From an uncultured Candidatus Binatia bacterium (GTDB taxonomy: Bacteria > Desulfobacterota > Binatia > Bin18): DNA of 64,000 nt. The notes below the pieces were generated by a model. That model was not told the DNA's origin. It made no database searches and worked only from the letters and a program-made list of their open reading frames with translations. A program made the translations under genes and the position numbers. Positions 1 to 64,000 of this stretch are shown here, piece after piece. Within the stretch, counting starts at the first letter, position 1; each line of letters starts with the position of its first letter. The stretch spans positions 448,001-512,000 of the forward strand of contig OZ243961.1 in the NCBI GenBank assembly GCA_965214605.1. Reading direction: 5' to 3'.

Positions 1-852
1 CCGGAGAGTTCCCATTGTCTGCCCCCTGTTTGGTATACGTTGGCCCTATTAGACCAGACGACTCACGCGGGTTCTAGTTGGATGTCGTGTGGGACAGGGA
101 TGCGGGAAGACCTGCAGACAGGGGAAAATACCGGTATCGTTACGACATGACGAACCAAAGAGGAGAGGGCCGTATTTACGATCGAACACATCGTCGGCTA
201 TCAATCGGGCCGTTACCACATCAGAGCGGTCTTTCCCCCTTCACCGGATACTCTCCAGCCGAATAAAGAGAAGAAAGAAGAGCAAGCGTTCGAGGCAGAC
301 GATCTATTCGGGAGCAAAGACCGAATCGGGAATTTGAGCCGGTAATTCCGAGTACTTAAAAAAGACAAGTGTCGCTGACGAAATCGAGAATATCCAGCAC
401 GAGGCTTCCCCATTGGCCGGATGGAGAAGATTGAGGAGGGCTGGGGGGCGTGCTATTTAAGGTGACCAAGTATTTCTCGACGCCGTGGGTCAGCCGCTGA
501 GTGTTGCGTGCGTATCCGAAAGAAGACGCTCATCATGCAGGTCTGTCTCCCGTCTTTCATACTCTCAGAGAGGAAGCACAAAAAGTTGCGAAAGGCTTGA
601 CTTGCCTTCATCAATCATCTCGCGACGGAAGTCTCGCGGTCGCAGGTTGCGCTTCGCTAACCCGACCTCCCCACCGATCGTTTTTTACCGGCTATTTGTG
701 TCACTATGCGTTAATTTTTCGCCTAGAATATAGGCGATAATTCGCTAAAAAGTTTCATTTTTAGCGGATTGACTCGAACCGAGTTCTAGGTGCACGATGA
801 GGGTGGATCCTCGGAGAGCGTCAGACATCCTAAATTCGGGAAGGAGAGATAT

Positions 853-1248
853 ATGGAAACTGCAGTCTTGTGTTCCGGTCTATTAGGTTTGTTGATCTTT
901 GTGCTCGGTTTTCTAGTTTCACTGACACGTGGACAAACGGAAACCGCGGTAGGAAGCAGTCCAGATCCCACGGACCGTTTGTATAAAATGGTCCGGGCAC
1001 ACGCCAATGCCACCGAATACGCACCCATGTTAGCCCTGCTCATGCTCATTGTGATGAGGGGCGAGACACCAGTGGCAGTCTGGGTGACCTGGACCATGAT
1101 CCTCGTCACCGTCTGTCGGTATCTCCACGCGATCGGCATGATCGTTAGTCCGACCTTGGAGAAACCCCATCCACTGCGTGTGGTGGGAGCTCTAGGAACC
1201 TATCTCGGCGGCGTTATTTTGTGCGTTGCGGCGTTTATGGCTGGCTAG
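853..1248 (+). CDS. MAPEG family membrane protein
   Basis: RAHANATEY motif and 3-4 hydrophobic helices; start moved to ATG 853 after RBS AAGGAG. Confidence 0.85.
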   Translation: METAVLCSGLLGLLIFVLGFLVSLTRGQTETAVGSSPDPTDRLYKMVRAHANATEYAPMLALLMLIVMRGETPVAVWVTWTMILVTVCRYLHAIGMIVSPTLEKPHPLRVVGALGTYLGGVILCVAAFMAG

Positions 1249-1341
1249 ACAGACCTCGCTCTCCCCTCCCTATTGTCCACAAGCACCGTATATCAAGTTT
1301 CCTGATCCATATTGGCCCAAACGAACAAGGAGGACTCGCCT

Positions 1342-2439
1342 ATGAACGCTGCCGTATTTTACAAACACAACGCCCCGCTCAGCGTCGAAGATATCCAAAT
1401 AGACGCACCCAAGCGGACCGAGGTTTTGGTCAAAGTCGCCGCCAGCGGTGTCTGCCACAGCGACCTGTCAGTCATGAACGGCAGCATCCCCTTTCCGACG
1501 CCGCCGGCCGTGCTCGGCCATGAAGGGGCCGGCATTGTCGAAGAGGTCGGCTCAGAGGTGACGGTCGTCGAGCCTGGCGATCATGTGATCCTGTCGTGGC
1601 GTCCCTCGTGCGGCCGGTGCGGCTATTGTGTCACGGGCCGGCCGCAGTTGTGTCAAACTAGCAACACCGAACTGTTCCAGGGCTACCTACTAGACGGCAC
1701 CTCACGGCTGCATAAAGGCGATACCGAGATCAAACACTTCACCGGGGTCTCGTCCTTTGCCGAATACGCGGTAGTGCCTGACAGCGGGGTGGTCAAAATT
1801 CGTTCTGACGTACCGCTTGAAGCGGCGGCCTTGGTTGGCTGCGGAGTTATGACCGGGGTCGGGGCGGCCATTAACACGGCCAAGGTTGAGCCCGGCACCA
1901 GCGTGGTTGTCATCGGCTGCGGCGGTGTAGGTCTGAACACGATTCAGGGCGCGCTTCTCGCTGGAGCCGAGAAAATTATTGCCGTTGACCTCAATCCCTT
2001 TAAACTAGAGCTGGCAACTCAGTTCGGAGCGACCCATTGCGTCAATCCCCAAGATGGCGATCCGGTCAGTCAGGTGCTCGACCTAACCGACAGCCTGGGA
2101 GCTGACTATGCGTTTGAGGTTATTGGCCGCTCGGATACCGCGGTCCAGGCGTATAATTCGATTCGGCCCGGCGGCACCGCGGTGATCGTTGGTGTGGCCA
2201 AACCCGACGATATGATGACCATCCCGACTGTCTCATTGTTACAGGAAAAAACCCTCAAAGGCTCTATCTACGGCTCGGCCCGCCCCAGTGTCGATATGCC
2301 CCGTCTGCTTGACCTATACACGAACAAGAAGCTCAAGCTCGACGAGTTGGTCTCACACCGGATCGAGCTCAAAGACATCAACGAGGCATTTGAATGGATG
2401 GAGAGGGGCGAGGTCGCCCGGAGTGTCATTATGTATTAA
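1342..2439 (+). CDS. Zn-dependent alcohol dehydrogenase (MDR, class III-like)
   Basis: GVCHSD, GHEGAG, structural Zn CxxCxxCx7C, GCGGVG; RBS AGGAGG before ATG 1342. Confidence 0.95.
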   Translation: MNAAVFYKHNAPLSVEDIQIDAPKRTEVLVKVAASGVCHSDLSVMNGSIPFPTPPAVLGHEGAGIVEEVGSEVTVVEPGDHVILSWRPSCGRCGYCVTGRPQLCQTSNTELFQGYLLDGTSRLHKGDTEIKHFTGVSSFAEYAVVPDSGVVKIRSDVPLEAAALVGCGVMTGVGAAINTAKVEPGTSVVVIGCGGVGLNTIQGALLAGAEKIIAVDLNPFKLELATQFGATHCVNPQDGDPVSQVLDLTDSLGADYAFEVIGRSDTAVQAYNSIRPGGTAVIVGVAKPDDMMTIPTVSLLQEKTLKGSIYGSARPSVDMPRLLDLYTNKKLKLDELVSHRIELKDINEAFEWMERGEVARSVIMY

Positions 2440-2452
2440 AAGACCACACACC

Positions 2453-3892
2453 ATGGCGCATGCACAATCCACTCCGTCACAAGACCTCGATTCTCCGGTT
2501 CAGCACAAACTGCCCGTCGTTGCTATTGTTGGACGGCCGAACGCTGGAAAATCAACGTTTTTCAACCGGTTGAGTCATGATCGTAAAGCCGTGGTGAACG
2601 CCAGCCCCGGAGTGACCCGGGACCGGAATTTTGTGCGGGCTGCGTGGCGGGACCGACAGTTTGTCTTGGTCGATACCGGCGGTATTGACCCCACCGAGAC
2701 CGAGCGGATTGTCGGCCGCGTTCAGCAACAAACTCAGTTGGCGATTACCGAAGCTGACGCGATCATTTTTCTGTTTGATGGCCGCGAGGGCCTCAACCCG
2801 GCCGATGCCGAGGCCGTAGATCTGTTGCGGCGCAGCCAGAAGCCGGTCTTGTTTGCCGTGAACAAGATTGACAGCCCACAACACACGGCTCACGTGAGCG
2901 ACTTTTCCTCGCTAGGCGTTCATCCCTTATATCCGATTTCGGCCGCCCATGGCCTGGGGATAAGCGACCTTCTTGACGGGCTGACTGAGGACTGGGAGCG
3001 CGCGACATCTCATCTTTTGCAGCAGGCCACGGACACAACCCGCCACACTCATCCTCCCCTCTCAGTTGCTATTATCGGTCGTCCCAACGTTGGAAAATCT
3101 TCTTTACTCAATAGACTCGTTGGCTTTGAGCGCTCGATCGTTGATGCCACCCCCGGCACCACCCGGGACGCCATTGATAGCCTGATCGACTGGCACGGCC
3201 GTCCTATTCGATTAGTCGATACGGCCGGCGTTCGCCGCCGCTCCCGCATTCATGAACAGATCGAACAGGCCAGCGTATTGATCGCCCTCAGAGCTGTTGA
3301 GCGGGCGGAGGTGTGTTTGCTGGTCATAGATGCCGTGCAAGGCATGACTGACCAAGACGCCCGGTTAATTCACTACGCCTGGGACCGGGGTCGGGCGCTA
3401 GCGCTCATTGTTAATAAATGGGATTTAGCTCCGTCCAACCACAAAAATATGACTCGCTATGAGGAGCACCTGCGCCAACAGTTTGCCGTTACTCTGCCCC
3501 TACCAATAGTCTTTGTGTCCGCGCTCACCGGGGCCCGGATCACTGCCCTGCTCCCCCTGATCGAACAGCTTTCCGACGCCCACGCCACGCAACTCCCGAC
3601 CGTCCAATTAAACCGCTACTTGCAAGAATGGACCAAGTTGAACCCACCTCCCACCTATAGGGGCAGAACTCCCCGCTTTTTTTACATCGCTCAAGTGTCG
3701 GTCAAACCGCCGGTCATCGCCATCTATACCAGCGCTCCCCAGGCCGTCCCCAGAGGCTATGGGCGCTATATTGAAAATCAGCTCCGCTCACACTTTGCCC
3801 TGAGCGGTATCCCGCTCAGACTAAGCTTTCGTACTCGGCGCAAAGAACGCAAGACCAGAGCAGGACCAAAAAGAAGAGCCCCAAACGACTAG
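2453..3892 (+). CDS. der: Ribosome biogenesis GTPase Der (EngA)
   Basis: Two G domains (GRPNAGKS/DTGG/NKID and GRPNVGKS/DTAG/NKWD) plus a KH-like C-terminus. Confidence 0.97.
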   Translation: MAHAQSTPSQDLDSPVQHKLPVVAIVGRPNAGKSTFFNRLSHDRKAVVNASPGVTRDRNFVRAAWRDRQFVLVDTGGIDPTETERIVGRVQQQTQLAITEADAIIFLFDGREGLNPADAEAVDLLRRSQKPVLFAVNKIDSPQHTAHVSDFSSLGVHPLYPISAAHGLGISDLLDGLTEDWERATSHLLQQATDTTRHTHPPLSVAIIGRPNVGKSSLLNRLVGFERSIVDATPGTTRDAIDSLIDWHGRPIRLVDTAGVRRRSRIHEQIEQASVLIALRAVERAEVCLLVIDAVQGMTDQDARLIHYAWDRGRALALIVNKWDLAPSNHKNMTRYEEHLRQQFAVTLPLPIVFVSALTGARITALLPLIEQLSDAHATQLPTVQLNRYLQEWTKLNPPPTYRGRTPRFFYIAQVSVKPPVIAIYTSAPQAVPRGYGRYIENQLRSHFALSGIPLRLSFRTRRKERKTRAGPKRRAPND

Positions 3893-3919
3893 CTCGAGTC
3901 TCTCCAGTGTACGGCAGGC

Positions 3920-4207
3920 CTAGTCAATCACAATTCGATCACTCTCAGGAAAAAAGCACGCGTCTTGATAATATAGCCCACCGCGCAAGCGACAGTCTTG
4001 CTCATCGAAGGCTTCGTAACTCGGTTCGTAACATTGTTCCCCGTATGGAAACCCACCCCGTTGCTCACATCGTGCGGTGACGGTAAGCGGTGCTTCCATG
4101 GATTTTTTGAGATATTGCTCAAAATCGCCCCAGCGCTGAGTGGCAGGACCACAGGCGAACAGTGCCAGACTCGTCATCAGCAATACGACCACCGGGGCCC
4201 GTCTCAT
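3920..4207 (-). CDS. Small lipoprotein with two Cys-flanked RGG repeats
   Basis: Signal peptide ending in lipobox LFA-C; two C-x2-RGG-x6-C units. Confidence 0.7.
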   Translation of the reverse strand: MRRAPVVVLLMTSLALFACGPATQRWGDFEQYLKKSMEAPLTVTARCEQRGGFPYGEQCYEPSYEAFDEQDCRLRGGLYYQDACFFPESDRIVID

Positions 4208-4243
4208 CGTCGTTCTCGTCTGTAGGGGTTTTTATCTCAGGCA

Positions 4244-5077
4244 TTAGTGTGGTGCTTCTCGCCGGTCGATAATCTGATTTACCAGGGCGAGGTCGGCCGG
4301 ATTATCGACATCAATCGCGCACTCGGCAAACGGCATCCGGACAACTGCGATTCGAGCCCCAATGACCCGCTCGGCTCGTTGTCGGGCGGCTTCGGCATCG
4401 AGTCTACCCAAGGCCAGCAACACAAAGTTGACAAGCCCAAAGGTGCTCAGCAAGCGCCAGGGACGCTTCCGGAACTGTCCGCTGTGGTGCCAGAACGCGG
4501 CGGCCGCCTCGGCACCAGCGCCGGCGCGTAGGGCAAAAAGGTTTGTGCCACAAAATCGCTCGTCCCTGAGCGGAATAAAGCTGCGCTTTGAATCGGGATA
4601 GGAGGCCCGAAAAAACGACTCGGCCATCACTCCAACAATCACGTCGGCCTCGCTCGTCCGTGCCGCCTGACAAAAGTATTCGAGCATTTCCGTCGTCAAC
4701 AGCGGATGATCGGCCGTGGTCACCAGCAGCAGGTCTCCGGGGGCTAACTGCCTGACGTAGCCAAGGACAGTGGCGCTGGGCGAATTGCCCACAGGCGCAA
4801 ACTGGAGCAGGCCTGCCTTGGCCAGCAGGTGAAGCTCGGCAATAGCGTCGAGACTGTGCGGATCATCGGTGCTGACGACAAACCGCCGCACCCCGTGTAG
4901 AGGCTCAAGACTGCGCAATACCCGCGACAGCATAGGAATGTCCCGGATCGGCACGAGGGCCTTATGACTACAGCCCACCGCCTGAGCCAGCGGCTCACTC
5001 GACCCACGCCGGCCCGCCAGCACGAGGACTGTCAGATCCACCCGAGTTGTTTTCAGTGCGCACCCCTGATCGGACAT
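4244..5077 (-). CDS. MobA-like nucleotidyltransferase (NTP_transf_3)
   Basis: LVLAGRRG...HKALVPI N-terminus, TTADHPLL, C-terminal IDVDNPADL. Confidence 0.85.
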   Translation of the reverse strand: MSDQGCALKTTRVDLTVLVLAGRRGSSEPLAQAVGCSHKALVPIRDIPMLSRVLRSLEPLHGVRRFVVSTDDPHSLDAIAELHLLAKAGLLQFAPVGNSPSATVLGYVRQLAPGDLLLVTTADHPLLTTEMLEYFCQAARTSEADVIVGVMAESFFRASYPDSKRSFIPLRDERFCGTNLFALRAGAGAEAAAAFWHHSGQFRKRPWRLLSTFGLVNFVLLALGRLDAEAARQRAERVIGARIAVVRMPFAECAIDVDNPADLALVNQIIDRREAPH

Positions 5078-5282
5078 ACAGCTATTGTAATCGTCCGCAC
5101 AAATTCAACCAGTCCCCTGCGGCGAAGATGTTGTTGATCTCTTCCTGCAACGGGCAGTGGTCATGAACGATAATCTTTACGATCTGAGGCCGACGCCTTT
5201 TCTGCCTCAAGTCCCAGCTTGACGTTGGATTGACCGCCCCATAGGCTGTGGAGCGCCCCAAGAGAAGCCTAGGGATACGGGC

Positions 5283-6536
5283 ATGCGCATTTGGATTGAC
5301 GCCACAGATCCGCGCAGTCAGCTGTGCGTGTTCGGGATGACCCTCCTCGAACGCCAGCTCCGGGCAATCAGCCAGGCCGCGCTGAATCCGACCGAGGTGT
5401 GTATCGCTGTGCCCCAAGACACAGCTCCCCCCTCCTTACCCCAGCTTGAACGTCTTCCGTTACGCTGGATACAGGCGACCGGCTCGGTTCAAGACCAACT
5501 CGCCACGGCCGTTAGCAAGGCGGATGGCGAAGCGATCATAGCGACCGAGGGGCACGCTATTATCGATACCCGTTTACTGCACTATGTAGCAGACTGTCCG
5601 GGCTCGTACGCGGTCCTAGGTGGTGAGGAGGATGCACGCACCGCCCTGCTCCGACTCGAACACAACGCTCTGACCGAGCCGATGCCCAAGGCCCAACTGC
5701 CAGCTCTGGCTCAGCAGCACCTTACACAGGCCAAGCTCCCAGAGCTGTCCCTGACCGATCTCCCGTCGTATATCCCCAAGCTCCGCCGCGATTTGCCGAT
5801 TTATCTCTTCGGTATCACCGACCCACACAGTCGAGACGCAGCCGAGCGCTTTCTGTTTTGGTCAAACTACAAAGGCTCAACCGATTTTTTTACCAAATAT
5901 GTCTATCCGCCCCTAGTGTGGCTCATGGTTCGCCCCCTAGCCCACTTGCGGGTCCACCCAAATATCGTCACTCTGGTGAGCATCGTTCTGACCCTTACCG
6001 CGATTCCCCTGTTTGGCCTCGGCTACTGGATCACCGGCTTTGTGTTCTCCTATACTATGAGCGTGCTCGACTCGGTCGACGGCAAGCTGGCACGTCTCAC
6101 CTTTCGTTCCTCGCGCCTGGGTGACTGGCTTGATCACGGCCTGGATATTATTCACCCGCCGCTGTGGTATGCGGCCTGGGCGTGGGGGTTAAGCCAGGGA
6201 ATCCCCGGCTCGACGATATTTCAGGCCGCAATATGGATGACCGGGGTGTATATTCTTGATCGTCTAGTGGCCGGAGTGTTCAGCTGGCGACACGGACGCT
6301 CGATTCACGGCTATACCCAACTAGATGAGCGCATGCGTACGTTTATCTCGCGCCGGAATACGAACTTGCCGCTGTTTATGGTTGGCATGCTGCTTGGCAT
6401 TCCAGTGCCTACTTTTTATCTGATTGTGGCCTGGCAAGTAGTCTCCTTCCTCTTCCATATCGACCGGCTGGTTCGCTTCTGGAACGCGCAGCGCGCAGCC
6501 CCGCTGGCCAAACCGGCGATGAAGAATCGCGGCTAA
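5283..6536 (+). CDS. CDP-alcohol phosphotransferase with a degenerate N-terminal NTP-transferase-like domain
   Basis: DSVDGKLAR...GDWLDHGLD signature, HPNIVT motif, TM helices. Confidence 0.9.
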   Translation: MRIWIDATDPRSQLCVFGMTLLERQLRAISQAALNPTEVCIAVPQDTAPPSLPQLERLPLRWIQATGSVQDQLATAVSKADGEAIIATEGHAIIDTRLLHYVADCPGSYAVLGGEEDARTALLRLEHNALTEPMPKAQLPALAQQHLTQAKLPELSLTDLPSYIPKLRRDLPIYLFGITDPHSRDAAERFLFWSNYKGSTDFFTKYVYPPLVWLMVRPLAHLRVHPNIVTLVSIVLTLTAIPLFGLGYWITGFVFSYTMSVLDSVDGKLARLTFRSSRLGDWLDHGLDIIHPPLWYAAWAWGLSQGIPGSTIFQAAIWMTGVYILDRLVAGVFSWRHGRSIHGYTQLDERMRTFISRRNTNLPLFMVGMLLGIPVPTFYLIVAWQVVSFLFHIDRLVRFWNAQRAAPLAKPAMKNRG

Positions 6537-6569
6537 CAGCCTGCAGCTGCACTCTGCTGAAATGCGGCT

Positions 6570-8330
6570 ATGTACCTCTTGCTTGTCTTTGCTCAGGCCT
6601 ATCCTTACCACAGCGCTATTGTTCTCAGCTGTTTGCTCGCCGCTGCCGTCTTTGAAGGGATGAGTTTTTCCAGTCTGCTGCCGTTGCTGACTATTGCGGT
6701 CAAGGGTCAGACCGCCGCCCAGACCAGCGAACCGCTCTCCTGGCTTGAACAGAATGTGAGCAAAGGGTTGGCGGCTTTCGGCCTGCAACCCCATATTGGC
6801 ACGCTGTGTCTGGTCATTGTCGGCGGGCTGGCCCTCAAGGCGGTCTTTATCCTCCTCGCACAGCGACAGGTCGGCTATACCGTTGCCCATGTGGCAACCG
6901 ACCTGCGGCTGTCCCTGCTCCGTTCCCTGCTGGCCGCTCGCTGGGAGTATTACACGCGCCAGCCGGTCGGTGGTTTTGCCAACGCCTTTGCCACCGAAGC
7001 AACCCGTGCGGCTGAGGCGTATCTGTTTGGGACGATGATTGTCTCGCTCGGTATTCAAACCGTGTTGTACGCTGGTCTGGCGTTTGCCGTGTCATGGCAG
7101 GCAACGCTGGCGGCAGCGGGCTTTGGTGTGGTGCTTGTTGCCGTGCTGAGTCGTCTGGTCCGCATGTCACGCCGGGCCGGCGCACGCCAGACCTACCTCC
7201 TCAAAACACTGCTGGGGCGTTTGACCGATATCTTGTCCGCCGTCAAGCCGTTCAAAGCCATGGATCGAGAAACACTCCTGAGTCCCCTGTTGGAAAAAGG
7301 AACCCGGCGCCTGAACAAGGCTCTACGCCGCGAGGTGCTGAGTCGAGAAGCTTTACGCGCTCTGCAAGAGCCGCTGGCTATGGCTGCCCTGGTGACTGGT
7401 CTCTACCTGGCGCTGAGCCGCTGGGCCCTCTCTTTAGACACGCTTGCCGTCCTAGTGGTGCTCTTTGAGCGCATCTTCCGGAGCCTCAACAAGGTCCAAC
7501 GCCAGTATCAACGCCTAGCAGCCCGAGAGAGCGCGTATTGGTCCTTGCGCGAAAGGGTAGACCAGGCCCACACGGAACGAGAAGTCGCTCGGCCGGGATC
7601 GCTAGACACGCCCGTCCCACGGCTAAGCCGGGCGCTTCGCTTTGAGCGGGTCAGCCTCATCTATGACACCCAGCCGATTCTTGACAAGGTGTCTTTTTCT
7701 ATTCCGGCAGGGCGGCTGACAACGCTGGTCGGGCCGTCTGGATCCGGCAAAACTTCAACGATTGATCTCATTGTCGGTCTGAGACGTCCTCAATCGGGCG
7801 CGATCTGGATCGACAATCTCCAACTCGACCAGATCAATCTCCCCGCCTGGCGTCGGGCTGTCGGCTATGTCCCTCAAGAGACCCTGCTGCTGCACGACAG
7901 TGTGTTATTCAACGTTACGCTCGGCGATCCGACTCTGACCCGTTCTGAGGTAGAAGCCGCTCTGCGGGCAGCCGGAGCCTGGGACTTTGTCAGCCGCTTA
8001 GCCGACGGTGTAGACACCCTGGTCGGAGAGCGAGGCAGCCGTCTGTCCGGTGGCCAACGCCAACGTGTCGCCATTGCCCGGGCGCTCGTCCACCAACCCC
8101 AGCTGCTCATTCTGGACGAGGCCACCACCGCTCTTGACCCAGACAGCGAAGCCGCCATCTGTGCGACCGTGCAACATCTACGCGGACATATGACGGTCCT
8201 GGCTATCTCGCACCAGTCCGCCCTCTTAGAAGCGGCGGATAGGGTCTATCACCTAGAAGGGGGCAGGATAGAGCGGCTCCGTCAAGGTCTGGAGCGGCAC
8301 AGTATAGGGCCCCAAGAGGCGGAGGCCTGA
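6570..8330 (+). CDS. ABC exporter, fused TMD and ATPase (MsbA-like lipid flippase)
   Basis: N-terminal TM domain, GPSGSGKT, LSGGQRQR, LILDEAT. Confidence 0.93.
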   Translation: MYLLLVFAQAYPYHSAIVLSCLLAAAVFEGMSFSSLLPLLTIAVKGQTAAQTSEPLSWLEQNVSKGLAAFGLQPHIGTLCLVIVGGLALKAVFILLAQRQVGYTVAHVATDLRLSLLRSLLAARWEYYTRQPVGGFANAFATEATRAAEAYLFGTMIVSLGIQTVLYAGLAFAVSWQATLAAAGFGVVLVAVLSRLVRMSRRAGARQTYLLKTLLGRLTDILSAVKPFKAMDRETLLSPLLEKGTRRLNKALRREVLSREALRALQEPLAMAALVTGLYLALSRWALSLDTLAVLVVLFERIFRSLNKVQRQYQRLAARESAYWSLRERVDQAHTEREVARPGSLDTPVPRLSRALRFERVSLIYDTQPILDKVSFSIPAGRLTTLVGPSGSGKTSTIDLIVGLRRPQSGAIWIDNLQLDQINLPAWRRAVGYVPQETLLLHDSVLFNVTLGDPTLTRSEVEAALRAAGAWDFVSRLADGVDTLVGERGSRLSGGQRQRVAIARALVHQPQLLILDEATTALDPDSEAAICATVQHLRGHMTVLAISHQSALLEAADRVYHLEGGRIERLRQGLERHSIGPQEAEA

Positions 8331-8346
8331 AACTGAAAAAACGCCT

Positions 8347-10302
8347 ATGCACCCGACAAAAACACTGTGGACACTGGCGCGACTTTTTCCGCCGTCGGCC
8401 AACCAGCCCGCTCTACATACTCCTGAACCGATTACGCTGGGAGTACGCCCGGGGGTGACTCCTAGTCCAAAACCTACAGTCTCTCTTTTTGTCGGTACCG
8501 AAGCAGCTCAATATCGGGCTGAACGCGTTTTTGTATGGTCAATAGAACAGGTTCGCGACCCAGGCCGGGTGTATAAAATTTATATCATGAAAAACTTGGC
8601 TGGCTTTGACCGTCGGGGCTGGCTGACCGGCTTTACCAATTATCGTTTTGCCATGCCACACTTCGCCTGCAGTCTGGCCATTCAGCGGGCGATTTATAAC
8701 GATGTGGATCAGGTCTATCTGGCCGATCCGGGCGAGCTGTTTGATACCGATTTAGGGGTACACGGATTTGTGTCGATTTCAGACCGTGACACCTCAGTCA
8801 TGCTGATGGACTGTGCCCGGATGGCTGGAGTCTGGTCGCTTCAGGAAGCCCAACATAAACGCCGCAGGACGATAGAGGCCAAAGCCGCAGCTCTGTGGGG
8901 ACCGCTTGACCTAGCCTGGAACGCACGGGACGAGGAATATCGGCCCGGGCGCTCCAAGGTTTTGCACTACACTACGATCCACGCCCAACCCTGGCAGCCT
9001 TTCCCCGAACGTTACGCCTACCAACGCAACCCGGTTGCCCACGTCTGGTTTGATCTTGAACGGGCAGCTGACCGGGCCGGCTACCACCTACCCGGCGCCC
9101 CACCGCCACCGCTCTCTCCCACAGGGCGCGCTCCTCTCTCGGTCTGGGTGCTGACCGCCGATAAACCTGGCCACGCCACCCAGGCGCTCGGCTTAGCCGA
9201 CGCGCTTGGGTGGCCATATGAAGAGAAAAGACTTGCTTTCACCAGAACGGCCGCGCTCCATAAGCGCCTGTTTGGCGTGCGTGGCGCAACCACCATCGGT
9301 CTAGATCGTACCCGCTCAGACCAACTGGAGGCCCCCTGGCCAGATATCGTGATTACCGCCGGCTGGCGGCCGGCACGGGTGGCACGGTGGATTCGGAATC
9401 ACAGCCAGGGCAAGACACGGCTGGTACTCCTTGGCCGCAAAGGTGGCCACCTCACCAGTCGATCAGATATTGTGGTTAGCTGTGGGCACTTTCGTCAGCC
9501 TCCCCACCCCCGCCGGATTGAAACGATCGCTCCCCTGACCCTGATCACCCGACAGCGTTTAGGGACGGCCGCGGCCGAGTGGCAGGAGATCCTAGCGCCT
9601 GCTCCCCGCCCCCGCATTGCCGTGTTAGTTGGTGGAGCGACCGTCCGTTATCGTTTTGATCCAGACACGGCTCGACAGTTGGGACGGGCGGTACGCGCGT
9701 TTGCCCACGACGTTGGCGCGAGTCTTTTTGTGACAACAAGTCGGCGGACCGGAGCGCAGGCCTGTTATGCCCTGCAACAGGCTCTCGGTCCTGTCCAGCA
9801 CATGCACGTGTGGCAAGCCGGACAGCCAACAAATCCCTATCTGGCCTATCTGAGCCTCGCCGATGCGCTGATTGTCACAGGTGAAAGCGAATCAATGTTG
9901 GCCGAAGCCGCGGCAACTGACAAGCCGCTCTACATCTATCCACTGCCAGAACGTCCGGCCCAGTTCGGGACGTGGCTCAAAGAATGGTTGGTCAGGCGCG
10001 CCCAACAGCCCCGATGGAATAAACGCGGCACGGTTCGTCCTCAGCGTGGCCTGGCGTATGTGTGTGGCCGCCTTATCGAACGCGGTGCGGTTCAGCCCCG
10101 GCGGGATCTGAACGCGCTCCACCAGACCCTTGTACAACACGGCTTTGCCCATTTCTTTGGTGAGCCGCTCAGTCTAGCCTCCCGTCCACGCCTGCAAGAG
10201 TTTGATCAAGTCGCCCGCCAGGTCCACCATCTCTTGAAAGGGGAACAATCAGGGCTGGTCTCCAAGGAAGAGAGCCGCGTTCCCCTTTTGGGAACACCAT
10301 GA
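8347..10302 (+). CDS. Fusion of a GT-A (GT8-like) glycosyltransferase and an ELM1/GtrOC1-family domain
   Basis: N-terminal TGFTNYRF...AIYNDVDQ and LHYT motifs; C-terminal DKPGH, PWPDIVITAG, TTSRRT, NPYLAYL...VTGESESMLAEA. Confidence 0.8.
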   Translation: MHPTKTLWTLARLFPPSANQPALHTPEPITLGVRPGVTPSPKPTVSLFVGTEAAQYRAERVFVWSIEQVRDPGRVYKIYIMKNLAGFDRRGWLTGFTNYRFAMPHFACSLAIQRAIYNDVDQVYLADPGELFDTDLGVHGFVSISDRDTSVMLMDCARMAGVWSLQEAQHKRRRTIEAKAAALWGPLDLAWNARDEEYRPGRSKVLHYTTIHAQPWQPFPERYAYQRNPVAHVWFDLERAADRAGYHLPGAPPPPLSPTGRAPLSVWVLTADKPGHATQALGLADALGWPYEEKRLAFTRTAALHKRLFGVRGATTIGLDRTRSDQLEAPWPDIVITAGWRPARVARWIRNHSQGKTRLVLLGRKGGHLTSRSDIVVSCGHFRQPPHPRRIETIAPLTLITRQRLGTAAAEWQEILAPAPRPRIAVLVGGATVRYRFDPDTARQLGRAVRAFAHDVGASLFVTTSRRTGAQACYALQQALGPVQHMHVWQAGQPTNPYLAYLSLADALIVTGESESMLAEAAATDKPLYIYPLPERPAQFGTWLKEWLVRRAQQPRWNKRGTVRPQRGLAYVCGRLIERGAVQPRRDLNALHQTLVQHGFAHFFGEPLSLASRPRLQEFDQVARQVHHLLKGEQSGLVSKEESRVPLLGTP

Positions 10303-11060
10303 CTCTTCCGCTTGTTTTTCTACGGCACGGCCGAAGTGTGTGGAATCAGCAACGCCGTTTTACAGGTTGGGCCGACGTTGCGCTCAGCCCCACCGGCTAC
10401 ACGGAAGCCGAAACCGCGGGCAAACTTCTCAAACAGGCCGGCTACCGCTTTGACGTGTGCTTCACCTCGGTGCTCCAGCGCGCCCAGAAAACCTTAGACA
10501 TTGTCCTCCACACCCTAGGGCAGCCTCAGCTGCCGGTTCATACGAGTTGGCGCTTAAACGAACGTCATTACGGCGCACTAGAAGGTCTTAGCCGCATTGA
10601 TGCGGCCGAACAGTATAGTCCCCGCCAGGTAACGATCTGGCAGCAGTATTTTGACATCTGTCCACCGCCTCTTGACCCCAAGGACCTCCGTTTCCCCGGC
10701 CATCATCCACGTTACCGTCAACTCGCTCCCGCCGACTTGCCCTGCACCGAGAGCCTCAAAAACGTTCGATCCCGTGTGCTGCCGTACTGGCATGACGCTA
10801 TTATCCCGCATCTAGAGGCCGGCCAAAGAGTCCTGATCGTTGCGCACGGCAACAGCCTGCGAGCACTTATCACCTATCTCGACGGTGTTCCAGAGGCCAC
10901 TATTCCGAAAATGAAAAGACCCCTGACCGGAGAGCCGCTCATTTACGAATTTGACTCCAACGGCAACCCCCTCCGCCACTTTTATCTTAGACGCTCGCCC
11001 AAACTGCAACGTTGGGCTCAATCGACTTTTGGCCCTGTACTGCCCAAACCCTCAGACTAG
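10299..11060 (+). CDS. gpmA: 2,3-bisphosphoglycerate-dependent phosphoglycerate mutase
   Basis: LRHGRSVWN...FTGWADV, WRLNERHYGAL, VAHGNSLRAL; ATGA overlap with the upstream gene. Confidence 0.92.
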   Translation: MTLPLVFLRHGRSVWNQQRRFTGWADVALSPTGYTEAETAGKLLKQAGYRFDVCFTSVLQRAQKTLDIVLHTLGQPQLPVHTSWRLNERHYGALEGLSRIDAAEQYSPRQVTIWQQYFDICPPPLDPKDLRFPGHHPRYRQLAPADLPCTESLKNVRSRVLPYWHDAIIPHLEAGQRVLIVAHGNSLRALITYLDGVPEATIPKMKRPLTGEPLIYEFDSNGNPLRHFYLRRSPKLQRWAQSTFGPVLPKPSD

Positions 11061-11068
11061 GCTGTGCC

Positions 11069-11776
11069 ATGTCGTATCTTGATTTTGGTCGGCTTTACGC
11101 CCTTGACCCACACGCGTTTCAGGTTCAGACCCCCTATCCGTGGATCAATCCGGAGGGCCTGATCACGCCTGACGGCTATCAGCGCTTAGTGGACAGTCTG
11201 CCCGAGGTGTCGCAATTCACCCCGCTGTTTGGGGTCAGACGCGCCCACGGGCAGCCAAGTCATGACCGTTATGGGTTAGAGTACAGCCCGAGTCTTCGAC
11301 TCGCACCAGCCTGGCAGGAATTTATCGACGAGTTAGCCGGCAGTGCCTATCAGCGCTTTGTCTGTCGCATGTTTGGCGTGCGGTCCGTCGATCTGCGCTT
11401 TCATTGGCACTACACGCCCCGGGGCTGTTCGGTCTCTCCCCATTGTGATGCCAAACACAAACTCGGCTCGCATATTTTTTATTTCAATGCGAATTGGAAC
11501 CCGGCCTGGGGAGGAGAAACCCTCATTCTGGACGACGGCCAACGTTTTGATCGCAGGTCAGCCCCACAGTTTGAGGATTTTGATCGGCTCATCGCCTCCC
11601 AAGCCTTGGGCAATCGCAGCCTGTTGTTTCAGCGTAAAAAAAACTCGTGGCACGGCGTGCGACCACTGGAGTGTCCAGAAGGTCAGCTGCGGAAAGTCTT
11701 TATTGTCGTCATTGACCGCTCTTCAGCCTTTGACCGTATACGGCGGCTGTTTGGCAGAGAATCGAAAGGCTATTGA
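11069..11776 (+). CDS. 2OG-Fe(II) oxygenase
   Basis: H-x-D (PHCD), WGGETL, distal SWHGV, RKVF. Confidence 0.85.
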   Translation: MSYLDFGRLYALDPHAFQVQTPYPWINPEGLITPDGYQRLVDSLPEVSQFTPLFGVRRAHGQPSHDRYGLEYSPSLRLAPAWQEFIDELAGSAYQRFVCRMFGVRSVDLRFHWHYTPRGCSVSPHCDAKHKLGSHIFYFNANWNPAWGGETLILDDGQRFDRRSAPQFEDFDRLIASQALGNRSLLFQRKKNSWHGVRPLECPEGQLRKVFIVVIDRSSAFDRIRRLFGRESKGY

Positions 11777-12045
11777 CCCCAAGCAAATCGTCCAAACTTT
11801 TTTTGGAAAGTGGTCCACAATCAGCTGAGCAAACGCCCGGATTTGGCCCCGCTTCATCCGGCCCCCTTACCACAACGCCTTTTCACCATCACCAGGACAA
11901 CTAGTCAGGGGCGGCGGACTAAAGAGTCCGACTTGAGCAATCGCCATCCAATCAAAGAGATCTTTAGGGGACCCCGGCAAGGAGCCTGCCAACAGACCAC
12001 CCCCAATAGAGCACCCCTGGCAGTGACATAGACCCGTGCATTGCG

Positions 12046-12864
12046 CTAGCCCGTACGAAAGCGCTCAAAAGCACCCGGGTCTATCCGCTTCCACTTCTTT
12101 TCAAAAAAATACGCCTTGGTCCAGGCGGAGACATAACACAGTTCAACAAAGGGCAGATAGGGCCGGAAGTCGGGGACTCCGTCCCGCAATAAGCGCCGGA
12201 AAAAGTGGTCTTGAAACGGACCTAACCAGCGCGCTAGGGCGTTGGCCACTCCGGTTCCAATGAGCTGATCTTGACGTAAACTCTCGGCGTCTATACCGCA
12301 CACCAGTCCCTCTTTGTCGGTCACGATAAAATTCTTGAGAACCGCATCCGTATAGTCAAACCCTACCCAGACTCGGCCTGGGGTCAGTTTCTGTGCAGCA
12401 GCCCTGAGCTCACGGTAGGCGACATCGGACACAATCCTTACCCGGTTGAGGAAGTGCAGGTCGCGCTGAAGTCGGTACACAAACGGCGTGTCTTTCGCGT
12501 CCACAGCTCGGGGGGAATGGCTGTAGGTCGCGGCGTAGAAGTCGGCTATTCTTTCGACTGTGGGCGTGTCGAGCTGGATGATCGGACTGCCCTCAACATA
12601 GTCCAGCCACAGTTCGTGTTCATACCGGATGGCAACGAGCGGAAAATGAGGACTGCCGGAGAACGCCTCAAGATTGTGTTCGAGTTCGGCCGCTAGCGCG
12701 GTATCGCGCAGAATGAGCCGTTTGAAACGTTGCCCGTTCAACGTTTGAAAAGAAGTCCGCTGCGAATTCTGGAGACGGTTGCCAAATAGGCGTGATGCCA
12801 GATAGCGTAGCCGCCGCACGAGGCGAAAGCTTGCCGTTTCAGGTGGAAAGCACCGTGACAACAT
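12046..12864 (-). CDS. Protein-kinase/APH-like fold protein
   Basis: LWLDYVEG hinge-like segment, YTDAVLKNF catalytic-loop-like motif, IDAE Mg-binding-like motif; start uncertain. Confidence 0.6.
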   Translation of the reverse strand: MLSRCFPPETASFRLVRRLRYLASRLFGNRLQNSQRTSFQTLNGQRFKRLILRDTALAAELEHNLEAFSGSPHFPLVAIRYEHELWLDYVEGSPIIQLDTPTVERIADFYAATYSHSPRAVDAKDTPFVYRLQRDLHFLNRVRIVSDVAYRELRAAAQKLTPGRVWVGFDYTDAVLKNFIVTDKEGLVCGIDAESLRQDQLIGTGVANALARWLGPFQDHFFRRLLRDGVPDFRPYLPFVELCYVSAWTKAYFFEKKWKRIDPGAFERFRTG

Positions 12865-12873
12865 GAGGGGAGT

Positions 12874-14112
12874 ATAGGTACGTCAGCAGCCAACCATACA
12901 GCACGCCCCGCTCGCCACACACGCGGCCAGCATATCGGCCTGTTTGTCCGCTCGTTTGGCGGTGGTGGCGGCGCAGAACGGGTCGTGCTCAACCTGGCCA
13001 CGGCCCTGGCCGATCAGGGCCATCGAGTTGATCTGGTGATGGGTCGCAAGGAGGGCCATTTCCTGAATGAGATTCCCGATAAGGTCAATGTCATTAACCT
13101 GCAGGTTCGTTCAGCCCACCAACTGCTGCCCGTGGTGCTGAAAATGCCGCGTCTCGTTGGGACTCTAGCAGCAAGCCTGCTGCGTCCCACAGCGCCCTGG
13201 ATTCTGGGGGCTGTGCCTAACCTGGCGGCCTATTTAAACCACCAGCGGCCGGCAGCTCTGTTATCGGCTCTCAGCTATCCTAACGTTGCTGCCGTTTTGG
13301 CCCGGCGTCTGAGCCACGCATCAACCCGTATAGTGATTAGTGTCCATAATCACCTATCCACAGCCACGGCCCAGACCGGCAAAGCTGCCGACAAAAACTT
13401 TCCCCAACTTGCCCGCTGTTTGTATCCTGAGGCAGACCGTATTGTTGCCGTGTCGGACGGCGTAGCCGATGATCTAGCTCAAACAATAGGACTGCCACGT
13501 ACCCGTATCACTACAATTTATAACCCGGTTTTCCGTCCGGATATTCTGACTCTGGCCCAGGCTCCGCTTGAGCATAACTGGTTTACGCCAGGCGCTCCTC
13601 CGGTTATCCTTAGTATTGGCAAGCTCAAGCCCCAGAAGGATTTTGGATGTCTGATCCGGGCTTTTGCTCGCGTTCGAGCGGTCCGACCGGCCCGATTGCT
13701 CATTCTAGGCGAGGGGGTTCAGCGTGATGCTCTGCTATCCCTCGCCAGCCAACTCGGGATCGCCCACCATATCGCCCTGCCCGGCTTTGTGGCCAATCCC
13801 TTCGCCTATCTTGGCCGAGCCGCCCTCTTTGTCCTGTCTTCAGCCTGGGAGGGTCTGTCGAATGTTATTATTGAGGCTTTGGCGTGTGGCTGTCCAGTGG
13901 TCAGTACAGACTGTCCGAGCGGTCCAGCCGAACTCCTGCAGCAGGGCGTCTACGGCTCGTTGGTGCCAGTCGGGGATGATATGGCCTTAGCCCAAGCTAT
14001 CCTAGCAACGCTCGATAATCCCCCTCCTCCAGATCACTTACTCGGTCGGGCGCGCCAGTTCTCGATCGAACGCGCTGCTGAACACTACCTCCAGATTTTG
14101 CTCGGAGAGTAA
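12874..14112 (+). CDS. GT4 (GT-B) glycosyltransferase
   Basis: GGAERV N-terminal motif, KLKPQK, SSAWEGLSNVIIEALACG; conserved N-terminal strand lies upstream of the GTG at 12985, so start is uncertain (ATA 12874 proposed). Confidence 0.9.
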   Translation: MGTSAANHTARPARHTRGQHIGLFVRSFGGGGGAERVVLNLATALADQGHRVDLVMGRKEGHFLNEIPDKVNVINLQVRSAHQLLPVVLKMPRLVGTLAASLLRPTAPWILGAVPNLAAYLNHQRPAALLSALSYPNVAAVLARRLSHASTRIVISVHNHLSTATAQTGKAADKNFPQLARCLYPEADRIVAVSDGVADDLAQTIGLPRTRITTIYNPVFRPDILTLAQAPLEHNWFTPGAPPVILSIGKLKPQKDFGCLIRAFARVRAVRPARLLILGEGVQRDALLSLASQLGIAHHIALPGFVANPFAYLGRAALFVLSSAWEGLSNVIIEALACGCPVVSTDCPSGPAELLQQGVYGSLVPVGDDMALAQAILATLDNPPPPDHLLGRARQFSIERAAEHYLQILLGE

Positions 14113-14119
14113 AACCCGG

Positions 14120-14989
14120 CTAATCCTGCTCAAGGACTGAAAATTCTATTGCCCGGTCTACCTCGACTAGGTCTTGGACAAACGAGGAGCGGGCCTGAAT
14201 TAGGTCGTCCAGAGTATCGACCTCAGCCCACCACAGGCCGGCAATACAGCTGGTTTCAACCAGACCGGATTTGGCCATCGTGTCAATCACAGACAAATAC
14301 CAGCGTTGCAGAGCGGCCTTATGACGAATCGCTCGATCTAGAGCTCCCCGAAAGGCGTCTACTCCTGAGTCGCGAAAGACCATCAGCCCAATCGACTCAC
14401 CGTCGGTCTCTTCGACGGCCAAGGTCTTGCCGACCGCGAGCAGCTGCCGATCGCCGTTCAGGCTGACCTTCATATCGTCATCGTCGTACTTGGCCTTGCG
14501 GTCGATAGCCAAGGTCACCGGAGCGGACGGCGCGCGCATCAAACGCTCTAAGATTCGTGTTTCAAACAGCGTATCGCCGTTCAACAGTACAAAATCTTCG
14601 GTCATTTCCGACCTGGCCATCCAGCACGTGGCTAGGTTGTTCGAAGCGTCAAAAAATGGATTATACCGGGTCTGGACATCTAGCCCGTCGGGACGACGCA
14701 TGGCCAGCAGGGCCTCGACCTGGTCGGCTCCAAAGCCGACCATCAGGATGACCTGCTCCAGACCACACTTGGCCAACGCCTCAAGCTGGAGTTCCAGTAT
14801 TGTGCGCTCGTCATCAATAGGGAGCAAACATTTTGGCACCCTCTCGGTCAGCGGCAGCAGCCGCCGAGCCTGACCAGCGCTGAGTATAATCGCTTTCCGT
14901 GGCGGCCAGATACACAGGTCGGCCGCCCTCCCCTTCCTACCCTCTCCATTACACATAGGTCGTTCGCTTCGATCACGACCCAACCTCAT
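14120..14989 (-). CDS. Phosphocholine-cytidylyltransferase-like (LicC-type) NTP transferase
   Basis: AIILSAGQARRL..LT...PKCLL, LLNGD, DDMKV, GESIG, WAEVDT..DL; start uncertain. Confidence 0.88.
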   Translation of the reverse strand: MRLGRDRSERPMCNGEGRKGRAADLCIWPPRKAIILSAGQARRLLPLTERVPKCLLPIDDERTILELQLEALAKCGLEQVILMVGFGADQVEALLAMRRPDGLDVQTRYNPFFDASNNLATCWMARSEMTEDFVLLNGDTLFETRILERLMRAPSAPVTLAIDRKAKYDDDDMKVSLNGDRQLLAVGKTLAVEETDGESIGLMVFRDSGVDAFRGALDRAIRHKAALQRWYLSVIDTMAKSGLVETSCIAGLWWAEVDTLDDLIQARSSFVQDLVEVDRAIEFSVLEQD

Positions 14990-15036
14990 GGGTTGGGTCG
15001 TGTGGGGCTATTTTCCAACCCGTCCTCCCGATATAG

Positions 15037-17436
15037 GTGAAACTGGTGGGCAAATCAAGCCGCATAGCCTGGAGAAAGATACCGAAATGGTATTTTTCAT
15101 GGACTGTGGGTCAGACGCTGCACTGGTATATTGTGCGGGAGCTAGTGCGCCCCACCCAGCTCGCCTTTAGCGGTTTGACCGTCCTGCTGTTAACCGCTGA
15201 GCTGTTTGGGTTTTCTGATTTAGTTATCAACCTCGGCTTTGGACTTGGGGCGATTGTTCGGCTGCTGAGCTTTAAGCTGATCACTTTGGCCTCGACAACC
15301 CTGCCTTTTGCCTGCCTCGTCGGTATTCTGGTCGGACTCAGCCGTCTAAAAACCGATCTGGAAATCCTGGCCCTGCACGCCTCGGGCGTGTCTCGACGCC
15401 AGTGTGTAGGTCCGGTGCTGACTTTTTGTGCGGCCGCCACAGCCCTTGGCCTGATCCTCACCCTCAGCGCCTCACCCTGGGCCAAACGCGGTCTGAACAG
15501 CCTGCAACTAGGTATCGCGCGGGCCCATCCAGCCCACCTGCTGCGGGCCGGGGAGGCGCGGACCTTTGGGAACACCCGTATTCTGGCCCGTGAAGTCTCA
15601 AGCAGCGGCGATCAGCTGAGCGGCGTGCTGCTGTGGACCCCACATGATTCAGGCACGGGTTTCCTGGACGGACAGACGATTTTTGCGCGGCGCGGCCAAG
15701 TGCAGTCCAACGGTAACGGTAAGGCGCGATTGACTCTGTACAAGGGCTTGAGTCTGTCTCCGGTTCGCGGCACCGGCAACAATACCTATTTTGACACTCT
15801 GTGGACGTCACTACACGATACTCCGCCGTCCTCCGCTGCAGCTGACGATGAGCCACTCGTAGCACACCTGGCGTTCCAGGATTTGCTGCTCCGCGGTTGG
15901 CCGCTGGACAGGGAGCCCGGAGATGACCACTTTGTGCGGCTGGCTCAGACCGAGTTTCACCGTCGCTTAGCCATGCCTGTCGCCAGCCTCGTGTTCGGGC
16001 TGCTTGCCACGCCTCTCGTCCTGCTTGGTCGGACCTTTTCTCGGGCAGCCAGTGGTCTGTCCGGACTGTTGATTACTGTTGTGTACTACGGCTTGCTCCA
16101 GCTCGGTAACGGGCTGATCCAAACTGGCCTGGTCTCTCCCGGTGGGGGGGTCTGGCTGCCCAATATATTGGTCGGTGGGATTGCCCTCGTCCTATCGTCA
16201 GTCCAGAACGGCTGGCCGCGCTTGAGGAGCCGCATCGGCCGCTCTCCCACCCCCTCGTTCCAATCCGCGCTTGGTGACCTCAAAAGCCATATCCTCCAGC
16301 GCTACGCAGTCCGTTCATACGGATCGCTACTGCTGTTATCGTTCGGCTTTCTGTTCACCGGATATTTTTTAGTTGACGTGTTGGAACGCCTCCAGTGGTT
16401 TGCCCGCCACCAGGCCGAGTTTGGCGAGATCGTCCGTTTCTACTGTGCCCGCTCTCCGCTCCTAGCCTCGCGTATGGTTCCCATGTCACTGCTGTTAGCC
16501 ACCGCTCTGACCGTAGGGGTGCTGTCGGTCAACCGAGAGTTGATCGGGATGCGGGCCTGCGGCGTATCCGTGGTCCACGTCCTAAGCCCAATCCTGCTCA
16601 TGGCCTGCCTGATAGCTCCGGCCTATCTGTTTCTGAACGAAGCTCTCGTCCCCCGGACCAACGCCTGGGCTGACTGGCTCAAAATCACCGAGATCAAGTC
16701 TCCAGCGAACCAAACCCGCCTCCAACCGCTGGCTATGTGGCATCAGAACGGCAAGCTGTACCACGCCCACCAACTTGATACGGTCAAAAGAGAAGCCCAC
16801 GATATCTCAATTTATGAACTTGACGACAACGGCTTACCGACCAGTCGCACCGATGCCCGAACAGCCCGTCACATTGGTGATGGGATATGGGCCCTGACCG
16901 ATCCCATCCGGCTGGCCATTGGGGACGGCTCATTTGCACTGCTCCCCGCCTCCACTCACATCCACCTTGGGACTGATCCCCAAACCCAGGTTGACAGCAT
17001 GCACCTCAATGTCCGGCAATTGATCCGGACCATTCGCAGCACCGAAGCCAGCGGCTACGATGCCACCGTCTACCGGGTGGCCTGGCACATGAAGCTCGCC
17101 GCCCCGCTGACGTGTGTGTTCCTGCCCGCGATCGCGTTCTTCTTCGCCCTCAGCGGTCCACCGTTTCCCGGCCCAGCCCTGACCATCTTGGTCAGCTGCG
17201 GCCTAGGTATCGGTTCACTCCTGTTAAGCGACGTGTTTGCCTCACTCGGCTACGGTGCGTATATTCCACCTAGTCTTGCTGGTTGGGGACCGTCTGTAGT
17301 CCTATTCCTGCTGGCCGCCACCTTAGGCGTCCGCAGCCAATCGTTCGAAATCCGACCTCCCGGGCCTGGGGGTTGGGCGCACGCTGCACGTCGGATATCT
17401 CGACTTGGAGTGCCTCGGCGTTTCGTCCGATACTAA
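15037..17436 (+). CDS. Fused LptF-LptG permease (two YjgP/YjgQ units)
   Basis: First half: RLKTDLEILALHASGVS and EFHRRLAMP. Second half: RELIGMRACGVS and WHMKLAAP. True start may be slightly downstream. Confidence 0.88.
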   Translation: MKLVGKSSRIAWRKIPKWYFSWTVGQTLHWYIVRELVRPTQLAFSGLTVLLLTAELFGFSDLVINLGFGLGAIVRLLSFKLITLASTTLPFACLVGILVGLSRLKTDLEILALHASGVSRRQCVGPVLTFCAAATALGLILTLSASPWAKRGLNSLQLGIARAHPAHLLRAGEARTFGNTRILAREVSSSGDQLSGVLLWTPHDSGTGFLDGQTIFARRGQVQSNGNGKARLTLYKGLSLSPVRGTGNNTYFDTLWTSLHDTPPSSAAADDEPLVAHLAFQDLLLRGWPLDREPGDDHFVRLAQTEFHRRLAMPVASLVFGLLATPLVLLGRTFSRAASGLSGLLITVVYYGLLQLGNGLIQTGLVSPGGGVWLPNILVGGIALVLSSVQNGWPRLRSRIGRSPTPSFQSALGDLKSHILQRYAVRSYGSLLLLSFGFLFTGYFLVDVLERLQWFARHQAEFGEIVRFYCARSPLLASRMVPMSLLLATALTVGVLSVNRELIGMRACGVSVVHVLSPILLMACLIAPAYLFLNEALVPRTNAWADWLKITEIKSPANQTRLQPLAMWHQNGKLYHAHQLDTVKREAHDISIYELDDNGLPTSRTDARTARHIGDGIWALTDPIRLAIGDGSFALLPASTHIHLGTDPQTQVDSMHLNVRQLIRTIRSTEASGYDATVYRVAWHMKLAAPLTCVFLPAIAFFFALSGPPFPGPALTILVSCGLGIGSLLLSDVFASLGYGAYIPPSLAGWGPSVVLFLLAATLGVRSQSFEIRPPGPGGWAHAARRISRLGVPRRFVRY

Positions 17437-17724
17437 AGGAGGGGTTATGGTCGAGGACCGTCTGCCGAGCCTTGGACGGTGGCTGGCGGGCTGGGTAAAC
17501 GCTAGCCCCCATCCACCATCCTCCCTAGACCAAGGCGCTCGAAAAGTTGCCGTTACCTACAACCCCACGGCCTGGAAGCGCTGTTTGAGACTTGGTTGGC
17601 CCGGACACGCGAAGTCGCCCTTGTCATCAATCGACAAAAAGCCGTGGGACAAGTCCCGCGCCGGCCCCCAATTGAAAATGCGCGTACGACATGGCAAAGT
17701 CGGCCCCTAGGGAGGTATGGGGAC

Positions 17725-18357
17725 ATGCGCATGATTCTTGTGGGTCCACCTGGAGCAGGCAAAGGGACCCAAGCGGCATTCTTAGTCGATACATTTCAGA
17801 TTACACATATTTCCAGCGGCGATATGCTGCGGGCCGCTGTTGCTGAAGGGACCCAGCTCGGCAAACAGGCCGACGCGTATATGAAAGCGGGCCAGCTCGT
17901 TCCAGATGATCTGGTGATAGCCCTGATCATCGAACGTATTGCCAAGCCGGACTGCGCCAGGGGTTTTATGCTCGACGGCTTTCCGCGCACCCGGCCCCAG
18001 GCTCAAGCGCTGGATGTCAACCTCAAGAACGCCGACGTCAGCCTAGACGTGGTTTTGCTGATCGAGGTTCCAGATGAACTGATCGTGGAACGGATTACTG
18101 GCCGCCGCTCAGATCCAGAGACAGGTGAAATCTATCATCTGACATTCCGTCCACCGCCGCCGGACATTGCCGATCGGGTTATGCAGCGTAAGGACGACAC
18201 GGCCGAAGCGTGTACCGCCCGGCTTGAAAAATACCACTCAGAGACCGCCCCGATTATCCCCTTCTATGAGGCACAGGGCCTTGTCAAACGTGTTGACGGG
18301 AATGCCGCCCCCGAAGAGGTCACCCGGCGTATCACCGCCGCCCTAGACGCCGTCTAG
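17725..18357 (+). CDS. adk: Adenylate kinase
   Basis: GPPGAGKGTQA, HISSGDMLR, LDGFPRT, LID region ending QRKDD. Confidence 0.97.
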   Translation: MRMILVGPPGAGKGTQAAFLVDTFQITHISSGDMLRAAVAEGTQLGKQADAYMKAGQLVPDDLVIALIIERIAKPDCARGFMLDGFPRTRPQAQALDVNLKNADVSLDVVLLIEVPDELIVERITGRRSDPETGEIYHLTFRPPPPDIADRVMQRKDDTAEACTARLEKYHSETAPIIPFYEAQGLVKRVDGNAAPEEVTRRITAALDAV

Positions 18358-18386
18358 GGCCAAGCCGTCCGTACCTGACCCGCCTC

Positions 18387-18710
18387 TCAGCCCTTGGCGG
18401 CCCGATGACCTGGGTAGGCCACATTTTTATCATACACAAATCGATACTGCTGCGGCTTCGTGTGGGCAATCTTTTCGAGGACCATCCGGCCAGTCCGCTC
18501 CTCGAAGGTCTGGACCCAGCCAAGGAGGGTGCCTGGGTTGAGATATAGTCCTTTGAGGTCGACGAGGTGTTCAATATGCCTAGCCAGAGCGAACGCCGTT
18601 AGCGGCCGATCCGCCGTTTGGCGGTAGGCGTTGGCCACATATTCGACAAGCCGCTCTTCAATGCTCTGTAAGGCCGCACCAAACCCGAGACCAATATCAA
18701 TAGCCGGCAT
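18387..18710 (-). CDS. Hypothetical protein (~107 aa)
   Basis: Fills the gap between adk and the sigma gene; AAGGTG RBS; protein-like composition. Confidence 0.55.
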   Translation of the reverse strand: MPAIDIGLGFGAALQSIEERLVEYVANAYRQTADRPLTAFALARHIEHLVDLKGLYLNPGTLLGWVQTFEERTGRMVLEKIAHTKPQQYRFVYDKNVAYPGHRAAKG

Positions 18711-18793
18711 ATCACACCTTCCCAAAGCGGACCTGGATCCGTTCGACAAGTCCCCCGCTTGAATAGACGCTGTCCACAGTGTAAGCCAAAAAA

Positions 18794-19756
18794 ATGGGCA
18801 AAAAACAAGACCACAGGTCGCCGGATACGGCCCGGGAACCTGTCTCCCCGGCTATCCTTGAGCCTACCCCATCGGAGAAGTCTGGAGACCTTATCCTCTA
18901 CGATCCGCTCCAGCGCTATTTTGCGGCCATTGGGCGCTATCCCCTCCTGGGGCCAGAAGAAGAACACGACCTGGCCGTTGAGTACAAGGAGTACGGCGAC
19001 CTGCGGGCCGCCTACCGTCTGGTCACAGGCAACCTGCGGCTAGTAGTAAAGCTAGCCCGGGAGTACCAGCGCGCCAACGAACAGCTGCTAGAGCTTATTC
19101 AAGAGGGCAATACGGGCCTTATGGAAGCGGTCCAGAAGTTTGATCCATACCGTGGGGTGCGCTTCCCGTCCTATGCGGTCTGGTGGATTCGGGCCTATAT
19201 GTTACGTTTCCTGCTCCAGAACTTTCGCCTCGTCAAAATCGCCACCACCCGAGCCCAGCGCAAACTCTTCTACAACCTTCGTCGTGAAAAGGAACGGCTG
19301 GAAGCCCAGGGCTTTGTCCCCAGTCCCAAACTGATCGCCCACCGCCTGGAGGTTTCAGAGAACGATGTCGTCGAGATGGAGCAACGCCTAGCGGCGCCCG
19401 ACACCTCACTTAGCCTCCCCCTCAATGATACAGAATCGGGCGCCTCGCTAGGTGATATGGTCGCGGACCCATCGGCCTCACCCGAACAGCTGGTGGAAAC
19501 CGCCCATGACCAACGGCTCATACAAGACCACATCGCCGATTTTGCCGAGCAGCTGTCGGGTCGTGACAAAGTCATTTTTGAGCAACGGCTGATTGCCGAT
19601 GAACCGCGGACCCTTCAGGATATTGCCAACCAGTACAAACTGAGCCGCGAGCGTGTGCGGCAGATTGAGGGGCAAATCAAAAAGAAGCTCAAAGCCTACT
19701 TGCTCGACGCGTTCGAAGACGCTGAGGCCCTAGCGATCAGCTTCGACGACAGGTGA
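18794..19756 (+). CDS. rpoH: RNA polymerase sigma factor, RpoH/sigma-32 family
   Basis: Region 2 NLRLVVK/LIQEGN/YAVWWIRA, RpoH box QRKLFYNLR, region 4 SRERVRQIE. Confidence 0.88.
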   Translation: MGKKQDHRSPDTAREPVSPAILEPTPSEKSGDLILYDPLQRYFAAIGRYPLLGPEEEHDLAVEYKEYGDLRAAYRLVTGNLRLVVKLAREYQRANEQLLELIQEGNTGLMEAVQKFDPYRGVRFPSYAVWWIRAYMLRFLLQNFRLVKIATTRAQRKLFYNLRREKERLEAQGFVPSPKLIAHRLEVSENDVVEMEQRLAAPDTSLSLPLNDTESGASLGDMVADPSASPEQLVETAHDQRLIQDHIADFAEQLSGRDKVIFEQRLIADEPRTLQDIANQYKLSRERVRQIEGQIKKKLKAYLLDAFEDAEALAISFDDR

Positions 19757-20676
19757 GGCGTCCACGATGAGACCAAGAGCGGTTCTAGTGCGGCCAGCAG
19801 CTCATCCACGCTGTGGTTGACACCCTCAAACACCCGTACCACCAGACCGTCCCGATCGATTATATAGGTCAGCAAGACATGATCGACAATGCCCTCCGAG
19901 CCACCCCGATACTCGGCCCCATATTCGGTTGCCACGAGCAGGATATCTCGGGGCGAGCCGGTCAGGAATTTCCAGCCCGACAGATCAGCGCGGTAGCGCT
20001 CGGCGTACGCTTTGAGCACCTCTGGGGTATCGCGGCGGGGGTCAATGGTCACGGACACCAGCATCACCTGGGTGCCTAGACGCTCGCCCAGCCGTCGCTG
20101 CACATGGCTGAACTTGGTCGACAACATCGGACACGGGCCGGGACAATGGGTAAAGATGAAGTCCAACAAGACGACTTTGCCGCGCACACTCGACAGGCCA
20201 AAGGGTTGGGCGTCTTGATCGATGAGTAGGAAATCCGGGGCGGGAAACGGGGGAAAGGCAACCGACGCCGGATCTGCTTGATCCCCGTCCGAGCGGGCTG
20301 GGAGAGATTTATCGGGAGTCCCGTTTTGGGGGCTCGGCGGGTCTGCATCAGCAAGACGCTCGACGGCGACCACGTACAGGCTTTTGGAACGGTGTTCTAG
20401 ACTGAAGCGAATTGGATCTTCAGGGCTGAGGCCGCTCAGGACGACGGGATCTCTGACCTCAAACTCCATGGTCATGGCGGGCATAAAGCCGGGGATTTCC
20501 TCATGCGCGATCTTGATCTGCTTCTGCTCCGGCATCAACTGTTTGACCACGCCACGTACGTGATAAATCTGTGTCTCGGCCGGACGGCAGGCGAACAGAC
20601 CGCTCAGCAGCACTAGCCCGCTGATAAGGGCGACACACAGCGCGCGGCGAGCTTGGATGACACAGCGAGGAGGCAT
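19696..20676 (-). CDS. Lipoprotein with a CusF-like copper-binding domain fused to a SCO1/SenC domain
   Basis: Lipobox LFA-C, HEEIPGFMPAMTMEF, FTHCPGPCP, TIDPRRDTP, VDH. Confidence 0.9.
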   Translation of the reverse strand: MPPRCVIQARRALCVALISGLVLLSGLFACRPAETQIYHVRGVVKQLMPEQKQIKIAHEEIPGFMPAMTMEFEVRDPVVLSGLSPEDPIRFSLEHRSKSLYVVAVERLADADPPSPQNGTPDKSLPARSDGDQADPASVAFPPFPAPDFLLIDQDAQPFGLSSVRGKVVLLDFIFTHCPGPCPMLSTKFSHVQRRLGERLGTQVMLVSVTIDPRRDTPEVLKAYAERYRADLSGWKFLTGSPRDILLVATEYGAEYRGGSEGIVDHVLLTYIIDRDGLVVRVFEGVNHSVDELLAALEPLLVSSWTPHLSSKLIARASASSNASSK

Positions 20677-20688
20677 CTGGGCTCTCCC

Positions 20689-22320
20689 TCAAAACTGAAA
20701 GATAGCGGTAAACACCGTCTCGTTCCTATTGTTATACCCGCCACCAAACCGTCCACCGATAAACCATGGCTCCTCGGTTGACTTACCCCAGTAGATGTCA
20801 TGGGTCAAGCGAAAGACCAGGTGGTTGGAATACAGATACTCGACCGATATGCGGTTAAAGAAGGTGCTCCCCAGGGGATTATAGGCGACCACGGCCAACG
20901 GCTGGACTAAGCCCCCAGGACCATAAATGGTCGAGGCCGACAGAGTAGCGACGACTCCGTCTTCGAAGATGCGGTCTGTGTTGACACTCATATAACGTCC
21001 GGGCAGGACTGCGCCCGAGTCGGGGTCGAACGCCCGGTGGGCGGACGGCACGCCTCGGAAAAAGCGATTATAGTCGGTGTAGTGCTGCCAGAAAAATTGG
21101 CCACTAATAAAAAAGGTCCGCAGGCTATTCAGGGGCCGAATCCAGGTGGGCCTGTCAAAGGCCAACATCAACAGAGTTTGCTCGGTGGTTTTGAAATTGT
21201 TGCGATCTTTATCCAGCCGGTGTGGGATGCCACGCGGGTCACGTGTGTCAAGCGGCATCGGGAGGCCGGTGGTGTAGGTGGCTTCGACTCGGTAGACGGC
21301 TTGGGTATACATCTCTTCGGAGTAGTTAGCTGACACACCGACGACGTGGCTGCGCGGGTTGACGAGGTCGAGCGGGACCGTCAGGGTGTTGTTGTCGAGA
21401 GGACCAACACGGTCGTTGCGGACCTTGACTCCAATCGAGTCGGACAGAGTCCAAAAGTAGTGCAGACCAAAGTCAACCAGTCCGTACACGGCTTTGAAGC
21501 GGACTCCGAGTTCGCTGTTTTTCAGCTGCCAGTCGGGTTTTTTATCTCGCACTGGAGTGACCAAATCGACTAGACTGCCGTCAGGCAGCATAGCGGTATT
21601 GACCGGTCCCCGGCGACGTGAGCCATAGTAACACCACGGCCGATAAGGGTTGGCGCAACCACGGTTGCGCTTAAAATCACCAGGGATCCAGATCCCCTCG
21701 ATAAACGATTCTTCGAACGGTCCGAATTTGCCGATGTCGTAGATAGCGCGGGTCATGAACAGCGGGAAGCGGATATCCTCCCAGGGTTCACGAGACCAGT
21801 GCCAGGAGGTATCTAGAGGGTTAATAACGTCTAGCGCCCGGAAGGTATCGGTTTCGCCCCAAATAACCTGTTGGCGGCCGATACGGAGGGTGACGGGCGG
21901 GATAGCTAGGTCCACGTAGGCTTCCCGAATCCAGTTCTCATATTTCAGATGAGAGCGACGCCCTTTGCTGAAGTGCTCGCGCCGCGAATCGGAGATGTCA
22001 TAGGTAGAGTCATAGGCAAAACGATAGATGAGTTTGAAAGTTGCCTCTTCGATGAATCCGGCCGACAGATCACCGATGGAGGAGCGGCTGTCTCGAATGA
22101 AGTTCCAGGTGTTTTCTAACTGTACGGTGTTCCGCTGGACGATGAGTTGCGCGTCCTGGTACTGGGGGGTGCGTAGCACAAACTGGCTCTGCATAAAGCC
22201 TTCGAGCTCTAAGTCGTCGCGCAGATTGATAATCGCCTGTGACTCAACAGCAAACAGCAAGACCAGACCAAAGATGGTAAGACAGCCAAGCATCTTCGGC
22301 AGCTGAGGGGACATATCCAT
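20689..22320 (-). CDS. DUF1302-family outer-membrane protein
   Basis: Signal peptide, IREAYVD..LRIGRQQVIWGETD motif, C-terminal aromatic FQF; RBS AAGGAG before ATG 22320. Confidence 0.8.
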   Translation of the reverse strand: MDMSPQLPKMLGCLTIFGLVLLFAVESQAIINLRDDLELEGFMQSQFVLRTPQYQDAQLIVQRNTVQLENTWNFIRDSRSSIGDLSAGFIEEATFKLIYRFAYDSTYDISDSRREHFSKGRRSHLKYENWIREAYVDLAIPPVTLRIGRQQVIWGETDTFRALDVINPLDTSWHWSREPWEDIRFPLFMTRAIYDIGKFGPFEESFIEGIWIPGDFKRNRGCANPYRPWCYYGSRRRGPVNTAMLPDGSLVDLVTPVRDKKPDWQLKNSELGVRFKAVYGLVDFGLHYFWTLSDSIGVKVRNDRVGPLDNNTLTVPLDLVNPRSHVVGVSANYSEEMYTQAVYRVEATYTTGLPMPLDTRDPRGIPHRLDKDRNNFKTTEQTLLMLAFDRPTWIRPLNSLRTFFISGQFFWQHYTDYNRFFRGVPSAHRAFDPDSGAVLPGRYMSVNTDRIFEDGVVATLSASTIYGPGGLVQPLAVVAYNPLGSTFFNRISVEYLYSNHLVFRLTHDIYWGKSTEEPWFIGGRFGGGYNNRNETVFTAIFQF

Positions 22321-22501
22321 CCAAAAACTCCTTTCAGGAGGCCGGCACTCCAGTGCGGCAGATTTGTAGGTCCAGCGGAAGAGTATATAGATGGGGAGGC
22401 CAAGAGCAAGGGGACTCATCCCTCCCGGCCTCTCTTACCTTTACCCGCTAGTAAATTGTGAAAAAGAAGAGGATAATCAGCCCGACACACAGGAGGGCCG
22501 C

Positions 22502-23953
22502 ATGTCACGCTCATCCACATCACCATCCGCCACAATTCGCGCCCGGCTCAATCATCCCGTGATTGACTCGGACGGACATATGATTGAGTTCGTGCCTGGC
22601 TTCTTGGACTATCTCAAGCAGGTCGGAGGCCAATCCATGGTCGACCTCTATCTGTCCCCGGAGCGGAACACCGGCAGCTGGGGCAAGATGTTTGCCTGGT
22701 ACCGCCTGTCAGCCGAAGAGCGCCACGCCCAACGCACCGCCCGCGCTCCGTGGTGGGCGGTGCCGACAAAAAACACCCTAGACCGGGCCACGGCCGGCCT
22801 GCCCAGATTACTCCACCAACGCCTAGATGAGATCGGCATTGACTTCACCGTGCTGTACCCTTCGCTGGGCTTAGCCTTCCCCCATATTGAGAATGCCGAA
22901 CTGCGCCAAGCCACCTGCCGGGCGCTCAACATGTTTGTGGCCGATTACTTCCGCGCCTACGCCGACCGCATGACTCCGGCCGCCTGTATTCCTATGCATA
23001 CGCCTCAGGAAGCGATAGAAGAGCTGGAGTATTGTGTGAAAATTCTCGGCCTCAAGGCAGTCATGATGGCCGGTCATGTCCAGCGGCCTATCCAAGCCGC
23101 GGTCGCCAAAGATGCCGGGCTAGGACTACACGCCTTTTGGATCGACAATTTCTGTATTGATAGCGTCTACGACTACGACCCGGTGTGGGCCAAGTGCGTG
23201 GAACTCAAGGTGCCCCCGACCTTTCACTCGCCTGGTATGGGCTGGGGCAGCCGAACTACCTCAAACTACATGTATAACCATACCGGACATTTTGCCGCGG
23301 CTGGCGATGCGGTGTGTAAGGCCCTGTTTATGGGAGGTGTCACCCGGCGTTTTCCGGGTCTCAAGTTTGGCTTTTTAGAGAGTGGAGTCGGCTGGGCTGC
23401 GGACCTGTACGCCGGCATGGTCGCCCGCTGGGAGAAACGCAACCCCCACGCCCTGAAGAACTATGATCCGGCCAATTTGAATGGCGAGCTGCTTCTGGAT
23501 CTCCACAAGCGTTATGGCGATGCCATCGTTCAGGATAAGCTGGACGACTTAAACCCGCGTCGGGGCTTTCCTGCTGGGATGCGTGAAAACCCGGACACTT
23601 TGGACGACTGGGCCCGCTGTGAGATCATCACAACAGAGGATATCAAAGACCTGTTTGTGCCGAATTTCTACTTTGGGTGTGAGGCCGATGATCCCCTCAA
23701 CGCCACAGCATTTGATACCAAGATGAACCCCTTTGGTGCACGCCTGGGCGCCATCTTTAGTTCAGACATCGGCCACTGGGACGTACCCGACATGACCGCA
23801 GTCTTGGCCGAAGCGTATGAGTTGGTAGAAAAACAGATTGTGACTGAGCGTGATTTTGAGGATTTTGTGTTTGCCAACCCAGTCGAACTGTGGACCGGGA
23901 TGAACTCCGAGTTCTTTCACGGCACGGTGGTCGAAGACGCGCTCAAAAAATGA
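22502..23953 (+). CDS. Amidohydrolase family protein (Amidohydro_2)
   Basis: IDSDGH, PTFH, FGFLESGVGW, FSSDIGHWD. Confidence 0.9.
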   Translation: MSRSSTSPSATIRARLNHPVIDSDGHMIEFVPGFLDYLKQVGGQSMVDLYLSPERNTGSWGKMFAWYRLSAEERHAQRTARAPWWAVPTKNTLDRATAGLPRLLHQRLDEIGIDFTVLYPSLGLAFPHIENAELRQATCRALNMFVADYFRAYADRMTPAACIPMHTPQEAIEELEYCVKILGLKAVMMAGHVQRPIQAAVAKDAGLGLHAFWIDNFCIDSVYDYDPVWAKCVELKVPPTFHSPGMGWGSRTTSNYMYNHTGHFAAAGDAVCKALFMGGVTRRFPGLKFGFLESGVGWAADLYAGMVARWEKRNPHALKNYDPANLNGELLLDLHKRYGDAIVQDKLDDLNPRRGFPAGMRENPDTLDDWARCEIITTEDIKDLFVPNFYFGCEADDPLNATAFDTKMNPFGARLGAIFSSDIGHWDVPDMTAVLAEAYELVEKQIVTERDFEDFVFANPVELWTGMNSEFFHGTVVEDALKK

Positions 23954-24017
23954 GCAGTCTCATTTTCAGTAAATAGCCCTTGTTTTCCAGCCTCACTTTT
24001 TGTATAAGAGCTTGTGT

Positions 24018-24236
24018 ATGATAACGAGGAAATGGCCAGTCTGTCGGAAATGTGGTCAGGGAGTACTTATTCCACTCTCGGACTATGGACCGCACGGGGG
24101 CGATATCCTGTTCAAAGTTTGGGTGTGTCATAATCCGAACTGTGGCTTTAGCTTGCGCATCGACAAAGGTCAGGTCAGCACTGAGCACGTGGCTCACCCC
24201 TCTCCCCCTCCGGTCCAGCAAAAGCCCGAAAGATAG
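24018..24236 (+). CDS. Small putative zinc-ribbon protein
   Basis: CxxC (CRKC) and CxxxxC (CHNPNC) pairs in 72 aa. Confidence 0.7.
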   Translation: MITRKWPVCRKCGQGVLIPLSDYGPHGGDILFKVWVCHNPNCGFSLRIDKGQVSTEHVAHPSPPPVQQKPER

Positions 24237-24489
24237 CGGCAAATCCGGGACTTGAGTGGTCGGTCTGGTGCTATCCGCCAGAACGGCCGACGTTCGTTCG
24301 CGCTCGCCCACGGACCATCATGACAAAGCAAACGCTATAGCGGAGGGACTCCGCTTCCTTCTTGACCGTCCTGCCCTTCTGGGCTCAAGGTCTGAACGGT
24401 ATTCGGAATGCCATGAAGAGTGGAGGGCATGGTGGACTTGCATAAAAGCAAAACGGGAGAGAGCTTCAAGCGCGAAAGGAGGCAGGACG

Positions 24490-24990
24490 ATGTCTGAGTA
24501 CACCACAGTGTTTGGCTCACTTGACCGCTACGAAAAAGGGCAGCTCGAAATTATCGAGGACGATCCGCGCCACTATGCTTTTTCCAACATTTTCGAGGTG
24601 GCGGCCCAGGCTCAGCCGTATGAAAAGATTGCAGTGGCCAAAAACCTGGAATACGTTGTCGAGGTTATCCGCGCCGAGGGCCGCTCAGATTGGTTTATGT
24701 GCGCGCACGACGAGTTTGTCGTGGTGTTGGATGGCCAGGTGGAGATTCATCTGCTGAAATCCGACGACCCGCGTTCTCTGCTGGCCCAGGACGTTCACGG
24801 GGCGGTCCGCGTTCCCGGCACACCGATCGGCCGCAAAATGGGTTGGATGAAACTACGCCGTGGCCATCAAGCCCTGCTCCCCGCAGACGCAGCCTATCAG
24901 TTTGTTGCAGAACAGCCCGGTGTCATCGTCCTGCAAACCCTGCACGGCACGCTCACCATTGAGAAGTGGGCCGAGGTATGCGAGGTGTAA
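24490..24990 (+). CDS. Hydroquinone 1,2-dioxygenase small subunit (PnpC/HapC-like)
   Basis: TVFGSL..YEKG, YAFSNIFEVA, AKNLEYV, cupin motif HDEF; RBS AGGAGG. Confidence 0.85.
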   Translation: MSEYTTVFGSLDRYEKGQLEIIEDDPRHYAFSNIFEVAAQAQPYEKIAVAKNLEYVVEVIRAEGRSDWFMCAHDEFVVVLDGQVEIHLLKSDDPRSLLAQDVHGAVRVPGTPIGRKMGWMKLRRGHQALLPADAAYQFVAEQPGVIVLQTLHGTLTIEKWAEVCEV

Positions 24991-25016
24991 AACAACATTC
25001 TCAGAGGAGAGGCCTT

Positions 25017-26000
25017 ATGCTTAGCGCTTCAGTACCTCATCCCACCACCGGCTATAAAAGCTTTCAACTCGGCAGATTTTCGTTTAGCCGGGACGAATAT
25101 TTTGTGACTCTTAGCTGGCCCGTCCGAGAAATCCAACTGTCCCATACTATGCCGGTCGACGCGTTTCTGCGGGCGCTCGTCCGAGACGTGGCCTGGAACT
25201 TCTTCTATGGCTGGGTTAATTTCGACACCGTATTCGGTACGCGGAACCGGTACGGCCGCGTGGAGCTATACGCCGGTCGCTATAACGAGAGCTACCACCG
25301 GGCCGGCCTTGACTATGTCGAGAGTTTTGACACCCTCCAGATTCTCGAGACATTTCAAGGCATGCTGGCCGACTGGACCAACGCCGACTTTGATCCCTTT
25401 GCCGCTCCGACTGAGACTAGTACGTCCGTCTTTGGCAAAAAAAACGGCGACAATACTGCGGCGATTGAACGCCAGCGGGAGGTGTGTAAACGCATGCCGG
25501 GTTTACCCGGAGATGCGTCCCTGCGAACGGATGAGAATGGCTATACGGTCAACCGGGCGTTTGCCGACGTGGACCAAGATGAGCCCGAAGTCTATGCAGA
25601 GCCCGGCTTTGAGAACGAAGTCCACGCCTTCAATCTGTTCAAGTATCTGTCACGATCCGACGTCACCTGGAATCCGTCGGTTGTGTCGGTCTGCCGCAAC
25701 AGTCTGTTCTGTCCTACCACCGAGGAGCATATCCTGCCCGTCATTCACGGCAACGATCGGGTCGAGTGGTTCATTCAACTCAGCGATCAGATTACCTGGC
25801 AGATCAGCGACAAAGAAACCGGCCGCCCCCGGGCACGGGTCATCATGAAGCCGGGCGATGTAGCGGCCATGCCGGCCGATATTCGCCATCAGGGCTTCTC
25901 GCCCAAACGGGCCATGTTACTCGTGTGGGAAAACGCCACGCCGGGTTTGGCCGACAAATATGACGCGGGTGAGCTGTCGCCCTACCCGATTGAGCCATAG
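25017..26000 (+). CDS. Hydroquinone 1,2-dioxygenase large subunit (PnpD/HapD-like)
   Basis: FLRALVRDVAWNFFYGWVNFD; Fe-ligand region HGNDRVEWF and DIRHQG. Confidence 0.88.
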   Translation: MLSASVPHPTTGYKSFQLGRFSFSRDEYFVTLSWPVREIQLSHTMPVDAFLRALVRDVAWNFFYGWVNFDTVFGTRNRYGRVELYAGRYNESYHRAGLDYVESFDTLQILETFQGMLADWTNADFDPFAAPTETSTSVFGKKNGDNTAAIERQREVCKRMPGLPGDASLRTDENGYTVNRAFADVDQDEPEVYAEPGFENEVHAFNLFKYLSRSDVTWNPSVVSVCRNSLFCPTTEEHILPVIHGNDRVEWFIQLSDQITWQISDKETGRPRARVIMKPGDVAAMPADIRHQGFSPKRAMLLVWENATPGLADKYDAGELSPYPIEP

Positions 26001-26048
26001 CCTCCTGACACATCTCACCCGGCCCTTCGAGTCTTGTCGTGGTCTAGC

Positions 26049-26924
26049 CTACACGGCCTGCGCCCGCTCCACGATCAGTGCCACCCGGTCGATACAGCCA
26101 AATGGGTTGCCCTCAGCGATCTCTTTGGCAAACGGCTGTGAGAAGAGGACGATCCGTCTCGCTCCCGCATCCCGAAAGGCGGCTAACTCGTCGGCTGACA
26201 GCGCACCATCTTTTGGATCGACAAACGCCGACATCTCAAGCGCGTCTGGGTCGCGCCCAGCCTCTTTGGTCATGTCTCGAATCTTATTCACTTTGCTTTT
26301 ATAGTCCTCGGGATCAAACGCGAGCGGACACCATCCGTCATAGGTGCGGGCGACCCGTTCCAACGCTTTTGGCACGTGTCCGCCCAAGAAGATCGGCGGA
26401 CCGGACGGTTGGGTCGGTTTGGGGTCGCAATACACGGGTGGAAACTGGACCATTTCGCCCTGATAGCTGGGCTCGTCTTGGGTCCAGCAGATACGCAGCG
26501 CCTCGGTTGTCTCGCGCAGGCGTCTCCAGCGCAGCCGAAAACTGGTGCCCATGACCTCGGTCTCTTCTCGCAGCCAGCCCGCCCCAACCCCAATCATGAC
26601 CCGGCCGTTAGAGTACATGTCGAGACTGGCAATAACTTTGGCTGTGATCAGCGGTTCACGTTCCGGGAATAAACAAATGCCGGTCGCCAGCTTGAGCCGC
26701 GAGGTCACCGCCGCGGCCATGGTCAGGGCTACAAACGGGTCTGCCCAACGATTGTAGTGCCGGGGCAGAGTGCCCCCGCCCGGCACCTCGGTTTTGAAGC
26801 CGACCGGAATCACCGGATGTTCTGGAATCCACAGCGACTCAAAGCCAAGGCTCTCCACCCGCTGGGCAATTTCGGCGATATTCTTGGTATCAGACGTAGC
26901 TGGAACGAGAATGCCAATCTGCAT
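26049..26924 (-). CDS. LLM class F420-dependent oxidoreductase
   Basis: GFESLWIPEHPVIP, DPFVAL, GVGAGWLREE. Confidence 0.9.
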   Translation of the reverse strand: MQIGILVPATSDTKNIAEIAQRVESLGFESLWIPEHPVIPVGFKTEVPGGGTLPRHYNRWADPFVALTMAAAVTSRLKLATGICLFPEREPLITAKVIASLDMYSNGRVMIGVGAGWLREETEVMGTSFRLRWRRLRETTEALRICWTQDEPSYQGEMVQFPPVYCDPKPTQPSGPPIFLGGHVPKALERVARTYDGWCPLAFDPEDYKSKVNKIRDMTKEAGRDPDALEMSAFVDPKDGALSADELAAFRDAGARRIVLFSQPFAKEIAEGNPFGCIDRVALIVERAQAV

Positions 26925-26940
26925 CTTGTCTTCCCCCTTT

Positions 26941-28098
26941 TTAGTCCATTCGGATACTATCCATCGGTAGCAAAAAGGCCCACAGGTCGCGTCGGACGCC
27001 GGCATTTTTCATGGCCAGCTGAGCCGAACGGATGACCTCGCCGGCCTTGGTCGAGTCCCGATACCAGCGGGTGCTGGCCCAGGCCGCCGGCGTGTGCTCG
27101 GCGATGGCCAGCGCCGCGGTCTCATAATACCCCCGGATGTCCTGGGCCACCCGAGCCGGGACGCCGGGGATCTTGGCCTCTTTCCACGGCGTGCCTTGGG
27201 CAATCCGGATAAATGCCTCAAGCGCCTGCGGAATATTGTCGGGCTTGACCGTGCGCGTGGCGGCGACCCGCTCGCCGTGTTCGGCAACCGCCCGATCGTA
27301 GGCAGTTCGCAGACCGCGCGCCTCATCTACCGCGGGATGGGCGTCAGGATCATAGCGGGCTGGCAGAGGGCAGACTAAAATCTCCGAGCCCTGGTCAGCC
27401 ACCCGCTCGGGAAAATCTTCCAGAACCGGCTTGGAGTGCTCTAGCAGGGAGAATCCATGCGCTAGCACCCGATGCTGAAAGGCCGCATCACCAGGCTTGC
27501 CAAGCGGGCGGCCGAGCGGGAAGTCGCAGAACAGGCCGCGCGGTGGGGCCGTGTTGAGGAGCTGTTCACGAATGGATCCGAGCACAATCGTTGCCATACC
27601 AGCCGCCTCAAAAATGTGGGCCAGCGTACTCACGGTACGCGTGCACAGCGGTCACACCGGGGTGAGCACGACAACATCAACACCCCGCTCACGCAGATAG
27701 GACGCGCCAGCCGGGCCGCCGTCCATGCGGATCTGGTCCAGGTCAAACTGGTTGCCGGCATAGGCCAAGTGCCGCTCGGCCACCTGACCGATCGTGCCCT
27801 GGGCGGCGAGCTCATTGAGCCGATCAATCGGGAACACCACATTCAGGTCAAGCGCCACGCCCGAGGTATCGAAGTTCGGACTCCAGTGACCAACCAAATA
27901 GTCACGCCGCGCTCCGTCGAGCACTCGATAGCTGGTATCCATCGGTGCAAAATCATCCTGCTCAGGATGGTGGAGCGAGGCCGATGTCACCAGCGCGACA
28001 GTCGCCCGCTCCAGCGACGGGGAAGCGCTAAAGGCCGGATTATCAAACACCGGACACTCAATGTTACGGACCGCGTCTTTAATCTCAGTATCAGACAT
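26941..28098 (-). CDS. GrdB/PrdB-like selenoprotein (385 aa, Sec at residue 149)
   Basis: ORFs 27652..28098 and 26941..27633 are in one frame joined through a single TGA: VVLTPV-U-PLCTRTVSTLAH (UxxC); GrdB/PrdB-type motifs VALVTSA and DLNVVFPIDRL; hairpin 11 nt after the UGA. Confidence 0.9.
27622..27654 (-). promoter_or_regulatory. Candidate bacterial SECIS element
   Basis: UGA, then 11 nt, then GCGUAC-CGUGA-GUACGC: a perfect 6-bp stem with GU in the loop. Confidence 0.8.
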
Positions 28099-28107
28099 GC
28101 GACCTCC

Positions 28108-29307
28108 TCAGTCGAGTTTGTAGACTCTGGCCACGTTCTCGCTCAGGATGCCACGCCGGGCCACGTCGGTCATCGGCGCCACCATCTCGCCCAATTCTTC
28201 TAAATAATTGTCAGGGTGGTCGGGATGGGGATAATCACTGGCCCAGAAAAACTTGTCCTCGCCGATAATACCGGTCAGCGCACTAATGGTCCGTTCTTCC
28301 GGGTCGGCCGAGATATAGCACTGGCGCTTGAAGTAATACGAAGGCGCGTTTTTGAGCCTGACTGTTGCACTGAGCGTCGTACCTTTGAAGATGGCGTCGG
28401 CCCGGTCTAGGAAGTAGCCGATCCAGCCTGCTTGCGATTCTAAGACCACGGTACGCAAGCGCGGGAAGCGCTCAAAGACGCCAAGCTGAAAAAAGGTGGC
28501 AAAGGCGTGCTGCACGCCCTGACCGGCAAACAGATCATTATACCAAGCCGCCCAGCCAAACTTGTCATAGCGATGGTGGATGCTGAACTCAGGCGGCTCA
28601 AAGGTTGGATGAATGGCCAGCGGCACGTCGAGGTCTTGGGCCGCCGCAAAGACCGCATCGTGGCGCGGGTCGCCATGCGGGACGCGCGTAATCGTAAACG
28701 GAGCCACAAAGGCGCCTTTACAGCCGTCCTTGACGGCCCGCTGTAGCTCGCGGGCGGCCTCTTCGGGCTCGCCCAAGGAGAGATGAGCAATCGGCACTAG
28801 CCGACCGCCGGAATCACGACAGAAGTCGGCGATCCAACGGTTGTAGGCCCGACAATAGGCGGCCGACAGTTCGGCATCGAACAGCTCGGCTTCCCACAAC
28901 AGGCCGATCGTCGGATACAGAATGGCCTTCTCCATGCCCTCCTGTTCAAGGAGTTCCAGCCGCTCCTTCATATCCATCGTGCCAAACGCCGCGCCTCTCA
29001 GGTAGGTCTGCTCGGGTTCTATCCGGATGGCCCGAATGTCTTCCGGGCTGACTTCACCGTCCATGGCCCTACGGCGCAGCTGCTGCGCCTCCTCAATCTG
29101 CTTGCCCATGCCGCCCAACGTGCCCAGCATCCCAGGTTTGACCAGCTTGGCCCGCCTTTGATCGACCTCCAGATACTCATAGCCGTCCTCGCCGACCCGT
29201 AACCGCAGAGCCCGACCACGGTACTGCGATTCGAGATAGGTCTCCCACAAATCGGGCGGTTCTAGAATATGCCCATCGCAATCAATCACTACAGGTTCTA
29301 CCGTCAT
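28108..29307 (-). CDS. Amidohydrolase family protein (Amidohydro_2)
   Basis: IDCDGHILEP, AIHP, VLESQAGW, WASDYPHPD; RBS GGAGG before ATG 29307. Confidence 0.92.
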   Translation of the reverse strand: MTVEPVVIDCDGHILEPPDLWETYLESQYRGRALRLRVGEDGYEYLEVDQRRAKLVKPGMLGTLGGMGKQIEEAQQLRRRAMDGEVSPEDIRAIRIEPEQTYLRGAAFGTMDMKERLELLEQEGMEKAILYPTIGLLWEAELFDAELSAAYCRAYNRWIADFCRDSGGRLVPIAHLSLGEPEEAARELQRAVKDGCKGAFVAPFTITRVPHGDPRHDAVFAAAQDLDVPLAIHPTFEPPEFSIHHRYDKFGWAAWYNDLFAGQGVQHAFATFFQLGVFERFPRLRTVVLESQAGWIGYFLDRADAIFKGTTLSATVRLKNAPSYYFKRQCYISADPEERTISALTGIIGEDKFFWASDYPHPDHPDNYLEELGEMVAPMTDVARRGILSENVARVYKLD

Positions 29308-29821
29308 AATCCTCCGTCCTCTCACGTCTTGTTCGTGCACCCGCAGATCAATCATGCTTACGGGAGGCTCGTCAAGTAGCCTGGCCGTGTTTCTGAGTCT
29401 CCACCTCTCTGGTGCGGGAAAAGGATGCGCGGCGAGCCCAGCGCACCTCTCGGCGCTCTCCCCTGAGGTCACAAGATACCGGCACCTTTCCTCAATACGC
29501 CGGTAGTGAGCCATCGCGCTTGTCGACGAGGCCGGAATGGAATTGGAACGCTTTTGCGTCCGACGCGGCATCGACCTCGAATTGGAACTCCAGCACATAT
29601 GGGCTCGGCGTAGTACCGCAAGTCAAATGCCGGATCACACTCGCGTGCTTACCCCGGTCACGTTCGCAAGCCGCCGCAGCCGTGTGTCATCGGCTCAGTC
29701 GGGTGGTCAGATTCGGCTGCACTCACACATATATTTGATTTGCCTGGAAAAGACTTCTCCTCAAGAGAGCACGCTGCTCAAAGCATGATTGCAGGAAACG
29801 AATCATTGCTGGCAGTGTGTC

Positions 29822-30130
29822 CTATAATTTCTTCGCCAAGTAAAAACGTATGGACTCGCTGCTAGTTTCGATCTGACCGGCAAAAGAGCTGAGTACAGTT
29901 TCCAGCTCTTGCATCTGAAAGGGTCGCCCCAAACAGGCTTCCAGCGTCTTGCGACGAATGATGCATTCATCCTGTGTCTCAACCCGGATATAAGCCGTGT
30001 GATCCTCAATACTGATCTCTTGGTCAGGATTATCCTGATAGATGGCCTCAACGGCTGCGTCAGCGATCTCCCCAGCGCTCAGGACCGGGCCAACCGTATT
30101 CCTGCCCTCCGTACCCATAAGACGGCTCAC
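29822..30130 (-). CDS. tmoD: Diiron monooxygenase effector protein (TmoD/MmoB family)
   Basis: NTVGPVL, DNPDQEI, AYIRV, LSSFAGQI. Confidence 0.92.
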   Translation of the reverse strand: MSRLMGTEGRNTVGPVLSAGEIADAAVEAIYQDNPDQEISIEDHTAYIRVETQDECIIRRKTLEACLGRPFQMQELETVLSSFAGQIETSSESIRFYLAKKL

Positions 30131-30465
30131 ACCCCAACCCGCCGGGGCTCAACACCGGCAACATCAACATAGACCTCGTCACCCTCAATCTTGACCGGAT
30201 AGCGTGCTAGCCCGCAGTCATCGGGATTGATGCCTCTCCCGGTGGTCACATCGAACTCCCAGCGGTGCGAGTTGCAGATGAGCACCCGCCGTCCGTCGAA
30301 CTCACCGGCAGAGAGTGGGAAACTCTGGTGCGGACACTCGCCCTGTATAGCGATCAGCTCACCATCCCTAGGATAGACAAGGACAATGGTTTGTCCGTCG
30401 ACCTCGAACTCGGCGAGGTCGCCCTCCCAGACCTCGTCCACACGACACACCCGGATAAACGCCAT
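30127..30465 (-). CDS. tmoC: Rieske ferredoxin of a toluene-type monooxygenase
   Basis: CPH...CNSH Rieske ligands, VWEG, GRGINP..C.LARYPVK. Confidence 0.92.
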   Translation of the reverse strand: MAFIRVCRVDEVWEGDLAEFEVDGQTIVLVYPRDGELIAIQGECPHQSFPLSAGEFDGRRVLICNSHRWEFDVTTGRGINPDDCGLARYPVKIEGDEVYVDVAGVEPRRVGV

Positions 30466-30481
30466 CGTCTTTCGCCCCTCT

Positions 30482-31480
30482 TCAGGACAGCCCAATCTCC
30501 AAATTCGACACAAAAGTGCGGACTGCGCCTTTTGCCGTGTCCGCCGCCTGTGGACTGTCGGGCAATGCTCGGCAGTAGGCCTCAATCGCCCGGTCTGCCG
30601 GTTCGAGCCACTTCTCGACCCAACCATGCATCACCGCGATATTGTTGGGCTGTTGGGCAGCAAACCGCACTAAGGCCGCAGTCCAGGTCCGCGAACGCTG
30701 GACATCACGGTACTCTGAATCGGCAATCAGGCCCAGCAGGCTATCCGCGTGAGCCCGCGCCGTTTCGGCCAGCTGGCCTACCACTGCCTCATCAAGCGCG
30801 GGCTTGGCCACCAGATTCAGCGCCACAAAACTCTCCCCCCAATCGTAGGCAACCAAGAGGTGTTCCATCAGCCGCCGAAACCCCTGCCAGGCTGCGTCAT
30901 TCTCCCAGCGCTGGCGTTCTGCGCTGCCAAAACCCGCATCTGGATAGGTCTGCTTGAGTTCGGCCGTGCGGTAGGCAAGGTGGGACACACACCGCATGGC
31001 ATCAGCAGCCTGGTACAGAGCGCAGTTCCGGATCGTACTAGACGGAACTATCTGGACCAGATAGTGGGAGGCCATCTGCACGGTATGGAAGACGTAGCGG
31101 GCAGGACTGTACAAGCGTGCCAGCACGTCCACCCAGGTCGGATCAAGGGCTGCGTCGTAGTGCCGCTCGTTGTGCTGGTCAAGCAGGCCCTCGACATAGG
31201 TCTCCTGCTGGTCCTGAAGAATATTATACGCCCGATATGTCATCTCATCTGGATCACGAAAAGCCTCCCAGTCACAATCCCGGAAGGGAGAGCCGTGTCG
31301 GTACCGTTTGAACCATTGGGACAGCGGAATGTTGGGGCCAAGCTCAAACGGCGACTCCTCATTCTTGGCGTTGTACATGAGATTGGTCGAGACAATCTCA
31401 TACTCGCTCGGACGCCGCCGGCGGTCGGCCAGATGGCTCCAGGTTCGGAGCGGCTTGAGGGATTCTGATGCCTTACTCAT
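30482..31480 (-). CDS. tmoE: Toluene-type monooxygenase hydroxylase beta subunit
   Basis: LKPLRTWSHL..RRRRPSEYEIVS, FRDPD, WQGFRRLME, YDWGESF. Confidence 0.93.
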   Translation of the reverse strand: MSKASESLKPLRTWSHLADRRRRPSEYEIVSTNLMYNAKNEESPFELGPNIPLSQWFKRYRHGSPFRDCDWEAFRDPDEMTYRAYNILQDQQETYVEGLLDQHNERHYDAALDPTWVDVLARLYSPARYVFHTVQMASHYLVQIVPSSTIRNCALYQAADAMRCVSHLAYRTAELKQTYPDAGFGSAERQRWENDAAWQGFRRLMEHLLVAYDWGESFVALNLVAKPALDEAVVGQLAETARAHADSLLGLIADSEYRDVQRSRTWTAALVRFAAQQPNNIAVMHGWVEKWLEPADRAIEAYCRALPDSPQAADTAKGAVRTFVSNLEIGLS

Positions 31481-31727
31481 AGTACAGTTCAATACTGCTC
31501 AGCGGTCCAAGACCGGCTTGGGCGACGGTCATATCGGGTGGAAACGGCTCGGGGGCCCCAACTGCGCGCACGCGCAGCACCCTGTCAGCCCGTTTGTTTT
31601 TCTCAAAGCCGATGCTCAGGGCCGCCGCCATCTCGCATATCTCGTCCATAGTATTCTCGCTATCCACCACGGACAGATACAGGACGAACTCATCGTGAAG
31701 ATTATGCACGAGCGGAATCTGTGCCAT
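31473..31727 (-). CDS. tmoB: Toluene-type monooxygenase hydroxylase gamma subunit
   Basis: 84 aa; DSENTMDEI and PFPPDMTVAQAGL.P motifs; directly after the alpha subunit. Confidence 0.85.
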   Translation of the reverse strand: MAQIPLVHNLHDEFVLYLSVVDSENTMDEICEMAAALSIGFEKNKRADRVLRVRAVGAPEPFPPDMTVAQAGLGPLSSIELYYE

Positions 31728-31739
31728 GAGCCTCCCCTG

Positions 31740-33257
31740 TCAGGTGGCCCTGGCGCGAGCCTCGCGGTAGGCTTCGATCCAGCTGTGCTTGAGTGCGTCC
31801 CCACCCTGCTCGCCCTGGTGTAAATCGAAGTAGGCGAGCAAACCGTCGAGCGTGGGCGGCTGAATCATACCGGCCATCATACGGTCGGCGACACTCAGAT
31901 GGTCTTGGTAACGGTCAGGGTCTTGCTGAAAAATCCAGCGATCCACCTCAGACCCAAAGTGATAGGTCCGGCCGTTGTGTTCGAACGGATAGTCTTTGAG
32001 CGGCCGCCCGGTTTTGCCCGGAGCCCAGCCTGGCGTTCCAGTCACCGGTACCTGAGACATATTACACAGCGGAATCATGATCGGTAGGACGGTTTCGACC
32101 GGTCCGTCTTTGACAAAGCGCTCAATGATCGGGTCCCAGAAGTGGGTGCCCCAGGTCTCCTCCCAGCCCGGATATTTTTCTTCCAGCCATTCCCGCTCGG
32201 CCGGGCTGACCCCAGGCGGCACGTCCCACCAGACGGACTGGTGAAAGGTCCAGATACCGGCGTGCATACCGTGGTGGCGGGTATTCAGGTCGTTCAGCAT
32301 AATGTCCCAATACCACGGCCGATCCAGACCAATATCAATCAGGGTCCGTTCAAACTGCCCGAAGACCCACTCAAGCATAAATTCCTTAAAGGATTGTTGG
32401 CGGCGATCAAGCGGCGTGTAGTAGTCCATTGACGGACCGGTCACTGTGGCGAACAAGGTCCAAGCCCGCCACATGGCAACATCGACCAAGTGCTGGGCGT
32501 ACTCTTGGTGGCCGTGTTCAATGAGAATTTTCACGGCCGGACCGCCGATCTGGGCGTGGCGTGCCTCGTCGGTCTGGATACTGGAGGCCAGATTTGAAAA
32601 CACCATATCGCCCGCCTTGGCCGCGTCGGCCGCCAAGCCCAAGAACTGGAGGTTTGAAAACCCGGTCTCAAAGGCAAAGGTCAGCATAACCGCCACCCCA
32701 ACCGCGTCGCGTGCCGACATAATATCGTCAAACAGATGGCGGGCCGCCACTACCGCCCATTCGTTGGTATGCATAGACTTAGCCGCCCAATCGAACTGAC
32801 GGCTGCGCTGGACGTGCTCGTGCGGAAAATAGAGCTGAATCTGGCCATGGCGGTTTTCATCTAAGGAGCCAAAGGTCGCCATATTCCGCATGCCGCCGGC
32901 CTTGCCAAAGCGGGCCATGCGCGATTCGGCACCTGACGCCATAGCCTCAAGAATCGCAAACGCCCCGTAGTGGAGTTTCAGGATACTGGTCCAACCCGCC
33001 TCGGCCGTATCCAGAAAATTGGCCCGTTGCAGGGCGGCTTTGACCGCATACACCCCCGCGTCTTTTTCCCGCTGAGTACGCACGTACTCTCGATACCCCA
33101 CCTTATAGGGCTCATCATAGCGGTCCCAGGTCTCAAGCGACAAACCCAACGCGCCGCTCTGCTCCTCGGGAAAGAGGTCGTCTTCGGTAACATAGGTTGG
33201 GCTCCAGTTGGTCGAGCGGGCGATATCGTACCAGTCGGCGCGATTGAGCAGAGCCAT
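31740..33257 (-). CDS. tmoA: Toluene-type (group 1) soluble diiron monooxygenase alpha subunit
   Basis: MALL.R.DWYD.AR.TNW start, two DExRH diiron motifs (DENRH, DEARH), FAFETGF, C-terminal YHS-like region. Confidence 0.95.
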   Translation of the reverse strand: MALLNRADWYDIARSTNWSPTYVTEDDLFPEEQSGALGLSLETWDRYDEPYKVGYREYVRTQREKDAGVYAVKAALQRANFLDTAEAGWTSILKLHYGAFAILEAMASGAESRMARFGKAGGMRNMATFGSLDENRHGQIQLYFPHEHVQRSRQFDWAAKSMHTNEWAVVAARHLFDDIMSARDAVGVAVMLTFAFETGFSNLQFLGLAADAAKAGDMVFSNLASSIQTDEARHAQIGGPAVKILIEHGHQEYAQHLVDVAMWRAWTLFATVTGPSMDYYTPLDRRQQSFKEFMLEWVFGQFERTLIDIGLDRPWYWDIMLNDLNTRHHGMHAGIWTFHQSVWWDVPPGVSPAEREWLEEKYPGWEETWGTHFWDPIIERFVKDGPVETVLPIMIPLCNMSQVPVTGTPGWAPGKTGRPLKDYPFEHNGRTYHFGSEVDRWIFQQDPDRYQDHLSVADRMMAGMIQPPTLDGLLAYFDLHQGEQGGDALKHSWIEAYREARARAT

Positions 33258-33512
33258 GGGATACTCCTTTTGGTCGGGTAGTGATGAGGCCGCCCGCTGA
33301 GCCTAACATTTCTTCTTCCGCTTCGACCCGGTTTGTCCTTGCCAAAAACGAGCTCGGGCTCGGGAAACACTAAGCCATTTCGCCGCACGGAGCAACATGC
33401 CGACTGCACCAGGATCACGATTTTTGACCAGCTCATAAGACGAGCAATCCACTGCTCTCGAAATAGGCCGGTGCACACGCTACTCTAGTGCGTAAAGACA
33501 TCGGAGGAAAAT

Positions 33513-34022
33513 ATGTCGGGAGACAACGCCGCGCTCCAGGAGTTACTCGATAAACAGGCCTGCCAAGAGGTCTTAACCCGCTATGCCCGGGCTCTTGATT
33601 GGGTTGATGAAGAAGCATTAAAAACCGTTTTTTTCCCGGACGCAGAGATAGACTATGGATTTTTTACCGGCCGTGGGGACGAGTTCATTCCGGTCGTGAT
33701 TGAGCTGGAACGGGGGTTTTTGCGTCGCTGGCATCATAACGGTCCTGCCCTCATCAAGCTCAGCGGCGATGTGGCCGAAGCCGAGAGCTATGGTCTGGCC
33801 GCGGCTGTATCGGAGCAAGACGGCCAGACGGTCACCAGCGTCTTTGGCGGACGCTACTTTGACCGTTTGGAGCGCCGTGACGGGCAGTGGAGTATTGCCA
33901 AACGGAGGTACCTCTTAGACTGGCATCGCTCCTTTGAGATGGATACGGCAACCGAAGCCGTTCCAGGCCTCAACTGGCTCGACGGAGCGAGTCCGGACCA
34001 TCCGATGTACCGCCGCCTGTAG
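33513..34022 (+). CDS. SnoaL/NTF2-like protein
   Basis: RYARALDW, AEAESY, GGRYFDRLERRDGQW. Confidence 0.85.
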   Translation: MSGDNAALQELLDKQACQEVLTRYARALDWVDEEALKTVFFPDAEIDYGFFTGRGDEFIPVVIELERGFLRRWHHNGPALIKLSGDVAEAESYGLAAAVSEQDGQTVTSVFGGRYFDRLERRDGQWSIAKRRYLLDWHRSFEMDTATEAVPGLNWLDGASPDHPMYRRL

Positions 34023-34311
34023 GAGCAAGCCATGGCGCTCTATCGCGCGCGTTGTGGTGGATGAAATCTCCTCCGGAATTAGGACGATGCCCGCAATTGT
34101 CTCGGACTGCTCTGTGGCTTCGTCGGACGATCGAGGGGTCCGATTCGGTCGGGCGAGCCGTTCGCAGAACACAGCTGTATTATCAATCCAATTGGCCAGA
34201 CCGTGGTCGTGACCTTGTTTTTCAGCCGGGCGGCCGTCCTGTGATACCGACTGTGTCAGTGGTCCACAGCAACACTATCCGTGGAATGGGTTGACTGGCG
34301 GGGCAGCGGTG

Positions 34312-34770
34312 TCATGGGCTGTCAAGCTGTGGAGTCACCCGCACCGCAACGATCTTGCCGGCCTGCACTCGGTCGGCTACAGGCCTTGCCCAATAGGCCA
34401 GCCACGCCATCCAATATTTTCGCTCGTACTCAGCGTTGATCCGGTCTAAAATCAGCCTATCGGTCACGATATGTGTCTCTCCAATAAAGGCCGGATCGGC
34501 CGTGTCGTTCAGCCGCACCTGGACCAGACTCCCCCGGCGGATACGTCGGGCTTTATACGAGCTTGGCGCGGTATGGAAATAGAGGTCTTTCCCGTCATAC
34601 ATGAACCAGACCGGAGCCGCCCTGCCCCACTCGCCGTTTGCGCGCTGGGTCGCTATGGATATCAGTTTTTGCGTTTCCAGAGCCGTTTTCACCGAGTCGT
34701 TCAACTGGTCTACCCCATAAGCGATGCTCCACACACCGAGGGTTAGTAGGATAGCGAGAAGAATAGGCAT
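34312..34770 (-). CDS. Pyridoxamine-5'-phosphate-oxidase-like split-barrel protein with signal peptide
   Basis: IAT.RANG...APVWF...LYFHT...KARRI motif. Confidence 0.75.
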   Translation of the reverse strand: MPILLAILLTLGVWSIAYGVDQLNDSVKTALETQKLISIATQRANGEWGRAAPVWFMYDGKDLYFHTAPSSYKARRIRRGSLVQVRLNDTADPAFIGETHIVTDRLILDRINAEYERKYWMAWLAYWARPVADRVQAGKIVAVRVTPQLDSP

Positions 34771-34817
34771 AAGAAGTGTCTCTCCATCTGTCAGGAGCGG
34801 CTGCGTTGGCTGCGCGC

Positions 34818-35576
34818 TTAGGTCCGTAAATATGACGCCCCGTTCACATCAATGATACTGCCGGTGGCAAAGTCGGCCTGACCAGAAGCCAGAAAAGCGA
34901 CAATCGCAGCCACTTCCTCGGGCTTGCCCACCCGGTTCAACGGACTCTGGGCTCGAATGGCATCCCCGCGCGAACTGGCCAGAATCGAGGCCGACATATC
35001 GGTCTCGACAAAGCCGGGCGCCACCACGTACACAAAGATATTATCCGGCGCCAAAGCTTGGGCCAGCGACTGACTCATAATGTTGAGGGCGGCTTTGCTG
35101 GAGGCGTAGGCGGGTGATTTGGGCGCGCCCCGGAAGGCGCCCCGAGACGAAACATTCACAATATGTCCCCCGCCGTTGTCCTTCATGTGGCGGGCCGCCC
35201 AGAACATCACGTTGGACGGTCCAATCAGATTGGTATCCAGAGTGCGCCGCCAGACATCGTTCCACCCCTCGTAGTCGACCCGTAGAATGGGCTGCCACTC
35301 GTTGATCGCGGCATTGTTAACCACGACATGCAGGCCGTCCATGTGGGCGGTAATGGCACCAACCATTTCCTCGATCGCCTGCGGCTCCGTCAGATTAGCC
35401 TGGAAGATCTGGTGCGGCCCACCGCTCAGAGCCTCTAGGGTCTCCTCAGCTGCTGATCGGTCTTGATTATAATGAATCGCGATCCGCCCGCCCTGCTGAG
35501 CGAGCTGCCGGGCAATGGCGCGGCCGATGCCACGGGACGCGCCGGTGACTAGGGCGACTTTGTTTGTCACGCTCAT
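34818..35576 (-). CDS. Short-chain dehydrogenase/reductase
   Basis: TGASRGIG, NNAA, YASSK, APGFVET. Confidence 0.93.
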   Translation of the reverse strand: MSVTNKVALVTGASRGIGRAIARQLAQQGGRIAIHYNQDRSAAEETLEALSGGPHQIFQANLTEPQAIEEMVGAITAHMDGLHVVVNNAAINEWQPILRVDYEGWNDVWRRTLDTNLIGPSNVMFWAARHMKDNGGGHIVNVSSRGAFRGAPKSPAYASSKAALNIMSQSLAQALAPDNIFVYVVAPGFVETDMSASILASSRGDAIRAQSPLNRVGKPEEVAAIVAFLASGQADFATGSIIDVNGASYLRT

Positions 35577-35677
35577 GAATACGCCTCCGCTTGGTTCTTG
35601 GTCCAAAGACGACCGTAGATTCAAGAAGAATTGAATGATATGGCAGCCGTATAAACAGTGTGGGAGGAGCAGAGCAT

Positions 35678-36166
35678 ATGCAGATGACGCATCATTCGAC
35701 AATCGTCCTCAGTCTCGCCTTTTTGATGTTGTGTTTGTCGCCGCTCGCGCACGGGGCGGACGACGACCTCGCAGCTCTCAAAGCAAACTTTGAGGCGGAA
35801 ATGGCAGCTCTCAATAACAGCGACCTGGCCGCGACGCTAGCTGAGACCCACGATGATATCGTTCTGTTCGGGATCTTCTCACCTTTTCCTTCAGATGGCA
35901 AGAAAGAGTTTAAGCAAGCGGTCGAATCGTACTTCGGCAGCTATGCCAAGGCCGAATTTACCCCTGTCTCGCCGCAGTTTCGTATTGTTGGTAGAACCGC
36001 AGTCGCCTGGGGCCACTACCAGTTAGCCGCCACCCCCAAGGGGGGGGAACAGCCGTCCTACTCACACGGTCGCTATATCTTTACTCATGTCAAGATCGAC
36101 GACAAATGGCTCATTCTGAGCATGCATATCTCACCGCTTGAACCGTACAGACAGCCCCCGTTCTAA
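35678..36166 (+). CDS. Secreted NTF2-like (DUF4440/SnoaL) protein
   Basis: Signal peptide ending AHG-A; GRYIFT....KWLI..MHIS C-terminal motif. Confidence 0.75.
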   Translation: MQMTHHSTIVLSLAFLMLCLSPLAHGADDDLAALKANFEAEMAALNNSDLAATLAETHDDIVLFGIFSPFPSDGKKEFKQAVESYFGSYAKAEFTPVSPQFRIVGRTAVAWGHYQLAATPKGGEQPSYSHGRYIFTHVKIDDKWLILSMHISPLEPYRQPPF

Positions 36167-37257
36167 ACTCCGGCCGCCTGTGGCTGGGCGCGCCGATCAG
36201 ACTCAGCCACCAGAGCCCGGATGTGGGGAATCAGCTCCCTACCAAATTCTTCGGCATCCTTTAACGGATCAAAACCCCGAATTAATACGCCATCAACGCC
36301 GAGAGCATAATAGCCTACGATCGCTTCGGCGACTTGCTCAGGGGTGCCGACCAGGGCCGTGGTGTTGCCGCTCGCTCCGGACACCTCGACCAATCCGGTC
36401 CACAGCCGCTCGTCGTAGACCTCGCCCTCATTGGCAAGATGCATCAGGCGACGGCTAAACTCGGCCTCAACCGCAACCGACAGTTTCTGGGGTGACCGTT
36501 CTAGTTGGGCCAGAATGCCTCGGGCCTTGTCCCAAGCGGCCCCTTCGGTCGGGGCAATGATCGGACGAAAGGAGATGTTAAAACGGGGCCGGCGTGTATA
36601 CTGCGCGGCTTGATCAGTGATACGGTCTATCATCACCCGCACCGCGGCGCGCGGTTCGCCAAACAGCGCATACACATCACTGTGCTTTGCGCCGACCCGG
36701 ATAGCAGCGTCCGATGCACCACCGAAATAGATTGGTGGGTGGGGCTGCTGGAAAGGGTGCACTTCGGAAAAGGCTTTTTTCAGGCGATAGAAACGTCCCT
36801 CAAAGCTAAACGGTCTGTCTGAGGTCCAGACCTTGCGCAAGATTTCGAGATACTCATCACTACGGGAATAGCGTTCATCGTGGCCGAGCCAGTCGCCGTC
36901 ACGGCGCTGTTCCTTGTCCGCTCCTCCAGAAATGATGTGGAGCCATAGCCGTCCATCGGTCAGGTTATCAAACGTTGCTGCGGTACGAGCGGCCAGGGTC
37001 GGCATGACAAAACCCGGCCGATGGGCAATCAGGAACTTCAAGCGCTCGGTATGGGCGGCGGCGTACTGGGCAATCTGGAATCCTTCTGCCGAAGAAGACG
37101 TGTAGCCGACCAGCACCGCATCAAAGCCGGCGGCCTCGTGGACCTGTGAGAAGCGGCGTACATAGTCCCGATCAACCCCACCCCCAATGACGTGTACGGT
37201 TGCTCCACCAGCCGGCGGAGCAACGCCTATCATCCCCAAAATATTCATCGGCATCAT
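36163..37257 (-). CDS. LLM class flavin-dependent monooxygenase (SsuD/MsuD-like)
   Basis: LIAHRPG, EQRRDGD...HDERY, IYFGGASDAA, GNTTALVGTPEQVAE. Confidence 0.9.
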   Translation of the reverse strand: MMPMNILGMIGVAPPAGGATVHVIGGGVDRDYVRRFSQVHEAAGFDAVLVGYTSSSAEGFQIAQYAAAHTERLKFLIAHRPGFVMPTLAARTAATFDNLTDGRLWLHIISGGADKEQRRDGDWLGHDERYSRSDEYLEILRKVWTSDRPFSFEGRFYRLKKAFSEVHPFQQPHPPIYFGGASDAAIRVGAKHSDVYALFGEPRAAVRVMIDRITDQAAQYTRRPRFNISFRPIIAPTEGAAWDKARGILAQLERSPQKLSVAVEAEFSRRLMHLANEGEVYDERLWTGLVEVSGASGNTTALVGTPEQVAEAIVGYYALGVDGVLIRGFDPLKDAEEFGRELIPHIRALVAESDRRAQPQAAGV

Positions 37258-37296
37258 CTCTCTCCAAGCTCACTCACAGCATACGAGAGTGTTCCA

Positions 37297-38202
37297 CTAG
37301 GGGAGTTCAAACTGGAAGGCGTCTGGACGGATGGTCAGTACCGGACAGCAGGCGGTCCGGACGACTTCCTCAGTCACCCCGCCTAGTAACATATGCGCCA
37401 GCCCGGTCCGCCCGTGGGTACCGATCACAAGCAGATCAGCCTGCTGCTCCTCAGCCTGCTGAATAATCGTGCTGGCGGCCAAACCGGTGATGGTCCGACG
37501 CTCCCAGGTAATCTGCTGGAGAAAGGGCAAACCGGACAAAAATTCTTGCCACTCGAGTTCGAGATCTTGAGCCTCAACAACCGGCAGCGGAGGCAGCGCG
37601 GGCATGTCGGCTCCGGTGGTAGCGGGATAGATGTTTAATACATCAATAGCGTGCAGGAAAATCACCCGAGCGCCAAAGCTAGCGGCTAGGGTCAGGGCTT
37701 CCTCAGCCGCTTTTCTGGCGCCGATGGAGAAATCGGTGGGCACTAACAGCGTTTTAGCCTCAGTGCTAAACGGCGTTTTGGCAATCAGGACAGGCACCAT
37801 GGCTTTGCGTACTACCCGCTCACTAGTCCGTCCTAGCCCCTGCTCTTCCCCCCGTTCATTCCCGCCCACCACAATCAGATCGGCGTTCCAGGCCCGACGG
37901 GCCACAATCAGCTCGACAAACGGCTTACCGGTATGGACTTCATAGTCGACCGACAAATTTTCCAGCGAACTCCTCGAAGCAATCGTTTCAAGCGTGCTCC
38001 CGGCCCGTTGAGCGAGCTCTTCGGGTGAGTAGGGAGAGGTCAGAGGGTGGGAGAGGCGTTGATAGAAATGGAGCGCCTCAATCACATGGACGAGGCGCAA
38101 CGCGGCCCCGGAGCGGGCGGCAAAAGCGGCGGCCGCCTGCACGGCAATCTCTCCGCCGGTTCTGAAGTCGTGCCCCACAAGGATGCGGTGGAGTTGTTGC
38201 AT
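37297..38202 (-). CDS. Tandem-domain universal stress protein
   Basis: Two USP domains (ILVGHDF...DLIVVG; LVPTDFS...GTHGRTG...LGGVTE). Confidence 0.92.
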   Translation of the reverse strand: MQQLHRILVGHDFRTGGEIAVQAAAAFAARSGAALRLVHVIEALHFYQRLSHPLTSPYSPEELAQRAGSTLETIASRSSLENLSVDYEVHTGKPFVELIVARRAWNADLIVVGGNERGEEQGLGRTSERVVRKAMVPVLIAKTPFSTEAKTLLVPTDFSIGARKAAEEALTLAASFGARVIFLHAIDVLNIYPATTGADMPALPPLPVVEAQDLELEWQEFLSGLPFLQQITWERRTITGLAASTIIQQAEEQQADLLVIGTHGRTGLAHMLLGGVTEEVVRTACCPVLTIRPDAFQFELP

Positions 38203-38498
38203 GGTAGCTCTCCTGTTTCTGCTTCCTGTCAGTGTCACCGATACAGCGTGGAAAAATCATAACACAAAAGGAGTCGTATAGTGATATTGGCCATAAGCCG
38301 CAGTCGGGTCTGTTCATCTGCGTCCGTGGTATTGAGACTCGTGACCGCCCCTCTCTCAGAGCCGTACCCCGCCACTGTCCTCATTTTGCAACGAGAACGC
38401 GTGTCCGTATCCTACACAGACAAGCCATTTTGGACTCAAATACGACCAAACCGGTGCGTGGATGCGGACTTTCGCCTGGTCCTGTGCGATGCCGATTT

Positions 38499-38514
38499 TG
38501 GCACGTCCTTTGCA
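38499..38514 (+). promoter_or_regulatory. Sigma-54 (-24/-12) promoter
   Basis: TGGCAC-GTCCT-TTGCA, a consensus match ending 27 bp before ATG 38542. Confidence 0.85.
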
Positions 38515-38541
38515 CCTTTTTGAGACAGAGGAGGAAGGTCT

Positions 38542-38970
38542 ATGAAACAGCGTATCTATTTGTTCGTCCTTGTTCTCGGCCTCGTCACGTGCTGGGCTGG
38601 CTCAGCACACGCTCGGTTTTCCTACCCTGATGCCCCTCCCTATGTGCGTTTGTCTGGGGTAGTACTGCCGCTCGGCTCCCAAGACAGTGCTGAGCTTCGC
38701 AGCCTCACCGTGTTTATCTACGGGCAACTGTGGCGTTTTCGGCTCGACGCGGCAGAAGAGGTGACAAATGGCAACCATACCCAGCTCCACCTGCGTGATT
38801 TCATGTGGTGCTCAATCCGTCTGTATGGCTCTGAGGACCTGCTTGCTCCACTTCAGCAGCCCGAGATTACCGGCAAGCACCTGACGATTGAGGGACACCT
38901 GTATTCCAAAGAACGCCGACTGTTGGTGACTGCCATGGAGGCGACCCCAACAGTCGCCCGAGCGCACTGA
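38542..38970 (+). CDS. Secreted hypothetical protein
   Basis: Strong RBS GAGGAGG, signal peptide ending AHA, sigma-54 promoter upstream. Confidence 0.75.
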   Translation: MKQRIYLFVLVLGLVTCWAGSAHARFSYPDAPPYVRLSGVVLPLGSQDSAELRSLTVFIYGQLWRFRLDAAEEVTNGNHTQLHLRDFMWCSIRLYGSEDLLAPLQQPEITGKHLTIEGHLYSKERRLLVTAMEATPTVARAH

Positions 38971-39130
38971 GTCTCGCCGGTCTTCCATCGGACTCGAGGC
39001 ACCCCTCTCCATTTGGACGATTATTAGACGAAGGAACTCTACTGGAGTATGATCCGGCTTATACGCTAAGCCTGGTGGGGCCTCCTAGCGTCTAGTGAGG
39101 GAGGAAGAACCAGTTGGAGAGGAGTGAGAG

Positions 39131-39535
39131 ATGAAAGGACACGCCCGTCAACTCATGACCGCTCAGGTGGCGACGGCTTCACCTGAGACAACCTTGGCTG
39201 AGGCAGCTCGTGAGCTGGCCAGCGTCATGATCAGCGGTTTGCCGGTTGTAGATGGCTCGGGCCAAGTCGTGGGAATCATCACCGAGAGCGATCTGCTGAG
39301 CGCTCTGCTCCGATCGGAGTCAGCCGAGACACCGGTTCGCACCCTGATGACCCGGTCAGTTGTCACGGTCGATGAGTTTGCCTCGGCTGACAGCGTTGTC
39401 CGCCTCCTACGTCTCAAGCAGCTCCACCATCTGCCCGTCACCCGTCAAGGAAGTGTGGTGGGCTTAATCACCCCTCAAGACGTGATTCACTACGTTGTGA
39501 CTCACGAGCTGCCGCTGCCGCCCGACGTCGCCTGA
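39131..39535 (+). CDS. CBS-domain protein
   Basis: CBS pair (LPVVD..G.VVGIITESDL; LPV...VVGLIT..D). Confidence 0.9.
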   Translation: MKGHARQLMTAQVATASPETTLAEAARELASVMISGLPVVDGSGQVVGIITESDLLSALLRSESAETPVRTLMTRSVVTVDEFASADSVVRLLRLKQLHHLPVTRQGSVVGLITPQDVIHYVVTHELPLPPDVA

Positions 39536-39551
39536 GCTGTGCTGAGTCTGA

Positions 39552-39983
39552 CTAGCTGCGCTGGATAAAGTCTCTGAGATAGCGATTCTCAAACTCGGCA
39601 GCTTCCAGCTGCGCCTTGACCACATCCCCGATAGAGATCATTCCGGCCAAACGTTCACCATCCAGAATAGGCAGATGTCGAATGCGATTATGGGTCATAA
39701 TGCCCATAATATACGCCACCTCATCCTCAGGGACGGCAATAATCGGGTTGGTACTCATGATCTCCCGAACCATCATCTCTTTCATATCCTCGGGGTGCGT
39801 CGCACACTCGCCTAACAGATCGCGCTCGGTGATAATCCCAACGATGGGGGCGTGTCTGTCAATGACGACCAGGGAGCCGATCCGCAGCGTGATGAAGCGC
39901 TCTAGGGCGTCGTGCAGGCTTGCATCGGCCGCTATAGTTGCCACCGCTGTTCCCTTATGCTTCAAAATATCCTTGACCTTCAT
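39552..39983 (-). CDS. CBS-domain protein
   Basis: MKVKDILKHKG, GIITERD, RIRHLP, GMISIGDVVK. Confidence 0.93.
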   Translation of the reverse strand: MKVKDILKHKGTAVATIAADASLHDALERFITLRIGSLVVIDRHAPIVGIITERDLLGECATHPEDMKEMMVREIMSTNPIIAVPEDEVAYIMGIMTHNRIRHLPILDGERLAGMISIGDVVKAQLEAAEFENRYLRDFIQRS

Positions 39984-40062
39984 ACTTCATCTCCGTTCGT
40001 GAACTCTCCCGCGTCAGCGCCGACGGACGACCGGAACTGCTGGTGAAATTTTGTCTAGAGGT

Positions 40063-40443
40063 CTATACGGCCCTCCTTGTTTTTGACTCGATCACTTCTA
40101 TGTCACGCCACGACTGAGAGATATATTCCCACAGGCAGTGTAGGACCTCGTGGAGGTCTTGGGGAGCGTACCAGCCGGTCGGGATGCCCGGTCCACGGCC
40201 CCACACGGCTTTCCCACAACGCTTGGCAATGGCGTAGGCGTCTGGCGAAGAGTCCGCCGCTTCGTCGCCCACCATATCGGTCAGTTCTTCATAGCTCAGC
40301 TCTTCCCAACGACTCGGATATTCGCCTTCGCCAAACCCATCATATCTAAGATGATGGACGAGATAGTCGCTTAGAGTCTCAAACTCGGTAAAGCGGAGCT
40401 CCTCTTGGTGACCGTAGCTGTCGGTGAATTTTATAATCAGCAT
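40063..40443 (-). CDS. Acidic hypothetical protein (126 aa)
   Basis: RBS GGAGGAG; lies in the minus-strand unit between the YbaK remnant and the CBS gene. Confidence 0.7.
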   Translation of the reverse strand: MLIIKFTDSYGHQEELRFTEFETLSDYLVHHLRYDGFGEGEYPSRWEELSYEELTDMVGDEAADSSPDAYAIAKRCGKAVWGRGPGIPTGWYAPQDLHEVLHCLWEYISQSWRDIEVIESKTRRAV

Positions 40444-40473
40444 ACCGCTCCTCCGTCACTGCGCATAGCCGAC

Positions 40474-40939
40474 TTAGGCCGGTTGAGCAAAGGCCGCCAC
40501 GCTGGGCTGGACGAGCCGGGCAAAATCCGTATACCGCATCGGACAGCGTGGCAGTGCGTGCCCGCGTTGAACACAATTTCCTCCTCTTCCACCAGTGTCC
40601 TATCAACCCACACGTCCAGACCGAATAAATTCCCGAAGGGCGGCTCAGCTCCGGTCTCACAGGAAAGAGCAGTCGGAACTCTTGTTCGCCCTCTAGCCGT
40701 ACCCCCCTCCCCGAGCCGGGCCTGTCACTGCTCAAAATTAACCCGGTAACTCGCCGGCGGCACGGTCATGACCGACCGGATCACCCTGCTTAACCATAAC
40801 GACCTTAGCCACGTGTTTGCCGGGGATATGTTGGCAGGCGGCCGTTCTTTGAGCTGAATAGACCCGTGGATGGGTCAGCACCCGGTTATGGAACGTCGTG
40901 CGCCTCAAACACGTCTCACAGTTCCGGGAGGATTGCCAT
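40474..40939 (-). pseudogene. YbaK/EbsC (aminoacyl-tRNA deacylase family) pseudogene
   Basis: Fragments in shifting frames: MAILPEL*DVFEAHDVP / RVLTHPRVYSAQRTAACQHIPGKHVAKVVMVK / VMTVPPASYRVNF / EQEFRLLFP / CETGAEPPFGNLFGLDVWVD..LVEEEEIVFNAGTH / YTDFARLVQP. Confidence 0.85.
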
Positions 40940-40999
40940 CCTGCTCCTCCCTGTCTCGACCGCCAAAAGCGGTCAGCTCAGCATATACAGAGCATCTGT

Positions 41000-41015
41000 C
41001 GCAAGCTGCGTGCCA
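41000..41015 (-). promoter_or_regulatory. Sigma-54 (-24/-12) promoter
   Basis: TGGCAC-GCAGC-TTGCG on the minus strand, ~60 bp upstream of the YbaK remnant start. Confidence 0.8.
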
Positions 41016-41134
41016 CGCAAAAACAGCCGGACAAAGCCGAGTTACGGCTTCTCTCAGCCCAGGGTGTTCCATTTCCAGGACAGACCGCGAGCCCGTGCGT
41101 TGCAAAGCTGGGACGCCGCGCTATAAAAAGGTGG

Positions 41135-41953
41135 ATGGTGAAAGACAAGAGACATGAGAGAGGCCGGCTCCAGCGAACGAAGTCGCGGGGTCGCAGAGCC
41201 GAAGATCGCCAACTAGAGAGCGAGCGGCTGGTCACAATGGGTCTCACCACAGCCAAGCTGATCCACGAAATTGGGAACCCTCTCAACGGAATGTCCACGA
41301 CGGTGCAGCTGCTGGAACGCGACCTGATGAAACCTGGTCCACCCGATAAGGAACTGCTCCGCTCGACCGTCCACGACCTGTCAAGTGAGATCAACCGCCT
41401 CCGCTCCCTGCTAGTCGAATTCCGCTCCCTGGCACGTCTCCACACGCTCAACCTTCAACCGATCGCACTAGCCAGCCTGGTCACAGAGCTACTTGCGGTG
41501 GAAATTGGCCAGTATGCGGAGCGGGGGATCCAGATCAAAAACGAGGTCCCGTCCGATTTACCCCTCGTCATGGGCGCCCAGGAGAAGCTCAAGCAGGTTG
41601 TGCTCAATCTGTGTCAGAACGCGGTGGAAGCCATGCCACAGGGTGGCAGCCTCACTATCCGGGCTGGCCATGCCGGTGGCCAGGTCACGCTGGAAGTGAT
41701 GGATACGGGGGCTGGTATTCCGGACGGCCTCGATATTTTTGAGCTGTTTACCACCACTAAACCGAGTGGGATGGGGTTGGGATTGGCTGTGGTAAGACAG
41801 ATTGTCTTAGCCCATGACGGAACGATTACCTATGCCAGTGAGCCAGGTCAGGGGACCATCTTTCGGCTCAGCCTACCAGCTCGTCTACCGGCCAAGACAA
41901 GACGGACCAGAGCGACTCGGACCGCAGCCAGGTCGCGCCCGCCGCGCGACTAA
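41135..41953 (+). CDS. Cytoplasmic histidine kinase (HisKA plus HATPase only)
   Basis: HEIGNPLN, NLCQNAVEA, DTGAGI, FTTTK..GMGLGL. Confidence 0.9.
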   Translation: MVKDKRHERGRLQRTKSRGRRAEDRQLESERLVTMGLTTAKLIHEIGNPLNGMSTTVQLLERDLMKPGPPDKELLRSTVHDLSSEINRLRSLLVEFRSLARLHTLNLQPIALASLVTELLAVEIGQYAERGIQIKNEVPSDLPLVMGAQEKLKQVVLNLCQNAVEAMPQGGSLTIRAGHAGGQVTLEVMDTGAGIPDGLDIFELFTTTKPSGMGLGLAVVRQIVLAHDGTITYASEPGQGTIFRLSLPARLPAKTRRTRATRTAARSRPPRD

Positions 41954-43338
41954 CAAGCTTGGGACGGTTCAGGAGGAGAGGCTCGATCAAGCGCAATCCC
42001 AAGCTGCTCCATTTTGCGGTACAGCGAAGAGCGGCTGATCCCCAGCAGCTTGGCCGTCCGCACCCGGTCCTGGCCAGCCTCCCGTAGCACGTGCTCAATG
42101 TGGCTTTTTTCGTAGCCCTGTAGCACGCTTTTCAGCTCATAGCCGGCAGCTTGGCCGGGAGCTCGGCCGAACGCGTCTCCCCCCGGGAAGTCTTCCGGAC
42201 CCAACCACTCGTCATTGCCCAGAATCATAGCCCGCTCTAAGACATTCTCCATCTCGCGCACATTGCCCTTCCAGGGTGCGGCGATAAGGAGTTGCATCGC
42301 CTCATGGGTTACCCCTTTACAGTTTTTCTTCATCTCTACATTGTGGCGCTGAATCAGATACTCAACCAAAGGAGGAATATCGATCCGCCGCTCCCGTAGC
42401 GGCGGAACCACGATGCCAACCACATTGAGGCGATAGAACAGGTCTTCGCGGAAGCGCCCGGCCACAATCTCTTTTTCGAGATCTCGATTACTCGCGGCTA
42501 GGATACGCACATCGACCTGTATGGGTGTGGTCGCCCCGACCGGCAAGACCTCTTTGCGCTCGATAACCCGCAACAGCTTGGGCTGGAGGGTCAGAGGCAG
42601 CTCCCCGATCTCATCCAAAAAAATCGTTCCTCCCTGGGCCTTGCGAAAGAGGCCGTCCTGAGCGCTAAGGGCGCCCGTAAAGGCGCCCTTAGTATGACCA
42701 AACAACTGGCTCTCTAAAAGCGTATCCGGGATAGCGCTACAGTTTACGGGCAGAAAAACCTTGTCCCTACGCTGGCTCTCGGCGTGAATCGCCCGGGCGA
42801 CGAGTTCCTTGCCCACCCCGCTCTCGCCGGTGATCAGAACCGTGCTGGCCGCTGGCGCAACCTTGGTGATCATCTTGAGCACCTCGCGCATCGCTGGGCT
42901 CTGGCCCACCATGCCGCTAGGGTCGATATGTCTGTTGACCTCGCGCCGCAACATCTGGTTTTCCCAGGCCAGACTCTTGTGCTCCATGAGCAAATGGACC
43001 TTGCGTAGTAAGTCATCGAACATGATTGGCTTGAGCAGATAGTCTTGGGCGCCGAGCTGGAGGGCGGCAACAGCCGTATCGACCGAGGCATGGGCGGTCA
43101 TAATCGCCACGAAGGTTTGGGGAGCAACGTCTCGTACGTGCTGGAGCACGTCTAGGCCGTCAGCCCCAGGTATACGTAAGTCGGTCAGCACCAGGTCGAA
43201 GTCGCGCTCATCAATGGCGACCAGCGCTGCCTGACCATCTGCGACTTCGTGAACCCGATAGCCTTCTTCGTGCAGCACCCGACAAATATTTTTTCGTGGG
43301 ATCGTTTCGTCTTCGACCACGAGAATAGTGCCCGTCAT
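41950..43338 (-). CDS. Sigma-54-dependent response regulator (NtrC/AtoC family)
   Basis: Receiver domain, GESGVGKE, GAFTGA, FLDEIGE, Fis-type HTH. Confidence 0.96.
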   Translation of the reverse strand: MTGTILVVEDETIPRKNICRVLHEEGYRVHEVADGQAALVAIDERDFDLVLTDLRIPGADGLDVLQHVRDVAPQTFVAIMTAHASVDTAVAALQLGAQDYLLKPIMFDDLLRKVHLLMEHKSLAWENQMLRREVNRHIDPSGMVGQSPAMREVLKMITKVAPAASTVLITGESGVGKELVARAIHAESQRRDKVFLPVNCSAIPDTLLESQLFGHTKGAFTGALSAQDGLFRKAQGGTIFLDEIGELPLTLQPKLLRVIERKEVLPVGATTPIQVDVRILAASNRDLEKEIVAGRFREDLFYRLNVVGIVVPPLRERRIDIPPLVEYLIQRHNVEMKKNCKGVTHEAMQLLIAAPWKGNVREMENVLERAMILGNDEWLGPEDFPGGDAFGRAPGQAAGYELKSVLQGYEKSHIEHVLREAGQDRVRTAKLLGISRSSLYRKMEQLGIALDRASPPEPSQAC

Positions 43339-43574
43339 GTCAACACTCCATCTCAAAAACGGGACACTTCCTTTTTTACCCAACTCCGCCTCAATAAGTA
43401 AAGAGGGACACATCACCTACATGTTGAGGAGGAGCACCCAGACCTTCGACGCCCGCCAGCCCCTGACCCAAGACAGACACAGGGGCCGGAAGGGCGTCGC
43501 CCTGCACTTCTCTCTGTTCCAGGAATCGCGCTCCTAGGCAAAATCGCCGATATGTCGCCGATATGAATGGTGCG

Positions 43575-44687
43575 TCACAGTTTTGGGGAATAGCGATTCG
43601 TATCGTAATAGCGCTCAATATCAATCGTCTTTAGCGTGCTGACGGCCTCGGCTAACGACACGAAAGACAGCTGACAGGCGGGAGCAACACCACGTGCACT
43701 GACCATCTGCCCAAAGGCTCCTTGGACCACGGCTTCCACCGCCGCGACCCCAAAGAGTCTCCCCATGATACGATCCACCACAGAGGGAGATCCGCCCCGC
43801 TGGCTATGGCCAATGACAAGGGCCCGGGCGTCAAAAGGAGTGTCTTGATGGATGTGCTCCGCCAGCACATTGCCAATTCCGCCCAAACGCTCGTGGCCAA
43901 AAGCATCACGGCTCGTATCCAGCTTCACCAGACCCTTATCAACCGCAGTCGCCCCTTCCGCAACCACAATGACCGCGTAGCGCGGATAGCGCCGATCATG
44001 CTCTGCCCGCTCAAAACGTTTGGTCAAGAGTTCGTAGACGTGTTCATACGTAAAAGGATACTCGGGAATAAGCGCCATGGCAGCTCCGCCCGCCATAGCA
44101 CTCCACAGGGCTAAGTGGCCGGCGTGTCGCCCCATGACCTCCACGACCTGAACCCAATGGTGGGAGCCGGCCGGGCTGCGGACCTTTTCGATCACCTCGG
44201 CACAGTTCCGCAACGCGGTATCAAAACCAAGCGTGTAGTCGGTGTGGTTCAAGTCATTGTCGATAGTCTTCGGAATACCAACGATCTTACCGCCCTGCTG
44301 GTACAACCTATTTGCGACCCCAAGCGTGTCTTCTCCGCCTAGCGCAATCACCGCATCAAGCTGCAAGCGCTCGATATTGGACAAGACCTCAGCCGAGCGG
44401 TCACTCGGCTCGGTTTGGCCTAGAGGTGGGGTACGGAACGGGTTAGTCCGAGAGGAACCGAGATGCGTGCCTCCATCACGGTCCCAGCGCCGGACCGTGT
44501 GATCTTCCAGGCGCATCCACTCCCGACAGCCTTCGTTCAACAGCCCCTGCCAACCGTCGTACAGACCGATGATCTCAATCCCCAGGACGGTTGCCTTATA
44601 GACAATGGCTTTCAGTGCAGGATTCAAGCCGGGCGCATCACCACCCCCGGTCAAGAGTCCAATCCGTTTGATCTGCTGCGTACTCAT
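43575..44687 (-). CDS. pfkA: 6-phosphofructokinase (PfkA family)
   Basis: TGGGDAPGLN, GGEDT, PKTIDND, VEVMGRHAG, GHSQRGG. Confidence 0.93.
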   Translation of the reverse strand: MSTQQIKRIGLLTGGGDAPGLNPALKAIVYKATVLGIEIIGLYDGWQGLLNEGCREWMRLEDHTVRRWDRDGGTHLGSSRTNPFRTPPLGQTEPSDRSAEVLSNIERLQLDAVIALGGEDTLGVANRLYQQGGKIVGIPKTIDNDLNHTDYTLGFDTALRNCAEVIEKVRSPAGSHHWVQVVEVMGRHAGHLALWSAMAGGAAMALIPEYPFTYEHVYELLTKRFERAEHDRRYPRYAVIVVAEGATAVDKGLVKLDTSRDAFGHERLGGIGNVLAEHIHQDTPFDARALVIGHSQRGGSPSVVDRIMGRLFGVAAVEAVVQGAFGQMVSARGVAPACQLSFVSLAEAVSTLKTIDIERYYDTNRYSPKL

Positions 44688-44848
44688 AGGAGCTTGCTAA
44701 GGGGGGCCGAGATGAAAAAGCATATGGACAATTCTGAGATTCCCGTATCCCAAAAAAGGAGAGCAGACAAGTACGGACGTGCCCGCCTCAATCTCTTGCT
44801 TTTCGATTGAGTACAGAGATATCCTTGAGGGTGGCAAAGGAGAGATTT

Positions 44849-45142
44849 ATGCAGTTTTTGATCACCATCACATGGCGCGCCGGCGCGACCGTGGCTCAAA
44901 ACCGCTCGGCCGCCAGCATAGTCCAACGACGTCTTATGAAGCCGACCAAGGGAGTAAGAATCATGAACACCGTGGCCGACCTAGGCAAGCGCAAGCTGTA
45001 TGTTCTGGCCGAGGTGACCGAAGAGGCGGTGAACAATATCCAAGACACTTTGGAACTCACCACCCAGCCGGCGATAGACAGTGTAGAGACAACCCTGGTC
45101 GTAGACGGCAAGAGGGCGATCAACATTTATCTGACAATGTGA
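44849..45142 (+). CDS. Small hypothetical protein (97 aa, DUF3303-like by eye)
   Basis: RBS AAGGAG; MQFLITITW start, alpha/beta pattern. Confidence 0.65.
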   Translation: MQFLITITWRAGATVAQNRSAASIVQRRLMKPTKGVRIMNTVADLGKRKLYVLAEVTEEAVNNIQDTLELTTQPAIDSVETTLVVDGKRAINIYLTM

Positions 45143-45184
45143 TCTCTAAAGGGGTGCTTGGCACCCGGGGCGGCAGGTATGACC

Positions 45185-45604
45185 CTATTCTTCCAGCATT
45201 TTTCGGACTTCTTCGGCATCGTCTTCAGCACTCGCCAGTGCTCCTTCCAGAAACACGCGCAGAGCAGTGTTCCCGACAGCATCGGCCAGCTTGATACACT
45301 CCTGATACTCCTTCACCGCGGCCTCTTCCAGAGCCAAACTCTCGGTCAAGATCACCTCTGACTTCGTCGAATGGGTAATCTCCGGCACCTCGGTTGTTGG
45401 AATACCACCCAGCGAGACAATCTTATCGGCCAGCTTAAAGGCGTCTTCCATCTCCTTCTGGACCTGACCGCGTAACCAACTCACCATCGCCGGACGCCGC
45501 ATCCCCTTAACCATGTACGAGTTCTGGACATACTGAAAGATAGTCCGATACTCACTCTGTAGAGTCTTGTTCAGTTGCGCCAGCAATTTTTCACTATTGG
45601 CCAT
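45185..45604 (-). CDS. Ferritin-like (bacterioferritin-related) protein
   Basis: LNK.L..EY..I.QY, LADKIVSLGGIP, LALEEAAVKEY four-helix pattern; RBS AAGGAGG. Confidence 0.85.
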   Translation of the reverse strand: MANSEKLLAQLNKTLQSEYRTIFQYVQNSYMVKGMRRPAMVSWLRGQVQKEMEDAFKLADKIVSLGGIPTTEVPEITHSTKSEVILTESLALEEAAVKEYQECIKLADAVGNTALRVFLEGALASAEDDAEEVRKMLEE

Positions 45605-46079
45605 TGTATCCCTCCTTGTGGTGACTGCAGTATAGCACCTCGCCCACTCTTGTCCGACTGAGAAGGTACTGGTCCCAATACTATATGCAATAGCATATAT
45701 GCTGGCAATTCCTCACGATCTCGCACAAGAGACCATCCAGGAATGATATAATCAGTCAGATGCCCGGCCCAGCTTTCTTCACTCCTCATTTATCGGACCT
45801 CAAGACGAGGGGGACGAGAGACAATTCTTGTCACCCAAATATCACTTTTTCAGCTTGACTATTGACCGAGACTTGGGCTAGTAAAGACCCAAAATATCTG
45901 CTTCGAATCTTAAAGCAGCTGCGGATAAGGTCCCTGATGATGGTGTCCTCTAGTCGCGTGTTTTCGCCCTTCCCCATCGTTTGGTACAGAGAAGCTTCGG
46001 AGAGTGGCAGAGGGAGATTTGAACCAAGTGTGAGCAAGCCACCTTACCTCGTTTGACGTTGAACCAAGGAGACAGAAAC

Positions 46080-46643
46080 ATGGTAAGAGATGATCTGACA
46101 ACACGATATTCGAGTGAGGGCATTGAAGAGGAAGAACACATCATAGCAGAGCGGACGGCTCCTGCCCGGCGCCAGCTTGATGAGAGTGCGCTCCACGAAC
46201 CCATCAGCACCCTCCCCTATGTTCCCCCCCTCAATGTCACTCCCCAGACAAGTGTGGCCGAGGCCGTTCGCCTCATGCAGGAACAGGGCGTTGGCTGTGT
46301 CTTAGTCCAAGAGGCGGACCGTTTAGTTGGGATTTTTACGGAGCGTGATCTGTTGAACAAAGTCCTCGACAGTGGTCAGGAGCTAGCCCAGGTTCGAGTC
46401 GAATCTGTTATGACGGCAGACCCCGATGCCTTGCCAACAGACGCCCCGATCGCCTTTGCCCTCAACCGTATGGGAGAGGGCGGCTTTCGACGGCTCCCAC
46501 TCGTAGACGAGGCCCATCAGCCAGTCGGTATGCTGTCGGTCAAGCATATTATCTCTTACCTAGCCGAGTTCTTTCCAGAAGCCGTGCTCAATCTCCCCCC
46601 CCAGGCAGAGCTGCTGCACCCCGGCGAAATTGACGGGGGCTGA
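46080..46643 (+). CDS. CBS-domain protein
   Basis: LVGIFTERDL, GGFRRLPLVD, VLNLPP. Confidence 0.9.
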   Translation: MVRDDLTTRYSSEGIEEEEHIIAERTAPARRQLDESALHEPISTLPYVPPLNVTPQTSVAEAVRLMQEQGVGCVLVQEADRLVGIFTERDLLNKVLDSGQELAQVRVESVMTADPDALPTDAPIAFALNRMGEGGFRRLPLVDEAHQPVGMLSVKHIISYLAEFFPEAVLNLPPQAELLHPGEIDGG

Positions 46644-46658
46644 GACGCCCAGCCCCTC

Positions 46659-47459
46659 TTAGCCGATCCTAGCGCTCTGCCCACCGTCAACCGGCAGAAC
46701 CACCCCGGTAATAAACCGGGCCTCGTCCGAGGCCAGAAACAGCGAGGCATAGGCGATATCCCAGCCAGTGCCCATTTTTCTACCCAGGGGCACCTGGGCG
46801 TCACGTTCCTGGCGCAGGGCGTCTTTGGAAATATGACGGGCGGCTGAAATACCCTCAATGGCCATCGGGGTATCCATCAGACCAGGCATGATAGCGTTAA
46901 CCCGAATACCATATTTGGCGTTGCCAAGGGCCATCTGATGGGTCATGGCGTTGATACCGGCCTTGGAGGTTTTATAGGCCAACATGCCAACCGAGCACAC
47001 CGCAGCAATTGAGGAGATACTGATGATACTGCCGCTTCCCTGCTCGCGCATAATCGGCAGGCTATGCTTACACGGCAGAAAGACGCTCTTCATATTGACA
47101 CTCATGATTCGGTCCCAGGCTTCTTCCTGAAGGTGGGTGGGACCCGAGTCATGGTCTCCAATACCGACGTTATTCTGCAGAATATCAACCCGCCCAAACT
47201 GTTGGACACAGCTCTCGACCATGCTTCGACAGTCGTCCGAGCTGGTAGCATCGGCCCGAAAGGCGACGGCTTGGCCGTCCTCTTTGGCAATCATCTTACA
47301 TGTCTCCTGGGCTGACTCCAGCCGTCGGTCTACCACGAGCACCCGAGCACCTTCGCGGGCATAGACGATAGCGGTGGCCCGGCCGTTGCCAATCGTATCG
47401 CCCGGTGTTTGACCCGCCCCAACAACAATCGCCACCTTGTCTTTGAGTCGGTCTGCCAT
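46659..47459 (-). CDS. Short-chain dehydrogenase/reductase
   Basis: GAGQTPG..IGNG, NNVG, YKTSK, PGLMDTP. Confidence 0.93.
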   Translation of the reverse strand: MADRLKDKVAIVVGAGQTPGDTIGNGRATAIVYAREGARVLVVDRRLESAQETCKMIAKEDGQAVAFRADATSSDDCRSMVESCVQQFGRVDILQNNVGIGDHDSGPTHLQEEAWDRIMSVNMKSVFLPCKHSLPIMREQGSGSIISISSIAAVCSVGMLAYKTSKAGINAMTHQMALGNAKYGIRVNAIMPGLMDTPMAIEGISAARHISKDALRQERDAQVPLGRKMGTGWDIAYASLFLASDEARFITGVVLPVDGGQSARIG

Positions 47460-47622
47460 ACGTCCTCCTTTGCGGCAGGGCCGTGCGCCCTGCGGTGTTT
47501 CACCGGACGCTAGCACCGTGCCGGCCCAAGGACAAGAAAGAGCAAAAGAGGGGATGATGACCGGATTAGACCGGCTTATTCTTGTACCGTTTGGATTTCA
47601 TACAAATTTCATAAAAAATATC

Positions 47623-47650
47623 TTGACTGAATGAACGTTCATGTCATATT
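47623..47650 (+). promoter_or_regulatory. Putative sigma-70 promoter with a palindromic operator
   Basis: TTGACT, then the perfect palindrome ATGAACGTTCAT (47631-47642), then CATATT. Confidence 0.5.
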
Positions 47651-47728
47651 CATAATCGCTGGCAAAAAATGGAACACGGGCGATACTGTCTAAGAGGATA
47701 TCCCCTCGGAGCGCGCCCGGGAGGCAAC

Positions 47729-49189
47729 ATGACGCACCGAGCTGTTCAGCTCGTCGCACTTCTCGTCTTGACGGCTCTCATAGCGGAAGACCGATCGGTG
47801 GCGGCCGAGGAGACCGCCCGGCGAAGCTGGAAAACCCTCGATGAACTGTCCGCACGAGAACTCCAAAACATCGACCAAGCGACGGCCACCCCGCGTCATC
47901 CCGAGGTGGCCTATCTGCCAGCCGAGCCCTATCCATTCAGTCCACCCTACACCGCTGAAGAGATGGGCTACCGACTGATGGAATATAACCCGCGTCCGCG
48001 TTGGTCGGGGGCGGTGGCCAACAGCTGGGCATCAATCGGTGACTCCGGCGTACTGCTGAATCCCGGCAAGTCGATTACCTTTGTCGATTATGCGCCGGCG
48101 GAGCGTGGGCTCACGGGCGTGCAGGCTGAGTTTCGTCTGAAGGCTGGCGAGGAAGTCTATCGTTCGTTGAGCCAGGGTATCGCTCCCCCGGCTGCCGAAG
48201 GGTCACAGTGGATTGCGATCCATTATCGGACCGATAAGAGCTTTTACAAGAAGGAAGAGCGTTTCCGCTATTCGCCGTCTATCCGGCGTGTGCGCCACCA
48301 AGTTCCCCGGCGGCGCCAGAGCCGTTTTCCCAACATGGCGCTGACGCCGGATGACTCGTATGGGCGGGACGCCTGGGAGTTTACCTGGCGTATTCTTGGC
48401 ACGGACGTGGTGCATCAGACGGTGCGTTTTCCACACACGCGACCGACGATCACGCTCCGAGATAGTGAGACCAGCGAATTTCGAAAGTATCAGACCGAGG
48501 CGCTCAAACTGATGGGCACCTCTTATCCCCACTACAACGCTGACGGCGGGGTTGAGTGTTATGTTGTCGAGGCCGTTGCCCGCGAAGACTGGCTGCCGAA
48601 CTACTATGTGCCGCGCCTGATCTTCTGGCTGGACAAACACTCGTTTTTTCCCCTGCGGATCGAACAGTACGGTCCGGACGGCAATCTGCTCCATATTGAG
48701 GTCCGGATGGCTGACCTGTTCAATCCGGCCCTAGGCGAACAGGGGTATGGCACCCGCTTTATTGTCCATTGGCATATTCCGCCCGATATCATGTCCTACA
48801 TGTCCAACGACAGCCATAAGGTGATTGATTGGGATGCGCGGGAAGCCGAGATTTATTTCAATCCCGACTTTCTGCGCCGTCAGTGGTATCTCGATACCTC
48901 AATCAAAACCCAAGCCGAGGTGAAATATCCGGAAGAATTCTTCCTGCGACCGAGCATGTGGCCGGACAAGTTTCCAAACCAGCGCCCGATACAACTGTCA
49001 GCCGCCATGCAGGTCAAGCTGCAGGCCCAAAATACGGCCAACCGGCTGGTTTTTCGAGGGGAAACCCTGCCCGTTCAGGTGACGGCCGAACAGACATCCA
49101 CCGCCTCAGACCGGGCCAGTGCTCAGCCTCGCATCGGCCAACAAGACGCGACGACGCGCTACGTCCAGAATCCGGCGAGCCGACGCTAA
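47729..49189 (+). CDS. DUF1329-family periplasmic protein
   Basis: Signal peptide, YSPSIRRVR, TPDDSYG, CYVVEA..R, RIEQY..DG motifs. Confidence 0.7.
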   Translation: MTHRAVQLVALLVLTALIAEDRSVAAEETARRSWKTLDELSARELQNIDQATATPRHPEVAYLPAEPYPFSPPYTAEEMGYRLMEYNPRPRWSGAVANSWASIGDSGVLLNPGKSITFVDYAPAERGLTGVQAEFRLKAGEEVYRSLSQGIAPPAAEGSQWIAIHYRTDKSFYKKEERFRYSPSIRRVRHQVPRRRQSRFPNMALTPDDSYGRDAWEFTWRILGTDVVHQTVRFPHTRPTITLRDSETSEFRKYQTEALKLMGTSYPHYNADGGVECYVVEAVAREDWLPNYYVPRLIFWLDKHSFFPLRIEQYGPDGNLLHIEVRMADLFNPALGEQGYGTRFIVHWHIPPDIMSYMSNDSHKVIDWDAREAEIYFNPDFLRRQWYLDTSIKTQAEVKYPEEFFLRPSMWPDKFPNQRPIQLSAAMQVKLQAQNTANRLVFRGETLPVQVTAEQTSTASDRASAQPRIGQQDATTRYVQNPASRR

Positions 49190-49370
49190 CTCGATTCCTC
49201 CTGCGGGTGGGAGGCCCGGTACCCTCCCGAGCCTCTCACTCGGCCCTCCACCCCATCAGAGCCTCCTTCGGCTCAGCCACCCGTGCTCAGGCCCTTGTCC
49301 CTCGCAGTCGAGCGGCCTATGCTCTGGAGTCGGTTGCCCCCTTATCCCATCAAGTCTAGAGAGGACCACT

Positions 49371-50171
49371 ATGGAGTTCCGTTACGTTCTCGTACAGCGG
49401 GAAGAAGGTATTTGTCGTATTACCCTCAACCGCCCCGAACGCCTCAATGCCATCAACGTTCGCGTCGGGCTCGAACTCCTCGAGGCATTCGAGGACTGCG
49501 AGCGGGACGCCGAGGTGCGGGTCGTTATTCTCACCGGGGCGGGCCGGGCGTTCTGTGCAGGCGATGATCTCAAAGGCATGGCCGAGCCGGGCGAGCCCTA
49601 TCGCGTTTACGACGATCCGGTCAAACAGTATGTGCAGGGTGAGGGTCGCTGGACCTTGGTCTTGGCCAAGATGCGAGCCTTATCCAAGCCGGTGATTGGG
49701 ATGATCAACGGTCACGCCCACGGCGCGGGCTTTAACCTGGCCCTGGGCTGTGATCTACGGGTGATGGCAGACACGGCCACCCTGTGCATCCCGTTTGTCA
49801 AGCGCGGAATTGCAACCGGGACCAGTCTCCTGCAACAGTTTGTAGGCATTGGCAAAGCTATGGAGTGGGCCTTACTGGCCCCACAGCTGTCGGCTCAGGA
49901 GGCCGAACGTTGGGGACTCGTCAACCGAATTGTGCCCTTGGAGCAGCTCGAACAAGCCACCTTGGAGTGGGCACGCGAATTTGCTCAGGGACCAACTCTG
50001 ACCTACGGCTACACGAAGTCAGCCATCCTCCACGGTTGGGAAACGACGACGCCAGACAAAGCCTACGCATATCAAGGACAGGCCCTCTATTACGCCCGCC
50101 AAACCGAGGACTTTGAAGAAGGGCGCCGGGCTTTTCTGGAAAAACGTTCACCGCAGTTTAAAGGCAAATAG
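49371..50171 (+). CDS. Enoyl-CoA hydratase/isomerase family protein
   Basis: ITLNRPERLNA, AFCAGDD, GAGFNLALGCD, AFLEKR. Confidence 0.93.
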   Translation: MEFRYVLVQREEGICRITLNRPERLNAINVRVGLELLEAFEDCERDAEVRVVILTGAGRAFCAGDDLKGMAEPGEPYRVYDDPVKQYVQGEGRWTLVLAKMRALSKPVIGMINGHAHGAGFNLALGCDLRVMADTATLCIPFVKRGIATGTSLLQQFVGIGKAMEWALLAPQLSAQEAERWGLVNRIVPLEQLEQATLEWAREFAQGPTLTYGYTKSAILHGWETTTPDKAYAYQGQALYYARQTEDFEEGRRAFLEKRSPQFKGK

Positions 50172-50191
50172 CACGCGCCGTAAACATACCC

Positions 50192-51064
50192 TCATAACTC
50201 CTTGACTCGCCGCGAAGTCATAGCCTCCCCGGTACTGCCCCGGTTGACATGGCTGTTGCGCGCTTGGGCCTCCTGCTTGAGCGAAAAGCGCCGCCACATA
50301 TCCGGGCCAATAGCGGTCAATCCACCGTCAACGACCAGGGCTTCACCAGTGATAAAAGCGGCGTCTTGACTGGCCAAAAACAAGGCTGCCCCCGCGATAT
50401 TTTCTCCTGTTCCGTGTTCCGGCCAGGGCTGGAAACCGGCTAATGCTCGGGCCGTTACCTGCGGATCGCCCTGGGCGGTGAGTCCGGTCAGAATAGCCCC
50501 CGGGCAGATGGCATTGACCCGGATCCGATCCGGCGCGAGTTGAACGGCGGACGATTTTGTTAGATTAATCACCGCGGCCTTGGCCGCGGAATAGACCAAC
50601 GGACCAGACCCCCCACTCAGTCCGGCGGTCGAGGCGGTATTGATAATCGATCCGCCGTGCCCCTGTTTTTTCATGGCCCGAGCGGCGTGCTTAATGCCGA
50701 GGAATACGCCCTTGGTGAGCACATCAAACGTGTAATCCCACTCCTCAACCGCGATATCCCAGACTGGTCCGACGACCCCGCCCACCCCGGCATTATTAAA
50801 AAGAATATCCAGCCGGCCAAACTCTGACACCGCCAAGTCAACCATAGCTGCAATATCAGCCTCTTTTGCAACGTCGGTGCGAATAAACCGAACTGTGTCC
50901 GTATGGCCAGCCTCGCGGGCCAGACCGAGCGTTTTTTCGCCGTTGTCCGCGTTATAATCGGCAATAACGATACGCGCCCCTTCGTTAAGAAAACGTATGA
51001 CCGTTGCCTGGCCCATTCCACTTGCCCCACCAGTAATCACTGCAACCTTGCCTTCCAGTCTCAT
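50192..51064 (-). CDS. Short-chain dehydrogenase/reductase
   Basis: TGGASGMG, NNAG, YSAAK. Confidence 0.93.
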   Translation of the reverse strand: MRLEGKVAVITGGASGMGQATVIRFLNEGARIVIADYNADNGEKTLGLAREAGHTDTVRFIRTDVAKEADIAAMVDLAVSEFGRLDILFNNAGVGGVVGPVWDIAVEEWDYTFDVLTKGVFLGIKHAARAMKKQGHGGSIINTASTAGLSGGSGPLVYSAAKAAVINLTKSSAVQLAPDRIRVNAICPGAILTGLTAQGDPQVTARALAGFQPWPEHGTGENIAGAALFLASQDAAFITGEALVVDGGLTAIGPDMWRRFSLKQEAQARNSHVNRGSTGEAMTSRRVKEL

Positions 51065-51645
51065 CGTGACTGTCTCCTTATCGTATCGCAAATTATATCC
51101 ACCACCACTCTAGCGCATTTTAGTGCCGTAGACAGTACCAGCCGGGCTCCCCGAGCCCTGCAGGAGTGCCCCGCTCAGACGAGCAGTAAGGCAAATATGC
51201 CGCCAAGAGTACAATCTTCTCCCTTAAGCAGTATGGACAAGCCGTCCGCCCACGTCATTGATGCACTACGGAGGCGCGTATCTTTGAGATCTCGTCGTTC
51301 TTGGCCTGTACAGACTGCTGACGGACATCCTTCGTCTCTCCCCTTCACAGAGCTCGCGGAACTCGGCGCTTCTTCCTGAAAGACGACACACTTAAGAGCA
51401 AACTCGGTTGTCTCGGTTGAGGCGGACTTTCCGCGCTTTTTTGAGAATATCTGGGTCGAATAGAATTTCCGTTGAACCAGAAGACGCGGTGGTCTTCCTC
51501 AGAGAGAAAAGCCGCGTAAAAATCCTCCGTGATTGACGGACAAACAAGAGAGGGCGCTGGCCGCAGCTCTAGGTTCAGGATCTATGAGATGTTGGCATCG
51601 CAGATGGAGCGGCAAGGCGTACTCTCGGAGAAACGGCAATAGTCC

Positions 51646-52045
51646 GATTTGCCGGACACGGAACGTCATGCCTTGATCAAGACTCGTGTCGGCCAGGGGG
51701 GTTCAGAAACGCGCAAGTGAATTACTGAGGAGAATGCGCAGCTAAGGCAAGCCTTGCTGAGCGCCTCCCACATCAAGCCTTGGTCACAATCATCACCTAC
51801 GGAGCGCTCATGCCTCTCCAGCGGTTTGCTGCTATCCCTGGGCATCGACGCCTGCTTTGATGCCGGTTTCGTAAGCTTTGACAGCGAGGGCAAGATTCTG
51901 ATATCGACCCAATTGAGCCAGTGAGGACCTGTGGGCAATATGTTTACACTCCGAGATGCGATTGTCCAGGATCGAACCGGAGCACGGAAAGTATCTCGCT
52001 TATCACCGTGACCATGTTTGCCGAGAAAGCTGGCGGCCAGTTTAG
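51646..52045 (+). pseudogene. Degraded HNH endonuclease (HNH_2, restriction-nuclease-like); the 5' part probably extends toward ~51200
   Basis: Fragments DTERHALIKTRVGQG / FRNAQVNY*GECA / LLSASHIKPWS..SPTER....GLLL...DACFDAGFVSFD.EGKILIS / YLAYHRDHV, with frameshifts and stops. Confidence 0.85.
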
Positions 52046-52321
52046 AAGACTAAACCTGTAAATGCAGGAGAAGGTTGGTGCAAATCAACTTTCAGAGCAT
52101 CCAGACATTTTCACGCAAAGTGAAAGACCTCAGTCCGTACAGCTGCCCAGTGAGGCCTTTGCCTTTGTTAGCCCCCAAGAGGCGCAGCCCTCAGTCCGTA
52201 CAGCTGCCCAGTGAGGTATCTGTAATCAGGAGGCCGTCGTATGCGGAAAGCCGTGATGGAAAGCGTGGCATGGCGGCGGGAACGGGTTCTCTCGTCCAGT
52301 TCCAAGGATCGCGACTGAGGG
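52040..52321 (+). ncRNA. Candidate structured non-coding RNA or leader upstream of the giant NTPase
   Basis: Continuous run of hairpins with G-U pairs and GCAA/GCAAA loops, read by eye; not assigned to a known family. Confidence 0.4.
52128..52216. repeat. Two identical 28-bp direct repeats separated by 33 bp
   Basis: CCTCAGTCCGTACAGCTGCCCAGTGAGG at 52128-52155 and 52189-52216; each copy has CCTCA/TGAGG inverted ends. Confidence 0.95.
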
Positions 52322-52441
52322 ACCGCAGCCTGAAGAAAACGTCGCCCCGAGTATTGAGGCAAGACCGGCGGCTCTACATTGCGGCGACAATGCTGGGACG
52401 TCTCTGTCATTTTGCACTGACGCGACCGTGGGGAGTGTGAC

Positions 52442-55400
52442 GTGGAACCTTGGCCAATTTCGACCTTGAACGAGACTCTGCAGGCAGACCGCCGTGAAGC
52501 AGTCGTGAGAGAGGTTCTCGGACATTACAAGCAAGTTTCGCCAGCTACCAGCCAACGGCTAGAGAGAACATTCCGAAACCATCTGGAATTAAGGGGCTTT
52601 CGGGACCCAATGCAGGCGCCGGTCGGCCATCTGGCTCGGGAAGTTGCCAGAAGACTATTTCATTTCCAGGCTGTCGTAAAAGCCGTTCTGCTTGCCTGGT
52701 TGGAAATACGACAGAACCTGTTCGAGATCCTGTCCGATTTCCTGGATAACCGAGAGATTCCTCTGGCAGGACCTTCTGATCTGCCGGACGTGGTCGAGGC
52801 ATTTCAAGGCCAATTCACAGGCTTCGATGAGGATGACGTCGTTCTCATGCTGCATTGCATCAAGGCTTTCGAGAAACCGATTCGACCGATAGAGGAAACA
52901 ATGCCCGAAGAGCAACCTATCACGAAATGGCAGCAATGGCTTGAAGAACTGGAGGCGTTACCTTCGGATTCGCCAGAATGGGAAACAGACAGAACTTCGG
53001 CGTTTATCGAAGCCGTTCGGCAACTTTCGGAAATCAAACTTCAGGAACGGGAAGCGCCCCGCGAACGGTTGCGGATTGCCCTTGCCGCATTGGCGGATCA
53101 GCCAGACGATATCCTCACCTATTTCGGTATCGGTGCTGTCTCTGGCTGGACGGCAGATAAATGTGAACTATCGGAAGCTGAGGTTTTAGAAAATCAGGTC
53201 ACGGAGCTCAATGACGCCCTTGCCAGACACCGGGAGCTCGGCCATCAACCGGCTGCCTCCGAAGTGCACGAAAACAGACGCCGCCGTGATGAACTGACGG
53301 CTCTGGAAGATACCATTCTGGGGTCATACGACAGCTTATCCACTATTTTCGGAACACCACCGTCTGATGACCCGCCATCCGAACCGAATGAAAGGTCGCG
53401 GAAGGAGGAAACGCTTCGGAAAGAAACGGCTCCGACCGATTCAGATGGTTCGTCTTCCGGATCGCGGGAAGCGGAAACCAGGGAGGGAGATTCGGAGCCT
53501 GACCAGGCCTTGCAGACACCATCCCTTGTGGACGCGCGAGAGACGGGGATTAATAGGTCAGCGGAAGCTGGAACTTCCGGGGTCTGCCTTTCGTCAGGAG
53601 AGAAAAACAACGCTCCGCCAGAGGAAGCGGCCGTTCAGGACGAGGTTATTTCAGAGTTGTCGTCAGACCTGCACTCATCCCAGGAGGTCGCCACTCTCCT
53701 TGAAGTCGATGAGCGCGACCAGCTCTGGCATGCCCTGTTATGGGCACTTGTCGCCGAGGATGACTTGCCGGGTGCTTACTGGCTGGCACGATCGCTCAAC
53801 GCCTCCGGACGCCGCTCACCGATCCCTGACTACGTGCTCAAGGCAGCTCAGGGCGCACGCTGGCTGGCGTCTGGTGACGAGGAAAGGTTGGTCTCCGACC
53901 TGCTCGACATAGCCAAGGCTGGCCAGCCAAGTTCCGACGATGTCCAGGCAATGATCGGACTGGCAGGATCTCTACGTGCTGCTCTGATTGCCCCTCGCAG
54001 TGGCATGATAAGTTGGCTGAAAGTTCCTTCCTGCTGTCCCGAACTGCATGAGCTGGTTGGCACGGTCAAGGAGTTTGCCGAGTTGAACATCGTTCTCCTG
54101 CCGGAAGCCTTGGACAGAGTTGCTGGCGTGGAACAGCAGGAAGCCACTTTGGGCAAGGTCGTTCGCGATGCCCGGCAGTGGCTGCGTGAGACACCAAGCC
54201 AGCGCTCCACCCACAAGCGCGCCTCCAAAGTCTGGCAACACCTTGTGGGTCCGAGAGGAGAATTGCGCAAGATGCTTCTTCCGGTCGGCGAAGACCGTCG
54301 CAACGAAGCGCAGATCGTGAAAGAGCTGCTTGAGCAATGGGAACAGGAAACCCATATCTCGGACCGGATCCATCAAATTGACCGCCAATTGGCTGGCAAG
54401 AGACCACGACGACCCATCAATAGGGCAATACACAAGAAGCTGGTCCGAGACGTCAAGGATGCCTGTCGGCTTGCGCGTCAGTGGTGGGAGCAAGGAAATC
54501 GTTTGTACGAGACCAGGACGCGAGGAGACTGGCGGTCTGGCCAGGTGGACCGGCTGCGCGACCGTGTCCATAAGGCACTGCCCCGGGCAGAGGCAGCTCT
54601 TGAGCAATTGAGTCAACGTGATCAGTCCGCGCCAGTGGAAGCTGCAGCGCTTTGCCTGAGACGAGCCTTGCGGCAGTTAGACGAGACGTTGCACCTGCAG
54701 GCCGTAGAAGGTGCGCTGGGCACGTACGCGTGGGAATGGTGCACGTCCGATGCCGAGAATCTTTCCACCGCTCTGAGTCGCCGCCTCTTGTGGTTACCCG
54801 AACTTTCCCTGGACGATGAAGGGCAGCCGTTTGATGAAATTCATGTTGCTACACCTTTGCGGGAAGCCTGTGCCGGGAAGCGGGATCTGCGTACCGCATT
54901 CAAGGGCTGGCTGCAAAGACAAGACTACCGCTTTATCAAGATCCTTTTGAGCGCTATGCGTAGTGAGGGCGACGAGCCTCGGGTGGATGAGTTGTCCAGC
55001 CTCTATCAGGAAGCCCTGGATGGTTCACGGGCAGTCTTGGGTGAGCACCTGAACAGGACCGACCAGGAAATTGAGCAGGCTGTTGTGGATGGCATCATCG
55101 GGGAAGAACGTTCCGAGTACAACGCCATCGTCGTCTCTGTAGGTTCGAAGGAAGTTCTGAATTTCCCCCCAGAGTTCAAAAGTCTCGAAGAGGTGCATGA
55201 GCGTCTTGCCGACGCGCGCAAGGAGCGCTTGGAGGAATTGCGACAGACGTGGAAGAGCTTGGAGAAAAGGCTTGACGAATCCGACATCACACCTGAGAGA
55301 AGGGAGGTCTTCAAAGAGCGGATTTCAAGAGAGTTAACAGGTGAAGACACACGGGTCGTCGAGGAACGAATAGCCCAGCTCGAAGAGGTGTTGCATCTTG

Positions 55401-58252
55401 GTGATGATGCGGGAGAGATCTTTTCCAGGGCGAGTGCACCAACGCGTGACGTGCTGGCCGAATTCAAGGAGCGGGCACCAAGAATTGCACAGTGGTTCGA
55501 GCAGGCGAAGGGTCTGCAGGCAATCGTCAGAGACATTGAAAGGGCACCAAGTCGCCATCTTGGCGGGACCAATTTTAAGAGAGTACCGAAACCTCGACGA
55601 GATGAGGCGGCCAGAGCGGTTACTGCGTGGCGTCTCCTGAAACAGCAAGGACGAAAGGGAGACAGTTTAGAGCCCTTGGTCGTCCTGCTGCTGGGCTACC
55701 TTGGTTTTGCGGACGCGCAGTGCCGGATTGCGAATAGGGGTGAGGACTGGCTCCACGCAAGCGCTTCGATGTCGGCCAGCGAGGACTTGGTAAAGTCAGT
55801 CCCTCAGTTCGGTTCACAGGCACAAGGACATTACGAGGTGATCTGTCTTTGGGAGCGTCCGGGAGCAGAAGTGCTTGCAGCACGTCTGCGAGAGTTGCGG
55901 CTGACCATGCGTAATGTGTTAGTGTTGTATTTGGGTCGGCTGACAACGACGCAGCAACGCGACGTCGCCCGCACCTGTCGTGAGCGTGGTTTGGCAATAG
56001 CTATCCTAGATGAAACCCTCCTCCTATTTCTCGCTCCAGAGCGGGATGCGCGCCTCCCTGTTTTCCTGCACTGTGCCCTGCCGTTCACAGCGTTGAATCC
56101 CTATTCGCCTTTTCAAGCGGGAGACGTGCCTCCAGAGATGTTCTACGGTCGGGAACAAATGATCCGAGAACTGCAGAGCCAGACCGGAAGCTGTCTCGTG
56201 TATGGTGGGAGGCAGTTGGGCAAGTCTGCTCTGCTTCGTCATGTGGAACGGCAGTTTCACCGTCCAGAGCAAGGCCAGTTTGCATGGGTTGAAGACATGA
56301 AGCTGATTTTCGACCCCAAAGCAGGAAAGGAGTCGACCCACGTCTGGCAAGTGTTGCAGGAAGGATTCAAACGGAAAGGCTTGCTGCCGCCAAGCGTAAG
56401 AACGAATAACCCTGACAAGATTGCCCGGCATATTGATGACGCCATGAAGCAGGAGCCTCACCGGCGTGTGATAGTCATGTTTGATGAGGCAGATGATTTC
56501 CTTGATTACGACGCCAGTGATCGCTTCCGAGTGGTTTTGAAGTTGCGGGAATTGATGTCGGCTACCCAGCGTCGTTTCAAAATAGTCTTTGCGGGCCTTC
56601 ACAATGTGCAACGTTTCCAAGGCATTCCGAATCAGCCATTGGCGCATTTTGGGGCTCCAATACAGGTCGGACCGTTGGAACCTAGGGCTGCGCAGGAGTT
56701 GGTACAAGAACCCCTAAGCATTCTGGGCTATCGCTTCGCCGATGATGCCAACGTGCTCAGAATACTGTCATACACCAATTATCACCCGGGTCTGATTCAG
56801 ATATTCTGCCAAGAGCTTCTGAAGCGGCTGCACAGACGGACGGACAGGTCCCTGCCTCCCTATGCGATTGAACAGAACGATGTGGAGGACGTGTACCGTC
56901 TGCCTGACGTTCGTGAACGCATCCGGGAGCGATTCGACTGGACACTCGCGTTGGATCTCCGTTACCAGGCCATTGCTTGGGCGATGATTTTCGACCAGAT
57001 GGGGATGGAGAAAGGCAGAGACTACACGTCGGTGTATCCGCTCGGGGAGATTCTGGAACTCGTGCGCTATTGCTGGCCTCAAGGCTTTGAGGGCATGACT
57101 TCCGATCAGTTGCGGAGCCTTCTTGGTGAGTTGTGCGGCTTGGGGGTGCTTGTACGTAATGGAGATGGACACTATCGCCTTCGGAGTCCCAACCTGGTTC
57201 GCTTGATGGGAACAGAAACAGACATTGAAAACCGCCTGGCCGAACTTTCCGACAAGAAACTGCCGGGTCCGTTCGATGCGGATAACCATCACGCTCCACT
57301 TGACGACGAAGCACGGGAATACAGTCCACTGAGCTATGCCCAGGATCGAAGCCTGATACCGCAGCATTTCGGTGTAGGAGTCATAGGTGCGTCGGAAGCA
57401 ACCGGACTTTCCACCCTTTCAGAGGCCTTTGGCCGTTACGTCTCCGGAGATTCTGCAGAGGGAATATACGCAGAAATTCCCTCGGACATCATGGATGGGG
57501 ACAGCCTAAACAGGTGGCTGGATAAGCATTTGCAGACGTACAAGGGACGCGAACGTCTTGTTGTCTGTTACAGACCCCCGGAGAAGGCCTGGGACAATTT
57601 GGGAAACCTGGTCGACTCCGCCTTGAAATTCTGCAGGCGTCATCAGTCACGCAGTGGCAAGAGATGGCTGAGGATGTTGTTTCTCTTTGATCCACCGACG
57701 ACTTGGGCTTGGCTGTCGCTCCCTCATGAGCAGCGCGAAAAGTTGGAAAATCATATGGATGCCGTGGTCTGGCCACATCTCTGGAATCTCAGTGGGATAC
57801 GCCAGCGACTGTCCCAGCACAACAAGATGGATTCGGAAGAAGTATGTCGATTTGTCTTGGAGGCGACGGGCGGGTGGCCCTTGTTGCTGGGCGAATTGTT
57901 CAAGCGGTGTCGTGCGGAGGACGACCCGCGTCCTTCTGCCAAAGCCATCGGTGAGGAAGTGGCAGGGTCCGACTCAGCCTTGGGTCGGCAATTCCGTGTT
58001 TCGCTAGGCTTGGACATCAACGAGGAGGTACGCCGTGTCTGGGAGTTTGTTCGTCGAGAAGACCAAGTGCCCGCTGAATGGATAAATCCCGACATGGTCG
58101 GCAGTGAATCTATCCTGAAGGCAGAAGTCTGTAAGAGCGCCGTCGAATACCTCCAGTGGATGGGATGTCTCTCGATACATCGTGACATAGGTTCAGCAGA
58201 GGCAATGGTTTCAGCAGAGCCAACGGTGAAGAGAGTCATGTCATCGCCATGA
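52442..58252 (+). CDS. Giant (1936 aa) P-loop NTPase, STAND/AAA-like, putative defence/conflict protein
   Basis: MFYGRE, Walker A GGRQLGKS, Walker B VIVMFDEAD, IVFAG strand, NYHPGLIQ; long helical N-terminal half. Confidence 0.85.
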   Translation: MEPWPISTLNETLQADRREAVVREVLGHYKQVSPATSQRLERTFRNHLELRGFRDPMQAPVGHLAREVARRLFHFQAVVKAVLLAWLEIRQNLFEILSDFLDNREIPLAGPSDLPDVVEAFQGQFTGFDEDDVVLMLHCIKAFEKPIRPIEETMPEEQPITKWQQWLEELEALPSDSPEWETDRTSAFIEAVRQLSEIKLQEREAPRERLRIALAALADQPDDILTYFGIGAVSGWTADKCELSEAEVLENQVTELNDALARHRELGHQPAASEVHENRRRRDELTALEDTILGSYDSLSTIFGTPPSDDPPSEPNERSRKEETLRKETAPTDSDGSSSGSREAETREGDSEPDQALQTPSLVDARETGINRSAEAGTSGVCLSSGEKNNAPPEEAAVQDEVISELSSDLHSSQEVATLLEVDERDQLWHALLWALVAEDDLPGAYWLARSLNASGRRSPIPDYVLKAAQGARWLASGDEERLVSDLLDIAKAGQPSSDDVQAMIGLAGSLRAALIAPRSGMISWLKVPSCCPELHELVGTVKEFAELNIVLLPEALDRVAGVEQQEATLGKVVRDARQWLRETPSQRSTHKRASKVWQHLVGPRGELRKMLLPVGEDRRNEAQIVKELLEQWEQETHISDRIHQIDRQLAGKRPRRPINRAIHKKLVRDVKDACRLARQWWEQGNRLYETRTRGDWRSGQVDRLRDRVHKALPRAEAALEQLSQRDQSAPVEAAALCLRRALRQLDETLHLQAVEGALGTYAWEWCTSDAENLSTALSRRLLWLPELSLDDEGQPFDEIHVATPLREACAGKRDLRTAFKGWLQRQDYRFIKILLSAMRSEGDEPRVDELSSLYQEALDGSRAVLGEHLNRTDQEIEQAVVDGIIGEERSEYNAIVVSVGSKEVLNFPPEFKSLEEVHERLADARKERLEELRQTWKSLEKRLDESDITPERREVFKERISRELTGEDTRVVEERIAQLEEVLHLGDDAGEIFSRASAPTRDVLAEFKERAPRIAQWFEQAKGLQAIVRDIERAPSRHLGGTNFKRVPKPRRDEAARAVTAWRLLKQQGRKGDSLEPLVVLLLGYLGFADAQCRIANRGEDWLHASASMSASEDLVKSVPQFGSQAQGHYEVICLWERPGAEVLAARLRELRLTMRNVLVLYLGRLTTTQQRDVARTCRERGLAIAILDETLLLFLAPERDARLPVFLHCALPFTALNPYSPFQAGDVPPEMFYGREQMIRELQSQTGSCLVYGGRQLGKSALLRHVERQFHRPEQGQFAWVEDMKLIFDPKAGKESTHVWQVLQEGFKRKGLLPPSVRTNNPDKIARHIDDAMKQEPHRRVIVMFDEADDFLDYDASDRFRVVLKLRELMSATQRRFKIVFAGLHNVQRFQGIPNQPLAHFGAPIQVGPLEPRAAQELVQEPLSILGYRFADDANVLRILSYTNYHPGLIQIFCQELLKRLHRRTDRSLPPYAIEQNDVEDVYRLPDVRERIRERFDWTLALDLRYQAIAWAMIFDQMGMEKGRDYTSVYPLGEILELVRYCWPQGFEGMTSDQLRSLLGELCGLGVLVRNGDGHYRLRSPNLVRLMGTETDIENRLAELSDKKLPGPFDADNHHAPLDDEAREYSPLSYAQDRSLIPQHFGVGVIGASEATGLSTLSEAFGRYVSGDSAEGIYAEIPSDIMDGDSLNRWLDKHLQTYKGRERLVVCYRPPEKAWDNLGNLVDSALKFCRRHQSRSGKRWLRMLFLFDPPTTWAWLSLPHEQREKLENHMDAVVWPHLWNLSGIRQRLSQHNKMDSEEVCRFVLEATGGWPLLLGELFKRCRAEDDPRPSAKAIGEEVAGSDSALGRQFRVSLGLDINEEVRRVWEFVRREDQVPAEWINPDMVGSESILKAEVCKSAVEYLQWMGCLSIHRDIGSAEAMVSAEPTVKRVMSSP

Positions 58253-58350
58253 GGATTGTGCGTTCAGATACTCCCTTTCGCCTTCCAAGTGTTCAGAATT
58301 TCTTGGGCAGGCTGGTAGACGACCTTTCCAAGTTGAGAATAGAGCACTAG
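58249..58350 (+). pseudogene. 5' stub of a gene translationally coupled to the NTPase
   Basis: ATGA overlap; MRIVRSDTPFRLPSVQNFLGRLVDDLSKLRIEH* ends at the CTAG bordering the IS remnant. Confidence 0.6.
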
Positions 58351-58988
58351 AGATCGGGCTCTATCAGTTTCCCGGCTTCACCCCCTCCTGCCCAACAAGG
58401 TCCGAGGCGTCCCTTGCGTCGATGACCGAAAGGTCATCAGCGGCATCATCCACGTCATCCGATACGGCCCCTGATGTAGCGTGACGTACCCGCCTGCCAC
58501 GGGCCTCACAAGCCCCTCTACAACCGCTTCGTACGCTGGAGTCTTCGAGTGCACCTTCTAGGCCCTGGCTTCCGAAAGCACCGCTAATGAGACCGTCATG
58601 ATCGACGGCACGCATCTCAAGGACCTCGCAATGCTGCCCAGCCTGCTCGAAAAGAGGCTTTTGAGCGCGGCATCGGACACAGTCGAGGCGGCCTCACCTC
58701 CAAGCTCCACGCCGTCTGCGCCGGCGAGGGCAAGTCCATTGCTTTGCAGTGGACAGCGGGTCAGGTCAGCGACTACCTAGAGGCGGACACGCGGCTGCCG
58801 GAGGCCAAGGAGGCGGGGGGGTCTCCGACAGCGAGCTTTCCAAGCACCGCAATCTTATTGAACGCATGTTTGACACCCAAGCCTGCCCGCCGCATTACCC
58901 ACCCGGGACGACTGTTGTGCACCTACATGCTACAGTCCCATCTGCTAGGCTGCCACGGGTATCTTCTGGCTATGAGTCCTGATCCTAG
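58347..58988 (+). mobile_element. Degraded IS5-family (IS427-like) insertion sequence
   Basis: Transposase fragments PNKVRGVPCVDDRKVISGIIHVIR, GPHKPLYNRFVRWS, VMIDGTHLK, SRGGLTSKLHAVC, RNLIERMF, IFWL*; right end ATGAGTCCTGATCCTAG; CTAG at both ends. Confidence 0.88.
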
Positions 58989-59065
58989 AACGGTCTCCCT
59001 CGGCCTCTTGCATTTCTCTGACTAGGGGTTGATAAGACAGAAAACTCTCCGAGAAGGCTATCTCC

Positions 59066-60046
59066 ATGCAGTGTGGTCTTTTTTATCAGCTTCCGTGCGC
59101 ACCCGAGCAAGCGATACAGACCCGGTATCGACAAACCCTTGAGCAGATTGTGTATGCCGACGAACTCGGTTTTGACTCGGTCTGGCTAGCCGAAGCACAC
59201 TTTAACCCAAGCTTCTCGGTCATGCCCAGACCGCTGACCGTGGCCGCCGCCTTGGCGGGCCGGACCAAACGTATTCGACTCGGTATTGGCGTCAGCCAAC
59301 TGCCGCTCCATCATCCCTTACATGTTGCCGAAGAAGCTGCCACCGTTGATATGCTGAGCGACGGCCGCCTGGAGTTTGGGGCCGGCCGTGGAACCTGGAA
59401 TCAGAATTTTGAAACGTTCGGTATTCCCTGGGAGGAACGCAGCCAACGCCTTGAAGAAGCGCTGGATATTATCGAACAGGCCTGGACCAAGCCGCGTTTC
59501 TCTTATCACGGCCACTATTACGACTTTGACGCGGTCGAGGTTGTGCCCAAACCCCTCCAGCACCCTTGTCCGCCAATTCATATTGCCGCCAACAGCCCCA
59601 GCACGGCTATCTTCACCGCACGTCGTGGCTATCGGATGCTCATGGCCGCCCCTATTCATCCCTGGCCACACGAGTTTCTGACTCAGCTGAACCTCTACCG
59701 CGACACCTGCCAAGAAGTCCACGGTTCTCGGACTGCGGGTGGTGTATCGGCCCTGTTCTTCGTCTATCCAGGCGAGGATAAAACCGACGTACGTACTCAG
59801 GTGGCTGAAAGCCTCGCCCATCATCCGATCGGAGCCGGCCTCGACTACGCGGTGGCTGAAGAACGGATGGCGATCTACGGCCACCCGCGAGAGTGTATTG
59901 CCAAGATTCAGAGCATTCAGGCAAAAATTCAGTGTGACCAGCTCCTGTGCGCCCTCAATCCGGGCGGTCTGATTCCGCACGATAGGATGCTGACTGCCCT
60001 GCAGCGCTTCGCCAAAGAAGTCATGCCAGCCATACGAGACCTGTAG
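59066..60046 (+). CDS. LLM class flavin-dependent oxidoreductase
   Basis: GFDSVWLAEAHF, HPLHVAEE, GRLEFGAGRG. Confidence 0.9.
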   Translation: MQCGLFYQLPCAPEQAIQTRYRQTLEQIVYADELGFDSVWLAEAHFNPSFSVMPRPLTVAAALAGRTKRIRLGIGVSQLPLHHPLHVAEEAATVDMLSDGRLEFGAGRGTWNQNFETFGIPWEERSQRLEEALDIIEQAWTKPRFSYHGHYYDFDAVEVVPKPLQHPCPPIHIAANSPSTAIFTARRGYRMLMAAPIHPWPHEFLTQLNLYRDTCQEVHGSRTAGGVSALFFVYPGEDKTDVRTQVAESLAHHPIGAGLDYAVAEERMAIYGHPRECIAKIQSIQAKIQCDQLLCALNPGGLIPHDRMLTALQRFAKEVMPAIRDL

Positions 60047-60057
60047 CGGTTCAGACC

Positions 60058-61290
60058 TTAAGGACGGGATGGAATTTCCAGAGAAGCAACCTGTCTTAGC
60101 TGGGGAAATATTTTTGCCCACAGGGTCACAATGCCAAGCGTGCCCAGGCCACCGAGCACGACCGCCGGCACCACCCCAAACCAGGCGGCCGTTACCCCGG
60201 ACTCAAACTCTCCCAGCTCATTTGAGGCACCAATAAAGACCGCCTCAACCGCACTAACCCGGCCTCGCATATCGTCGGGAGTGGCGACTAAAACTAGGAC
60301 GCGCCGAATCACCACACTAACCATATCCGCCGCACCCATCAGCACCAGCATCAGGAGCGACAGCCACAAGGTTTCAGACACGCCGAACACGACTGTGGCC
60401 GCTCCAAATATCCCCACCGTGCTAAGCAAAATGCGTCCCGCGTGCTGCCGAATGGGGCGACGGGCGACAATTATTGCGGTGAGCAGCGCCCCGACCGCAG
60501 GCGCGCTACGCAAGACCCCTAGGCCGGTCGGCCCAACAAACAGAATATCTCGGGCGTACACCGGCAAAAGCGCGGTGGCTCCGCCCAACAGCACGGCAAA
60601 TAGATCAAGCGAAATCGCGCCGAGCACGACCTGCTGCTTGCGAATAAAGTGGATACCAGCCATAATGGTCGCCCAATCGGCGGCTTTTTTCTGGCTCACC
60701 GCCCGCTGAATTCGAATCGACACCACCAGCACTGAGGAGCCGAGCAGCAGCAAGCCAGCTACCCCGTACACCACCGCCGGTCCCAAGGTGTACAGGAGGC
60801 CCCCTGCTGCAGGGCCAGCAATAGTTGCCGTCTGCCAGGCCGAAGAACTCCAGGCTGCGGCACTCACGTAGTGGTGCTGGGGCACGAGGTTTGGCATCAG
60901 CGCGATACCGGCTGGAAACACAAACGTCCGGGCAATCCCAAACAACAACAGCACGCCGAAAATCGGCAGGATATTGGTATTACCACTCAGGATAAGCGCC
61001 ACCAGCAACACTGAGCAGACAGCCTCCAACCCGGTGCACAAGCCCAGGATCAAGCGGCGGTCGTAGCGGTCAACCACATAGCCGGCAATCAGGGCGAGAC
61101 CTAGGCCGGGCAAAAACTGGGCCAGGCCGACAAAGCCGAGATCTAGGGGCCTATGGGTCAGATCATACACCTGCCAACCGATCGCGACCGACTGCATCTG
61201 GGTAGCCAGGGTAGAAAACAGCCGAGAGGCCCAGTAACGCCGGAAGGCGGGAAAAGAAAACGCGGATGCAGCGGAACCGGAACGTGCCAT
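60058..61290 (-). CDS. MFS transporter (DHA3/EntS-like)
   Basis: ~12 TM helices, DRYDRR, SLDLFAVLLGGA, MRGRV, GASNELGEFESG. Confidence 0.92.
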   Translation of the reverse strand: MARSGSAASAFSFPAFRRYWASRLFSTLATQMQSVAIGWQVYDLTHRPLDLGFVGLAQFLPGLGLALIAGYVVDRYDRRLILGLCTGLEAVCSVLLVALILSGNTNILPIFGVLLLFGIARTFVFPAGIALMPNLVPQHHYVSAAAWSSSAWQTATIAGPAAGGLLYTLGPAVVYGVAGLLLLGSSVLVVSIRIQRAVSQKKAADWATIMAGIHFIRKQQVVLGAISLDLFAVLLGGATALLPVYARDILFVGPTGLGVLRSAPAVGALLTAIIVARRPIRQHAGRILLSTVGIFGAATVVFGVSETLWLSLLMLVLMGAADMVSVVIRRVLVLVATPDDMRGRVSAVEAVFIGASNELGEFESGVTAAWFGVVPAVVLGGLGTLGIVTLWAKIFPQLRQVASLEIPSRP

Positions 61291-61762
61291 GTGTTTGATA
61301 CCGGGAGGCGTCTGCGTCAGCAACCCTATCAGAGAACCGGAGAGGCGTCATGTCTCGAGTCACAGCGGTTCTCCACGCCCAATAGCCGCGTCTCTTGAGA
61401 AAAAAGGCAGCAACCATTTAGGGTTCGGGAGAAAAGGGGCAAAATATGCTCTACCGGCTCGTCCCGTATGAGATCGCAGAGTCATGAAGCGAACCACCCA
61501 AGGAGTTGCGGGCCATGATGGTTCACCGTGCTCAACAACCCACCGCCCGACCCGCTTGCCGTCACAATCTCCCTGAAGCCGCTCCTCGTCCCATCTGAAG
61601 CGTCTCATTGCCTACGGCTGACTGTAGAGTGCGCACCCTCAGGTGTGACTAGCAGATTAGACGCAGCCCTCTCTTCTTTGACAAGGGTGTTGGCCGAGGG
61701 CTCTCATCGCCTGCCCACCTTTCTGCTAGGGTTGAGCCAAGTCTCTGGAAAGGAGGACATCT

Positions 61763-62596
61763 ATGTCTCAGTCAGCCGACAATGCGCGTCCCATCGACAC
61801 CGGAACCGAACAACTCTTGTGCCGTATCGAAGACGGCATTGGCGTTGTCACCCTTAACCGCCCGGAAGCCCGTAACGCCCTGTCCGATATCCTCACTCCG
61901 GCCCTGCGACGTATGATTCCTGAGCTGGCCGCCATGAGCGAGGTCGGCTGTATTCTGCTGACCGGCGCCGGCCGGGCCTTTTGCGCCGGTGGCGATGTCA
62001 AGAGCATGAACGCCGGGCCACAGATCGAACAGACCACCGAACAGAAGATCGCCACCCTACGCCACGGACAAGCCACCCTGACGGCTATGATCTACGAGTT
62101 GGAAAAACCCGTCATCGCCGCTCTGCCAGGCCCGGCCGCCGGAGCCGGCCTGTCGATTGCCCTGGCGTGTGATATCCGCATTGCTGCCGAGCGGGCATTT
62201 ATCACAACCGCCTTTCGGAATATCGGCCTGTCGGGCGACTACGGTGGCAGCTGGTTTCTGACCCGCCTCGTAGGCACTGCCAAGGCCCGAGAGCTGTACT
62301 ACACCGCCGAGCGGGTCGGCGCGCGCGAGTGCGAGCGGCTCGGTATCGTCAATCGGGTCGTGGCCGACGACGAACTGCAGGCTGAAGCTCTAGCCTTGGC
62401 CAAGCGCATTGCCAGCGGACCGCCGATCGCCATACGCTACATGAAAGAAAATCTCAACCGGGCGGTGACGCAGGATCTACGCAGCTGTCTCGATATGGAA
62501 GCCGACCGCCTCATCCGAGTCCAACAGACCGAAGACTTTCGGGAGGCGGTCAGAGCTTTTGTTGACAAACGGCCACCAACGTTTCGGGGACGCTAA
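61763..62596 (+). CDS. Enoyl-CoA hydratase/isomerase family protein
   Basis: TLNRPEARNAL, AFCAGGDV, GAGLSIALACD, AFVDKR. Confidence 0.93.
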   Translation: MSQSADNARPIDTGTEQLLCRIEDGIGVVTLNRPEARNALSDILTPALRRMIPELAAMSEVGCILLTGAGRAFCAGGDVKSMNAGPQIEQTTEQKIATLRHGQATLTAMIYELEKPVIAALPGPAAGAGLSIALACDIRIAAERAFITTAFRNIGLSGDYGGSWFLTRLVGTAKARELYYTAERVGARECERLGIVNRVVADDELQAEALALAKRIASGPPIAIRYMKENLNRAVTQDLRSCLDMEADRLIRVQQTEDFREAVRAFVDKRPPTFRGR

Positions 62597-62618
62597 GCCG
62601 CTGTCGGAACCACACCGC

Positions 62619-63464
62619 TTACGAAAACTTGTCCACAAACTGGGCATAGCGATCGAGCTGTGGCAGGACCTTGTCGGCGGTTTGTGGACGTGCGCCAAAC
62701 ACGACCCGGTCCACGCCCAGGTCTTCATACCGGCGCAACAGATCCTCTTTACCCGGCGCACTGAAGATGGCCACCGACAGCTCTTGGGGATCGCGGCCAG
62801 CCTGCTGGGCTCGGCCGCGCAGGTCGGCAAGGCTGGCGGCCAGATCTTTCATCACCAGACCGATCGGAATCCAGCCGTCGCAGTAGCGCACGACCCGGTT
62901 CATACCGCTTGAGGTATGCGTGCCTAACAGAATCGGTGGGTACGGCTTTTGGAGCGGCTTGGGATGGCACCAAATGGGATCGAAGTTCACAAACTCCCCG
63001 TGGTATTCGGCCTCTTCTTCGGTCCAGATGACCTTCATCGCCTCGATCTTTTCGCGCAGCACTTTCCAGCGCCGGTCGAACGGCGTGCCGTGGTTTGCCA
63101 TCTCTTCGGCATTCCACCCACCCCCGATACCGACAATCAGTCGCCCCTTAGACAGCCAGTCAACCGAGGCGACCTGTTTGGCCAGCTTGATCGGGTCGTG
63201 TTCGATAACCAGACAAATACCACTCCCGACCTTAATGCGGGTTGTGGCCGCAGCGGCGGCCATCAGGGCCACAAACAGGTCGTGGGCATGCCAGTATTCT
63301 TTGGGCAGCTCACCGCCGATCGGCCACGGACTTTTGCGGCTGGCCGGGATGTGGGTGTGTTCGGGGAACCAGACAGACTCAAAGCCGCGCTCTTCAACGG
63401 CATGGGCAAAATCGTCGGGTCGCATCGAGTAGTCGGTGGAAAACATCATCATGCCGAGTTTCAT
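62619..63464 (-). CDS. LLM class F420-dependent oxidoreductase
   Basis: GFESVWFPEHTHIP, GIGGGWNAEEMANHG. Confidence 0.92.
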   Translation of the reverse strand: MKLGMMMFSTDYSMRPDDFAHAVEERGFESVWFPEHTHIPASRKSPWPIGGELPKEYWHAHDLFVALMAAAAATTRIKVGSGICLVIEHDPIKLAKQVASVDWLSKGRLIVGIGGGWNAEEMANHGTPFDRRWKVLREKIEAMKVIWTEEEAEYHGEFVNFDPIWCHPKPLQKPYPPILLGTHTSSGMNRVVRYCDGWIPIGLVMKDLAASLADLRGRAQQAGRDPQELSVAIFSAPGKEDLLRRYEDLGVDRVVFGARPQTADKVLPQLDRYAQFVDKFS

Positions 63465-63494
63465 ACGACACTCCAGAGCGGGGGGGCCTAGCGA

Positions 63495-64000
63495 CTAGGC
63501 AAATTGGGGAACCAAGGCGGCATACCGGTCGAGTAGCGGAAGGACTTTGTCGGCGCCCTCAGACGGCGCGCCAAAGATAGCCCGCTCAACCCCAAGGTCC
63601 TGATACTGGCCGAGCTGTGCCTCGTCATCGCTAGCCATGAACATGGTGATCGACACTTCATCCGGCGAGCGACCAGCCTTTTCCGCCCGTCCACGCAGAT
63701 CGGCCGTCATCTCCTTGACGTCTTTGAGACCTCCACCAACCGGGATCCAGCCGTCACAGTAATTGACCACCCGGTTGAGGCCGCTTGAGGTATGCGTGCC
63801 CAGCAGAATTGGCGGATAGGGTTTTTGGACCGGCTTGGGATGACACCAGATCGGGTCGAAGTCCACAAACTCGCCATGATACTCGGCCGCTTCTTCGGTC
63901 CAGATGACCTTCATCGCCTCAATCTTCTCGCGCAGCACTTTCCAGCGTCGGTCGAACGGCGTGCCGTGGTTTTCCATCTCTTCGGCGTTCCAGCCACCGC
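63495..64000 (-). CDS. LLM class F420-dependent oxidoreductase (5' end beyond the window), paralog of the adjacent gene
   Basis: GGWNAEEMENHGTPFDRRWKVLREKIEAMK, nearly identical to the neighbour. Confidence 0.9.
   Translation of the reverse strand, partial: GGWNAEEMENHGTPFDRRWKVLREKIEAMKVIWTEEAAEYHGEFVDFDPIWCHPKPVQKPYPPILLGTHTSSGLNRVVNYCDGWIPVGGGLKDVKEMTADLRGRAEKAGRSPDEVSITMFMASDDEAQLGQYQDLGVERAIFGAPSEGADKVLPLLDRYAALVPQFA

Follow-up and report, generated by a model that had tools for sequence, protein, structure and literature searches.

The locus described here raises the question of whether two predicted open reading frames, lying one behind the other in a shared frame, are two genes or a single gene containing a TGA codon that is read as selenocysteine (Sec). 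They are found on the minus strand of a 64,000-nucleotide stretch of DNA from an uncultured Candidatus Binatia bacterium, and this whole stretch is called the window in what follows. The first ORF (28098..27652) encodes 148 aa and terminates in the TGA at 27654-27652. The second one (27633..26941) encodes 230 aa, has a GTG start and begins six codons downstream of that TGA. After the TGA, which is codon 149, the same frame runs for 236 further codons up to a TAA, and if the TGA is read as U, the result is a single product of 385 aa, ...GVDVVVLTPV-U-PLCTRTVSTLAHIFEAAG..., in which the Sec context is LTPV-U-PLC-TRTV and the motif is U149-P-L-C152. The sum of 148+1+6+230 = 385 aa in a shared frame, from which the original prediction started, is correct in its counts as well as in its coordinates. 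The features of the gene are the following:

26941..28098, minus strand: single selenoprotein gene, with the ATG at 28098-28096, 385 codons and the TAA stop at 26943-26941
27652..27654, minus strand: UGA codon 149, the predicted Sec codon, followed by the base C (UGAC)
28103..28107, minus strand: ribosome-binding site GGAGG, 4 nt ahead of the ATG and directly after the TGA of the upstream gene

The stretch 28098-26941 is one gene rather than two, with a UGA at codon 149 in the same frame, which is conserved before this codon as well as after it. The opposite reading, that the TGA is a real stop which leaves either a pseudogene or two genes, one of 148 aa and one of about 218-230 aa, is the one that public gene calls imply when they list such halves; actually, the window's own product is present in the database just as a 218-aa C-terminal half (P0002). 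A GAGG preceding Met168 would also fit a separate second gene. However, the conservation of the codon and of its surroundings makes this reading extremely improbable. A search with the read-through protein covered 61 genomes, that is, the window's own and 60 relatives, and gave 27 near-full-length matches in 25 Binatia genomes (37-100% identity), every one of which contains exactly one TGA, the same in all 27. In a public species-genome collection we found 80 loci, 79 of which include the Sec site, the 80th (L099) being a C-terminal fragment. By their labels, the loci belong to Candidatus Binatia, Entotheonella, Gammaproteobacteria, Acidimicrobiia, Chloroflexota and Acidobacteriota (six phyla). 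The aligned codon is TGA in 76 of the 79 and TGC in the other three (L102, L104, L107), and among the 68 loci with complete genes (378-419 aa) it is TGA in 65.

The sequence behind the codon speaks against a real stop as well. The 14 codons 3' of the TGA, with entropies of 0.55, 0.15 and 1.01 for the first, second and third codon position, vary in the alignment as coding sequence under purifying selection. Pro150 is invariant, yet all four of its codons are used, and over the six phyla the short peptide that separates the TGA from the next start (PLCTRTVSTLAHIFEAAG) is conserved, with synonymous variation. Furthermore, contigs from the sequencing runs of three studies, one of them possibly the source of this DNA, cover the codon and have the TGA unchanged; no RNA run was listed among those with this sequence.

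A real stop is also contradicted by the existence of fused forms that carry cysteine. Comparing homologues at this position, as the original prediction had advised, we found U or C at exactly codon 149. A second subfamily of about 395 aa, with the motif FLTPV-U-PNC-TRAV, occurs in Pseudomonadales-type genomes, and its members in three Halieaceae-type loci have Cys with the codon TGC. Ten full-length database proteins (385-458 aa, 45-50% identity) have C at the site too. A profile search of 1.84 billion representatives returned 3861 relatives at E <= 0.001, 457 of them at E <= 1e-30. Among the best 150 of these 3861 relatives, 32 span the Sec column and 19 of the 32 are full length; 18 of the 19 were inspected, and they have C at the site in 16 cases and something else in two (P0133, P0139). 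The other residues seen at the aligned place in a few full-length relatives are G (P0140) and W (P0248), and P0133 has no Cys there.

The rest of the best 150 database representatives, 118 in number, are halves cut at the Sec codon. In 103 cases the entry starts past column 149, 86 of them at profile positions 151-159, whereas 15 entries reach no further than 148, with 12 of the ends falling at positions 146-148. All the 12 N-terminal fragments that we inspected end at the aligned site, nine of them in ...LTPV or ...LTPI. The gene and most of its relatives are wrongly annotated, mostly as two fragments. Because the entries are split at the Sec codon, metabolic reconstructions of Binatia, marine Acidimicrobiia and Gammaproteobacteria either lack the selenoenzyme or show two 'hypothetical proteins' instead. 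The practical value of the finding lies in annotation.

The reading as a hidden selenoprotein is supported, and neither of the two points on which it could have failed, the alignment of C or U just described and the presence of Sec machinery, went against it. The genome, which is 99.99% complete, has selA (583 bits), selB (382 bits), selD (388 bits) and the tRNA-Sec, selC (72 bits), all of them above the cut-offs. The tRNA-Sec adjoins selA and selD adjoins selB, and selD itself has an in-frame TGA.

A full-length product could also arise if the UGA were read through as Trp, Cys or Gly, by near-cognate decoding or under a changed code. UGA followed by C, as here, is a leaky context, and the W at the aligned place in one relative (P0248) could be taken in the same sense. 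Nevertheless, TGA is an ordinary stop in this Binatia host, where it terminates 8 of the 16 neighbouring Pfam-supported ORFs. Against read-through without Sec we also have the whole Sec machinery in the genome, a covarying hairpin of the SECIS type and spacing (see below), and a homologous residue that is Cys, the usual counterpart of Sec. We therefore regard this alternative as highly improbable and keep to the insertion of selenocysteine.

The RNA element that the original prediction had placed behind the UGA is this one:

27622..27643, minus strand: SECIS hairpin, with the core stem 27640-27635 / 27629-27624, the loop CGUGA at 27634-27630 and C27641 bulged

The stem-loop GCGUAC / CGUGA / GUACGC is indeed present exactly 11 nt (27651-27641) after the TGA. 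The CA/UG extension that had been proposed can be drawn too, but solely with C27641 bulged (A27642-U27623 and C27643-G27622), and the pair A27642-U27623 is conserved in 66 of 67 sequences while C27643-G27622 is not conserved. According to the available text of PMC13188914, a review of 2026, the bSECIS model asks for 3-9 nt in the loop, 4-16 bp in the stem, a G among the first two nucleotides of the loop, a distance of 16-37 nt from the UGA to the loop and an MFE (minimum free energy) no higher than -7.5 kcal/mol. The hairpin here lies within all the constraints published there: its loop has 5 nt, with G as the second base and U as the third, its stem has 6 bp plus the extension, 17 nt separate the UGA and the loop, and the energy is -8.5 kcal/mol.

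In order to look at the hairpin across the family, we aligned 67 distinct Sec-form stretches of 45 nt each. It pairs in 98.5% of the cells, against 1-61% for slid registers. Cells changed on both sides amount to 23, compared with 4.6 +/- 1.8 in shuffles, and 0 of 500 shuffles reach 23, although this control overstates the covariation because the compensatory changes cluster in few lineages, the sequences are related and the coding region is constrained. Pair 18-28 is UA in 50 of the 67 Sec forms, CG in 13 and UG in 3; pair 19-27 is AU in 57, GC in 9 and GU in 1. In the loop, the second position never differs from G, and the third is U in 90% or more of them. All six core pairs are intact in 62 of the 67, and folding at <= -7.5 kcal/mol is likewise found in 62. 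Moreover, codon 158 ends in G throughout while the residue varies (T, A, V, M), which points to a constraint at the RNA level.

The three Cys forms have 1-2 of the 7 hairpin pairs left in the register of the Sec forms. One of them (L102) has an alternative, weaker hairpin of 7 bp, shifted by 2 nt, with -5.1 kcal/mol when a 23-nt window is folded and -7.3 with 55 nt. In the same genome as our gene, selD and a paralogue have hairpins with G-starting loops about 17-18 nt past their UGA. Taken as a whole, the 71-nt region folds no more stably than shuffled sequence (z = +0.87, with 165 of 200 shuffles being at least its equal), and what supports the hairpin is covariation instead. A search with Rfam on 27400-27800 at E <= 10 gave two chance-level rows and no SECIS family.

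Regarding the encoded protein, two parts can be distinguished:

27397..28020, minus strand: alpha/beta PrdB/GrdB-like domain, residues 27-234, with U149-P-L-C152 and FPxGRPxGxP (193-202)
26944..27396, minus strand: linker with the invariant Cys243 and a conserved helical domain, residues 235-385, helices 255-373

The original prediction had assigned the protein to the GrdB/PrdB family, and this stands in the wide sense of a superfamily but not in the sense of the PrdB equivalog or of TIGR01918, since the scores stay under the cut-offs of both. The best NCBIfam model is TIGR04483 PrdB, with 112.2 bits against a cut-off of 300 (E 2.5e-32), and it matches residues 12-220 over profile positions 9-219 of 238. 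It is also the best NCBIfam model for all 31 aligned members, with a best E-value of 1.7e-40 and every score below the cut-off. TIGR01918 gives 32.6 bits against 65.45, and the GrdF, GrdH and GrdB models are also well below their cut-offs. The match to Pfam PF07355 GRDB, over residues 25-146, is marginal (23.6 bits against a cut-off of 22), although it is supported by the E-value that the related TIGR04483 gives. Judging from these profiles, the protein is a divergent GrdB/PrdB relative. The positions that are invariant in both subfamilies are found in the alpha/beta part (U/C149, P150, C152, R154, FPxGRPxGxP at 193-202 and F207-Q208) and behind it (C243, E259, D320, T350 and G353).

A long helical C-terminal extension had been noticed before, and this extension, of about 150 residues, is real and conserved according to both the alignment and the AlphaFold2 model. 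The model, built with the family alignment, has a pLDDT of 92.5 and a pTM of 0.91 and divides the chain into an alpha/beta domain at about 27-234 and a helical one, whose helices lie within 255-373. A sequence search of the PDB with the family profile gave nothing below E 0.28, and Foldseek found no match at E <= 0.001 for the whole model. When the whole model was compared with 48,161 chains by VIA-align, the best Z was 8.7 (rmsd 3.2, 134 aligned), and the rows at Z 7-8.7 were generic LacI, SDR and Rossmann-like folds that match residues 27-234 only. For the C-terminal domain folded alone (pLDDT 87.9), the best Foldseek E was 0.77 and the best VIA Z was 4.0 (rmsd 5.2, 74 aligned). As modelled, this domain is without a recognisable solved relative, which is no proof of a new fold.

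The gene is flanked on the same strand by two others:

28108..29598, minus strand: upstream gene of the same operon, Amidohydro_2 family, listed as an ORF of 496 aa, 9 nt upstream, with the TGA stop at 28110-28108
26049..26925, minus strand: downstream gene, luciferase-like (LLM) oxidoreductase, likely ATG at 26925, 15 nt past the stop of the selenoprotein gene and behind AAGGGGGAAG

Because Amidohydro_2 relatives have about 400 aa, the true start of the upstream gene is probably near 29307. The L034 orthologue of the LLM gene has its start at the place that matches ours. Not far away, the window encodes a soluble di-iron monooxygenase together with a Rieske protein, as well as a hydroquinone 1,2-dioxygenase pair. 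Amidohydro_2 genes were found in 14 of the 79 loci, and in 10 of the 79 they lie directly upstream, on the same strand and within about 1.5 kb of the Sec codon; these ten loci are labelled Binatia, except two labelled Enterobacteriaceae. The gene of the second subfamily is adjoined by a TauD-family gene in 10 loci. Other loci have LLM, SDR, MFS, cupin, GST, FMN dehydrogenase and amidase genes as neighbours, as well as acyl-CoA ligase-type, AurF-like and sulfatase genes. Over the 79 loci we found no partner gene that was conserved across phyla. A promoter and terminator scan of 25800-30300 gave nothing above shuffles.

A PrdA or GrdE partner had been reported missing from the window, and this holds beyond it. 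PF09338 (GrdE/PrdA) has no match in the whole 99.99%-complete genome, and the 25 genomes in which full-length matches of the selenoprotein were found gave none either. The search is able to find the family, since PF09338 was detected at 268-340 bits in three of the 61 searched genomes (G017, G037, G047), where it adjoins much more distant GrdB/PrdB-like genes (20-47 bits to this protein). GrdA (PF04723) has no match in the gene's own genome, and the same search was also without match in 14 control genomes.

These results bear on whether the protein could be a true PrdB subunit of a Stickland-type D-proline reductase, whose partner genes lie elsewhere or are too divergent. We consider this very unlikely. 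Although TIGR04483 is the best NCBIfam match throughout the 31 aligned members, and Sec149 is almost at the place of Sec152 in the 242-aa PrdB of C. sticklandii as described in PMC3091704, the score of 112 bits against a cut-off of 300 and the extra domain of 150 residues set the protein apart. In addition, PF09338 is lacking in its own genome and in the 25 genomes, even though it was found in three other relatives, and the neighbours are oxygen-dependent enzymes (the di-iron monooxygenase and the hydroquinone dioxygenase). JGI names several of the full-length Cys forms 'D-proline reductase (dithiol) PrdB', which could be counted in favour of a true PrdB; however, because the essential pyruvoyl partner was not found, the name given to these intact Cys proteins is probably a misnomer in such aerobes. 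The protein is probably not a D-proline reductase.

Putting these lines together, we are fairly confident that the locus is one Sec gene which encodes a stand-alone, reductase-like protein of the GrdB/PrdB superfamily, which would follow a PrdB-like cycle on a substrate that is probably not D-proline. In this scheme SelB with Sec-tRNA(Sec) would bind the hairpin, whose loop N-G-U-N-N lies 17 nt away from the UGA, and insert selenocysteine, and the product would combine a Rossmann-like alpha/beta domain carrying U149-x-x-C152 with a family-specific helical C-terminal domain. The catalytic cycle is inferred by pure analogy with PrdB. In the mechanism proposed for the latter, D-proline is bound on the pyruvoyl group of PrdA, and PrdB's selenolate breaks the C-N bond by attacking the alpha-carbon; the selenoether is next turned by a Cys of the same PrdB subunit into a selenide-sulfide, which PrdC re-reduces (as set out in the accessible text of PMC3091704). 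By the same logic, the selenolate here might attack a small substrate at an electrophilic carbon or at some other oxidised centre, Cys152 might resolve the adduct to give a selenenylsulfide, and a thiol system might re-reduce it, possibly via the invariant Cys243. Since there is no pyruvoyl partner (PrdA/GrdE) and the catabolic neighbourhoods change, the substrate is probably not D-proline, and the missing pyruvoyl partner also means that its activation must follow another route. Substrate binding or electron relay might fall to Cys243 and the conserved C-terminal domain.

The main functional rival accepts a real selenoprotein and makes it a general selenol/thiol redox protein, such as a peroxidase, a disulfide-type reductase or an electron carrier for the neighbouring enzymes. 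UxxC is a common motif of thiol oxidoreductases (Table 3 of PMC1088965, as far as its available text goes), the gene is frequent in aerobic marine lineages and has no fixed partner gene, and a peroxidase activity of the selenoprotein GrdB is the title of a work cited in the available part of PMC3091704. Yet the predicted fold is not thioredoxin-like, the best structural matches being the generic Rossmann-like ones at Z 7-8.7, and the strongly conserved FPxGRPxGxP points to a specific ligand site, as does the C-terminal domain, which is large and conserved. The gene also lies inside catabolic operons. We think that a general redox role is rather unlikely, and we prefer a reductase with a specific substrate.

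A more far-reaching proposal can be made tentatively, and we would give it somewhat less than even chances. The abundant 'PrdB' selenoprotein of aerobic marine and sponge-associated bacteria, with which this gene is grouped, might be no proline reductase but a self-contained Sec reductase for a new class of substrates, in which the helical C-terminal domain, together with the invariant Cys243 of the linker ahead of it, would replace the substrate-holding or electron-relay role of PrdA/PrdC, and which would serve the oxygen-dependent catabolism of small aromatic or nitrogenous compounds. The metagenomic surveys cited below rank the family with the most frequent selenoproteins of the sea, and to identify what it acts on would account for a good part of the selenium used there.

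How does this gene compare with the systems known before? It is a well-supported member of an already known selenoprotein family and not a new kind of system. D-proline reductase is named as a known selenoprotein family in reviews (accessible text of PMC9312934 and PMC13188914), and 'proline reductase' is listed as a selenoprotein of Anaeromyxobacter and Geobacter in the available part of PMC1794560. In the Sargasso Sea, 'Proline reductase PrdB', with UxxC, was the third most abundant selenoprotein family, with 42 Sec genes and 1 Cys homologue (from the text available for PMC1088965). In the GOS data, PrdB was among the top selenoprotein families, 38 samples having yielded 235 sequences with Sec and 110 with Cys (likewise from the part available of PMC2398784). 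In the non-subscription literature searched, we found no paper on long, stand-alone (PrdA-less) relatives of PrdB.

The PrdB of the marine metagenomes (Zhang, Gladyshev and co-workers 2005, 2008; PMC1088965, PMC2398784) is, as those texts present it in the parts available, like this gene in having UxxC, in belonging to pfam07355 and in having more Sec than Cys forms. The main source of this gene's orthologues are MAGs of Acidimicrobiia and Gammaproteobacteria, marine or sponge-associated ones. Judging by these descriptions, both are most likely the same family. In the same two reports the family was filed simply as proline reductase, and their accessible text makes no mention of the C-terminal domain, the missing PrdA or Binatia.

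The GrdB, GrdF and GrdH proteins (PF07355, TIGR01918) belong to the same superfamily, with weak matches over residues 13-207 and the Sec at the equivalent site. According to the accessible part of PMC13188914, they have about 435 aa, an N-terminal extension and the motif UxxCxxC, and they work with GrdA and GrdE. In contrast, the extension of the protein described here is C-terminal, its motif is UxxC (with xxxxC in some members), and GrdE was not found.

The clostridial PrdB (26 kDa, TIGR04483) differs from this protein in its length, which is 242 aa (length taken from the available text of PMC3091704) against 385 here, and in being without the domain of residues 235-385. It is encoded in a prd operon, whereas here the setting is one of aerobic catabolism, PrdA was not found and the score is the 112 bits against 300 given above. 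On the other hand, both share a homologous alpha/beta domain in which the Sec of the UxxC motif is at residue 152 (of 242, in C. sticklandii, as given in the same partial text) and at residue 149 respectively. By analogy, the chemistry is likely to be the same in both, that is, attack by Sec followed by a selenenylsulfide with the nearby Cys.

The selenoprotein operon lies in an oxygen-dependent setting, devoted to the breakdown of hydrocarbon or aromatic compounds. The genes concerned are the following (window coordinates):

33257-31740, minus strand: soluble di-iron monooxygenase alpha subunit, upstream of the operon
31492-30482, minus strand: soluble di-iron monooxygenase beta subunit, upstream of the operon
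30627-30127, minus strand: Rieske protein, upstream of the operon
24256-26000, plus strand: hydroquinone 1,2-dioxygenase PnpC/PnpD-like pair, downstream and on the strand opposite to the operon

The Amidohydro_2 ORF (window 28108-29598, minus strand; 496 aa as listed) exceeds its relatives, which have about 400 aa and the N-terminus MT(V/A)EPVVIDCDGH, by about 100 codons. Its true start is probably internal to the listed ORF.

Further loci were found in the same genome (G000, contig C1), outside the window:

1899798-1902715, minus strand: selD and selB (loci L001 and L009), directly adjoining
3624480-3625952: tRNA-Sec gene directly adjoining selA
1557245-1557805, minus strand: L033, a second, shorter PrdB-like gene

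The selD gene is itself a selenoprotein gene, with the TGA in ...KAAG-U-AGKLGP. L033 also has a TGA in frame (motif LLVPV-U-PVC-HQSV), followed by a hairpin of 8 bp with the loop GUG, which starts 18 nt after the UGA. The search covered 61 genomes, most of which contain short paralogues resembling L033, with one TGA apiece. Cys forms of this type also exist (P0169 and P0240).

Some copies of the main gene may be disrupted or are partial. The Entotheonella loci L044 and L065 give matches whose length is not divisible by three, and ahead of the Sec codon the open frame extends over just 46-68 codons, which suggests a frameshift or assembly error in the N-terminal part. Furthermore, L099 (a Binatia chromosome) and G031:C1:1177352-1177510 are lone C-terminal pieces without the N-terminal domain, covering residues 202-383 and 331-383 respectively, and are probably gene remnants.

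Regarding the Gammaproteobacteria, loci L102-L113 represent a sister subfamily. Its proteins are about 395-419 aa long and carry the motif U/C-PNC, with Cys in the three Halieaceae-type members. A TauD/TfdA-family dioxygenase adjoins the gene in 10 loci, and the C-terminal region of this subfamily differs from that of the main-gene family.

Follow-up and report, generated by a model that had tools for sequence, protein, structure and literature searches.

A giant STAND-like ATPase of a Candidatus Binatia bacterium, likely the sensor subunit, probably orphaned, of an uncharacterised two-gene STAND-like/HEPN conflict system

The big gene and its island

The window analysed here is a stretch of 64,000 nucleotides from an uncultured Candidatus Binatia bacterium (GenBank assembly GCA_965214605.1, contig OZ243961.1, positions 448,001 to 512,000), and all coordinates below are numbered within it. 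At 52442..58252, on the + strand, lies an open reading frame with a GTG start and no internal stop that codes for a protein of 1936 amino acids, hereafter BIG. Close homologues of 1925-1941 amino acids align over 100% of BIG, and both its start and its end are therefore right; the 5.8-kb frame is genuine and unbroken. A first-pass annotation, made from the DNA sequence, had described an intact frame with a series of motifs, and all of these were borne out: YEVICLW, VLVLYLG and AILDE are found in the translation, GGRQLGKS at residues 1255-1262, FDEAD at 1347-1351, NYHP at 1446-1449 and TGGWP at 1809-1813. All 107 alignment columns that are invariant in the family are kept in BIG, in a test that takes in the window sequence itself as one of the rows and that gives no date for the events described below. 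Among family members of at least 1700 amino acids, Walker A is kept in 110/110 and DEAD in 105/110. Thus, as judged from its motifs, the ATPase of BIG is predicted to be catalytically complete.

The N-terminal region (residues 1-1079; 52442..55678, +), the presumed sensor, is helical by eye and family-specific, with no match in Pfam, the PDB or the ESM Atlas (Atlas query, residues 425-1080). Used alone as a query, it retrieves at least 736 representatives of clusters at 50% identity at E ≤ 1e-3, nearly all of them collinear proteins of about 1.9-2.05 thousand amino acids. The acidic low-complexity linker that the first-pass annotation had mentioned can be seen in the translated sequence, at about residues 300-420 (53339-53701, +), where the family alignment is least conserved. 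The remainder of the protein was modelled with AlphaFold2 (residues 1080-1936, pLDDT 83.8). The model has beta-alpha-beta elements before the P-loop and a second alpha/beta module after a winged helix, as had been proposed from the sequence, and in Foldseek searches two-ring AAA+ proteins (ClpC, p97) were matched across both ATPase-like modules. The first alpha/beta domain (residues 1085-1215; 55694..56086, +), delimited from the secondary structure of the model, has, by column counts, conserved residues at E1138 (30/37), R1139, D1190 (37/37), E1191 (32/37, with Asp in the other five) and R1204. Structure comparison assigned it to no fold or family, and the ESM Atlas (query, residues 1080-1218) gave no usable match. 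The order of its strands and the conserved E and DE residues had prompted a PD-(D/E)xK or TOPRIM reading, which was dropped.

An active ORC/STAND-type ATPase with a helical lid and a winged helix follows at residues 1219-1591 (56096..57214, +), as identified by structure matches and Pfam AAA_22. It includes the Walker A motif GGRQLGKS (56204-56227) and the Walker B motif VMFDEAD (56474-56494), both invariant in the family alignment, and N1388 and R1391 are the putative sensor 1 and arginine finger, respectively. The C-terminal residues 1640-1936 (57359..58249, +) form, in the AlphaFold2 model and by Foldseek, a degenerate second ATPase-like module lacking the Walker A lysine; it contains TGGWP (57866-57880), of which T1809, G1811 and W1812 are invariant. 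In VIA-align comparisons, the ATPase/lid/winged-helix part resembles the archaeal PF01637 ATPases 2qen (Z 19.6, 323 residues, rmsd 4.3) and 2fna (Z 18.7), the NB-ARC modules of NLRs (Z 16-17; model residues ~148-523), ORC/Cdc6 (Z ~16), MuB (Z 15.4), TnsC (Z 13.8-15.0) and BrxC (Z 13.8); Avs3 (8dgc) was found by Foldseek at 2.1e-9. These matches bear out the label of a STAND-like NTPase that the protein had been given, with weak Pfam sequence matches. An ORC-like AAA+ and a STAND assignment cannot be separated on the model, however, because ORC/Cdc6 and PF01637 score equal to or above NB-ARC. Of the Pfam models only AAA_22, a generic one, passes its cut-off (E 9.8e-7, 29.6 bits vs. 27); under the cut-off fall nSTAND6 (E 0.016, 15.6 vs. 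27.7 bits), AAA_16 (23.4 vs. 32.6 bits), nSTAND1 (18.3 vs. 27.1 bits) and PF01637 (E 0.0013, 19 vs. 33.2 bits), and no curated STAND family model in Pfam exceeds its threshold for BIG. A search of PDB sequences with the BIG-family profile returned nothing meaningful.

The immediate flanks of BIG are decayed, as first noted. Upstream lies the remnant of an HNH_2 endonuclease gene (51721..51924, +; Pfam PF13391, E 6.3e-6, 26.4 bits vs. a cut-off of 21). Downstream, an ATG that overlaps the BIG stop codon (ATGA) opens a stub of a second gene (58249..58350, +), the first 28 codons of which fit the profile of a partner family described below before the sequence diverges and, after 33 codons, reaches a stop. 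The stub is adjoined by frame-shifted debris of an IS4/IS5-family transposase gene (58343..59025, +), with fragments in three frames; Pfam DUF4096 matches it at E 8.9e-4, below its cut-off, and the remaining fragments we take, by eye, to be IS5. The genome contains a second degraded copy of this debris (68-83% identity) at another site, next to a paralogous monooxygenase gene. The description of decayed neighbours does not extend to the genes further out, which give full-length Pfam matches (SDR, enoyl-CoA hydratase, luciferase-like monooxygenase, MFS, PFK and a sigma-54 regulator). A search of the 99.99%-complete genome with the partner profile recovered profile positions 1-28 only, at the stub and at no other site, the match itself being weak (E 0.21, 12 bits). 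The contigs of four sequencing runs over 56500-59500 have the same truncated arrangement where they cover it (X5 and X6 lack 58217-58317), with no joint to an intact partner gene. Thus, the predicted RNase partner appears to have been lost from this genome, cut to about 28 recognisable codons beside insertion-sequence debris.

Two 31-nt direct repeats (52125..52216, +; 61 nt from start to start), unique in the genome, lie 226 nt upstream of the BIG start codon and are probably what had been called an upstream RNA. The folding of this region is unremarkable (z = -2.2). No Rfam family was found in the window or, at E ≤ 1, in the gap ahead of BIG; no tRNA was found in the window, and no sigma-70-like promoter was found upstream of BIG (0 vs. 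0.6 expected). In L002, the single relative inspected by eye, there is just an 88-bp gap after def.

The partner gene and the relatives of the pair

Seventy of the 72 related metagenome loci in which at least 600 bp follow BIG have, directly downstream and in the same orientation, a gene for a protein of about 430 amino acids, as found by a conserved-neighbour analysis that the first-pass annotation had proposed. In the two loci without it, L063 and L083, BIG itself is truncated. In 49 of the 50 non-redundant loci the start of the partner gene overlaps the BIG stop codon, with a 4-nt ATGA or GTGA overlap in 29; the partner is translationally coupled to BIG. Moreover, the pairwise identities of the two proteins correlate (r = 0.80; 860 pairs, 42 loci), and in two named MAGs their locus tags are adjacent.

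The AlphaFold2 model of the partner (pLDDT 90.8) has two parts. Residues 1 to ~300 match AAA+/ORC/STAND folds (2qen, ORC, Cdc6 and TnsC, Z ~10; BrxC, Z 8.5-8.7), and Walker A is found in 0/109 full-length members; BLASTP and hhalign detected no similarity between this module and those of BIG. The C-terminal domain (residues 298 to 431) is helical and carries the invariant residues R400, N401, A404 and H405 (RNxxAH; 44/44 and 46/46), with Rx4H in 107/109. This agrees with the definition of the HEPN motif as Rx4-6H with a polar residue after the Arg (PMC3710099). Pfam HEPN_Swt1 matches 20/44 members, at best with E 2e-4, the first member having no HEPN match at E ≤ 10, and there are scattered matches to RiboL-PSP-HEPN, DUF4145 and RNase 2-5A. 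Fold searches with the whole partner were dominated by the N-terminal domain, with only 2jpu (Z 7.4) spanning residues 196-432, and PDB sequences searched with profiles of the partner and of its C-terminal 160 residues gave no HEPN protein and nothing meaningful. The motif, together with the sub-threshold HMM matches, suggests that the C-terminal domain is a HEPN-type RNase. The statement that no effector is recognisable thus holds for BIG itself; the candidate effector of the system is the downstream partner, which went unnoticed because only a stub of it survives here. A complex prediction for BIG residues 1210-1925 and partner residues 1-280 of L002 scored 0.00 and, run without controls, carries no weight either way.

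Homology searches with BIG gave 280 matches, many of them full-length at 37-83% identity, with source names from six or more phyla, including Acidobacteria, Chloroflexi, Armatimonadetes, NC10, Deltaproteobacteria and relatives of Entotheonella. The distribution is patchy: within its own phylum, a true copy is present in 1/101 sampled genomes, that of the window, and a scan of genome contigs revealed one relative only (L002). Relatives are absent from 50,697 phage records. Distant ones are carried on plasmids. On an Azospirillum plasmid, a partner homologue (motif RRGMAH; hhalign 97.3%, E 1.9e-11) comes after a protein of 3256 amino acids in which pPIWI_RE modules are fused to the BIG core, and the pairing appears, on this comparison, to be deeply conserved. 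Relatives headed by pPIWI_RE are also found on Bradyrhizobium and Microvirga plasmids; a Brasilonema plasmid relative has no recognisable separate partner. Four of the 120 homologues listed bear a precomputed PF05621 (TniB) label.

Related loci lie beside or inside Hma, Dsr2, Druantia, type I restriction-modification, GmrSD and CRISPR-Cas loci. Within 6.5 kb of the 50 non-redundant loci, defence genes are clear in 21, suggestive in eight more and absent in 21, these being raw counts from a hand classification, without a background control for enrichment. In L002, the pair is inserted between def and fmt, with a Type ISP enzyme and Dsr2 (PADLOC, 2e-168) alongside; in L052, Druantia genes are its immediate neighbours. 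In L071, it lies within an Hma system, flanked by HmaB and HmaA and next to HEC-01, an embedded candidate already known, and the presence of a separate HmaC indicates that the pair is an insert and not Hma's own ATPase; seven of nine Hma-embedded candidates were protective (bioRxiv 10.1101/2024.01.29.577857). Integrase, transposase, T4SS or relaxase genes lie near some copies (L013, L008, L063, L075, L079 and L093), and some relatives have SNF2/PLD helicases or PglZ downstream. Partner aside, the largest recurrent neighbour cluster is a SNF2/PLD helicase (7 of ~80 loci), and clustering of recurrent neighbours revealed no conserved transposase or replication gene beside the pair. PADLOC, also proposed as a check, recognised neither protein: with PADLOC-DB 2.0.0, including its Avs, HEC and PDC candidates, 0/4 BIG proteins and 0/4 partners were matched at 1e-5, and the window protein gave nothing significant at E ≤ 1, its best match (E 0.005) covering a 50-residue stretch. 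The earlier proposal that BIG is the core of an uncharacterised multi-gene conflict system can thus be sharpened to a two-gene module, with a defence context in many relatives.

Relation to described systems

The closest concept in print is the nSTAND2 operon, a mobile, two-gene system predicted in silico (Kaur, Iyer, Burroughs and Aravind, 2021; PMC8195603). Both of its proteins are of the STAND type, one active, the other eroded and joined to a variable effector, mostly a GT4 or a HEPN RNase, and a hetero-multimeric ring was proposed (PMC8195603). Our pair shares this architecture, in that a gene for an active STAND meets an inactive module fused to a putative HEPN effector. Moreover, the inactive modules of nSTAND2 ('..GRSxLLLVPQGCDE..'; PMC8195603, supplement file 1) resemble, by eye, the sequence 'RRSLLVLLPTGIDP' of the partner. 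However, neither protein of the pair is matched by Pfam PF20702, here taken as nSTAND2 (PMC13449251 gives nSTAND1 and nSTAND2 each other's accession), in six-frame searches of the genomes of the window and of L002. These searches, with a loose pre-filter that a very weak match could escape, found nothing at E ≤ 10 in the former and a single match, at E 0.38 and 2.3 Mb from the pair, in the latter. Six motif strings of the present family were absent from the searched supplements of PMC8195603. In addition, the active subunit here is a giant of 1.9 thousand amino acids that carries one more dead module and an N-terminal region confined to its family.

Like the Avs/AVAST proteins, BIG joins a P-loop STAND-like ATPase, a lid and a winged helix to a very large sensor region, and it shares with STAND sensors the defence-island context and an activation that is presumed to proceed via oligomerisation. 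In Avs, effector and ATPase share one polypeptide, with the sensor at its C-terminus; in contrast, the large non-ATPase region of BIG is N-terminal, the putative effector is on a separate protein that has a dead ATPase-like module too, and none of the Avs models in PADLOC matches BIG or the partner. The PF01637 'ATPase_2' proteins of archaea are the best structural match of the active module (2qen and 2fna, ~320/350 residues, rmsd 4.3-4.4), but they are stand-alone proteins of ~350 amino acids with an unknown role, and the PF01637 score of BIG is far under the cut-off.

HmaC and BrxC (DUF499) are likewise ORC/Cdc6-like AAA+ ATPases of defence systems, with BrxC resembling both BIG and the partner in structure, and Ava_2192-type proteins combine such an ATPase with a Swt1-like HEPN domain in restriction-modification-like operons (PMC3710099, Table 1). 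The pair, however, has no DUF499 match, and a methylase, a helicase or PglZ lies beside it in a minority of the 72 loci (clusters of 4-7); the partner profile found nothing in the N-terminus of the HmaC protein of L071 (hhalign). PrrC and RloC, in which an NTPase controls a HEPN-type RNase that is triggered during infection, and which often lie within restriction-modification loci (PMC3710099; bioRxiv 10.1101/2024.01.29.577857), are single polypeptides with ABC-type ATPases, whereas here an AAA+/STAND-type ATPase and the HEPN domain are on two proteins.

A candidate sensor-effector pair and its orphan

We consider it likely, although well short of certain, that BIG is the sensor subunit, probably orphaned, of an uncharacterised STAND-like/HEPN two-gene conflict system; the two-gene module is widespread and probably an anti-phage system. 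In intact systems, the helical N-terminal region of BIG would be the likely sensor of a trigger, followed in the same chain by the active ORC/STAND-type ATPase and a dead ATPase-like module, and the coupled downstream gene would supply a second dead ATPase-like module fused to the putative RNase domain (RNxxAH). In the presence of the trigger and ATP, the ATPase-like modules of both proteins may assemble, so that the HEPN domains would meet, RNA cleavage would be turned on and growth of the infected cell would stop (abortive infection). The analysis shows directly that the genes are paired and coupled, along with their folds, motifs and genomic surroundings; that the proteins form a complex, cleave RNA, respond to a trigger and defend the cell is inferred. 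No experimental work on any member of the family was found in the literature.

In this genome the predicted RNase arm is gone, the partner being cut to a stub, which leaves BIG as an orphan that either lost its partner lately or is kept for a role that needs none. The island, with its HNH remnant, stub and insertion-sequence debris, is a wreck, and BIG is most likely a disarmed leftover. Between retained function and recent arrival, the alternatives first offered for the unbroken frame, no decision can be made. BIG is unbroken over 5.8 kb, with its 107 invariant residues kept, as against several frame breaks in the adjoining 0.7 kb of debris, which could mean that selection persists without the partner, contrary to a simple dead-orphan view; the debris, however, may predate the deletion that cut the partner, because its degraded twin lies elsewhere beside a paralogous monooxygenase gene. 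That BIG acts alone here, with the alpha/beta domain or another part as effector or nucleic-acid binder, and has been kept by selection after partner loss, for example as a sensor for another system or as a regulator, is in our view unlikely. The conserved acidic residues of that domain (D1190, E1191 and E1138) would suit such a role, but the domain itself could be placed in no fold or family; and while L063, L083 and the Brasilonema plasmid relative have no recognisable separate partner, BIG is truncated in both L063 and L083, and elsewhere the partner is the near-constant, translationally coupled neighbour. Very improbable, to our mind, is an ATPase that serves a mobile element as a TniB/MuB/TnsC-like selector of DNA targets or an ORC-like DNA-loading factor. 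The likeness to MuB, TnsC and ORC/Cdc6 and the TniB labels noted above would fit, but the best structure matches, winged helix included, are to PF01637-type ATPases and to NLR modules, the pair has no conserved transposase or replication gene as a neighbour, the top neighbour cluster being a SNF2/PLD helicase, and the conserved partner has an RNase motif instead of a transposition function.

The pair might also be an addiction module resembling a toxin-antitoxin system, or have some other selfish function on mobile DNA; the ATPase would then keep a HEPN toxin in check. We think this quite unlikely, and note that the addiction and anti-phage readings overlap in mechanism. An antitoxin of 1.9 thousand amino acids would, to our knowledge, be without precedent. 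The patchy distribution, the mobility genes near some copies and the plasmid location of distant relatives are in keeping with a selfish module, as is the frequency of HEPN domains as toxins in toxin-antitoxin pairs (PMC3710099); against it stand the absence of copies from the 50,697 phage records, and an embedding in Hma and an adjacency to restriction-modification, Dsr2, Druantia and CRISPR-Cas genes that are a proven signature for finding defence systems (bioRxiv 10.1101/2024.01.29.577857).

If the sensor-effector reading of the pair is true, the family is large and widespread, with at least 736 clusters at 50% identity by the sensor region, and was missed by the 2023 PADLOC models that we ran; for this genome the message is modest, a disarmed leftover being most likely. 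The pair would also offer a clean test of an idea that exists on paper only, namely that dead STAND/AAA+ modules are adaptors that bring an effector to an active sensor ATPase. A tentative extension, which we hold to be possible but doubtful, is that the pair is a portable output stage. Each heterodimer would contribute one active and two dead modules (two modules from BIG and one from the partner), a dimer of heterodimers would form an ORC-like pseudo-hexamer that clamps two HEPN domains into an active RNase, and the heads would be swappable, the helical one sensing a phage protein and the pPIWI_RE one of the Azospirillum, Bradyrhizobium and Microvirga plasmids a guided nucleic acid. Argonaute-type sensing, a STAND-type switch and a HEPN effector were not found together in print; the pPIWI_RE-fused relatives suggest that an Argonaute-like head can drive the same output stage.

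The big ATPase and its family

The open frame at 52442-58252 (+) starts with GTG and runs for 1936 codons in the translation of the window, and all motifs quoted for it in the first-pass annotation were found there. Its borders are right, because homologues of 1925-1941 aa retrieved by protein similarity search align over 100% of the length, at 60-83% identity. The only Pfam match is a generic P-loop one (AAA_22, residues 1246-1390, E 9.8e-7), with AAA_16, ATPase_2 (PF01637) and nSTAND6 below threshold; PADLOC and NCBIfam gave no significant match. A word-indexed search returned 280 matching proteins; the best 120 of these, from which lengths, identities and source names were taken, include many full-length proteins (about 1900-2050 aa, 37-83% identity). 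Among the source names are Entotheonellaceae, Chloroflexi, Blastocatellia, Armatimonadetes, Deltaproteobacteria, Desulfamplus and NC10. Few relatives of the host carry the gene: among 101 genomes sampled from the host phylum a true copy is present in one, the window's own, and two others give weak partial P-loop matches. A search of 50,697 phage records gave no relative.

The family alignment (37 sequences) has 107 invariant columns, densest at residues 1200-1650, and a mean column identity of 45%. With residues 1-1079 as sole query, an exhaustive HMMER search found 736 50%-identity cluster representatives at E<=1e-3 (257 at 1e-30). The best 150 of the 736 matches are collinear and lie within same-sized or shorter, fragment-like proteins, none in another architecture, and the N-terminal region is therefore family-specific.

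Residues 1080-1936 were modelled by AlphaFold2 with the family alignment (pLDDT 83.8). The active module (model residues about 140-512; protein residues 1219-1591) matches archaeal PF01637 ATPases best (2qen, Z 19.6 over 323 residues, rmsd 4.3; 2fna, Z 18.7), followed by the NB-ARC domain of plant NLRs (Z 16-17) and ORC/Cdc6 (Z about 16), and further by MuB and TnsC (Z about 15) and BrxC (Z 13.8); the top Foldseek match of the model is Avs3 (2.1e-9). It is accordingly modelled as an ORC/STAND-type ATPase with lid and winged helix, so that the earlier designation "STAND-like NTPase" holds for the fold, but these tools cannot tell "STAND" from "ORC-like AAA+". Both Walker A (GGRQLGKS) and Walker B (FDEAD) are unchanged throughout the family alignment, and were found in 110/110 and 105/110 long members, respectively; from their place after the fourth strand, N1388 and R1391 would be sensor 1 and an arginine finger. 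An alpha/beta domain of about 130 residues, with conserved E1138, D1190, E1191 and R1204 in the AlphaFold2 model and column counts, precedes the ATPase; structure and Atlas searches assigned no fold to it. After the winged helix comes a second alpha/beta module that lacks the Walker A lysine and carries the invariant T-G-G-W of TGGWP. Because of this module the model also matches two-ring AAA+ proteins (ClpC and p97; Foldseek), and the degenerate second NTPase module proposed earlier is supported by fold, missing lysine and these matches.

A partner gene with a probable HEPN domain

The sole relative found in the genome contig collection, at 60% identity, is in a record of an Entotheonella MAG (locus L002), where the homologue lies between def and fmt and is followed by a 432-aa gene whose ATG overlaps its stop codon. 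The def and fmt genes normally adjoin. Just upstream of def, at 38-6262, L002 also holds genes for a Type ISP restriction-modification enzyme and for a homologue of Dsr2 (PADLOC 2e-168). As a query the 432-aa protein gave 115 matches, none Pfam-labelled, several of which are on contigs equal in length to those with matches to the big protein, and two of which have adjacent locus tags. We then used the family alignment of the big protein to fetch 80 metagenome loci, in which ORFs were called and scored with HMMs of both families. The conserved-neighbour analysis that the first-pass annotation had proposed yielded one constant companion: the next gene downstream, on the same strand, is the partner in 70 of the 72 loci with at least 600 bp after the big gene, the big gene being itself a fragment in the other two. 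Beyond the pair, no gene shows broad conservation, and the largest other cluster covers 7 loci. After near-identical loci were collapsed to 63 groups, the partner start could be placed in 50, and overlaps the stop of the big gene by 1-29 nt in 49 of them (29 with a 4-nt ATGA/GTGA overlap). Pairwise identities of the two proteins correlate with r = 0.80 (42 loci), which shows joint inheritance, not more.

In the AlphaFold2 model of the partner (pLDDT 90.8), residues 1 to about 300 adopt an AAA+/ORC/STAND-like fold, with Z about 10 to 2qen, ORC subunits, Cdc6 and TnsC and Z 8.5-8.7 to BrxC. The Walker A position reads RSLLVLLP, and GxxxxGK[ST] is found in 0/109 full-length members; by model and alignment, this is a predicted dead ATPase-like module. 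Residues ~298-431 are helical in the model and hold the one group of invariant polar residues (W315, R316, Q318, R330 and R400-N401-x-x-A404-H405). Rx4H is present in 107/109 partners, the exceptions being one truncated protein and one with Y for H. The motif fits the HEPN RNase signature as given in the available text of PMC3710099, Rx4-6H, usually with N, D or H after R, the R and H of which RNase L and PrrC require to be active. Pfam HEPN_Swt1 matches 20/44 partners (best E 2e-4), and a few are matched by three further models of the HEPN type; the first member examined had no HEPN match in Pfam, and sequence searches found no solved HEPN structure for the partner. The C-terminal domain is thus probably HEPN, as judged from the motif and the family-model matches.

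Deeper relatives are found on plasmids, 26 records of which match the C-terminal half of the big protein at 27-37% identity (tblastn). On an Azospirillum oryzae plasmid (NZ_CP054617.1; L092 2314-13754), the match lies within a 3256-aa protein in which N-terminal pPIWI_RE_X, MID_pPIWI_RE and RNaseH_pPIWI_RE domains are joined to the ATPase core. The next gene (525 aa) aligns to the partner profile over 324 columns (hhalign probability 97.3%, E 1.9e-11), keeps WRGQ and Rx4H (RRGMAH) and has an added AAA_33 domain. Because this fusion, too, has a partner homologue, the pairing of core and partner appears to predate the present N-terminal region, and the heads to be swappable. Bradyrhizobium and Microvirga plasmids give similar matches labelled "RNaseH domain-containing". 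Downstream of a Brasilonema plasmid relative (CP030123.1; L093 5634-12503), an SNF2/PLD helicase takes the place of a separate partner; the annotated 2289-aa protein starts with sigma-70 regions 1.2-4, which reflects either a true fusion or two genes merged in the annotation.

The decayed locus in the window

Directly after the big gene, an ATG (58249) overlapping its TGA opens MRIVRSDTPFRLPSVQNFLGRLVDDLS..., the N-terminus of the partner. Similarity stops after about 28 codons, and a stop follows at codon 34; against the 99.99%-complete genome the partner profile found those 28 positions alone, weakly (E 0.21, 12 bits), and no further partner sequence. Behind the stub, from 58343 on, are IS4/IS5-type transposase fragments in three frames (DUF4096, E 8.9e-4). 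A second, equally degraded copy is found in the same genome (C1, about 1.75 Mb). Both copies adjoin luciferase-like monooxygenase paralogues (window 58343-60046; L087 about 1050-3016), an arrangement that points to a segmental duplication long ago and not to two separate insertions. The 1.3 kb upstream of the big gene is without a credible gene, and has a 67-codon HNH_2 endonuclease remnant (51721-51924; Pfam E 6.3e-6), suggesting that the islet once held another nuclease. The same gap contains two 31-nt direct repeats, 97% identical (52125-52155 and 52186-52216; 61 nt start to start), which resemble a one-spacer mini-CRISPR array; they were found nowhere else in the genome nor upstream of the Entotheonella homologue, and have no Rfam match. 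No tRNA or Rfam match was found in the window.

The description "between decayed neighbours" applies to the immediate flanks, with the HNH_2 remnant, the stub and the IS debris, but not to the wider neighbours, which are ordinary, intact-looking metabolic and regulatory genes. Because of the stub, the IS fragments, the HNH_2 remnant and the gene-less gap, the ~8 kb from the SDR gene to the monooxygenase gene resembles a defence islet in decay, with the big gene alone still whole. Contigs of other public runs have the same arrangement wherever they cover the locus, none with an intact partner, which is no proof of its absence. Most likely, the copy in the window is disarmed. The first-pass annotation was right in kind, but missed the effector, which is present in the family and lost here.

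Genomic context and proposed mechanism

Pfam was run on 205 flanking ORFs (at least 150 aa, within 6.5 kb) of 49 non-redundant loci, and PADLOC on selected ones; L084 was added as locus 50, and three ORFs were left out for size. By our own classification, based on families with known links to defence and counted without a matched control, 21/50 loci have unmistakable defence genes nearby, 8/50 suggestive ones (CHAT, WYL, SNF2, M78 plus DUF4411 and the like) and 21/50 none, or only housekeeping or unannotated genes. The clear loci hold type I, ISP or II restriction-modification, GmrSD, Dsr2, Druantia DruE/F/L, DndH-like, PglZ, DrmD/DrmE/DrmA-like, TIR-NB-ARC, Cas3/Cas7, KAP plus Z1, or TOTE genes. 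Locus L071 is the most telling of all: in it, HmaC (DUF499), DUF7680, HEC-01A, HEC-01B, HmaB (DUF1156 methylase), the big gene, the partner and HmaA (SNF2/PLD helicase) follow each other on one strand, with tiny gaps. Hma-embedded genes are often defence systems, 7/9 candidates having protected according to the available part of a preprint (bioRxiv 10.1101/2024.01.29.577857), in which none of HEC-01 to HEC-09, as described there, resembles the pair.

The closest idea in print is the computationally predicted nSTAND2 operon of two STAND proteins, for which the available text of Kaur et al. 2021 (PMC8195603) proposes a hetero-multimeric ring, one protein having eroded NTP-binding motifs and being fused to a HEPN or GT4 effector. 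The N-terminus of the partner resembles, by eye alone, the inactive module in their alignment, and the pair may work like an nSTAND2 system. Membership is not supported, because the Pfam model (PF20702) has no match in the window's genome, nor at the intact pair in the Entotheonella genome; the family's motifs are also absent from the supplements of Kaur et al. 2021 that were searched. Our literature search turned up nothing published on this family or on what nSTAND2 systems do; a 2026 preprint (bioRxiv 10.64898/2026.01.04.697583) classifies 589 STAND clades, which may include the family. Avs, the HEPN-DUF499 fusions of Hma/BREX-type ATPases and PrrC/RloC share the logic of the pair (with Avs, that of the sensor), but differ from it in domain order and in that the pair splits sensor and effector over two proteins.

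One predicted active ATPase and two dead ATPase-like modules are spread over two translationally coupled proteins, with an RNase-type motif on the partner, a large private N-terminal region on the big protein and a defence-type genomic context. We propose that the N-terminal region would recognise a trigger and that, upon ATP binding, the ATPase-like modules of both proteins would assemble and so pair the HEPN domains, known examples of which are active as dimers; RNA cleavage would then halt the infected cell. We regard the family as a good candidate defence system, so far undescribed and of a general type already known.

Members of a divergent subfamily (28-30% identity) have PglZ, or a DrmD-like SNF2 helicase and PglZ, directly after the pair (L059 5695-9743; L060 6654-14214), with no methylase visible on these contigs; the arrangement may represent a BREX-like variant with the big ATPase in place of BrxC.
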